Shown: piece after piece, positions 1-25,254 of the stretch | Numbering within the stretch: position 1 is the first letter of the stretch | How the letters are laid out: each line of letters starts with the position of its first letter | IMG/VR virus record: IMGVR_UViG_3300049042_000232 | Span: 1-25,254 of that record | Source of the DNA: a virus | Lineage: Duplodnaviria > Caudoviricetes | Reading direction: 5' to 3' (one strand) | Length of the DNA stretch: 25,254 bases | Made by a program: the position numbers and the translations under genes | Notes under the pieces: generated by a model | The model's database searches: none | What the model saw: the letters and a program-made list of their open reading frames with translations, nothing else | Told to the model about the DNA's origin: nothing

Positions 1-40
1 GAAACTCCGTCCGTCCTAACTTGTTGTGGGGTAAGGGGTT

Positions 41-373
41 GTGATGCAACTCGATTCCCTGTCTGATGTGAAACTAATCGGCAGAGCATTGACGCAAGGG
101 TGGCTGGCTGGTCACGAGGAACGCAAACGTGCGGCAATCAATGCTCTGTTTGATGTAGTTGAAAACAGTGTCGACGAAGAAATGAAAATCAAAGCGTTCA
201 CCGCTTTAGTGAAAGCGGATCAGGCGGACCTGAAACGCAAAGAAGTAGAAATCAAAAAACAGGCGATCGATGACGCAAAGCGTTTTAGATTACTTGAACT
301 CGTTAGAAACCTCCCGGCTGGAGAGCTGGCTAAGCTCGCACCAGGTGACGCGGGAGTTGCTGACGCAGGATGA
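41..373 (+). CDS. Small helical protein, putative terminase small subunit
   Basis: 110 aa helical/charged ORF directly upstream of and overlapping the large terminase; GTG start after a G-rich RBS-like run. Positional call only. Confidence 0.5.
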   Translation: MMQLDSLSDVKLIGRALTQGWLAGHEERKRAAINALFDVVENSVDEEMKIKAFTALVKADQADLKRKEVEIKKQAIDDAKRFRLLELVRNLPAGELAKLAPGDAGVADAG

Positions 374-2501
374 GCGCGGTCGAGACAGAGACAGAAAAGC
401 GAAACTCCGGGCGTCGGAACGTGATCTCAAGATCCGTATTCCGAAGGAACCACAACGCAGGCTCGATGCACTCAATGATGGGGAAGTGTTCCTGACGACG
501 TATTTCCCGGAAGTGTTCTTTGAGCCGTTCACCGCTGACCGTCGCGACATGCACGAATCAATTGTCAGGGCTGCGCGATATGGCGGCGATCAGGCGATAG
601 CGGGTACGCGTGGCGAGGGAAAAACAAAGCTTGCGATTTACACGGCTCTGTACTTGATTCTCAGTGGGCTTTCGCGTTTTCCAATCGTGATCGGCAAGAA
701 CCAGCGAAAATCAGAAGCGGAACTTCGGACGGTACGCGAAAAGCTTCAGCAGTCTGCTTTGTTGCTCGAAGACTTTCCAGAACTATGCCAGCCATTGCAA
801 GCGATCGGCGGGTGGTCGTCGCGTGCAAGAATGCAGACAGTCAAAGGGGAATTCACCAACGCGGAACTGGCGGCGGATCATTTGATCTTTCCGACAATCG
901 GCCGGCATCAGTTGCCGGATGACTGGCCGGAAGAGATTCAGCCGGTGAGCCGTGGTCAGATCATTTCCAGCATCGGAATTGACGGCGGCATTCGTGGAAC
1001 CAATTACAGAGACGTTCGGCCTGACATCGCAATTATTGACGACATCGAAGACCGTCAGGCGGCTGAATCTGATGCGTTGATTGAGAAAAACGAAGAGATC
1101 ATTGAGCAGGATATCGGTGGATTGGCAGCGTCCGCGGAGCGAGTCGCCCGCGTGTTTCTCTGCACGATTCAGAACAGGAAATGCATTGCGTTTAAGTTTA
1201 CCGATCCGAAGCAGAAGCCATCATGGAAGGGCAAGCGATATCGGAAGATGGTGCAACCTCCAGACCGGATGGACTTGGTCCAAGAGTACATGCGTCTGAG
1301 AATTGAACGGGAAAAGACAGAAGACCCTGACGCACGCGTTGCGTTTCGGTTCTGGAAAGACAATCGGGCGGAAATCGAACGAGATTGCATCATCAGCAAT
1401 CCGTCAAGCTTCTCAAAGAAGATGCACGAGGACGGGGAACCGCTCGAGTTGTCAGCAATCCAGTCCTACTACAATAAGGTTGCCGACTGGGGCGAAAAAG
1501 CAGTAGCAACCGAAGTCGATAATGATCCTCCGGAAGAAGTCGGACCACAGGGGAGCGGGCTCACATGGCACACTGTGGCAGATCGATTGAGCGGCCTCGA
1601 CAAAGGCCAATTGCCAGCAAACGCCTCTTGTCTTACGGCTGCGATCGACCTCGGAAAATATCTCTGTCACTGGGTCGTCATTGCTTGGTGGAAAGGCGCG
1701 GGTGGCTGCGTCATTGATTATGGCAGAGCCGAAGTCACTGGAACAGATCGTGCGATGGACAATGAAGCCAGTGAGCCAATGATTTACCGGGCTTTGTTGA
1801 ACTGGCGTGACGAACTGCTACAGAAGGAATACGTTGACGCGGCCGGCTCCGCTCGCAAGGTCGACGCAGTGTTCGTCGACTCTGGAACGTTCACCGATGC
1901 TGCCTATCAGTTTGTGAGAGACGTCAAGGGGGCTCCGTTTTTCGTTTCGAAGGGCGTCGGAAACTATCGCGACAAGACCACGGAAACGGATCGAATCAAA
2001 CCGGGCAACCATTTTCACGCAGCATATCAGGAAGCTCAGGGCCTGTGGTTGTACGAACTCGACACAGACTACTGGAAACAGTTTGTGCATGAACGGTTTC
2101 TGACTCCGACCTTTGACGAGCAAAACTTCCTGCGTCGTGGTGCGTTGTCGTTGTTTGTTCAGCCGAACGACAGGAAGCATACGTCATACGCTCAACACAT
2201 CGTCGCCGAAGAACTGGTGAGCGAGTTCAAAGAAGGCAAAGGAACGAAGACATACTGGAACCGAGTCAGCGAAAATAACCACTGGCTTGACGCGACGTAT
2301 ATGTGTGCGGCTGCGGCAAGTGCTCGCGGCATTTATCTACTGTCACCCACCGCAGAGAACCCCAATGGCCCAAGCGTCACTCCTCGACAGAAAGCCCCAA
2401 ATGAGCAAGCGAAACAACCGGCAGGAAAGCCAGCGGCCCAACGTCATGGAGTTCCCAAAAGACGGCCAGGAGGATGGGTCAACAGTCTCCGAAAGCGTTG
2501 A
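270..2501 (+). CDS. Terminase large subunit (lambda gpA-like)
   Basis: Walker A AGTRGEGKT, Walker B IAIIDDIE, nuclease acidic motifs AAIDLG, VFVDSG and NNHWLDA; upstream of the head-completion and portal genes. Exact start uncertain. Confidence 0.9.
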   Translation: MTQSVLDYLNSLETSRLESWLSSHQVTRELLTQDERGRDRDRKAKLRASERDLKIRIPKEPQRRLDALNDGEVFLTTYFPEVFFEPFTADRRDMHESIVRAARYGGDQAIAGTRGEGKTKLAIYTALYLILSGLSRFPIVIGKNQRKSEAELRTVREKLQQSALLLEDFPELCQPLQAIGGWSSRARMQTVKGEFTNAELAADHLIFPTIGRHQLPDDWPEEIQPVSRGQIISSIGIDGGIRGTNYRDVRPDIAIIDDIEDRQAAESDALIEKNEEIIEQDIGGLAASAERVARVFLCTIQNRKCIAFKFTDPKQKPSWKGKRYRKMVQPPDRMDLVQEYMRLRIEREKTEDPDARVAFRFWKDNRAEIERDCIISNPSSFSKKMHEDGEPLELSAIQSYYNKVADWGEKAVATEVDNDPPEEVGPQGSGLTWHTVADRLSGLDKGQLPANASCLTAAIDLGKYLCHWVVIAWWKGAGGCVIDYGRAEVTGTDRAMDNEASEPMIYRALLNWRDELLQKEYVDAAGSARKVDAVFVDSGTFTDAAYQFVRDVKGAPFFVSKGVGNYRDKTTETDRIKPGNHFHAAYQEAQGLWLYELDTDYWKQFVHERFLTPTFDEQNFLRRGALSLFVQPNDRKHTSYAQHIVAEELVSEFKEGKGTKTYWNRVSENNHWLDATYMCAAAASARGIYLLSPTAENPNGPSVTPRQKAPNEQAKQPAGKPAAQRHGVPKRRPGGWVNSLRKR

Positions 2502-2745
2502 GCCGGCGGTAATCCTAACGGAGCCAAAGACGCTGCAGGTTGCAACAGAGTTGCTGAAAACCACGACGCAGCCAAAACCGCGAGTGACGTCATTCGTTCC
2601 GCAGAACTGCACGTCATGTCAGCGGCTGCGTGAACTGGATCCAGCCACTCAAGGGAATTCATATTCCCGTGTTTACAGCACGCAGGGCCGAACGCGGTAT
2701 TGCAAGTGCGGGTACTGCGGGCACACTTGGAAAGAGGTGGAATAA
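2401..2745 (+). CDS. Zinc-ribbon protein (Ogr/Delta-like C-terminus)
   Basis: CTSC...SRVYSTQGRTRYCKCGYCGHTWKE motif; ATG 2401 chosen over TTG 2287; start uncertain. Confidence 0.6.
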   Translation: MSKRNNRQESQRPNVMEFPKDGQEDGSTVSESVEPAVILTEPKTLQVATELLKTTTQPKPRVTSFVPQNCTSCQRLRELDPATQGNSYSRVYSTQGRTRYCKCGYCGHTWKEVE

Positions 2746-2747
2746 CT

Positions 2748-2960
2748 TCACGCATCCTTCGTCGCGAACCGCTTCGCTCCGAAAAAAAACATCCCCAAAC
2801 CAATCAGGATGAGAACCACTCCAATTCCATTCTTGATGGAGTAGTACCAGTCCGTGTCTGGTGTCGACGCGGCGTTGTTGGCCTTGGCGGAAAATTCTCC
2901 GCCAAACCATGCGAGCAACGGGCCAAAGGTCACCATGAAACCGGCAACAGTTTTCGACAT
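2748..2960 (-). CDS. Small two-TM membrane protein, antisense moron-like gene
   Basis: AGGAG RBS 8 nt before ATG 2960; 70 aa with two hydrophobic segments (VAGFMVTFGPLLAWFGG; GIGVVLILIGLGMFFFG). Confidence 0.7.
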   Translation of the reverse strand: MSKTVAGFMVTFGPLLAWFGGEFSAKANNAASTPDTDWYYSIKNGIGVVLILIGLGMFFFGAKRFATKDA

Positions 2961-3057
2961 GCGATCGACTCCTAAGCAAAAGTGAATTGCCACGCCATAG
3001 CATACGCACAACGTTGAGTTTTGCCAAACGGATCACACAAAAGCGAAACTGTGTGAT

Positions 3058-3273
3058 ATGGCAACTCCCGCTTCTTTGCTGGCACAGATTGACGCAGCGA
3101 TTGAAGCACTGCTGACCGGCGGTGTTTCCTCGTACTCGATCGGCTCTCGCACGGTCACCGCACTCGACCTGTCAACGCTCATGGATCAGCGACGGCTTCT
3201 GCAGGCGGAAGTCGACCGCGAATCAGGCGGCGGGATCTTTCGGCTGGCCAAAATGCAGAGGACCAGCCGATGA
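3058..3273 (+). CDS. Head completion protein (gpW-like)
   Basis: 71 aa, helix-SYSIGSRTVT-helix pattern, ATGA overlap with portal; lambda A-W-B synteny. Confidence 0.8.
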   Translation: MATPASLLAQIDAAIEALLTGGVSSYSIGSRTVTALDLSTLMDQRRLLQAEVDRESGGGIFRLAKMQRTSR

Positions 3274-5858
3274 TCGGATCCACGATTGACCGGCTTGTCG
3301 GGCTGTTCTCACCTGCGGCTGCAGTGCGTCGAACGCAGCAGCGGCGAACGCTTGAGCGGATGTACCAGGGAGCCGAAGCAAATCGGCTCACCAACAATAA
3401 GAAGCCAAAGAACCAATCCGCTGACAGCGAGTTGCTCGGCCCATTCGGGGCTGATGCTCTGCGTGCGTGGTCCCGTGCATTGGTGCGAGACAACGCCTAC
3501 GCATGGGGCGTCGTTGACACAATCGTCAGCTCTGTTGTCGGCAGCGGAATCACCGCACAGAGTCAGGTGGAAACGCCTGAGGGAACTGACATTGAGGACG
3601 TCAACGAACTCCGAGACAAGGTGTGGTCGGAGTGGTGCGAAGTCTGCGACGTCAACGGACGTCTGAGCTTTGCTGAAATTCAGCAGCTCGCACAGCGTGA
3701 GATGGTCGAAGCCGGTGAAGTGTTGATTCACTTCGTCAATACGCCATCTGAAAAGTATCGCGGCATCTATCGCCCCGTCCCTCTGGCGATCGAACTTATT
3801 GAAGCTGATCGTCTCGCCAACGAAAAAGACACGTACAAGGTACGCAGCACCGACGGTAACCGCATCACGCGCGGCGTTGAACTCGATGACCTTGGAAAGC
3901 CGTTGGCGTACTGGATCTACCCGGAACATCCGAACGGACCATACACGCAAGGGCGACAGGAACCAGTCCGAGTCGACGCGAAAAACATCTTGCACTTGTA
4001 TCGTATGGATCGCATCGGCCAAAGCCGTGGAGTGTCGTGGTTCGCTCCCGTCATGTCATGGTTGCGGGATCTTGGCGTTTACGTCGACAACGAGATTCAG
4101 GCGTCTGCTGTGGCGTCGTGTTTTGGTGTGGCAATCAAAACCGAGGGGCGAGCCGGCACTGGTTTAATGCCGTCGACCGACAGTGAAAGCACAGATGATA
4201 ATGGAAACGGCTTTGAATATCTCGAGCCTGCAATGGTCGTCAGGCTGCGTCCTGGCGAATCCGTGGAATCGATCAATCCAGGTCGTCCGAACTCCGCGTC
4301 AGAACCGTGGATCAACCTGATGCTTCGCGGTATCAGTGTCGGCACCGGTCTCAGTTACGAAGTCGTCTCCAGAAACTACAGCGGCACCAGTTACAGCAGC
4401 AGCCGTACCAGTATGCTCGAAGACCGTCGGCGTTTCCGTCGCTGGCAGAAATACATGGTGCAGCACTGCTGTCAGCCAATCTGGGATCGTTTTTGCGAGC
4501 AAGCTGCAACTGCCGGCGTTGATGGTTTCCCGTCAATGTCCGAAGTTCTCGACGATCGCAGGGCTGCAACAGCAGTCGAGTGGCAGACTCCTGCGTGGGA
4601 GTGGGTCGACCCACAAAGCGAACAAGCTGCGTCTGATGCTGCTCTGACATCATTTCAGAGTACGTATCAGGATGAACTTGGCCAGCGTGGAAAGAACTGG
4701 CGGAACGTGTTTTACCAGCGGGCCAAAGAAGAAAAGCTCAAGCGGTCTCTGGGCCTCGTTACTGCTGATATGGCAAATGTGGAAGCGGCACAGGCCGAAG
4801 CTCAACAGATGGCGGCGACAGGTGCTGCAGCGTCTGGGGATACCACAGCGCAGCAACCAGCCGGTGAAATGTCTGACATGAGCCGCATGCAGTGGAGTAG
4901 AAATCGAAAAGCTATTGAAGACATCCTTGCCGAACTAATCGCAGGCACTGCCAGCGAGACGAAGGCTCGAGTGTTTTTGCAAACGTTAGGGCTCACAGAA
5001 GCCACTGCTTCGGCACTGATTACTGATGCGATGGATGGAACCGTTGACACGGATCTGAGCCAGGAGCCAGCAACGGAAACTGTGCAACGTTCCGGAAAAT
5101 GGGTTTCGACAGAAGATGGCTCGTCATTGTACATAGAAGACGGAGTAGCCAAGACAGGCCCAAAGGGAAAAGAAATCGAAGACGGGAAAGACGGCCCGAA
5201 GCCTGAGGGGGCTGCGACGGAAAAGGCATCCAGTAAAAAAACGGAGGATCGTAGATTCCCCGGACGTCCTAAGGTTGGTGAAGTAGTCAATAAGGTAAAA
5301 ACCGACGTCGGTGTGGTTTCTGTTGTTGTATCAAAAGCAGAAGATAGTGTTGTCGATTTCGGTGATAAGGCAGGGCAGGTCATAGACGACGCTGTGCAGA
5401 TGCAAATCAAAATCGGAAACGAGGTTATCGCTGAAACGAAAGTCGGAACGACTGCAGAAGCAGAGCGGCGAGCCGACAAGCTTTTGGCAAAAATCACCGA
5501 AAACGCTAGTAAAGTCGGCAAGACGGCGGATGTTGATTCAGTGACGATTGACGACAAAGAAATAACGATTGAGGTTACGCACGACGGCTATGGTGGCTAT
5601 CACGGACATTTAACAACTACCAGTGCCTCTGGTGATGAACAGTATTTCAGCAAAAACGGGTTAACGCCGATAGAGCCAGATTTCGGGTCAAATCCTTCTC
5701 GCGGTGAATTCAAATCACCAGAGCAAGCAAAACGAATTCTCAATAAACGAGCCGAAAAATTTGCAAAAGCAGTAAATGCGAATGACGCAGAAATCGCAGC
5801 TATTGACGCTGAACGATTGAAAAACGCAGGTGATTCGGAATCAGACAATGAGTCGTAA
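3270..5858 (+). CDS. Portal protein, lambda family, with ~350 aa C-terminal extension
   Basis: Motifs LRAWSRALVRDNAYA, IELIEADRL, RIGQSRGVSWFAPV, SYSSSRTSMLE, WEWVDP in the first ~500 aa; ORF runs uninterrupted to 862 aa. Confidence 0.93.
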   Translation: MIGSTIDRLVGLFSPAAAVRRTQQRRTLERMYQGAEANRLTNNKKPKNQSADSELLGPFGADALRAWSRALVRDNAYAWGVVDTIVSSVVGSGITAQSQVETPEGTDIEDVNELRDKVWSEWCEVCDVNGRLSFAEIQQLAQREMVEAGEVLIHFVNTPSEKYRGIYRPVPLAIELIEADRLANEKDTYKVRSTDGNRITRGVELDDLGKPLAYWIYPEHPNGPYTQGRQEPVRVDAKNILHLYRMDRIGQSRGVSWFAPVMSWLRDLGVYVDNEIQASAVASCFGVAIKTEGRAGTGLMPSTDSESTDDNGNGFEYLEPAMVVRLRPGESVESINPGRPNSASEPWINLMLRGISVGTGLSYEVVSRNYSGTSYSSSRTSMLEDRRRFRRWQKYMVQHCCQPIWDRFCEQAATAGVDGFPSMSEVLDDRRAATAVEWQTPAWEWVDPQSEQAASDAALTSFQSTYQDELGQRGKNWRNVFYQRAKEEKLKRSLGLVTADMANVEAAQAEAQQMAATGAAASGDTTAQQPAGEMSDMSRMQWSRNRKAIEDILAELIAGTASETKARVFLQTLGLTEATASALITDAMDGTVDTDLSQEPATETVQRSGKWVSTEDGSSLYIEDGVAKTGPKGKEIEDGKDGPKPEGAATEKASSKKTEDRRFPGRPKVGEVVNKVKTDVGVVSVVVSKAEDSVVDFGDKAGQVIDDAVQMQIKIGNEVIAETKVGTTAEAERRADKLLAKITENASKVGKTADVDSVTIDDKEITIEVTHDGYGGYHGHLTTTSASGDEQYFSKNGLTPIEPDFGSNPSRGEFKSPEQAKRILNKRAEKFAKAVNANDAEIAAIDAERLKNAGDSESDNES

Positions 5859-8049
5859 AAAAGGCAAACTGCCTCCAATCAAAAACGCTTCACTTGTGCT
5901 CCGATCCGTCGGAGTTACCAACGGCGTCACTGACGTTGTAATCGCCACTGAAACACCGGTCAGGCGATACGACGAGGAACGCGGTTATGTGATCAACGAA
6001 GTATTGCTGATGGAAGGCGTGATACTGCGAACCAATCAGCAGCAAATGCCAATCGTTGACAGCCACGACGATTCCACAGTGAGAAACATTCTCGGAAGCA
6101 TTCGCGGCTTGCAAGTCGTCAACGGAGAACTTCACGGCCAGCCGATTTTTGCAAGCGATCCGGAAGCACAACTAATTTGCCAGCGGATGAACGAAGGTCA
6201 CATCACAGATTTTTCGATTACCGCTCTACCACTTGAATCACTGTTCGTTCCTCATGGTCAGTCATTCACGACGACACGAGGAGCCACCATTGAAGGTCCA
6301 GCCATCATTCACACGCGATGGCAACCACACAACGCTTCGATCTGTGCCACAGGTGCAGACGAGCTTTCTACTGTCCGCAGGTCCTATACAGACCTCGAAA
6401 GAAAGGTAAGAAGAATGGACGAGGCACTACTGGGCCAGCTCGCAGCAATGGGGTTGCCCGAAGGAATGACGGATCCAAATCAGATCCTGTCATGGGTCGT
6501 TGGCAAGATGGCACCGGCCAAAGCAACCGATGCAAAACCGATCGAAAAATCGATGGATGCACCAGTTGTTGCACCGAAGGAAGAAGAGGACGACATGATT
6601 GAAAAAATGGACGGTGCAAAACCGGCTGTTGAAGACCCGAAGAAGATTGAGGAAGCAATCGCACGAGCGTTGCGAATTGACGCCAAGAGACGACACGAAA
6701 TCCAGTCGATCTGTCAGGTGCACAAAATCGAGCGGTCATTTGCCGATCAGCTTTGTGATTCCGGAGTTGACCTCAACACCGCCAGAGAAAAGGTACTTGC
6801 ACGCATGGCTACACGTCCGGTCGGACAGTCAACAGATCGTGTCAACATGACAGAATCTGCCGATGACAAGATGTTCGCAGCAATGCGAGATGGTCTTGTC
6901 GTGCGAACCTTCCGTCAGGGTGGAATTCGTGGCCAGGCATCAGCAAAGCTTGCTGCAGGTCACGAAGATTTCGTGAACATGAAGCTCGGCCGTGTTGCTG
7001 AGATGTACGCTGAAAAGCTCGGCTGCGACGTTCGCCGAATGGCTCCGAAGGATATCGCACTGGTGGCGATGGGGCACCCTGGCACGCTTAACCGATATCG
7101 TGTTCAGCGAGACGCGTACCACACGACCGGCAGTTTTTCGAATCTGCTGCTGGATGCAGCGAACAAGACACTGCTGGCAGGGTACGAAGAAGCGCCGTTC
7201 ACGTGGTCAATGTGGGCTCGCGACGCTGGCACAACGGCGGACTTCAAGAACCTGAATCGAATTCGGTTCAGCGAAATGGGGACGCCGGAAATGGTTCCAG
7301 AGGGCAAGGAATACCCTGACGCTCCGATGAGCGATGCACGCGAGACGTACAAGGTCAATAAGTACGGCAACATGTTCACCATCACATGGGAAACTGTCGT
7401 CAACGATGACCTCGACGCCATCAGTCGTATTCCTGCAATGCAAGGAGCAGCCTGCCGACGTCTGCAGAATCAGGCCGTGTATGGCGTTCTGACAGGTAAT
7501 CCAGTGATGGCTGATACTGGGGCGCTGTTCAACACAACAGCACAGACTTCTGCTGGTGGTCATGCCAACCTGACGACTGGTGCTGGTACTCCGACTGTTT
7601 CGACGCTGAACACCGCGTATGTCAGCATGATGACGAAGAAAGGCTTGCGTTCGGATGTGATTCTCAACATTCAGCCAGCTTTCCTGATTGTGCCAGCGGC
7701 ACTCGGTGCAACCGCATTGCAGCTCGTTGGATCAATTGCAGATCCATCCGTGGGTGGCAGTGTTGCAGGTAACAGCAACACGAAAAACATCTACGGGCCA
7801 AACGGTGATCGACCGCTGAAGGTGATCATCGAGCCTCTGCTCGACGCGAACAGTTCGACAGCTTGGTATCTGGCTGCGAATAACAGCCAGGTTGACACCG
7901 TCGAAATTACCTTCCTCGAAGGCGAACAGTCCCCGGTTCTTGAAAATGAATGGGATTTCGACAAGGACGTTTACAAGTACAAGGTTCGCCAGACATTCGG
8001 AGTTGCTCCGATCGACTATCGCGGCCTGTACAAACACAACGGAGCGTAA
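5848..8049 (+). CDS. Prohead protease-scaffold-major capsid protein fusion (HK97-type protease plus Mu gpT-like capsid)
   Basis: N-terminal PIVDSHD...FSITA...ASICATGAD protease motifs, acidic helical linker, capsid motifs HTTGSFSNLL, ADFK, YGNMFTITWETVVNDDL, YKVRQTFGVAPIDYRG. Confidence 0.9.
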   Translation: MSRKKGKLPPIKNASLVLRSVGVTNGVTDVVIATETPVRRYDEERGYVINEVLLMEGVILRTNQQQMPIVDSHDDSTVRNILGSIRGLQVVNGELHGQPIFASDPEAQLICQRMNEGHITDFSITALPLESLFVPHGQSFTTTRGATIEGPAIIHTRWQPHNASICATGADELSTVRRSYTDLERKVRRMDEALLGQLAAMGLPEGMTDPNQILSWVVGKMAPAKATDAKPIEKSMDAPVVAPKEEEDDMIEKMDGAKPAVEDPKKIEEAIARALRIDAKRRHEIQSICQVHKIERSFADQLCDSGVDLNTAREKVLARMATRPVGQSTDRVNMTESADDKMFAAMRDGLVVRTFRQGGIRGQASAKLAAGHEDFVNMKLGRVAEMYAEKLGCDVRRMAPKDIALVAMGHPGTLNRYRVQRDAYHTTGSFSNLLLDAANKTLLAGYEEAPFTWSMWARDAGTTADFKNLNRIRFSEMGTPEMVPEGKEYPDAPMSDARETYKVNKYGNMFTITWETVVNDDLDAISRIPAMQGAACRRLQNQAVYGVLTGNPVMADTGALFNTTAQTSAGGHANLTTGAGTPTVSTLNTAYVSMMTKKGLRSDVILNIQPAFLIVPAALGATALQLVGSIADPSVGGSVAGNSNTKNIYGPNGDRPLKVIIEPLLDANSSTAWYLAANNSQVDTVEITFLEGEQSPVLENEWDFDKDVYKYKVRQTFGVAPIDYRGLYKHNGA

Positions 8050-8070
8050 TGCTCTGGTGGCGTAATCTCT

Positions 8071-8100
8071 GCCGGCTGGTCATGCGGCCAGCCGGTTTTC
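8071..8100 (+). terminator. Probable intrinsic terminator after the capsid gene
   Basis: GCCGGCTGGTC-ATGC-GGCCAGCCGGT hairpin followed by a short T run. Confidence 0.65.
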
Positions 8101-8156
8101 TGAAAGCATCTCCCACGGTAGCGGAATGCGAAGACCCGTTTTGAAAGGTAAATACG

Positions 8157-8807
8157 ATGGCTGGTATTCAGGATTTTCAGGAATGGTCTGATGACTTCAA
8201 TGGTGCTGTAGCAACACTGCCAACGTCGGCAGATCCAGCGTCGCCATGGCTCGTTGACGACACCTCTTCGTCAGGCACTCCGACGTACACGAAGGGCACC
8301 AGTGAAGCCGTTTTGACACTGTCGTCTACGACGGAAGTGAACAACGTCTGCCTGCATTTCAACGACGCTCTCGACTTCGATATTGATTCCATCATCCGAA
8401 TGGAATTCCGAGCAAAGGTAACAGCAACACTCGACAGCGCAACTACGGTCGTGATGGGTCTTGGCTCTGCTCGTGCCGATGATCCGGATGCAGTCGCAGC
8501 CAATGCGTTTTTCAAGCTCGCCGGCAGTAACGTCGTTGTGGTCGAAACTGACGACGGCACGACTGACAACGATGATAACGCCACCGGTGTTTCACTCAGT
8601 TCGACATACAAGCGTTTCGTGATTGATTTCAGCGGCGGCAAATCAGACGTCAAGTTTTACATCGACGGCGTGAAGGTCGGGACTGAAACATTCACGATGT
8701 CAGAATATTCCTCTGGGCTGCAGCCGATCTTCCAGATTCAGAAGACCAGCGACAGCAACACGGATGCACTGACAATCGATTATGTGAAGGTTGTTTCCCG
8801 TCGATGA
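8157..8807 (+). CDS. Beta-rich virion protein, putative capsid decoration (lectin-like fold suspected)
   Basis: GAAAGGT RBS; acidic S/T/D-rich 216 aa with N-terminal DDF and C-terminal LTIDYVKV; directly after the capsid gene. Confidence 0.5.
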   Translation: MAGIQDFQEWSDDFNGAVATLPTSADPASPWLVDDTSSSGTPTYTKGTSEAVLTLSSTTEVNNVCLHFNDALDFDIDSIIRMEFRAKVTATLDSATTVVMGLGSARADDPDAVAANAFFKLAGSNVVVVETDDGTTDNDDNATGVSLSSTYKRFVIDFSGGKSDVKFYIDGVKVGTETFTMSEYSSGLQPIFQIQKTSDSNTDALTIDYVKVVSRR

Positions 8808-9166
8808 GCCTTGCTGAACGGATCGTAACCGATGCGGGAGCGGTGTTCCTGAACAGCGATCACTTCGCTGAGACAGTGACATATTACCCGCATCGATTTC
8901 ATACGGCGGCTGTTCGGGAACCACGGTCGATTAATGCCGTGGTCATCCGAAATCAGGTGTCGACGTTCAATCCGGATGAACAGATCCTCACAGAGTTTGA
9001 AGTCCGGGTTGCTAACGATTCGACCACTGGTATCAGCAGCGCCGAACTCGACACAGGGGGAGACCAGATTTCTCTGGCTCCTCGTGTCGGGGATGAACCG
9101 GTCAAAAAGTCTATTCAGTATCTGACGGAACATGACGGCGGAATGTTGGTGCTTATATGTCGGTGA
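8804..9166 (+). CDS. Head-tail joining protein (gpFII-like)
   Basis: 120 aa, FLNSDHFAETVTY motif, neck position, ATGA coupling. Confidence 0.6.
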   Translation: MSLAERIVTDAGAVFLNSDHFAETVTYYPHRFHTAAVREPRSINAVVIRNQVSTFNPDEQILTEFEVRVANDSTTGISSAELDTGGDQISLAPRVGDEPVKKSIQYLTEHDGGMLVLICR

Positions 9167-9654
9167 TCATTGAAAAACCGATCGTCACGCAAATCTCAGA
9201 CGAGATTTTTACGCGATTGGAAACACTGATCACTGAGCCGAACGACGCGTTCACGTTCGTTGATGTGGTGCGGCCAACAAAGCTTGCGACATACACGCCG
9301 GCTCACGGATTGATTGTGTTGACGCGTGGAGAAATCGCCCGCGTCACTGAGCTGGACTGTCCCGGCAATCCGCCAGCCATTGCATGGATGCAGACGTTTT
9401 TGATTCGAGTTCATATCGCTCCCAGTGAAAAAGATCCGACACCGATTGAACTGTATGAAGACGTCGCAGAGGCAGCGATACACAAGGCGTTGAGGACTTC
9501 CGGCACATGGCACACGTTTGGCGGAATTGCCATCAATGCAGACTTCGGAGCACAGCAAACAGCGACGTCTGACGGGGGCTATGACGGAATCGCGGTTCCT
9601 GTGATGGTGACGTTTCGGGTGAGTGAAGGCGATCCGTACACGGTGCGAAACTGA
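9157..9654 (+). CDS. Tail terminator/completion protein candidate
   Basis: 165 aa acidic, ends ...DPYTVRN, neck module synteny. Confidence 0.5.
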   Translation: MSVIIEKPIVTQISDEIFTRLETLITEPNDAFTFVDVVRPTKLATYTPAHGLIVLTRGEIARVTELDCPGNPPAIAWMQTFLIRVHIAPSEKDPTPIELYEDVAEAAIHKALRTSGTWHTFGGIAINADFGAQQTATSDGGYDGIAVPVMVTFRVSEGDPYTVRN

Positions 9655-10238
9655 TGCTGTCAGTTGAAATCAATAAAGACCAATTGGAACGGCTGGCGAC
9701 AGCAACGGCCAGAGCTGGCAAGAAGATGAAGAAGGAACTGGCGGGAGCCATCAATCAGGTCAGCAAGAAAACAAAACTTCAGATGGGGCGAGACATCCGA
9801 AACACGGTCAACCTGAAGAAGGACGAAGCGGAAAAGCCTCTGAGCATTCGAACAGACGCCAGTGAGGGCAGCCTGTTTGCAGTTGTGCAATTGAAGAAAA
9901 CACCACGACTAGGGCTGCGGCATTTTGGAGCACGTCAGGACAAACGCGGAGTCAGTTACAAGATCAGTAAGCAGGGTGGAAGGTCACGAGTTGATGGCGC
10001 GTTTTCAGGACCAACACCGACCATAAGAAAGATGTCGTGGAAAGGAAACGCCTTCAAGCGGACAGGCAAAGGACGTCTTCCAATCGTGCACATCAAAGGC
10101 GTTTCCGCTTACGGGGCCTATGTGAAAAACAAACTGTCAGCGCCGCAGCTTGTGGTGGTGCAGGAAGAACTCATCAAACAGATCGAACGTCGAATCAATC
10201 TCAATATCTTGCGAGCTGAAGGGCTCGTGAAAACATAG
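9654..10238 (+). CDS. Minor tail/neck protein (gpZ-like)
   Basis: 194 aa, very basic, GAF...FKRTGKGRLPI motif typical of lambda gpZ-like proteins. Confidence 0.7.
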   Translation: MLSVEINKDQLERLATATARAGKKMKKELAGAINQVSKKTKLQMGRDIRNTVNLKKDEAEKPLSIRTDASEGSLFAVVQLKKTPRLGLRHFGARQDKRGVSYKISKQGGRSRVDGAFSGPTPTIRKMSWKGNAFKRTGKGRLPIVHIKGVSAYGAYVKNKLSAPQLVVVQEELIKQIERRINLNILRAEGLVKT

Positions 10239-10248
10239 GATCAGACAA

Positions 10249-11175
10249 ATGCCATTGCTTAGACGTCGTGCTGTTTTCGCTGCAGCCATTGAAGCCACCA
10301 TTGGAACGGCCGAAACTCTTGACGGTACTGACGGAGTTTTTAACGCTCGCGATTTTACAATTCAGCCAAACGTCACGATGACACGGCGTGAAGGTCAGGG
10401 CGGTTTCAATTACCTGACCAGCGTTCCAGAGGGTATGACCGGAACTTGCACCATTGTGCATGATCTCACGTACAACGGAACAGACATTCCGACTTGGGCG
10501 AGCGTTCTCCTTCCCGCTTGCGGATGGGTGGATGCATCCGGAACGTTTTCCCCGAAATCCGAAGGACCGGGAAGCAATGTCAAGACGCTGACTATCGGGC
10601 ACTACAAAGACGGCAAGCGGTCTTTGCTCAGTGGTGCGATGGGGACATGGAAAATCGTCTGCCCAACTGGCAAGGTAGCCTACATCGAATTCACGTTCAC
10701 GGGCAAATACAGCAGCAACGAAACCGACACGGCAATCATCGCTCCGACGTATCCAACGGCATCCCCTTTGCGATTCGCGCAGGGTGCGTTGACTTGGAAT
10801 AGCGTGGCACTCTGCACGTCGACACTCGAAGTAGACGCTGGCAACAGCGTCATCATGCGGGAATGTGTCAACGCGTCTGATCGGTCTGGTTACGTGTCGG
10901 CACTGGTGACAAACAGAGCACCGGTTATTACGGCAGACCCTGAATCCGTACTCGTTGCGACGCAGGATCGTGACTCGCTATGGCTGACCAGTTCCGCGCA
11001 GGCGTTGTCGATTCAGGTAGGTGTTTCTGGCTCTTCAATCACCATCGCAGCCCCAAAAGCACAACTGGAAAACAAACAGCAGGGTAACCGCTCTGACATG
11101 ATGGTCGACAACCTGACATGGTTGGCGACACAGGGCAGCAGTGCAGACACCGAGCTGACAATCACATTTGACTGA
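10249..11175 (+). CDS. Major tail tube protein
   Basis: 308 aa S/T/G-rich beta protein upstream of the chaperone and tape measure; ends ELTITFD. Confidence 0.75.
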   Translation: MPLLRRRAVFAAAIEATIGTAETLDGTDGVFNARDFTIQPNVTMTRREGQGGFNYLTSVPEGMTGTCTIVHDLTYNGTDIPTWASVLLPACGWVDASGTFSPKSEGPGSNVKTLTIGHYKDGKRSLLSGAMGTWKIVCPTGKVAYIEFTFTGKYSSNETDTAIIAPTYPTASPLRFAQGALTWNSVALCTSTLEVDAGNSVIMRECVNASDRSGYVSALVTNRAPVITADPESVLVATQDRDSLWLTSSAQALSIQVGVSGSSITIAAPKAQLENKQQGNRSDMMVDNLTWLATQGSSADTELTITFD

Positions 11176-11183
11176 AAGAGTTT

Positions 11184-11552
11184 ATGCCGATCTCACTGGA
11201 ACCGGGTCAGAAGTATCCGATCGTGTTGGAATGCGATCAGGAAAAACCTGAGGCAACACGTCCGACTTTTTACGCGAAATCGCAGTCAATGCGAGGACAG
11301 CAACGGGTAGGAGAAGTTCTCGACCTATGGGCAGAAAATGAAAAACTGACGCTGGCTCAACTATTTGATGCCACAGTAGACGTGCTGACTCAGGTGATTC
11401 TTGGCTGGTCAAACATGGGCGGAATTGAATATTCCGCTGATGCGTTACGTGATGTGCTGACGTTTCAAGAGGCTCGCGAGTTGTTGCGGAAGGTTATGTA
11501 CAACCAACACGTCACACCAGAGGAAAAAAAAAGCTTAGAACCGCAGCCCTGA
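11184..11552 (+). CDS. Tail assembly chaperone (gpG-like)
   Basis: 122 aa acidic, ILGWSNM motif, ends EEKKS over an A9 slippery run. Confidence 0.8.
   Translation: MPISLEPGQKYPIVLECDQEKPEATRPTFYAKSQSMRGQQRVGEVLDLWAENEKLTLAQLFDATVDVLTQVILGWSNMGGIEYSADALRDVLTFQEARELLRKVMYNQHVTPEEKKSLEPQP
11523..11533 (+). other. Programmed -1 ribosomal frameshift site GAAAAAAAAAG
   Basis: The -1 frame is open from the A run (KLRTAALIRGG) directly into ORF 11564..11884. Confidence 0.85.
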
Positions 11553-11884
11553 TACGTGGCGGGATGTTGTGCAGGTCTTGCACTCCGGGGCGGTGCAACA
11601 GTCTGAGCACAGAAGAAAACAAGATTGAAATAGAGTGTCCTGTATGTGATGGCGTCGGCTGCAGCCACTGCACTGACGGAGTGTTTCCGCTGAATGGGTG
11701 CCCTAACGCGTTCTGCGGGAAGATGGTGACGCTGATTGATGTGATTGACCTGTTTGGCAAAGGGCTTCCGCCAGTAGCCGGAGGAACGCTCGATCAGTCA
11801 GTGAGTTTTATTCAGGCCGTCGCGTTCTTCGAAAGCGAAGAAAGAAAAGTTCGTAATGAGCGAAGCAGTCGAAATTCTGATTAA
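11531..11884 (+). CDS. Frameshift extension of the chaperone (gpGT-like), Cys-rich
   Basis: In the -1 frame of the chaperone; CRSC, CPVCDGVGCSHC and CP motifs; precedes the tape measure. Confidence 0.75.
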   Translation, partial: KLRTAALIRGGMLCRSCTPGRCNSLSTEENKIEIECPVCDGVGCSHCTDGVFPLNGCPNAFCGKMVTLIDVIDLFGKGLPPVAGGTLDQSVSFIQAVAFFESEERKVRNERSSRNSD

Positions 11885-13400
11885 AGCCGACGATCAGGCG
11901 TCGCAGAAATTCGCTGAATCCTCAACCAATATGGTTCAGTCCATGAAACGGGCTGAACAGATCCTGAATCAATTGCAGGAACCGGCAGAACGATACGCGA
12001 AGCAACTGGAAGAAATCGAACTGCTGCACAAGTCGGGTGCATTGTCTGCGGAACAATTTGCGGCGGCTCAGACGTCACTCAAAGACAAAATGAGTCAGGC
12101 CGACAACTCCATCAAAGAGGTCGGCGAAAAGACCAAAGTGACGACGGAGTTTGTCGGCAGTCTCGCGGCCATGCTTGGCGGCACCGAGTTTGCTGGCTTC
12201 GCGTCACAGGCTGCAGCGATGACCGAAAAAGTCGGTCAGTTTAGCGAGGTCGCAAATTCAGGCGGAGCCGGTGCGTTAGCGTTTAAGCTTGGCGTTGTCG
12301 GTCTTGCGGCCGGCCTCGGTTCAATGGTTGGCAAGGCACTCGGCGATGTGATTTTCAAAACGAAAGCTTTTGAACGCGAAACACAGCGAGCGAAGCAAGC
12401 CGCAGCCGACTTTGATGAACGCGTCAAATCCCTGCAATCGAACCTGATGCAGCAGGCTCGGGCGGACGTTGAAATCATCAAGGATCCTGAAAAGAAAAAA
12501 GCAGCTTACGCGGCTCTGTTGGAAAAACTCAACAAGGACGTTGAAGGCGTCACGGCTCAGGTTAAAGGATCCGAAAAGGCCGTCGAGGAATGGGCGAATC
12601 GATGGCAGATCACCGGCGATCAGAAAGAGTTTGCAAAGCAGTCTCAGGAACAGTTGGACATTGACAGAGAACGGCTGAAAGCGGTACGAGCCGAACGTGA
12701 CGAAATCCTGCGTCTGACAGGTGCCAGAGAAGCAGAACGCCAGGCAATCGCTGCGGCCAACGAAGCGAAAGAAAATTCTTCGGAGTTTTTGAACGGACTC
12801 AGAGAAGAGATTGAATTGCTAAAAGCCTCGAAGGAAGAACAACTGCAGATCGAAGCCGCACGAAACACAACGACCGAAGATCGCGGCGAAGCAGAAAAAC
12901 TGCTGAAGGAACGTGACGCAATCATTGCGAAGCTGGAAGCAGAAAAAGAACTTGAACAAGAACGACAGCGAGCCGCAGAACAGGCTGTGCAGCAGGCGGA
13001 ACAGGAGCAGCAGCGAGTCAGCGACCTGATTAAGTCAGAACAGGAACGGCTTGAACTGAGAAAGATCGAAATTGAAAAAGGCAAGGAAGCGGCAAAGGTT
13101 CAATCGCTGATCAATCAAGGCGTTGATGAGGCGACGGCAAAAAAGATCGCGGCCGATGAATCGGCTCTGGAACAAATCACACAGAAAGGCTCAAAAAGCC
13201 CTTCGGCGTTGCAGGCCAGCGAGTCACGATTGTTGACGCGAGGCGACAGCGGCGGACCACTCGACAAAACCAACCAAATTCTTGAACGCACGCAGAGACA
13301 CACAGAGGAACTCGCAAAGTTCCAGGCACAGCAACTGGAACAGCAACGACGCATCGCAGAAAACACGTCGAAAACGACGACTGTGACGGTGCCAGTATGA
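11856..13400 (+). CDS. Tape measure protein (short)
   Basis: 514 aa, N-terminal VEILIKADDQAS, A/E/K/Q coiled coil, G/A-rich hydrophobic segments, synteny. Confidence 0.8.
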   Translation: MSEAVEILIKADDQASQKFAESSTNMVQSMKRAEQILNQLQEPAERYAKQLEEIELLHKSGALSAEQFAAAQTSLKDKMSQADNSIKEVGEKTKVTTEFVGSLAAMLGGTEFAGFASQAAAMTEKVGQFSEVANSGGAGALAFKLGVVGLAAGLGSMVGKALGDVIFKTKAFERETQRAKQAAADFDERVKSLQSNLMQQARADVEIIKDPEKKKAAYAALLEKLNKDVEGVTAQVKGSEKAVEEWANRWQITGDQKEFAKQSQEQLDIDRERLKAVRAERDEILRLTGAREAERQAIAAANEAKENSSEFLNGLREEIELLKASKEEQLQIEAARNTTTEDRGEAEKLLKERDAIIAKLEAEKELEQERQRAAEQAVQQAEQEQQRVSDLIKSEQERLELRKIEIEKGKEAAKVQSLINQGVDEATAKKIAADESALEQITQKGSKSPSALQASESRLLTRGDSGGPLDKTNQILERTQRHTEELAKFQAQQLEQQRRIAENTSKTTTVTVPV

Positions 13401-14251
13401 GCGCTCAGAGCGTCACGCAAATGTGGAGTAAACGCGGCGGGCAGTTTTCCTCAGAAAACTTTTCGCTGTTCTCTGCCAAGTACCAGTTCACCGAAGCGTT
13501 CATGGTTGTCGCGGAAATCGGTGACGATGCATTGACCGTAACAAGTGCTGTTGGAATTCCCGCACTCGGTGAACAGCATCCTAGCGGCGCGTGGAGTTTC
13601 GCGAAAAATTTTAATCCGCAGCAAATCGGCCCGATTACTTGGATTGTCACTGTCGGGTACGAAGGCCCAACCAATCCGGAGTTTGAATCCGAAGTAGTCG
13701 ACGTCGAATGGACGGACACAACGTCAACCGAACCGATCGACCGTGATTACAACGGCAGGGCTATCGTCACTGTCAACGGTGAAAAGGTTGAGGGTCTGAC
13801 GATGGAGATTTCCGATCAGGTTTGTGTGATTCGCAGGCGATTTTCAAACATCAACACGAAGGCGATTGCAGCGTATCGACACGCGACTAATTCCGACACG
13901 TTTCTTGGTTGGCCTCCCGGAACGGCTCGCCTTGTTGGATTCTCTGCCAAAAACCAGTTTTCTTACGGCAGCGTGAATGAAGGCTGGGACGTGACCGCTC
14001 GATTTCAGTTTCGTGAAGGTCTGGCCGGGGCCACTAACGCGCAGGCGTGGTACAAGCGATGGAGGCACGAAGGATATTACGTCAAGGTCGGTTCAGTCGT
14101 AAGAAGGGCCACTGACTCGCAGTCTGTGGATACAGCAAAACCAGTTTTGCTGAAAGCCGATGGAACTCAGGAAACGAACCCGGACAACGCGGTTTTTTAT
14201 TACACGCAGATTTACGGCTCGCTGCCTTATTCGGCATTGGGCCTTGTTTGA
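13397..14251 (+). CDS. Tail tip/distal tail protein candidate
   Basis: 284 aa, ATGA-coupled to the tape measure; positional call. Confidence 0.5.
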   Translation: MSAQSVTQMWSKRGGQFSSENFSLFSAKYQFTEAFMVVAEIGDDALTVTSAVGIPALGEQHPSGAWSFAKNFNPQQIGPITWIVTVGYEGPTNPEFESEVVDVEWTDTTSTEPIDRDYNGRAIVTVNGEKVEGLTMEISDQVCVIRRRFSNINTKAIAAYRHATNSDTFLGWPPGTARLVGFSAKNQFSYGSVNEGWDVTARFQFREGLAGATNAQAWYKRWRHEGYYVKVGSVVRRATDSQSVDTAKPVLLKADGTQETNPDNAVFYYTQIYGSLPYSALGLV

Positions 14252-14263
14252 GGAATAAACACG

Positions 14264-14908
14264 ATGGCATTGTCGACAGATACATTGAACGTGTCAGGGA
14301 ACGCGACGTTTCGCGGTACTGTGAGTGTCCCTAACAACGGAATCGCAGCACAGACACGCGACACGATTCTTGTGCAGGATTCATCGATTCGGTTTCCGGT
14401 GAATCTAACAACTCTCAGGATCTGGGACGCATTTCACACGAATCTGCCGGGCACTGCCGCAACAGACGATCTGGCGTTAATCGGAGGAACGTTCGGCACT
14501 GTTCCTCCACTGATTCAGGCAGGAGACCTAAAGGCGGCCGGAGCCACAACTCGCTACGCTCGATTCAGTTTCACGCTGCCTGAATGTTACGATGAAGGCG
14601 AGACGGTCGCACTGATCCTTTCGGCAGGCATGAAAACCACGATCGCTGACACCAGTTGCACTGTTGACGTGGAGTGTTACCGACACGACAAAATCAGCGG
14701 CATCAGTGCAGACCTGTGTGCTACAGCGTCACAATCCATCAACAGCCTGACGTTCGCTGATAAGTCGTTTACGATCACGCCGACATCACTTGAAAAGGGC
14801 GATGTTTTGGACATCAGGATCGCTATCGCCTGCAACGACGCGGCAACCGCCACCGCAGTCACACCAACGATTGCCAATATCGACTTTGCAATCGACATCA
14901 AAGGTTGA
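14264..14908 (+). CDS. Virion structural protein, beta-rich
   Basis: GAGGA RBS; T/A/D-rich 214 aa in the tail module. Confidence 0.5.
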   Translation: MALSTDTLNVSGNATFRGTVSVPNNGIAAQTRDTILVQDSSIRFPVNLTTLRIWDAFHTNLPGTAATDDLALIGGTFGTVPPLIQAGDLKAAGATTRYARFSFTLPECYDEGETVALILSAGMKTTIADTSCTVDVECYRHDKISGISADLCATASQSINSLTFADKSFTITPTSLEKGDVLDIRIAIACNDAATATAVTPTIANIDFAIDIKG

Positions 14909-14913
14909 TTGAT

Positions 14914-15285
14914 ATGCCAGAAATCGGCGGTTTCACACCTGAGCAGGCAAGAGCGCTTTGGCAGGACTACCAGAGACGGCAGGGGATTCCGACCGATTCA
15001 AACGTCAGCATCGGACCACAACGAGGTTTTCAGCGGCCGATTGCGGTTATTCTCGATGCGGCCTTGGATGTGGCAACGCATGCTCTGACAGGTGCCACCA
15101 GTTGTCTGGCAACGCGTTGCGACTGGTCAATAACCGACACCGAATACACCGAAACCACACAGCAAATCACCGTCTGGAACCACAGCGAATCAGACTCCTA
15201 CGAAGCGGACACTTTCGGAAAAGCCGAATGGATTGACGGGCACTGGTGGTTCTTCGGCGATTGCGGCCCGATGGCAGCAAGGTGA
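14914..15285 (+). CDS. Hypothetical tail-module protein
   Basis: ORF fills the gap between neighbours; ATG 14914 preferred over TTG 14905; ends WIDGHWWFFGDC. Confidence 0.55.
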   Translation: MPEIGGFTPEQARALWQDYQRRQGIPTDSNVSIGPQRGFQRPIAVILDAALDVATHALTGATSCLATRCDWSITDTEYTETTQQITVWNHSESDSYEADTFGKAEWIDGHWWFFGDCGPMAAR

Positions 15286-15293
15286 GGTGAGCG

Positions 15294-16511
15294 ATGGCGT
15301 TTAAGGTCTGCTGTAGTTGTGGCCTGGCAATATTTCGTAGACCCGCTGTTGACGGTACGGCATTAAATAGTGATACCAGCGTGTCAGGATACGACCACAC
15401 ATGGACAGCTGGTGCGTCCGGACTACCGTTCGTTGATGTTCAGTTATACGGCGCGAGTGTCACGAGTTCTGATTTATACTCTTCATCCGGTGGTTTCTTT
15501 TACGAACTGAAAACAAAGCCGTTCAGATGGTCGTTTGGCGGATATGCCGGCGAACATTTATACGTGTCGGATGTGTGCCATCGGTATCACGCTCAAAACA
15601 GTTCTATAGGCCCTACAACATCGGGGCATTTCAACGAAATCAAAGTCAAAGAGATTCGTGTTGTGCCTCCTGCTGCCGCGCTTGCTGGGACTGGTGGAAC
15701 ATTGCAGTTGGCTCAAATCGCTTATGCTAGGGTATGGGTTGATTCTGTTGACGTCACTGGAATTGTATCGGTATTTGAATCGATTCCAACATCGATGTCC
15801 GACCTATTACAAATGCTTGTGATTCCGCTCGGTAGTGAAATTCTTATGAGCGGGTTGAGTATCGATATCGATTTTTGGTTTTTGGTACGCACTCGCTTTG
15901 CGTCAGCAATAACGTCTGGATCTCAGCAGTTGATGAGTGTGTCCACGACAGCATATCCGCACAACGGGACCAATGTTCTCGGAATGCTGTATGTCCAACG
16001 AACAGCCGGAACACATCGCACAATCACATGCGCATTTGATCGCCAAGGCCCAGGCGGTACAACTACCCTGACTTTGTCTCCTCAAAGTGGATGGAGTTAC
16101 ACAAAAACGAAAACACATGTGGAAATGGTGCACACTTCCAGCGGAGACAAAATAAGCTGGTACTACTCCGAGGAGGTCCCGTATTTGCTGGTGTATCGTG
16201 TCGCCGCCACAAACAAGCCTTCTAGCGCATATCCTCCGACGTGTAAATACGTTCCACAGGGTGGAGCAACCTTCAACACACTGTGGAAGCATTCCGTAAC
16301 CGGCACCATATCTCCGATCTGGGAAAACACGGCGAGGGATATGTGGGATCCATCCGTCTCAGCAGTGTTTGTCAATGAATCGCGTGCAACGACTGGTGCA
16401 AACACAAGGTTGCATAACTGGTTTTACCCATATACGGCGGCATTTGGTGGCGCTAACGAGAACTCAGACACTTATGAGGATTTCCCGATAGAAATCACCG
16501 TCACAACCTGA
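15294..16511 (+). CDS. Putative receptor-binding/tail fibre protein
   Basis: GAGGTG RBS; N-terminal CCSC; S/T/G/aromatic-rich; last gene of the tail block; more A/T-ending codons by eye. Confidence 0.45.
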   Translation: MAFKVCCSCGLAIFRRPAVDGTALNSDTSVSGYDHTWTAGASGLPFVDVQLYGASVTSSDLYSSSGGFFYELKTKPFRWSFGGYAGEHLYVSDVCHRYHAQNSSIGPTTSGHFNEIKVKEIRVVPPAAALAGTGGTLQLAQIAYARVWVDSVDVTGIVSVFESIPTSMSDLLQMLVIPLGSEILMSGLSIDIDFWFLVRTRFASAITSGSQQLMSVSTTAYPHNGTNVLGMLYVQRTAGTHRTITCAFDRQGPGGTTTLTLSPQSGWSYTKTKTHVEMVHTSSGDKISWYYSEEVPYLLVYRVAATNKPSSAYPPTCKYVPQGGATFNTLWKHSVTGTISPIWENTARDMWDPSVSAVFVNESRATTGANTRLHNWFYPYTAAFGGANENSDTYEDFPIEITVTT

Positions 16512-16573
16512 AAGCATTAGGACCGTCATTGATTACGCCCTGGCACCATGCAGGCACCAACGCAGCACCGGGA

Positions 16574-16600
16574 GAGCCGGCGGGGAAACCCGCTCGGCTC
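16574..16600. terminator. GC-rich hairpin between the convergent late operon and cassette array
   Basis: GAGCCGGCGGG-GAAA-CCCGCTCGGCTC; weak U tract (GCTGTGTTT) on +. Confidence 0.6.
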
Positions 16601-16653
16601 GCTGTGTTTATCGGGATATCACTTTGCGCGTGATATTTCGTATCACGGAGCGA

Positions 16654-16673
16654 CGGATAATTCAAAGTTAGCC
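16654..16673 (+). other. attI-like recombination site
   Basis: CGGATAA-TTCAAA-GTTAGCC has the same TAA-6 bp-GTT spacing as the attI1 simple site (GCCCTAA-AACAAA-GTT); GTTAGCCC complements GGGCTAAC of the first attC; no attC hairpin upstream. Confidence 0.6.
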
Positions 16674-17363
16674 CTCAGAATCAAAACACAAAACACCCTG
16701 CCGCAACCGCTCGACTGCGATCCGGCAATACTCCACATTGATCTCGATCCCGACCGCCCGAAGCCCAAGCAGTTTAGCGGCAACCAGCGTCGTGCCGCTC
16801 CCCATGAACGGGTCCAACACACTCTTTGCTTCAGGAACCAATCCGATGCACCACTTCATCAGTACCAACGGTTTTTGTGTCGGGTGAACCTTCCGTGGCT
16901 GCCCTCCGTTGTATTCCTCAATTCGCCCCATTCGAAACATCCGGGTTGGTAGTTCGATCGTTGTCCACGCCATTTCAAAATGTCCGCTCGTGTGCTCCTG
17001 CTTCTTGTCCCAGGCCAACCAGCATCGTACCGGCGGCAATGCGTAGTAGTTTCCGCCCCAAATGACTGATGTGTTCGCTGTGTCCACCGCTTGGTCAATT
17101 AACATCTGCGGCACAGTCGTCTTGTCCCATGTGTTTGCCTTGCCCATCATGCGCCCCCACAACGGGTCGCTCTCAGAAGACACAATCTTGTTGCCCAGCC
17201 CATACGGTGGGTCGGTCAGCAGTAGGTCAAACTTCCCCAGCGTCGGCAGCACGTCCCGGCAGTCGGCGTTGTAAATCGTAATCCCGTCCCGGTCGTAAAA
17301 GGGAACAATCGGGCTAACAATGGGTTCAACCGGAGTTGCGGTCATGCCGTTTTCTGCTTTCAT
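16668..17363 (-). CDS. Cassette 1: beta-class DNA methyltransferase (DPPY, likely N6-adenine)
   Basis: DLLLTDPPYG, HPTQKP, VLDPFMGSGTT; start inside attC1, stop in the GTTA core. Confidence 0.92.
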   Translation of the reverse strand: MKAENGMTATPVEPIVSPIVPFYDRDGITIYNADCRDVLPTLGKFDLLLTDPPYGLGNKIVSSESDPLWGRMMGKANTWDKTTVPQMLIDQAVDTANTSVIWGGNYYALPPVRCWLAWDKKQEHTSGHFEMAWTTIELPTRMFRMGRIEEYNGGQPRKVHPTQKPLVLMKWCIGLVPEAKSVLDPFMGSGTTLVAAKLLGLRAVGIEINVEYCRIAVERLRQGVLCFDSEG

Positions 17364-17402
17364 AGTCGTTCGTCCGCAACCCGGTTAACCCAAGCGTTCG
17401 CT
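17312..17402 (+). repeat. attC site 1 (91 bp)
   Basis: GGCTAAC-AATGG-GTTCAACC...GGTTAAC-CCAAGC-GTTCGCT; unpaired C and A on the top strand. Confidence 0.92.
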
Positions 17403-17404
17403 GC

Positions 17405-17728
17405 CTACTGGAACCCTGCTTCTTTGATCGAATCGATTGTCTCTTGCACGTGCTCACTAAACTCCCGATCGTCGGTACACAAGACGCAAGGCAAGTCCTC
17501 TGGCACATGATGACCAACTGAACCAACCTCGAAATCATCGTTGTGCCAGATCCAAATAGTTTCTCCAATACTAGGCACCCTTGCGAACCGGCAGACTTTC
17601 GTGAATAACTGGAACCCTCGCCTATGTTCACGCTTGAATCTCAGTGTCACCATCACTGGCAGTGAACAATGCGATGAACCCGAGTTCGCTACGTCTGCCG
17701 CTTCGGTTGTGTTTGCCGCTTCAGTCAC
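17405..17728 (-). CDS. Cassette 2: hypothetical protein
   Basis: GTG 17728 after AAGGGG RBS in the attC2 loop; contains RVPSIGETIWI. Confidence 0.7.
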   Translation of the reverse strand: MTEAANTTEAADVANSGSSHCSLPVMVTLRFKREHRRGFQLFTKVCRFARVPSIGETIWIWHNDDFEVGSVGHHVPEDLPCVLCTDDREFSEHVQETIDSIKEAGFQ

Positions 17729-17792
17729 GTTTGATCCCCTTTGAAAGTTGCCCCACATTCACCGCGAACACGGGTTATCGCTGTCGTTAGCA
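17661..17792 (+). repeat. attC site 2 (132 bp)
   Basis: AGTGAAC-AATGC-GATGAACC...GGTTATC-GCTGTC-GTTAGCA. Confidence 0.85.
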
Positions 17793-17795
17793 GGA

Positions 17796-18137
17796 CTAAA
17801 CCAGCTCGATCTGTGTGTAGCCGATTCGCCTTGCCCATTTGCGATCACCAACCATGATGTCGCCACTTCCGCCCCATATTTCCGTGTCGATCATTCCGGC
17901 CAACGCAGCCGGATCAACTGTCGGAGGGTTCACTATCGTCAACACCGATTGTCCAGCCGCGCCACCTCGCTCACGGGGTTCCAGTTTCAACCGCACCTTC
18001 GGCTTGTCCTTCGTCGCACCGTGGCAACTGGGGCAGTCGTCCCAGCTTGACTCCGGGTCTTTACCGCCACCGTTGCAGGTATCGCAATGCTCTGGGGCAA
18101 TCACTGTCACCGCTGCTATTCGTGCATCAATACTCAT
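17796..18137 (-). CDS. Cassette 3: CxxCxGxG zinc-finger protein
   Basis: CDTCNGGG...CPSCHG; fills the cassette between attC2 and attC3. Confidence 0.75.
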   Translation of the reverse strand: MSIDARIAAVTVIAPEHCDTCNGGGKDPESSWDDCPSCHGATKDKPKVRLKLEPRERGGAAGQSVLTIVNPPTVDPAALAGMIDTEIWGGSGDIMVGDRKWARRIGYTQIELV

Positions 18138-18145
18138 ACAAAGCC

Positions 18146-18236
18146 TGCTAACAATGCGGTGAACGCGAGTTGCCGTTCACGCTGGTTTGAAATTGAAAAT
18201 CTTTTGGCGGCAACCGCGTTACCGCACGCGTTATGC
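18146..18236 (+). repeat. attC site 3 (91 bp)
   Basis: TGCTAAC-AATGC-GGTGAACG...CGTTACC-GCACGC-GTTATGC. Confidence 0.9.
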
Positions 18237-18238
18237 TG

Positions 18239-18457
18239 CTACTTCCTGCAGGCTGTTTTTGCGGCATCAGTGGCCGCCTTGACCTTCGTTTTCTCGTAAT
18301 CATTCAACCACAGTTCATCGTCTTCGTTTGTCGATTGCCCGACACCAAATTCTTTCTTCAGCCGATTCCACGCACAGCATTCGTTGATCATCACACCGTG
18401 GTGCAGGATATATTTCCTCATCCGGATAAGATCCGCCCTGATTTCGTCTCGATCCAC
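18239..18457 (-). CDS. Cassette 4: small hypothetical protein (paralogue of cassette 7)
   Basis: AGGAG RBS and GTG start; HHG...ECCAW.RLKKEF motif shared with 19776..19961. Confidence 0.85.
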   Translation of the reverse strand: MDRDEIRADLIRMRKYILHHGVMINECCAWNRLKKEFGVGQSTNEDDELWLNDYEKTKVKAATDAAKTACRK

Positions 18458-18480
18458 GTTGAACTCCTATGGTCCGCACC

Positions 18481-18570
18481 AGCGAACAATGCGGTCAACC
18501 GGAGCCCGCTACTTGCTCGCTTGAAAATTGAAAATCGTTTCAGCGGTCCCGGTTACCGCTGGCGTTACTT
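18481..18570 (+). repeat. attC site 4 (90 bp)
   Basis: AGCGAAC-AATGC-GGTCAACC...GGTTACC-GCTGGC-GTTACTT. Confidence 0.88.
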
Positions 18571-18783
18571 TGACTGATTGTGTTGTCGAATTGCCGCTTC
18601 GATGTGCATCAGCGTTCCGACTTGCTGCGACATCAGATCAATCTGCCTGTCCCACTGCTCTTTGACTTCCTGTCTGCCCTTGCTGTCTTTCAACTGCACA
18701 ATCACAGCCACACACACCAAAACCGTCATTGCACCGCCAATGAACGCGGCCCCACAAATAAAACTCAATATCACTGAATCCAT
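18565..18783 (-). CDS. Cassette 5: small single-pass membrane protein
   Basis: AGGAGAGG RBS; hydrophobic N-terminal ~30 aa then coiled tail; stop in the GTTA core. Confidence 0.8.
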   Translation of the reverse strand: MDSVILSFICGAAFIGGAMTVLVCVAVIVQLKDSKGRQEVKEQWDRQIDLMSQQVGTLMHIEAAIRQHNQSK

Positions 18784-18801
18784 GATCCTCTCCTAAAAGC
18801 A

Positions 18802-18892
18802 AAGTAACAACAAAATGCACATGAGCAGCGGGCGATGGTTTCTCACATGGCAACGCTGTCTGGCCGCTGCCATGTGATTTTGAGCGTTAGCC
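18802..18892 (+). repeat. attC site 5 (91 bp)
   Basis: AAGTAAC-AACAA-AATGCACA...TGTGATT-TTGAGC-GTTAGCC. Confidence 0.9.
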
Positions 18893-19726
18893 AGCATCCC
18901 CAAAGTCCAACAACTTCTGCGCGAGCCGCTTCCGAGCGATCTCGCAATACGATTCATTCACGTCGATCCCGATGAACCGACGGCCCATCAACCGAGCCAT
19001 CTTCGTTGTCGTCCCGCTCCCGTTGAACGGGTCCAACACGATGTCGCCTTCGTTGCTCCAACTCAAAATGTGGTCACGGGCCAACGCTTCGGGAAACGGG
19101 GCCGGATGGTCGCCGTTGTCATTGTCGTTGCGTGCCGAATCGCATACCCAAACATTCCACCGTTTCCCGTCCAACTGAATCGTCTTGTCGGACCTCCGCG
19201 TTATCTCGTCATTCGGTTCCCGAACAGTCACCGACGTTGTTCTGCCAGCGCTTGTGTTCCTGCGATCCATCAATGCGTTGAACGTCTCCACCTTTCCATT
19301 CGCCAGCACGAAGCAGTATTCAAAGACGTCGTGATACCGGTTCGGGAATGGCATCGAAAACGTCGTCTTCTGGAAAATCATCGTGTCATGCAACCGAAAC
19401 CCGATCTCCATGAACCGCAACGCCTGCCGGAAACTGGTTCCCGTCTCGCTGCCATTCACCGTCGCATCGGCCACAACCCACACTACAACGCCACCCGGCT
19501 TGATGACTCGCCACAACTGCTGTGCGACGCCCTCGAAGTCCCACGAATGCCCGCCGTAAACTCTGAGGGAATCGTATGGCGGCGACGTGACCACCAAGTC
19601 GATTGACGCATCAGGGAAGCCTTGCATCGTTGCCACGTTGTCACCGCAGACGATCGAATCCAAAGGCAAAGGCTGGCTAACAATGGGTTCAACCGGAGTT
19701 GCGGTCATGCCGTTTTCTGCTTTCAT
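18887..19726 (-). CDS. Cassette 6: beta-class DNA methyltransferase (SPPY, likely N4-cytosine)
   Basis: DLVVTSPPYD, HPAPFP, VLDPFNGSGTT; start inside attC6, stop in the GTTA core. Confidence 0.92.
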   Translation of the reverse strand: MKAENGMTATPVEPIVSQPLPLDSIVCGDNVATMQGFPDASIDLVVTSPPYDSLRVYGGHSWDFEGVAQQLWRVIKPGGVVVWVVADATVNGSETGTSFRQALRFMEIGFRLHDTMIFQKTTFSMPFPNRYHDVFEYCFVLANGKVETFNALMDRRNTSAGRTTSVTVREPNDEITRRSDKTIQLDGKRWNVWVCDSARNDNDNGDHPAPFPEALARDHILSWSNEGDIVLDPFNGSGTTTKMARLMGRRFIGIDVNESYCEIARKRLAQKLLDFGDAG

Positions 19727-19765
19727 AGTCTTTCGTCCGCAACCCGGTTAACCCAAGCGTTAGTT
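19675..19765 (+). repeat. attC site 6 (91 bp), near-identical to attC1
   Basis: 19675..19761 matches 17312..17398 at 86 of 87 nt. Confidence 0.92.
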
Positions 19766-19775
19766 TGACAGCCAA

Positions 19776-19961
19776 TCAAACATTGATTTTCTGACTCTGA
19801 TACCAACGCAGCCACCGCTCGTCATCCTCTTCGGTTGTCTGCCCAACGTCGAATTCTTTTTTCAACCTATCCCACGCGCAGCACTCTCCGATGCCGATTC
19901 CGTGATGAATCACGTATTTACGCATCAGAATCAGCTCTGCTTTGACCTGATCTCTGTCCAC
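19776..19961 (-). CDS. Cassette 7: small hypothetical protein (paralogue of cassette 4)
   Basis: GTG 19961 after GAGGGTG; aligns without gaps to the cassette 4 product. Confidence 0.85.
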   Translation of the reverse strand: MDRDQVKAELILMRKYVIHHGIGIGECCAWDRLKKEFDVGQTTEEDDERWLRWYQSQKINV

Positions 19962-19976
19962 GTCTTCACCCTCGCA

Positions 19977-20066
19977 AACTAACAAAGCATTCCACCGGAG
20001 TGCCGCACCATCCGTTTTCAGAAATCCACACCGGGCTGCGGCACCCGGTGAATGCCGTCGTTATTT
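19977..20066 (+). repeat. attC site 7 (90 bp)
   Basis: AACTAAC-AAAGC-ATTCCACC...GGTGAAT-GCCGTC-GTTATTT. Confidence 0.9.
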
Positions 20067-20327
20067 GCTCAGAAATTTAAACGGCTCGAAGTCATCAAGA
20101 TCGAACCATATGTTCGGCAAAAACTCGTCACTCGTGTTGTTCCAGCAGTCATCACAGATCGTTTTACCGTCCCACATTTTCAGCGTCGCTGCAGGATGGC
20201 ACGTTGGCGCGTCACCTTCGGCACAATAATCACACGCGAATAGTGCGTGCTTCCGTAGCCATTCCTCGGAACCGCAAATAACAAGGCGATCAACCGGAGC
20301 GGTATCCTCTCGTTTTTGGTTTTCCAT
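20061..20327 (-). CDS. Cassette 8: small Cys/His zinc-binding protein
   Basis: CDYC...CH...CDDC; GGAG RBS and ATG inside attC8; stop in the GTTA core. Confidence 0.8.
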   Translation of the reverse strand: MENQKREDTAPVDRLVICGSEEWLRKHALFACDYCAEGDAPTCHPAATLKMWDGKTICDDCWNNTSDEFLPNIWFDLDDFEPFKFLSK

Positions 20328-20364
20328 GTTTTACTCCCCGCCCGGTTATCGCCGGGCGTTCACC
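20276..20364 (+). repeat. attC site 8 (89 bp)
   Basis: AAATAAC-AAGGC-GATCAACC...GGTTATC-GCCGGGC-GTTCACC (7 bp L'-R' spacer). Confidence 0.85.
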
Positions 20365-20367
20365 ACA

Positions 20368-20670
20368 TCAGAAATTGACACGCTGCCACGGCTCCGCACA
20401 CTCATCAGTAGGGTCACCACGAAACACCCACAATTGAGGCGGTTCGCTGTTATCGAAAGCCAAAAAGAATCCGGACTTATCCAGCATGATCTGTTGCCTC
20501 ACCACCTGCTGAACATCACGCATCATCTGTGGGTCTGTATCCGGATCTCGAAGTATGTTGCTCCAATCAATCCCGTAACTGTCCACCATCCGCAATCGCC
20601 TGACAGCGCCGGCAAGTGGTGAACAAGGCGATGCACAGGAGCCTTCGCTGCCCTCGTTTTTGACTTCCAT
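20368..20670 (-). CDS. Cassette 9: hypothetical protein
   Basis: GAGGAG RBS and ATG inside attC9. Confidence 0.75.
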   Translation of the reverse strand: MEVKNEGSEGSCASPCSPLAGAVRRLRMVDSYGIDWSNILRDPDTDPQMMRDVQQVVRQQIMLDKSGFFLAFDNSEPPQLWVFRGDPTDECAEPWQRVNF

Positions 20671-20708
20671 TTTTTACTCCTCAGGCCCTGTGATCTTGGT
20701 CGTTATGC
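20618..20708 (+). repeat. attC site 9 (91 bp)
   Basis: GGTGAAC-AAGGC-GATGCACA...TGTGATC-TTGGTC-GTTATGC. Confidence 0.85.
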
Positions 20709-20731
20709 CTGATGCCTTGTATTCCATCGCT

Positions 20732-20878
20732 TCAAAAGCTTTGCCTCTGCCTCTTCACGGTCTTGAGAATGCAGTCAGTGCGGACGTAAATCGTCTGCAA
20801 AATGCGGCGACGATTTCCGGATTCGTAGCAGTCGACTCGCCAGATGTTGCCGGTGGCGGCGAGCAGTGGTGATGGCAT
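20732..20878 (-). CDS. Small non-cassette leader gene of the leftward operon (48 aa)
   Basis: GGAG RBS before ATG 20878; lies between the leftward promoter and attC9. Confidence 0.5.
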   Translation of the reverse strand: MPSPLLAATGNIWRVDCYESGNRRRILQTIYVRTDCILKTVKRQRQSF

Positions 20879-20911
20879 GAAAAAACTCCGATGAGGGGGA
20901 TGTGATCGCAT

Positions 20912-20940
20912 CTTTTTACAGAATTGTAAACTGTTGTCAA
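20912..20940 (-). promoter_or_regulatory. Leftward promoter with overlapping palindromic operator
   Basis: Minus strand TTGACA-ACAG-TTTACA-ATTC-TGTAAA; perfect -35, weak -10. Confidence 0.65.
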
Positions 20941-20983
20941 TTGTGTTTGTTGATTTTTGTTTTCTGTGCTGTAAGCTTTTATC

Positions 20984-21178
20984 ATGACGACACCATTTTT
21001 TTATACAGCAAAATCTGCTGCTCACGTTCTCGGCTGCACTGACGCCCGTGTGCGTCAGATTTTAATCGCTGCAGAAGGGTCGATCGGTCGCAAGGCTCTC
21101 GGTGGTTCTGCGTGGATTTTGAATTCTGCAGATCTTCAGCGAGTGAAAAAACTTCTCCGAAAATCAAAAAAACAATAA
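20984..21178 (+). CDS. Small winged-HTH DNA-binding protein (Xis/MerR-like)
   Basis: YTAKSAAHVLGCTDARVRQIL...GRKALGGSAWIL pattern; basic C-terminus. Confidence 0.75.
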   Translation: MTTPFFYTAKSAAHVLGCTDARVRQILIAAEGSIGRKALGGSAWILNSADLQRVKKLLRKSKKQ

Positions 21179-21186
21179 ACCGGATG

Positions 21187-21215
21187 TTGACAGTTTTTTA
21201 CAGTGTTGTAAATAT
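21187..21215 (+). promoter_or_regulatory. Rightward promoter with overlapping palindromic operator
   Basis: TTGACA-GTTT-TTTACA-GTGT-TGTAAATAT; same architecture as the leftward site. Confidence 0.7.
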
Positions 21216-21255
21216 CTGTTTAAGTGTTTTTGTTTCGGTAACGTGGAGAAAAACA

Positions 21256-21387
21256 ATGAGCTTACTCTTTCGTCTCTTTCGAGACGCTTGGCGCTGCGGT
21301 GCATGCGGTGCCGTCAATCCGCAGTCCTTTGGTCCTGCGAGCGTTTGCGTTTGCGGATGCTACCTTCGAAACGGAGGTGCAAAATGA
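21256..21387 (+). CDS. Tiny zinc-ribbon protein (43 aa)
   Basis: GGAG RBS; WRCGACGAVN...CVCG. Confidence 0.6.
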   Translation: MSLLFRLFRDAWRCGACGAVNPQSFGPASVCVCGCYLRNGGAK

Positions 21388-21479
21388 TGAGTGAACTTCT
21401 CCCAATCGCCTGTTCGGTCTTGGCTGGCATTCTGGTCTGGAACATCACCGCCACGAATCTTAGCGATCGCAACTGGTAA
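21384..21479 (+). CDS. Tiny single-TM peptide (31 aa)
   Basis: GGAGGT RBS, ATGA coupling, hydrophobic LLPIACSVLAGILVW. Confidence 0.55.
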   Translation: MMSELLPIACSVLAGILVWNITATNLSDRNW

Positions 21480-21493
21480 CCCAATCACCACCC

Positions 21494-21734
21494 GCCAGGG
21501 ATCACCTGTGTTGAGGGGACAGCGCCACTGGTTCTGTCGGTGATTCCTGGCTTTTTGACCGGTATGTCTCCGGGATCAGCTCCGGTCGGTCAATTTGCGG
21601 TTGAGCGGTGAAACGCTCGGGCAAGTCTCAGGATGAGGGCCGCAACTCGAACAATTGATATCGCCAGTGTGTTGCTGGTGGTAACTCCCGGAAACCGTGT
21701 GCGATTCGTGCGGAGTCAAAACCACGGTTCCGGG
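21494..21734 (+). ncRNA. Candidate structured RNA (five consecutive stem-loops)
   Basis: Intergenic gap with stems at 21494-21551, 21555-21593, 21595-21645, 21663-21679 and 21687-21734. Confidence 0.4.
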
Positions 21735-21754
21735 TTTCTACGACAGGGAATGCC

Positions 21755-22027
21755 ATGCCAAAAGCAAAGGGAATTCACACAGACGAGGTGTTGCGTCGTC
21801 TGCGTTCCGGTGAACGGTGCTATCAGCGGATTCTGAGGCACGTCAAGTTCACTTCGGCTTACTGGTCTAAAGACCTGCTCTGGAAATTCGAAGACGGAAC
21901 GACCGTCACCAGATCCGCAGTCAAGTATCTGCGAACCAGAGGTCAGATCGCCATCGCGGAAGAACCGTCGTTTCGTGTTCTCAAACCAATCAACAAGGAG
22001 TGTTGCTGTGCTGGTACTGACTCGTAA
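21755..22027 (+). CDS. Small basic hypothetical protein
   Basis: AGGGA RBS, 90 aa, overlaps the next gene's start. Confidence 0.55.
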   Translation: MPKAKGIHTDEVLRRLRSGERCYQRILRHVKFTSAYWSKDLLWKFEDGTTVTRSAVKYLRTRGQIAIAEEPSFRVLKPINKECCCAGTDS

Positions 22028-22184
22028 AGAGGGTGAAGGGATTCGGATTGATGGCGGGATTTTGATTTCGATTTTGGAGATCAAAAAAGAATCGATCGTG
22101 ATCGGAATCGATGCGCCACGGGAACTGAAGGTTTTGCGGAGCGAAGTGCGGGATCACAGGGAAGGCAGGTCTGATCGTGCGTAA
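22008..22184 (+). CDS. csrA: Carbon storage regulator CsrA/RsmA homologue
   Basis: AAGGAG RBS plus GTG; MLVLTRKEGEGIRID...IVIGIDAPRELKVLRSEV matches the CsrA pattern. Confidence 0.88.
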   Translation: MLVLTRKEGEGIRIDGGILISILEIKKESIVIGIDAPRELKVLRSEVRDHREGRSDRA

Positions 22185-22611
22185 GTGGGAATTCTTCATT
22201 GCTGGAACACCAGTTGCGCAGCCACGGTCGCGAGCCACTTTTAATCGTGGTCAGGCTCGGATGTACACACCAGACAACGGAATCGTGAAATGGAAAAGAT
22301 CGATTCAGTTTTGTGCTCGGCTGTATTGGCACGGTAAACCGAACAGCAACGCGTTTTGCGTTGATCTCGAATTCGTGTTTCCTCGACCGAAATCGATCAC
22401 ATGGAAAACACGGCCGATGCCGTCAATCAGGCACATCAAAAAACCTGACAGAGACAATCTTGATAAAGCGGTTCTGGACGCACTGACAGGAATCTTCTGG
22501 ATAGATGACTGTCAGGTCTGCGACGGCCGAATCAGAAAGCGAATTGCAAGCGGTGATGAAAGTGAAGGGGTGTTCGTTTCAGTTTCAGTTCTAGAGGAGA
22601 GTGTCGAGTGA
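22177..22611 (+). CDS. rusA: RusA-family Holliday junction resolvase
   Basis: PVAQPRSR, KPDRDNLDKAVLDAL, WIDDCQV. Confidence 0.92.
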   Translation: MRKWEFFIAGTPVAQPRSRATFNRGQARMYTPDNGIVKWKRSIQFCARLYWHGKPNSNAFCVDLEFVFPRPKSITWKTRPMPSIRHIKKPDRDNLDKAVLDALTGIFWIDDCQVCDGRIRKRIASGDESEGVFVSVSVLEESVE

Positions 22612-23393
22612 AGATCATTTCGGGGAAGAAACCAAAACCACGGAGAACGCTGCTTTACGGCGTTCATGGAATCGGGAAAAGCACATGGGCCGCACAGGCT
22701 CCGAATTGCCTGATTCTGAATCTTGAAGACGGGCTGGATGACATCGATTGTCAAAGGACGGAGCACGTAAAAACGTTGCAGCCAGACGCGACTGTTGAGG
22801 GGCCAGCTGTCAATGATGTGCTGATTGATTTGGCAAACGAGAAGCACGACTTTAAGACGCTGGCAGTCGATTCGATCGATTGGCTGGAAGGTTTGATTCA
22901 TGCTCAGGTGGCACGCGATGCCGGCAAGGACTCAATTGCTGACATCGGGTTCGGCAAGGGTTACGAAGCAGCTCTGAAATACTGGGACGACCTTGTTTTC
23001 AAGCTCGACTGGCTTCGCAAAGAAAAAGGTATGCAGATCATTCTGCTGGCTCACTCTGCGATCGTGAAGCACTCAGACCCGGAGGTCGATTCGTACGACC
23101 GATACCAGCCTGCTCTGCACAAGTCGGCATCCGCCATGCTTCAGGAATGGTGTGACGAAGTGCTGTTCGCGTCGTATCGCGTTTTTGTCCGAAAAGAGGA
23201 TCTCGGATTCTCGAAAGAGCGGAACATCGCGGTGAGCAATTCTGAGAGATACATCCGGACGCAGGAAACAGCGGCATGCCTGGCGAAAAACCGGCTGCAT
23301 GACATGCCAGCCGAAATCCCGTTCTCGTGGGCTGACTACGCGAAGTATTTCCCGAAAAGTGAAGAAGTAACCTCAACAAAGAAAGCAGGGTGA
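22608..23393 (+). CDS. AAA_24/Sak4-like ATPase (ssDNA annealing)
   Basis: LLYGVHGIGKST, TLAVDSIDWLE, IILLAHS, AKNR; followed by a DUF669-like gene. Confidence 0.88.
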   Translation: MKIISGKKPKPRRTLLYGVHGIGKSTWAAQAPNCLILNLEDGLDDIDCQRTEHVKTLQPDATVEGPAVNDVLIDLANEKHDFKTLAVDSIDWLEGLIHAQVARDAGKDSIADIGFGKGYEAALKYWDDLVFKLDWLRKEKGMQIILLAHSAIVKHSDPEVDSYDRYQPALHKSASAMLQEWCDEVLFASYRVFVRKEDLGFSKERNIAVSNSERYIRTQETAACLAKNRLHDMPAEIPFSWADYAKYFPKSEEVTSTKKAG

Positions 23394-23893
23394 ACACAGT
23401 GGCGAGTCTTACAGATCTTGATCTCAAAAACACACAGGCAGGCGGATCGTTTGAACCGATTCCGGCCGGAGAGTATCCGGCGATTGTTGTGCATTCGGAG
23501 AAGAAGCCAACGAAGGACGGAACCGGCGCACGCCTGGAACTGAAGTTCCAGATTCTCAGTGGACCGTTCCAAAATCGAACGCTGTTTGATGGGCTCAACA
23601 TCATCAACAAGTCAGCGCAGGCACAGCAGATCGGACGCGGACAATTGAAAGCGTTGTGCATCGCTTGCGGTGTTCCAGATCCGCAGAACTCAGAGGAACT
23701 GCACAACCGGCCGCTCAATATTCGCGTAGCGATCGGCAAGGACCAGAACGGGAACCCGCGAAACGAAATCAAGGGTTACAAGTCCCGCTCTGAATCCAAC
23801 AATCAGCAGGCCATGAACATGATGCAGGATGCATTCACGCCACAGCCTGCAGCTGCAAACAGCGGTCCTGTGAACCCGTTTAAACGAGGGTAA
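23390..23893 (+). CDS. DUF669-like ssDNA-binding protein
   Basis: FEPIPAGEYPAIV, KPTKDGTG, RNEIKGY, flexible tail ending NPFKRG. Confidence 0.85.
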   Translation: MNTVASLTDLDLKNTQAGGSFEPIPAGEYPAIVVHSEKKPTKDGTGARLELKFQILSGPFQNRTLFDGLNIINKSAQAQQIGRGQLKALCIACGVPDPQNSEELHNRPLNIRVAIGKDQNGNPRNEIKGYKSRSESNNQQAMNMMQDAFTPQPAAANSGPVNPFKRG

Positions 23894-23938
23894 GAAACTC
23901 CACGACGTCCGCAGCGGTGTAGCTGCGGATTCCGAGTG

Positions 23939-23977
23939 GCTCGGCAGTGTACTAGCTCGCACTGCCGGGCTCTTTTT
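23939..23977 (+). terminator. Probable intrinsic terminator
   Basis: GCTCGGCAGTG...CACTGCCGGGC then TCTTTTT; a second hairpin lies at 23908-23929. Confidence 0.6.
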
Positions 23978-23990
23978 ATCGCCTGAATGG

Positions 23991-24482
23991 ATGCACGCAA
24001 TGCTTGAAAGACAGTGGCCGAACTACATCGACGATCCGGAAACGTGGTCAGACCGTGCGTCGCAGGATCCGTTCTGGGTGGCTGATTGCTTGTCCAGAAT
24101 CGGCAGATTTGGAGGCCAGCACAAACGGGCCAGTGTTCTGAGTCACTCGCTGAATGTCTTCGAGCGGTTATCAGACGAGCCGGTTCAGGTGCAACTTTGG
24201 GGGCTTTATCACGATGCCCATGAGATCCTGACCGGTGACATTCCTCGCAAGTTTAAGACGACTGATGCAATCAGATACCAGCAATACTGCGACGCACTGC
24301 TGCAGGAAAAGCTCGGAATTCTGGTCACTGAAAAGATCGTCGAACTTATCGACATTCAGACTGGTGACGCAGAGCACGAATACTGGAACGGCTATCACGC
24401 AGCATGGTCGCATCGTCCAGTGGAATTACAGATTGACGCTTTTGTCTCACGTTCAAACCTACTCATAGGATTTCTGAAATGA
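23991..24482 (+). CDS. HD-domain phosphohydrolase (YfbR-like)
   Basis: LSRIGRFGG, SVLSHS, LYHDAHE..TGDIP. Confidence 0.8.
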   Translation: MHAMLERQWPNYIDDPETWSDRASQDPFWVADCLSRIGRFGGQHKRASVLSHSLNVFERLSDEPVQVQLWGLYHDAHEILTGDIPRKFKTTDAIRYQQYCDALLQEKLGILVTEKIVELIDIQTGDAEHEYWNGYHAAWSHRPVELQIDAFVSRSNLLIGFLK

Positions 24483-25254
24483 TGATTGAAGAAATTTCAC
24501 CCATCGACACGCTCATCACGACCACGCTGGCAGAGTTTCGACCTGACGAACAGGCTATTGCCAGCATTCGTGAACTCCGTCATTTGAAGGTCTCAACTGT
24601 TGGAATCAAAGCCGTCACAGAGGCTCGCAAATCTGCAAAAAAACTGCGGATTGCGATTAATAAACGGAGCAAAGAATTGAACGAATATCCTCTTAAATAC
24701 CAGCGAGCCATTAACGCTGAAGCCAAACGACTGATCAGCGAAATCGAACAGATTGAAGGCATGCTGTCGGCAGAGGAAGACAACTACGAAGCCGAACGCC
24801 TGAAGGAAAAGCAAGCCAAGGAAGCGGAGAAACGGGAACGCCTGCAGACTCGTCTGAATCGGCTGGCTGCTGTGGGGGTCAGTGGTGTCGACTTGAACGC
24901 TCTCGATGTCATGGATGATGGCTTTTTCGAAGCGTTGCTGGCATCGGAGACCGTCAAGGCAGAGCAGCGAAAAGCCGAAGAGGAGCAACTCCGGAAAGAC
25001 CGCGAAGAACTGCAACGGTTGCGAGCAGAGAACGAGCAACGCGAAATCGAAGCACGTGAAGCAGAACGCAAAGCCGTCGAACAGGCACGAGCAGAACAGT
25101 TGAAACCGGAGATCGAAAAGGCGGAAGCCTTCGGTGAAGCGTTGCTGACCGATGCACGCGACGAACTGAACCGAATCGGCAGTCCGTTCTGGTCAGAGAC
25201 CGCGATTCTGGAGATTCAGGCGGCTGTGTCAGAGATCGTCAAGGCAGTGAGGAA
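24479..25254 (+). CDS. Coiled-coil phage protein, truncated by the window end
   Basis: ATGA-coupled ORF MMIEEISPIDTL...ARKSAKKLRIAINKRSKELNE..., E/K/R/A-rich; absent from the ORF track because no stop is reached. Confidence 0.75.
   Translation, partial: MMIEEISPIDTLITTTLAEFRPDEQAIASIRELRHLKVSTVGIKAVTEARKSAKKLRIAINKRSKELNEYPLKYQRAINAEAKRLISEIEQIEGMLSAEEDNYEAERLKEKQAKEAEKRERLQTRLNRLAAVGVSGVDLNALDVMDDGFFEALLASETVKAEQRKAEEEQLRKDREELQRLRAENEQREIEAREAERKAVEQARAEQLKPEIEKAEAFGEALLTDARDELNRIGSPFWSETAILEIQAAVSEIVKAVR

Follow-up and report, generated by a model that had tools for sequence, protein, structure and literature searches.

An array of nine attC-bounded cassettes with reversed genes in a phage, probably served in trans by an integron integrase

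Integrons have been treated as bacterial devices and, in recent preprints, as stores of anti-phage defense genes. Phage-borne CALINs and integrons have been published for TJE1, PH101, P12002L and Shewanella M16-3 (Qi et al. 2023, PMC9892861). The locus described here, in a 25,254-nt phage contig (the whole of which we call the window), resembles those phages in having an attC cluster without a neighboring intI and in carrying orphan DNA methyltransferases, and it shares with Shewanella M16-3 a CALIN that has its own attI. In P12002L, minus-strand methyltransferases lie at the late/early boundary and at least one cassette is inverted by our own check; the "divergent directions" noted for that phage were attributed to mosaicism (PMC9892861), and the one of six sites on which IntI1 failed there is a P12002L site that we read as belonging to the inverted methyltransferase cassette. 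The CALINs of Qi et al. have two to four listed sites against nine here, and the TJE1 cassettes are forward. The sections of PMC9892861 considered here contain no systematic inversion, attI conserved within a phage group, reordering among relatives or start codons within hairpins, and systematic cassette inversion in a phage was not found in the literature searched. As phage CALINs with methyltransferases are already published, the presence of attC sites in a phage is not new; what this locus adds is its inverted genes, its attI platform and start codons carried on hairpins.

The array lies between the late and early genes of the contig, which is a fragment: relatives measure approximately 43-46 kb, and by comparison with them ~18-20 kb of the genome is absent. 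The gene at 15294-16511, on the late side, had been called a tail gene in the original prediction; it had zero family matches and is therefore labeled a late gene by position only. RusA, Sak4-like and SSB genes are found 1.5-3 kb from the array, and ahead of them, in a divergent control region, is a small helix-turn-helix-like ORF (20984-21178, plus strand) with a weak match to phrog_5794 (E 0.0012). Annotated phage records returned no analogue of the array and only short methyltransferase matches.

Scanning located nine sites of attC geometry, all on the plus strand and thereby in one orientation, as predicted, at 17312-17402, 17661-17792, 18146-18236, 18481-18570, 18802-18892, 19675-19765, 19977-20066, 20276-20364 and 20618-20708 (sites 1 to 9, each belonging to the cassette of the same number), against a background of a single match across 20 resampled controls of 25 kb each. 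With nine sites packed into 3.4 kb and no integrase in 25 kb, the locus corresponds to the definition of a CALIN (at least two attC sites within a few kb, no neighboring intI). An additional attC-like match at 8525 was rejected, being isolated, inside a late gene and without a match to the covariance model R1 introduced below. The R'', L'', L' and R' boxes and bottom-strand hairpin of an attC are present, as are its extrahelical bases (on the bottom strand, G or C, then T), which occur in 9/9 sites. An alignment of seven of the sites, leaving out site 2 (132 nt) and site 6 (closely resembling site 1), had 98.3% paired cells, a share reached by 0/500 shuffles, and nine of its 17 pairs vary on both sides. 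Bottom-strand folding was better than that of shuffles for most sites, was weak for site 2 (z -1.65) and was no better than shuffles for site 9 (z +0.74). Model R1, made from 61 chromosomal Planctomycetota sites, matched eight of the nine sites at 47-82 bits on the plus strand, missed the long site 2 and matched nothing else in the window; this test is partly circular, because the bacterial sites were fetched with a pattern taken from the window. Rfam returned no match.

In seven of the nine cassettes the left core of the site (four bases) is identical to the start of its own cassette, and in none to the adjacent core (permutation p 5e-5); the remaining two agree at three of four bases (cassette 2) and at none (cassette 4). 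Read from the sequence, this same-cassette complementarity of R'' and R' is the pattern expected of cassettes inserted as circles, and the core mismatch of cassette 4 suggests that it is chimeric.

Each cassette holds a single ORF, as had been anticipated, on the minus strand and with its stop 1-17 nt from the left crossover. The predicted solitary methyltransferase cargo also held up by Pfam: cassette 1 (16668-17396) and cassette 6 (18887-19759), both with 4/4 core matches, encode N6/N4 DNA methyltransferases (ORFs 16668-17363 and 18887-19726; PF01555, E 1.5e-21 and 9.1e-42, respectively), the first ATG of the former being in the loop of site 1 and that of the latter in site 6. Cassette 2 (17397-17786) has a 107-aa ORF (17405-17728) with a likely GTG start and ribosome-binding-like motif within its long attC. 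The 113-aa ORF (17796-18137) of cassette 3 (17787-18230) has a CXXCXGXG zinc-finger-like motif, with PF00684 below cut-off; a 96% identical cassette occurs in L128 and L087, and contigs from two other studies diverge directly past its GTT. Cassettes 4 (18231-18564; 72-aa ORF 18239-18457) and 7 (19760-20060; 61-aa ORF 19776-19961) are paralogs with 64% protein identity, and the 72-aa ORF (18565-18783) of cassette 5 (18565-18886) has a hydrophobic N-terminal stretch and no family match. In cassette 8 (20061-20358), recognized from its sequence as an 88-aa cysteine-rich ORF (20061-20327), and cassette 9 (20359-20702; 100-aa ORF 20368-20670), an ATG and a GGAG motif fall in the attC. The frame of cassette 9 is consistent with its substitution pattern, 10 of 11 substitutions in one run X1 contig being at third codon positions; for cassettes 4 and 9, ESM Atlas yielded nothing of use. 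Altogether, translation of five of the nine ORFs likely starts inside the hairpin loop.

All nine ORFs read opposite to the attC-ward direction that is typical, if not obligatory, for cassettes, which bears out the central claim of the original prediction. The attC polarity itself is ordinary (one strand throughout, with new cassettes at attI); it is the gene inside the cassette that is inverted, and the hairpin consequently comes to lie at the 5' end of its gene. Single reversed cassettes, for example those of toxin-antitoxin pairs, occur in chromosomal arrays. Among 147 viral cassettes of the same attC family we counted 92 reversed, 20 forward and 35 unclear, versus 23 reversed, 158 forward and 41 unclear among 222 cassettes of Planctomycetota chromosomes, the viral counts being not independent as they come from related phages. 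A hairpin-loop ATG opens the gene in 47 of these viral versus nine of these bacterial cassettes. Phage integrons are not all inverted, since the virus Rctr41k has an IntI with forward cassettes.

The array is preceded by a conserved non-coding platform (16502-16654), which follows the last rightward late gene and contains a G+C-rich hairpin and GATATC-like palindromes. It is 72-79% identical to those of five relatives (L458, L077, L078, L165 and L071), and the similarity breaks off 2-12 nt beyond the crossover G. The attI-like core (16655-16673, plus strand), conserved in relatives and present in some Pirellulaceae chromosomes, consists of a degenerate left box ending AAT, a five-base spacer and the crossover G16667/TT, an arrangement shared with the Shewanella attI printed in PMC9892861; between the late gene and attI lie 155 bases of non-coding sequence. 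In platform-bearing loci, platform and 14-nt core are followed by 13 different sequences, and the first attC, found by the scan in nine of those loci, has a 4/4 left core in all nine. A conserved core, varied followers and a first cassette gained or lost exactly there are the properties of an attI at the head of an array. Core matches lacking the platform motif (L461/L529 and four others) were set aside as chance or unrelated. In Pirellulaceae the 14-nt core was found in 13 places in 10 of 251 genomes, versus two control matches, and at four of these places a forward cassette with a 4/4 core match comes next; an extended 18-nt attI pattern had no match in 401 Planctomycetota genomes.

Comparison of related phages had been set beforehand as the test that could refute the proposed cassette exchange, and changes of content and order were found to break at the G/TT cores. 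In L527 versus L457 a 1042-nt first cassette is present or absent exactly at attI, and the cassette order is B,E,new,D-like,G in the former versus A,B,C,D,E,F,G in the latter. Four of five shared-cassette pairs start and finish at G/TT and have different neighbors. One shared gene has different inner stems in two phages which, together with the chimeric-looking cassette 4, indicates that crossovers inside sites do occur. The close relative L085 has kept the core and lacks an attC array, and G003, a genome with terminal repeats and an 80% identical capsid protein, is devoid of both sites and integrase. No cassette-skipping joint was seen in the run X1 contigs, which drop rare variants.

The original prediction also described the array as integrase-less. 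Family searches found no integrase in the window (best tblastn E 0.26), and no intI adjoins attI as in a complete integron; the description holds for the window and does not carry over to the whole phage, because the contig is a fragment from which absence of IntI cannot be proved and IntI could sit in the missing part. Other phages with mostly reversed arrays (L395, L396, L400 and the Pirellulaceae prophage L308) encode IntI beside the array, and a phage IntI that accompanies an array adjoins attI. These four IntI cluster together (SH-aLRT 98) in a quick tree whose viral members were obtained with a viral query and whose bacterial members were the top scorers, a biased sampling for which reason we claim no IntI origin from it.

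That a host or distant IntI serves the array, as had been proposed, is plausible: 57 of 201 genomes from the family of a Planctomycetaceae MAG have an IntI over the IntI model cut-off of 265 bits, and some Pirellulaceae chromosomes share the attI core with forward cassettes. Two Pirellulaceae genomes with core and forward cassette encode IntI elsewhere; no IntI was found within 1.5 kb of the 13 chromosomal cores, no attI core beside the four IntI genes of two core-bearing genomes, and no IntI beside this attI core in any locus examined. The 401 Planctomycetota genomes contained no close prophage, with capsid protein matches of 27-35% in seven of them (best 35%).

A hypothetical Pc near attI would transcribe all nine genes antisense. 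A predicted leftward promoter (20913-20940, minus strand; TTGACA, 16 nt, TAAAAA), the sole such match in the window, overlaps an operator-like palindrome (20915-20930) and rests on a looser pattern, as a sigma-70 consensus scan of 16400-21400 gave zero promoters; that consensus may not be the host's. One related array (L454/L455/L073) has a similar element 257 nt beyond its final attC; none was found in the other loci scanned. Beyond the last attC, a 48-aa ORF (20732-20878, minus strand) with a GGAG motif upstream probably opens the leftward transcript. A second operator-like palindrome is present at 21197-21212.

We consider it probable that the locus is a phage-resident integron-type platform, in which an attI-like dock is followed by nine cassettes, each bounded by attC and holding one gene that points toward the dock. 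An integron integrase acting in trans, likely that of a planctomycete host or a co-resident phage, would probably insert, excise and reorder the cassettes, and the array would likely be transcribed from the phage leftward early promoter, not from Pc. The hairpin likely often supplies the ribosome-binding site, the start codon and the first 15-20 residues of the product, and the cargo of two orphan methyltransferases and small proteins of unknown kind probably serves early infection, for example in protection from host restriction.

There is a small chance that the phage instead has an IntI gene of its own in the portion of its genome beyond the contig; the same cassette system would then be a complete phage integron whose integrase lies at a distance. 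Room for such a gene exists in the ~18-20 kb that are missing, G001 (capsid protein 78% identical) has an IntI at 320 bits and no sites by the model, and the clustered IntI of the four phages noted above show that mostly reversed arrays can have one. Phage IntI normally adjoins attI, however, where the window has no such gene; a 43-kb genome with the same attI and 12 sites, G002, is estimated as complete (CheckV 100%) and is without IntI, and none was found in 47 platform-bearing loci, mostly fragments. Another enzyme altogether, a divergent non-IntI tyrosine recombinase of some group members, seems very unlikely to move the cassettes: the recombinase-like gene in the leftward operon (298 aa in G002, 315 aa in L085) scores 23 bits or nothing with the IntI model, is absent at the same position of the window and is present in L085, whose array is empty, and would better fit an ordinary lysogeny integrase.

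Shuffling of attC-derived repeats by phage homologous recombination, without IntI, would draw on the nearby Sak4-like, RusA and SSB genes. It could account for sites 1 and 6 being 93% alike in front of different methyltransferases (repeat D4), for one gene with different inner stems and for the chimeric look of cassette 4; we regard it as improbable because it fails to explain the left cores that match their own cassette starts, insertion at an attI core with nothing but GTT in common with the cassettes, and conserved extrahelical bases with compensatory changes. Nor do we give much credence to a host chromosomal integron piece captured once and now frozen. Vibrio prophages are known to capture chromosomal integron pieces (PMC9892861), and Planctomycetota chromosomes have this attC family and this attI core. 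Against such a capture, genes run forward in host arrays but are reversed in those of phages, the bacterial loci compared contained no counterpart of any viral cassette body (the only matches, of ~90 nt, were of attC length), and relatives' arrays differ at exact junctions, L527 versus L457 largely refuting it.

The phage group's own attI platform and its reversed gene polarity suggest that the system serves the phage, and IntI action in trans on orphan attI sites becomes testable. Cassette genesis also becomes testable, as fusion of new genes to a hairpin that has a ribosome-binding site and first codons; in this array one hairpin can be seen on more than one gene, and one gene with more than one hairpin. 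The array further sets off, by precise borders, a large set of small early genes of phages for counter-defense screening. More speculatively, planctomycete phages may have a mirror-image integron economy, in which hairpins act as plug-in translation starts that make fused genes into expressed mobile cassettes (phages being the cassette birthplace), phage IntI lineages and host IntI shuffle the pool, and reversed polarity is a firewall. Were the firewall true, host defense cassettes at the phage attI would be antisense and silent, as would phage cassettes in host integrons.

Movement of the repeat-bounded accessory-gene modules found in T4-like and lambdoid phages is attributed to homologous recombination at shared promoter or repeat elements. 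The array is like them in that small variable early genes are swapped as units in a leftward early region, and unlike them in that its junctions are those of attC/attI site-specific recombination. With the sedentary integrons and CALINs of Planctomycetota, as described in the parts of PMC4889954 and PMC8352920 considered here, it shares the ~90-nt attC family, strand polarity, circle signature and, for some Pirellulaceae, the attI core; those chromosomes have mostly forward cassettes with the hairpin after the gene, whereas in the phage a hairpin precedes a reversed gene, and, in contrast to sedentary integrons, the attI end has no intI and, by the sigma-70 consensus, no Pc. The Treponema integrons (PMC4889954) also have one integron part reversed, but there it is intI relative to the array and here the cassette genes relative to their own attC. 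The bottom-strand hairpin, extrahelical bases and single attC polarity of the classical orientation rule (Nivina et al. 2016, PMC5027507) are all retained; the locus departs from that rule in that, with normal attC polarity, all nine ORFs are turned round inside their cassettes.

The geometry scan of the window identified nine attC-type sites on the + strand, within an array at approximately 16654–20708, and one stray match in a late gene, against a background of a single match in total over 20 resampled controls. All nine sites (numbered left to right, as are their cassettes) have the bottom-strand extrahelical bases, G or C and T, and an alignment of seven sites had 98.3% of cells paired with compensatory change in 9 of 17 pairs, bearing out the nine sites of attC geometry in one orientation described in the original prediction. 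Site 2 is 132 nt long, and the fold of site 9 was no better than those of shuffled sequences. When an attC model was applied, as had been proposed, our own model from 61 chromosomal Planctomycetota sites recovered eight of the nine window sites (47–82 bits, + strand; site 2 was missed), a test that is partly circular because a pattern derived from the window had served to retrieve the chromosomal loci.

The units of the array behave as cassettes that were formerly circular. In 7/9 cassettes, the four variable bases of the left core are complementary to those that follow GTT where the same cassette begins, vs. none of nine for the bases after the site's own GTT (permutation p = 5e-5). Cassette 2 matches at three of four positions and the left core of cassette 4 has no match to its cassette start. 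Cassette 4 may be a chimera; the proteins of cassettes 4 and 7 share 64% identity. Some cassettes, of families F3 (1421 nt; L460 and L078) and F2 (L456/L460), carry more than one gene, or an extended non-coding stretch with a small DNA-binding-like gene, and look as if blocks of the early operon were packed as single cassettes.

All nine cassette ORFs are on the minus strand relative to the + strand sites, so that the predicted inversion of every cassette gene holds. The polarity of attC recombination is ordinary, and the reversal concerns the gene inside the cassette. The ORF stops are 1–17 nt from the left crossover in 9/9 cases, four of them using TAA inside the core, and cassettes 1 and 6 encode N6/N4 methyltransferases. 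One contig of sequencing run X1, possibly derived from the sample that yielded the window, has an allele patch in cassette 9 (window 20452–20536) with 11 differences, all confined to the gene and 10 at third codon positions of the minus frame. ORFs 1, 2, 6, 8, and 9 likely begin in the loop of the hairpin and continue across its left arm; purine-rich motifs are present upstream of ORFs 2, 8, and 9, with weaker ones ahead of ORFs 1 and 6.

The attC family of the window is frequent in Planctomycetota and Blastocatellia genomes (at least 138 loci, 80 of them listed). Gene orientation, scored by longest ORF, was compared in dereplicated cassettes of 200–1800 nt whose cores matched at 3/4 positions or better. 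Of 147 viral cassettes, which come from related phages and are not independent, 92 were reversed, 20 forward, and 35 unclear, vs. 23 reversed, 158 forward, and 41 unclear among 222 bacterial cassettes; three cassettes of a Pirellulaceae prophage (L308) were counted apart from both sets. A pyrimidine-rich top strand was found in 138/147 viral vs. 75/222 bacterial cassettes, and an ATG in the loop opened the gene in 47/147 (34 with a ribosome-binding-like motif) vs. 9/222 (two with the motif). Cassette inversion is a phage trait, in viral rows that are related, and forward phage arrays, TJE1 and Rctr41k, exist too. Virus Rctr41k, an annotated phage record (L512, 4680–10101), has an IntI-like gene labeled xerD, six attC-like sites of ~130 nt, forward genes, and the integrase in the same direction; this virus is not among the phages in the available tables of Qi et al. 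(2023; PMC9892861).

At the left end of the array, homology with relatives comprises ~150 non-coding bases (the platform, 16502–16654) and ceases 2–12 nt beyond the crossover G (G16667/TT) of a 14-nt attI-like core. Thirteen different sequences follow GTT among 47 loci with the upstream motif and core, a number that includes many overlapping cuts of the same contigs, and in the nine cases where the scan found a first attC (first-listed locus) the left core matched at 4/4 positions in 9/9. One relative, L085, keeps the core and has late gene and Sak4 counterparts 84 and 89% identical to those of the window, with no attC array. These comparisons mark the left end as a docking site.

Four of five shared-cassette pairs are bounded exactly by G/TT and have different neighbors; the fifth consists of two merged cassettes whose intervening site was missed by the scan. 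Two relatives, L527 and L457, have the platform in common, and L457 has an extra 1042-nt cassette at attI; the orders of their cassettes are B, E, new, D-like, G, and A, B, C, D, E, F, G, respectively. A 96% identical copy of window cassette 3 occurs in L128 and L087, and contigs of two other studies diverge from the window 2–4 nt after the cassette 3 GTT. The inner stems of one gene differ between two phages, and sites 1 and 6, which precede different genes, are 93% alike; exchange therefore takes place within the hairpins too. The proposed comparison of related phages thus revealed changes in content and order with breakpoints at G/TT, and these junctions and the conserved attI-like end argue for the predicted gene-shuffling platform.

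The window encodes terminase, portal, capsid-protease, neck, and tail genes to 16511, followed by the array, a divergent control region, and RusA, Sak4-like, and SSB genes. Over the rightward genes the GC skew is positive or near zero; between about 16500 and 20500 it is negative, which fits minus-strand coding in that part. The portal ORF (3270–5858; 862 aa) extends ~300 residues beyond the part matched to portal families. The last late gene (15294–16511), beside the platform, is variable (405 aa vs. 645 aa in L085), and one X1 contig has different sequence before 16503, which suggests that this gene is exchanged.

A Pc at attI would read all cassette genes antisense. The sole TTGACA-type leftward match in the window is 230 nt past the last site, overlapping an operator-like palindrome. 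One related array has a similar element at the corresponding position, and none was found in the others scanned; a strict consensus promoter scan found nothing. Copies of the palindrome (20915–20930 and 21197–21212) flank a small helix-turn-helix-like gene, each overlapping a TTGACA-led promoter-like element pointing outward. The cassettes likely form an early operon transcribed leftward, from the older end of the array toward attI.

No integrase was found in the 25,254-nt window, which comprises an entire virus record yet is a fragment because the longest of its many relatives by capsid protein (73–90% identical) reach 43–46 kb; the predicted lack of an integrase therefore stands for this part of a longer phage genome. 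The platform and 12 sites are present in the relative G002 (43,249 bases, CheckV 100%, without end repeats), but the one recombinase found there is divergent (23 bits vs. an IntI cut-off of 265). In G001, IntI is present and our model found no attC sites. The leftward operons of two relatives contain divergent tyrosine-recombinase-like genes of 298–315 aa (L474, 1141–2037; L085, 15289–16236), and the window has no such gene at that position. A true IntI adjoins attI, reading in the direction of the reversed genes, in L395, L396, L400, and the tRNA-Leu-inserted prophage L308. Phage or prophage IntI over the TIGR02249 cut-off were L394/L395 (1918–2994), L396 (6686–7660), L308 (4167–5219), L067 (1444–2664), L399, and L400. 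These cluster apart from chromosomal IntI, and several head reversed-cassette arrays, constituting complete phage integrons. A quick tree of 69 integrases, built on biased sampling, needs three changes of label to accommodate its 29 viral rows; ten fall into one group with L308 (SH-aLRT 98).

The prediction also invoked a host or distant IntI. IntI exceeded the cut-off in 57/201 genomes of a Planctomycetaceae family sample, and the 14-nt core occurred 13 times in 10/251 Pirellulaceae genomes vs. two control matches, so a planctomycete host and IntI acting in trans are likely. Four of the 13 chromosomal cores are followed by a forward cassette whose core match is complete, and 2/5 Pirellulaceae genomes with the core encode IntI elsewhere. 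However, no IntI adjoined the core in the Pirellulaceae chromosomes examined, and no close prophage was found in the Planctomycetota genomes searched. Dispersed orphan attI-like platforms with the phage core occur in the Pirellulaceae chromosomes G703 (L536, L540, L541, L542), G722 (L534), and G692 (L537); one Pirellulaceae genome, in which no IntI was found, has four copies of the core, followed by different sequences.

In literature that covered few subscription journals, we found no description of phage cassettes that are systematically inverted, of an attI platform belonging to a phage, or of gene starts carried by the hairpin, nor anything on inverted phage arrays in the available portions of Cury 2016 (PMC4889954), Ghaly 2021 (PMC8352920), PMC11551772, and two preprints. 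The accessible text of Qi et al. (2023; PMC9892861) reports 17 phage CALINs (attC clusters without a neighboring intI) and five methyltransferases encoded in cassettes, finds IntI1 active on 5/6 sites, remarks on "divergent directions" for Polaribacter phage P12002L, and cites as established that orphan methyltransferases shield phage DNA from restriction. By our own check, the P12002L gp35 methyltransferase (L514, 29237–30059) forms an inverted cassette at the late (lysis)/early boundary; its core match is perfect, and in that text its site is the one of six without IntI1 recombination. The published "divergent" second attC overlaps the candidate attI end of the gp35 cassette. Overall, the original observation is confirmed and its interpretation supported: with its attI, the array works in the manner of an integron cassette array and fits the CALIN working definition, but it falls short of a complete integron and runs against the usual gene orientation throughout.

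Follow-up and report, generated by a model that had tools for sequence, protein, structure and literature searches.

A phage-borne array of integron-type cassettes with genes on the attC bottom strand and probable translation starts inside some attC loops

Known attC clusters and translated recombination sites

Integrons are viewed as bacterial devices that place a new gene first behind a promoter. In phages, clusters of attC sites without an integrase (CALINs), often with orphan DNA methyltransferases, are already published, and IntI1 recombined five of the six phage CALIN sites tested (Qi et al. 2023, PMC9892861, in its accessible text). The part of that paper available to us mentions neither starts within attC nor genes inverted relative to attC, and inverted gene polarity was not found in the literature searched. 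The genes of phage CALIN TJE1 lie, as read by eye, on the top strand, unlike the bottom-strand genes of the array described here. In CALIN phage MW202573, the gene strand is the bottom strand of a site at 2619-2703, and the methyltransferase frame opens inside this site, upstream of the annotated start at 2794. Please note that TJE1 and MW202573 both gave an empty result with our relaxed scanner; the MW202573 site came from a later scan.

Recombination sites that are translated or supply a translation start have been described, i.e., attI1 ORF-11, short ORFs in attC and the GCUF1-OXA-28 fusion (PMC8876359, PMC3375312). These are on the top strand and act on the following cassette through coupling or read-through, whereas the phage attC start, set against attI1 ORF-11 and GCUF1-OXA-28, is on the bottom strand and would open the cassette's own gene in frame. 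The PeSLs of T4-type phages are repeated stem-loops between small genes, bounding mobile gene units; in the accessible part of their description (PMC2839356) they have a sigma-70 promoter and recombine by homology, whereas the phage attCs have attC boxes, encode residues and gave zero matches to a sigma-70 promoter within the element. The end of a PeSL carries the Shine-Dalgarno sequence (SD) and start at its 3' extremity, while SD and ATG of the phage attC sit mid-hairpin, 45-61 nt before R''. Synthetic peptide-encoding attC sites have demonstrated that one DNA stretch can be both IntI substrate and coding (Nivina et al. 2020, PMC7439510); those are engineered internal linkers, in contrast to the natural, N-terminal heads considered below.

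Layout of the array and polarity of its genes

Here, we report freshwater phage DNA (IMGVR_UViG_3300049042_000232; the window is the whole 25,254-nt stretch analysed, a contig that is itself a 25-kb fragment) with nine integron-type cassettes and nine attC-type sites spanning 17312-20708. The attI-like site and the nine bottom-strand cassettes probably form a phage-borne inverted integron that a host integrase would rearrange and in which some attC loops would serve as translation starts. The features are as follows.

16615-16673, plus strand: attI-like site with GATATCAC/GTGATAT/GTATCAC repeats, L box GGATAAT (16655-16661), spacer TCAAA and R box G^TTAGCC (16667-16673); the simple site, L box to R box, is 16655-16673
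16668-17363, minus strand: cassette 1, N6/N4 DNA methyltransferase, 231 aa (PF01555, 1.5e-21), putative start in attC1
17312-17402, plus strand: attC1, 91 nt, ATG 17363 inside; its bottom strand encodes MKAENGMTATPVEPIVS
17405-17728, minus strand: cassette 2, uncharacterised protein, start uncertain
17661-17792, plus strand: attC2, 132 nt, long loop
17796-18137, minus strand: cassette 3, CxxC protein, 113 aa, own start after R''; PF00684 below cut-off
18146-18236, plus strand: attC3, coding head absent
18239-18457, minus strand: cassette 4, 72 aa, own SD and GTG, paralogue of cassette 7
18481-18570, plus strand: attC4, coding head absent
18565-18783, minus strand: cassette 5, 72 aa, N-terminal half hydrophobic, own SD and ATG
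18802-18892, plus strand: attC5, coding head absent
18887-19726, minus strand: cassette 6, second N6/N4 DNA methyltransferase, 279 aa (PF01555, 9.1e-42), putative start in attC6
19675-19765, plus strand: attC6, 91 nt, ATG 19726 inside
19776-19961, minus strand: cassette 7, likely own SD and GTG 19961; in-site TTG 19985 also in frame
19977-20066, plus strand: attC7
20061-20327, minus strand: cassette 8, 88 aa, putative start in attC8
20276-20364, plus strand: attC8, 7-nt spacer, bottom-strand SD GGGGAG (20334-20339) and ATG 20327
20368-20670, minus strand: cassette 9, 100 aa, putative start in attC9, in the second reading phase
20618-20708, plus strand: attC9, bottom-strand SD GAGGAG (20677-20682) and ATG 20670
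22608-23893, plus strand: Sak4-like annealing protein and SSB (phrog_124, 4.8e-42; phrog_6015, 5.8e-35), outside the array

On the top (plus) strand each site opens with R'', a 5-nt spacer separates this from L'' (8 nt, including one extra base), and after the loop come L' (7 nt), a 6-nt spacer and R'; this box layout with AAC/GTT triplets is exact in eight of the nine sites, the spacer of site 8 being 7 nt. A strict pattern scan of the window returned the same number (8/9). The opposite strand gave no site and 10 shuffled windows gave 0 each; all nine were recovered when a 7-nt spacer was permitted. The minus strand was dismissed as the top strand, as spacer lengths and the extra base assign the top to plus. 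In bottom-strand folds the L boxes are paired in 9/9 sites; the R triplets are paired in the lowest-energy fold of sites 1, 2, 3, 5, 6 and 7 and unpaired in 4, 8 and 9, attC9 being the weakest hairpin of the array (-7.2 kcal/mol). The ends of the cassette bodies are complementary, so that a circle would re-form attC, at 9/9 nt in six cassettes and 8/9 in two; those of cassette 4 agree at 3/9 nt only.

The array begins at the attI-like site (R box end 16673), which is common to related phages, and the stop TAA of cassette 1 falls within its R box. As nine sites on one strand, the array qualifies as a CALIN (at least two attC on one strand within 4 kb, without intI nearby). A profile scan of 34 ORFs, on a contig that is a fragment, gave none of the integrase families. 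Judged by its sequence, the array is headed as a complete integron would be, by an attI simple site with crossover at G^TT; where a complete integron has intI beside attI, the attI-like site is flanked by tail-region genes, and in place of top-strand genes with Pc upstream of attI, all nine cassette genes lie on the bottom (minus) strand of attC, the opposite way round to bacterial cassettes. Chromosomal and class 1 integrons share with the array the attC anatomy, the attI-type simple site, G^TT boundaries, matched cassette ends and reshuffled order. Unlike them, it is without intI, its genes face attI, each attC would come before the gene on the mRNA, and new cassettes would be expressed last. 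The first-pass annotation had observed the array correctly, with its inverse orientation and the attI-like site left unremarked.

The inverse layout, i.e., the gene on the attC bottom strand, was found in 224/237 viral sites versus 48/203 cellular ones, the site patterns deriving from this window and the counted viral sites being mutually related. For one and the same site pattern and a score margin of at least 4, the counts are 92/97 viral versus 6/104 cellular. Strand was classified by a codon model in place of ORF length because antisense frames inflate the latter; by ORF length alone, the split among 158 viral sites is weaker (107 inverse, 48 canonical, 3 unclassed).

A sigma-70 scan of 16450-21300 gave 0 matches versus 3.1 expected in shuffles; the host may use other promoter types. 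A promoter within the attC sites was dismissed on this empty scan, and we regard the signals supplied by the sites as translational only because no sigma-70 promoter was found. A known RNA family was likewise dismissed: Rfam at gathering score gave none in 16400-21800, with one chance-level match (E 0.67). Forty-seven records of isolated phages matched, and the 20 listed align over methyltransferase pieces only. RNA data sets carrying the array were absent among the matches listed, as were excision junctions among those listed from the best DNA run, where contigs lose rare forms. Contigs from two other runs align with cassette 3 starting exactly at 17786, the G of R'.

Start codons and N-terminal tags within attC

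The first-pass annotation had placed five starts in the attC central loop, and ATG 17363, GTG 17728, ATG 19726, ATG 20327 and ATG 20670 (all minus) are indeed located there. The ribosome-binding sequences it had proposed for cassettes 2, 8 and 9 are present, AAAGGGG, GGGGAG and GAGGAG lying 6-7 nt upstream, and the three N-terminal peptides, the first 15-22 or so residues that would be read through L'' and R'', are encoded as it had described; in cassettes 1 and 6 the SD match is GGA only. In up to five cassettes, as read from sequence, the hairpin itself likely holds the start codon and the first 15-22 aa. In cassettes 3, 4, 5 and 7 translation most likely begins beyond R'', the SD matching at 4-5 nt (4, 5 and 7) or 3 nt (3); the bottom-strand frame of cassette 3 has pN/pS of 0.10 and 0.22 versus two homologues.

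The predicted loop start is best supported for cassettes 1 and 8. Core conservation of the cassette 1 methyltransferase begins at P18-P21, and the first start beyond R'', GTG 17252, is already within the conserved core; in cassette 8 the next start is 35 codons past R'', and both homologues found share sequence from VIC onward and have other heads. Cassettes 1 and 6 have the same head on different bodies (attC1 and attC6 are 93% identical over 100 nt), and 27/30 viral relatives of cassette 6 align from residue 16 or later only; its downstream options, TTG 19669 and TTG 19663, are both without SD. Cassette 9 has one downstream option, ATG 20589, with a weak SD, and no relatives were confirmed in viral contigs by a search made without deep profiles, so that distant relatives may exist. 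The loop start of cassette 2 is uncertain: GTG 17728 (with AAAGGGG), ATG 17758 and ATG 17653 after R'' are all candidates, the last being the start in the database's gene call, and a homologue search returned only the protein itself among 5 candidates.

When the methyltransferases were aligned to their homologues, homology began only after R'', as the first-pass annotation had led us to expect. The N-termini of 119 homologues of the cassette 1 methyltransferase fall into 48 short, 59 tag-like and 12 other; the first residue of the 48 is a Met placed at the junction, and many different tags occur among the tagged ones. Neither of the observations that the first-pass annotation had named as telling against its reading, starts mapping downstream of attC or N-terminal peptides conserved in homologues outside cassettes, was made. 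One methyltransferase family is represented in three states: free-standing with a Met of its own, carried in a canonical cassette (L017-L019), and tagged in an inverse cassette (the window and L101). The tags evolve neutrally, with pN/pS of 1.01 (loop) and 1.11 (stem) over 15 pairs. In the structure model residues 1-22 of cassette 1 lack secondary structure, and tag pLDDT is 67-78 versus about 97 for the next blocks. A functional targeting tag was dismissed on pN/pS about 1, absence from 48/119 homologues and the lack of modelled secondary structure.

Across the sites compared, a loop SD plus ATG opens in frame into the best ORF in 53/67 cases (14/67 are out of frame), compared with averages of 20.6 (max 34) and 26.6 (max 38) in shuffles. 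An own SD and start after R'' is present in 7/53 tagged versus 81/117 untagged genes, and loop SD plus ATG occurs in 77/224 inverse viral sites versus 10/155 canonical cellular ones. In the mRNA hairpin, 24-63% of the SD region is paired. The idea that a ribosome halting at the upstream gene opens the SD found no support in folding, as blocking the 5' arm lowered SD pairing in 0/5 sites; the stop codon of the upstream gene is between -5 and +11 nt from the R' edge in 8/8 cases. The earlier suggestion that the site is a source of expression signals stands for the translation start and the N-terminal tag, and found no support in its further step, that any captured open frame becomes a gene: no case of a new gene born from a captured frame was found, and the two cassette bodies for which many relatives are known are methyltransferase genes that existed beforehand.

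Cassette movement, the integrase and what the array may mean

Matches to the attI motif came from 15 viral and 7 metagenome stretches, a few of which are duplicates; six of those with more than 2 kb available are, by the scan, without chained attC. In related phages identity stops at G^TT of the attI-like site, and a different first cassette follows. A given cassette together with its head occupies different ranks in different phages, and in moved cassettes head and gene travelled as one. A perfect match between R' of the previous site and R'' of the following one was seen in 108/156 cases, versus 29/233 within one site, and the 9-nt ends match in 71/80 cassette bodies. Junctions lie 0-2 nt from the triplets in 119/171 and 103/128 pairs, which are non-independent.

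We propose that the cassette unit is a gene body between 9-nt inverted repeats together with its own attC. Transcription would come in from the early-promoter side (near 20900) and proceed to attI, so that each attC would precede its gene, not follow it. In some attCs, the SD lies at the stem-loop border and the ATG 39-52 nt before R''. These would provide the translation start together with an unstructured, neutrally evolving tag, the last residues of which would be fixed by the hairpin DNA sequence; other attCs are non-coding and their genes would bring their own SD. Excision and insertion at G^TT would carry the gene with its head, and the frame would survive; newly acquired cassettes would enter at attI, i.e., last in the operon.

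Concerning the enzyme, no integron integrase over the TIGR02249 cut-off was found in 50 viral records, and because of this absence we infer a host IntI. IntI over the cut-off is present in 24/32 planctomycete genomes carrying such sites, and similar simple sites adjoin planctomycete intI genes. One Planctomycetaceae MAG has a tagged array in the inverse layout, one site of which shares 87-89% identity with attC1/6 (L145), and an IntI on another contig (G057). The attI motif occurs in 1/398 Planctomycetaceae genomes (G735), which is without likeness to the window and without IntI and so adds no information, and a capsid search for the host gave 1/401 Planctomycetota genomes at E 1e-60 (34% identity). 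It is likely that the phages use a borrowed host IntI to gather ready-to-translate genes.

A recombinase encoded by the phage outside the contig could instead work the array and favour the inverse layout, which would fit the fragmentary contig, the weak tyrosine-recombinase matches in 10/50 viral records (5/14 near-complete ones) and the scarcity of the attI motif among the Planctomycetaceae genomes. However, 9/14 near-complete records are without a match at E 0.001, the sites retain IntI-type anatomy and host attI simple sites resemble the phage one, and we hold this to be quite improbable. It seems somewhat less far-fetched, though still unlikely, that attC-derived repeats act as homology modules like T4 PeSLs, with the Sak4-like protein and SSB swapping genes and no integrase involved. 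The genes for this machinery lie 2 kb from the array, IntI is missing from the viral records, PeSLs (PMC2839356, accessible part) have SD and ATG at their end and undergo homology-based recombination, and some same-body pairs switch head within the shared stem arm, e.g., L031_1467 and L061_2436; such exchange may be the source of some head swaps. It leaves unexplained, however, why identity breaks off at the G^TT of an attI that is not repeated, why the 9-nt ends match and why junctions cluster at the triplets in the (non-independent) pairs.

One may also accept a real IntI substrate and regard the loop ATGs as by-products of purine-rich bottom strands, with the true starts after R''. attC bottom strands are generally purine-rich (PMC5027507, accessible part), a loop ATG is found in 80/155 canonical cellular sites, and cassettes 2, 6 and 9 have downstream starts. 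Cassette 1 would then forfeit conserved residues 21-37 and cassette 8 the conserved first 35 residues past R'', and composition does not predict the in-frame excess or the near exclusion of own starts. We give this reading very little credence for the array, and consider it plausible for cassette 2 alone.

Returning to the inverted integron worked by a host integrase, phages with an attI-like site and arrays of opposite polarity suggest that a host enzyme is used to trade accessory genes, e.g., methyltransferases. The finding predicts mis-annotated starts in phage genes, as in MW202573, and the array would give natural examples of coding attC sites. Cassette origin is still handled as an open variable (PMC8352920, in its accessible part), and phage arrays offer a test set for it, with junctions readable to the base. 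More speculatively, and with considerable doubt on our side, a phage lineage may carry its own attI at the end of the early operon, parasitise the host integrase, and make cassettes by attaching DNA, at the R'' triplet, to existing attC heads that already include the ribosome site and the start codon, with a 9-nt copied end. If so, cassettes would be actively manufactured in phage arrays, and one could watch both their genesis and the activation of frames that had never been genes.

Gene orientation in the array and its relatives

The window, which takes up an entire virus record of 25,254 nt, carries genes for terminase, a lambda-type portal, capsid, CsrA, RusA, a Sak4-like protein and SSB, and a leftward ORF block sits between its tail-region genes and its early genes:

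to 16511, rightward: tail-region genes
16655-16673: attI-like site
17312-20708: attC1-attC9, with the minus-strand genes of cassettes 1-9
from 20984, rightward: early genes
21975-22184: CsrA-family translation regulator

A single freshwater run, which may be the source sample, covers 30 of 30 bins across 16400-21100, so an assembly artefact is unlikely for the leftward block. Nine attC-type sites were found (boxes named after PMC5027507), with the plus strand as top strand in 9/9; a strict scan recovered eight sites, versus none in 10 shuffles. The bottom strand scores better for 9/9 cassette genes, and the reading order is therefore attC, L'', R'', cassette body. Bacterial cassettes have a top-strand gene running towards R'' (canonical), whereas the window has bottom-strand genes running away from attC (inverse).

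Two degenerate patterns, both derived from the window and favoring its site type, matched 87 (first) and 95 (second) viral stretches; the first also matched at least 138 cellular stretches, of an estimated 900 or so in all. Flanks were taken from 80 loci per scan, leaving out identical sites and those with <250 nt of flank. Among the matches listed, a codon model assigned the inverse layout to 224/237 viral versus 48/203 cellular sites, where the sites are interrelated and the patterns window-derived; one pattern applied to both sets gave 122/132 versus 48/203, and a score margin of at least 4 gave 92/97 versus 6/104. Bottom-strand purine excess, an independent measure, was found in 144/158 viral versus 52/163 cellular sites, and ORF length alone called 107/158 versus 24/163 inverse, again among the matches listed. 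Single promoter-bearing cassettes with reversed genes occur in bacterial arrays. At three loci (L017-L019), relatives of methyltransferase 6, the N6/N4 DNA methyltransferase of cassette 6, occupy a canonical cassette whose attC, 72 nt long, follows just downstream on the same strand.

Cassettes 4 (18239-18457) and 7 (19776-19961) are paralogues encoding a 60-70 aa protein of no known function, preceded by different non-coding attCs; the body ends of cassette 4 do not match. A contig from run X1 shows 11 differences from the window over 19732-21100, clustered in cassette 9 (20452-20536), where a contig from run X5 carries the same variant letters.

Probable translation initiation in the attC loop

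The first-pass annotation had placed five gene starts in attC loops, with three ribosome-binding strings and three N-terminal peptides, and each is present in the sequence at its place. The 233 inverse sites were clustered by body into 200 viral representatives; 67 have a loop Shine-Dalgarno (SD) match of at least 4 nt plus ATG, and in 53 of these the ATG reads in frame, without a stop, into the best ORF, versus in-frame means of 20.6 (maximum 34) and 26.6 (maximum 38) in 1000 head-body shuffles. In the first 80 nt past R'', 7/53 tagged versus 81/117 untagged genes have an SD and start of their own.

The proposal that methyltransferase homology begins past the attC-encoded head (the tag) held up on alignment: across 119 homologues of methyltransferase 1 (cassette 1), conservation begins at P18-P21, and for methyltransferase 6 the alignment begins at residue 16 or later in 27/30 viral relatives. 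Of the former homologues, 48/119 start within 13 residues of the conserved region, 59/119 have heads classed as tag-like by a manual pattern composed once the heads had been viewed, and 12/119 have other heads. Where relatives had DNA and a tag-length or tag-like N terminus, an inverse attC lay upstream in 4/5, and the scan found none upstream of the fifth (L075). Both homologues of cassette 8 (2/2) share its body and differ in the head. No start codon lies between R'' and the conserved core in cassette 1, nor any alternative start within 35 codons after R'' in cassette 8; cassettes 6 and 9 have weak alternative starts downstream. Sequence comparison gives good support to an attC start for cassettes 1 and 8 and makes one likely for cassettes 6 and 9, and cassette 2 has an uncertain candidate start.

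The tag is best read as a passenger: over 15 pairs, its loop part has a pN/pS of 1.01 and its stem part 1.11 (0.10-0.22 in the cassette 3 body), and an AlphaFold model shows it free of secondary structure. The SD region is 24-63% paired in an mRNA hairpin; a folding test gave no support to ribosome-driven opening of this hairpin. GGA motifs, the binding targets of CsrA, are present near starts in attC heads, and the phage itself encodes a CsrA-family regulator. In MW202573, a published CALIN phage (L358:2619-3186), a methyltransferase frame opens within an inverse attC at an in-frame TTG preceded by GGAG, and the annotated start (2794) omits 36 codons. R'' terminates in ATAAC in 96/224 inverse viral sites, often as GCATAAC, whose bottom strand (GTT-ATG-C) reads Val-Met; the matching far end gives TAA, the gene's stop in 45/156 bodies.

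Cassette ends, head joining and movement

R' left of a body matches R'' on its right perfectly in 108/156 cases, and within one site in 29/233. In viral bodies (n = 148) the match reaches 6 nt beyond GTT, at 0.78-0.86 before falling to 0.24; in canonical cellular bodies (n = 82, among the cellular matches listed) it reaches 7 nt. In both kinds of cassette complementarity thus drops sharply 6-7 nt past GTT, exceeding the 4-nt R box, and this sharp end may reflect a templated step during cassette formation.

Near-identical heads on unrelated bodies, as at attC1 and attC6, lose identity 0-2 nt beyond the triplet of R'' in 119/171 non-independent pairs, and a few bodies carry different heads. Heads of L031_1756 and L061_4392 diverge starting at the spacer, consistent with exchange at R''; those of L031_1467 and L061_2436 diverge only past a shared arm, which fits either R'' or a homologous route. 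Low-rate top-strand recombination at R'' is known for some attC sites (PMC5027507). Taken together, the shared heads, head switches and low-rate recombination suggest that heads would be acquired at cassette making, or via rare R'' or homologous exchange. The earlier proposal, in which capture switches on an open frame, is possible at the step where a head joins; the traceable bodies, though, were pre-existing genes.

At the left end, a matching core lies near the stop in 43/65 first sites. The window's attI-like core, GGATAAT-TCAAA-G^TT with upstream repeats, is shared by 22 stretches, 15 of them viral and 7 from metagenomes (some are duplicates), and identity among them stops at GTT. An array of up to 11 sites follows in 14/22, tail-region homologues adjoin the motif in 14/22, and 9-nt ends match in 71/80 bodies of these arrays, the window's included. 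In six stretches (L385, L399, L400, L402, L403, L405) the scan chained no attC within 2.6 kb of the motif; these may be empty, degenerate, or carry long first cassettes. Simple sites adjoining host intI resemble the phage core (e.g., TGTATAA-TAATT-GTT and TGTAGAA-TTCAA-GTT; 4 among 25 loci). A host integron, L378, has three sites with identical R'' at 215-nt spacing behind an intI interrupted by a stop codon. Directly left of the window's attI-like site, a GC-rich hairpin (16555-16612, -18.7 kcal/mol), common to several relatives, could be a terminator for converging late and cassette transcripts.

Cassettes F0, F14, F1 and F7 vary in rank between phages, F0 and F14 keeping the same head, and contigs from two other runs match cassette 3 starting exactly at the G of R'.

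Host, enzyme and classification

A Planctomycetaceae MAG (L145) carries a tagged inverse array, one site of which shares 87-89% identity with attC1 and attC6, and on this basis the phage host is probably a planctomycete. The IntI cut-off was reached by 0/50 viral records (14 near complete) versus 24/32 planctomycete genomes, which favors host IntI acting in trans as the most likely enzyme. The portal gene (3270-5858; 862 aa) has a long C-terminal extension, its Pfam match stopping at residue 393, and GC is lower at 5250-6000.

The window's array belongs to a genuine and widespread variant of integron cassette arrays; by definition it is a CALIN and not a complete integron. Judged from its sequence, it would work like an integron with the polarity reversed.
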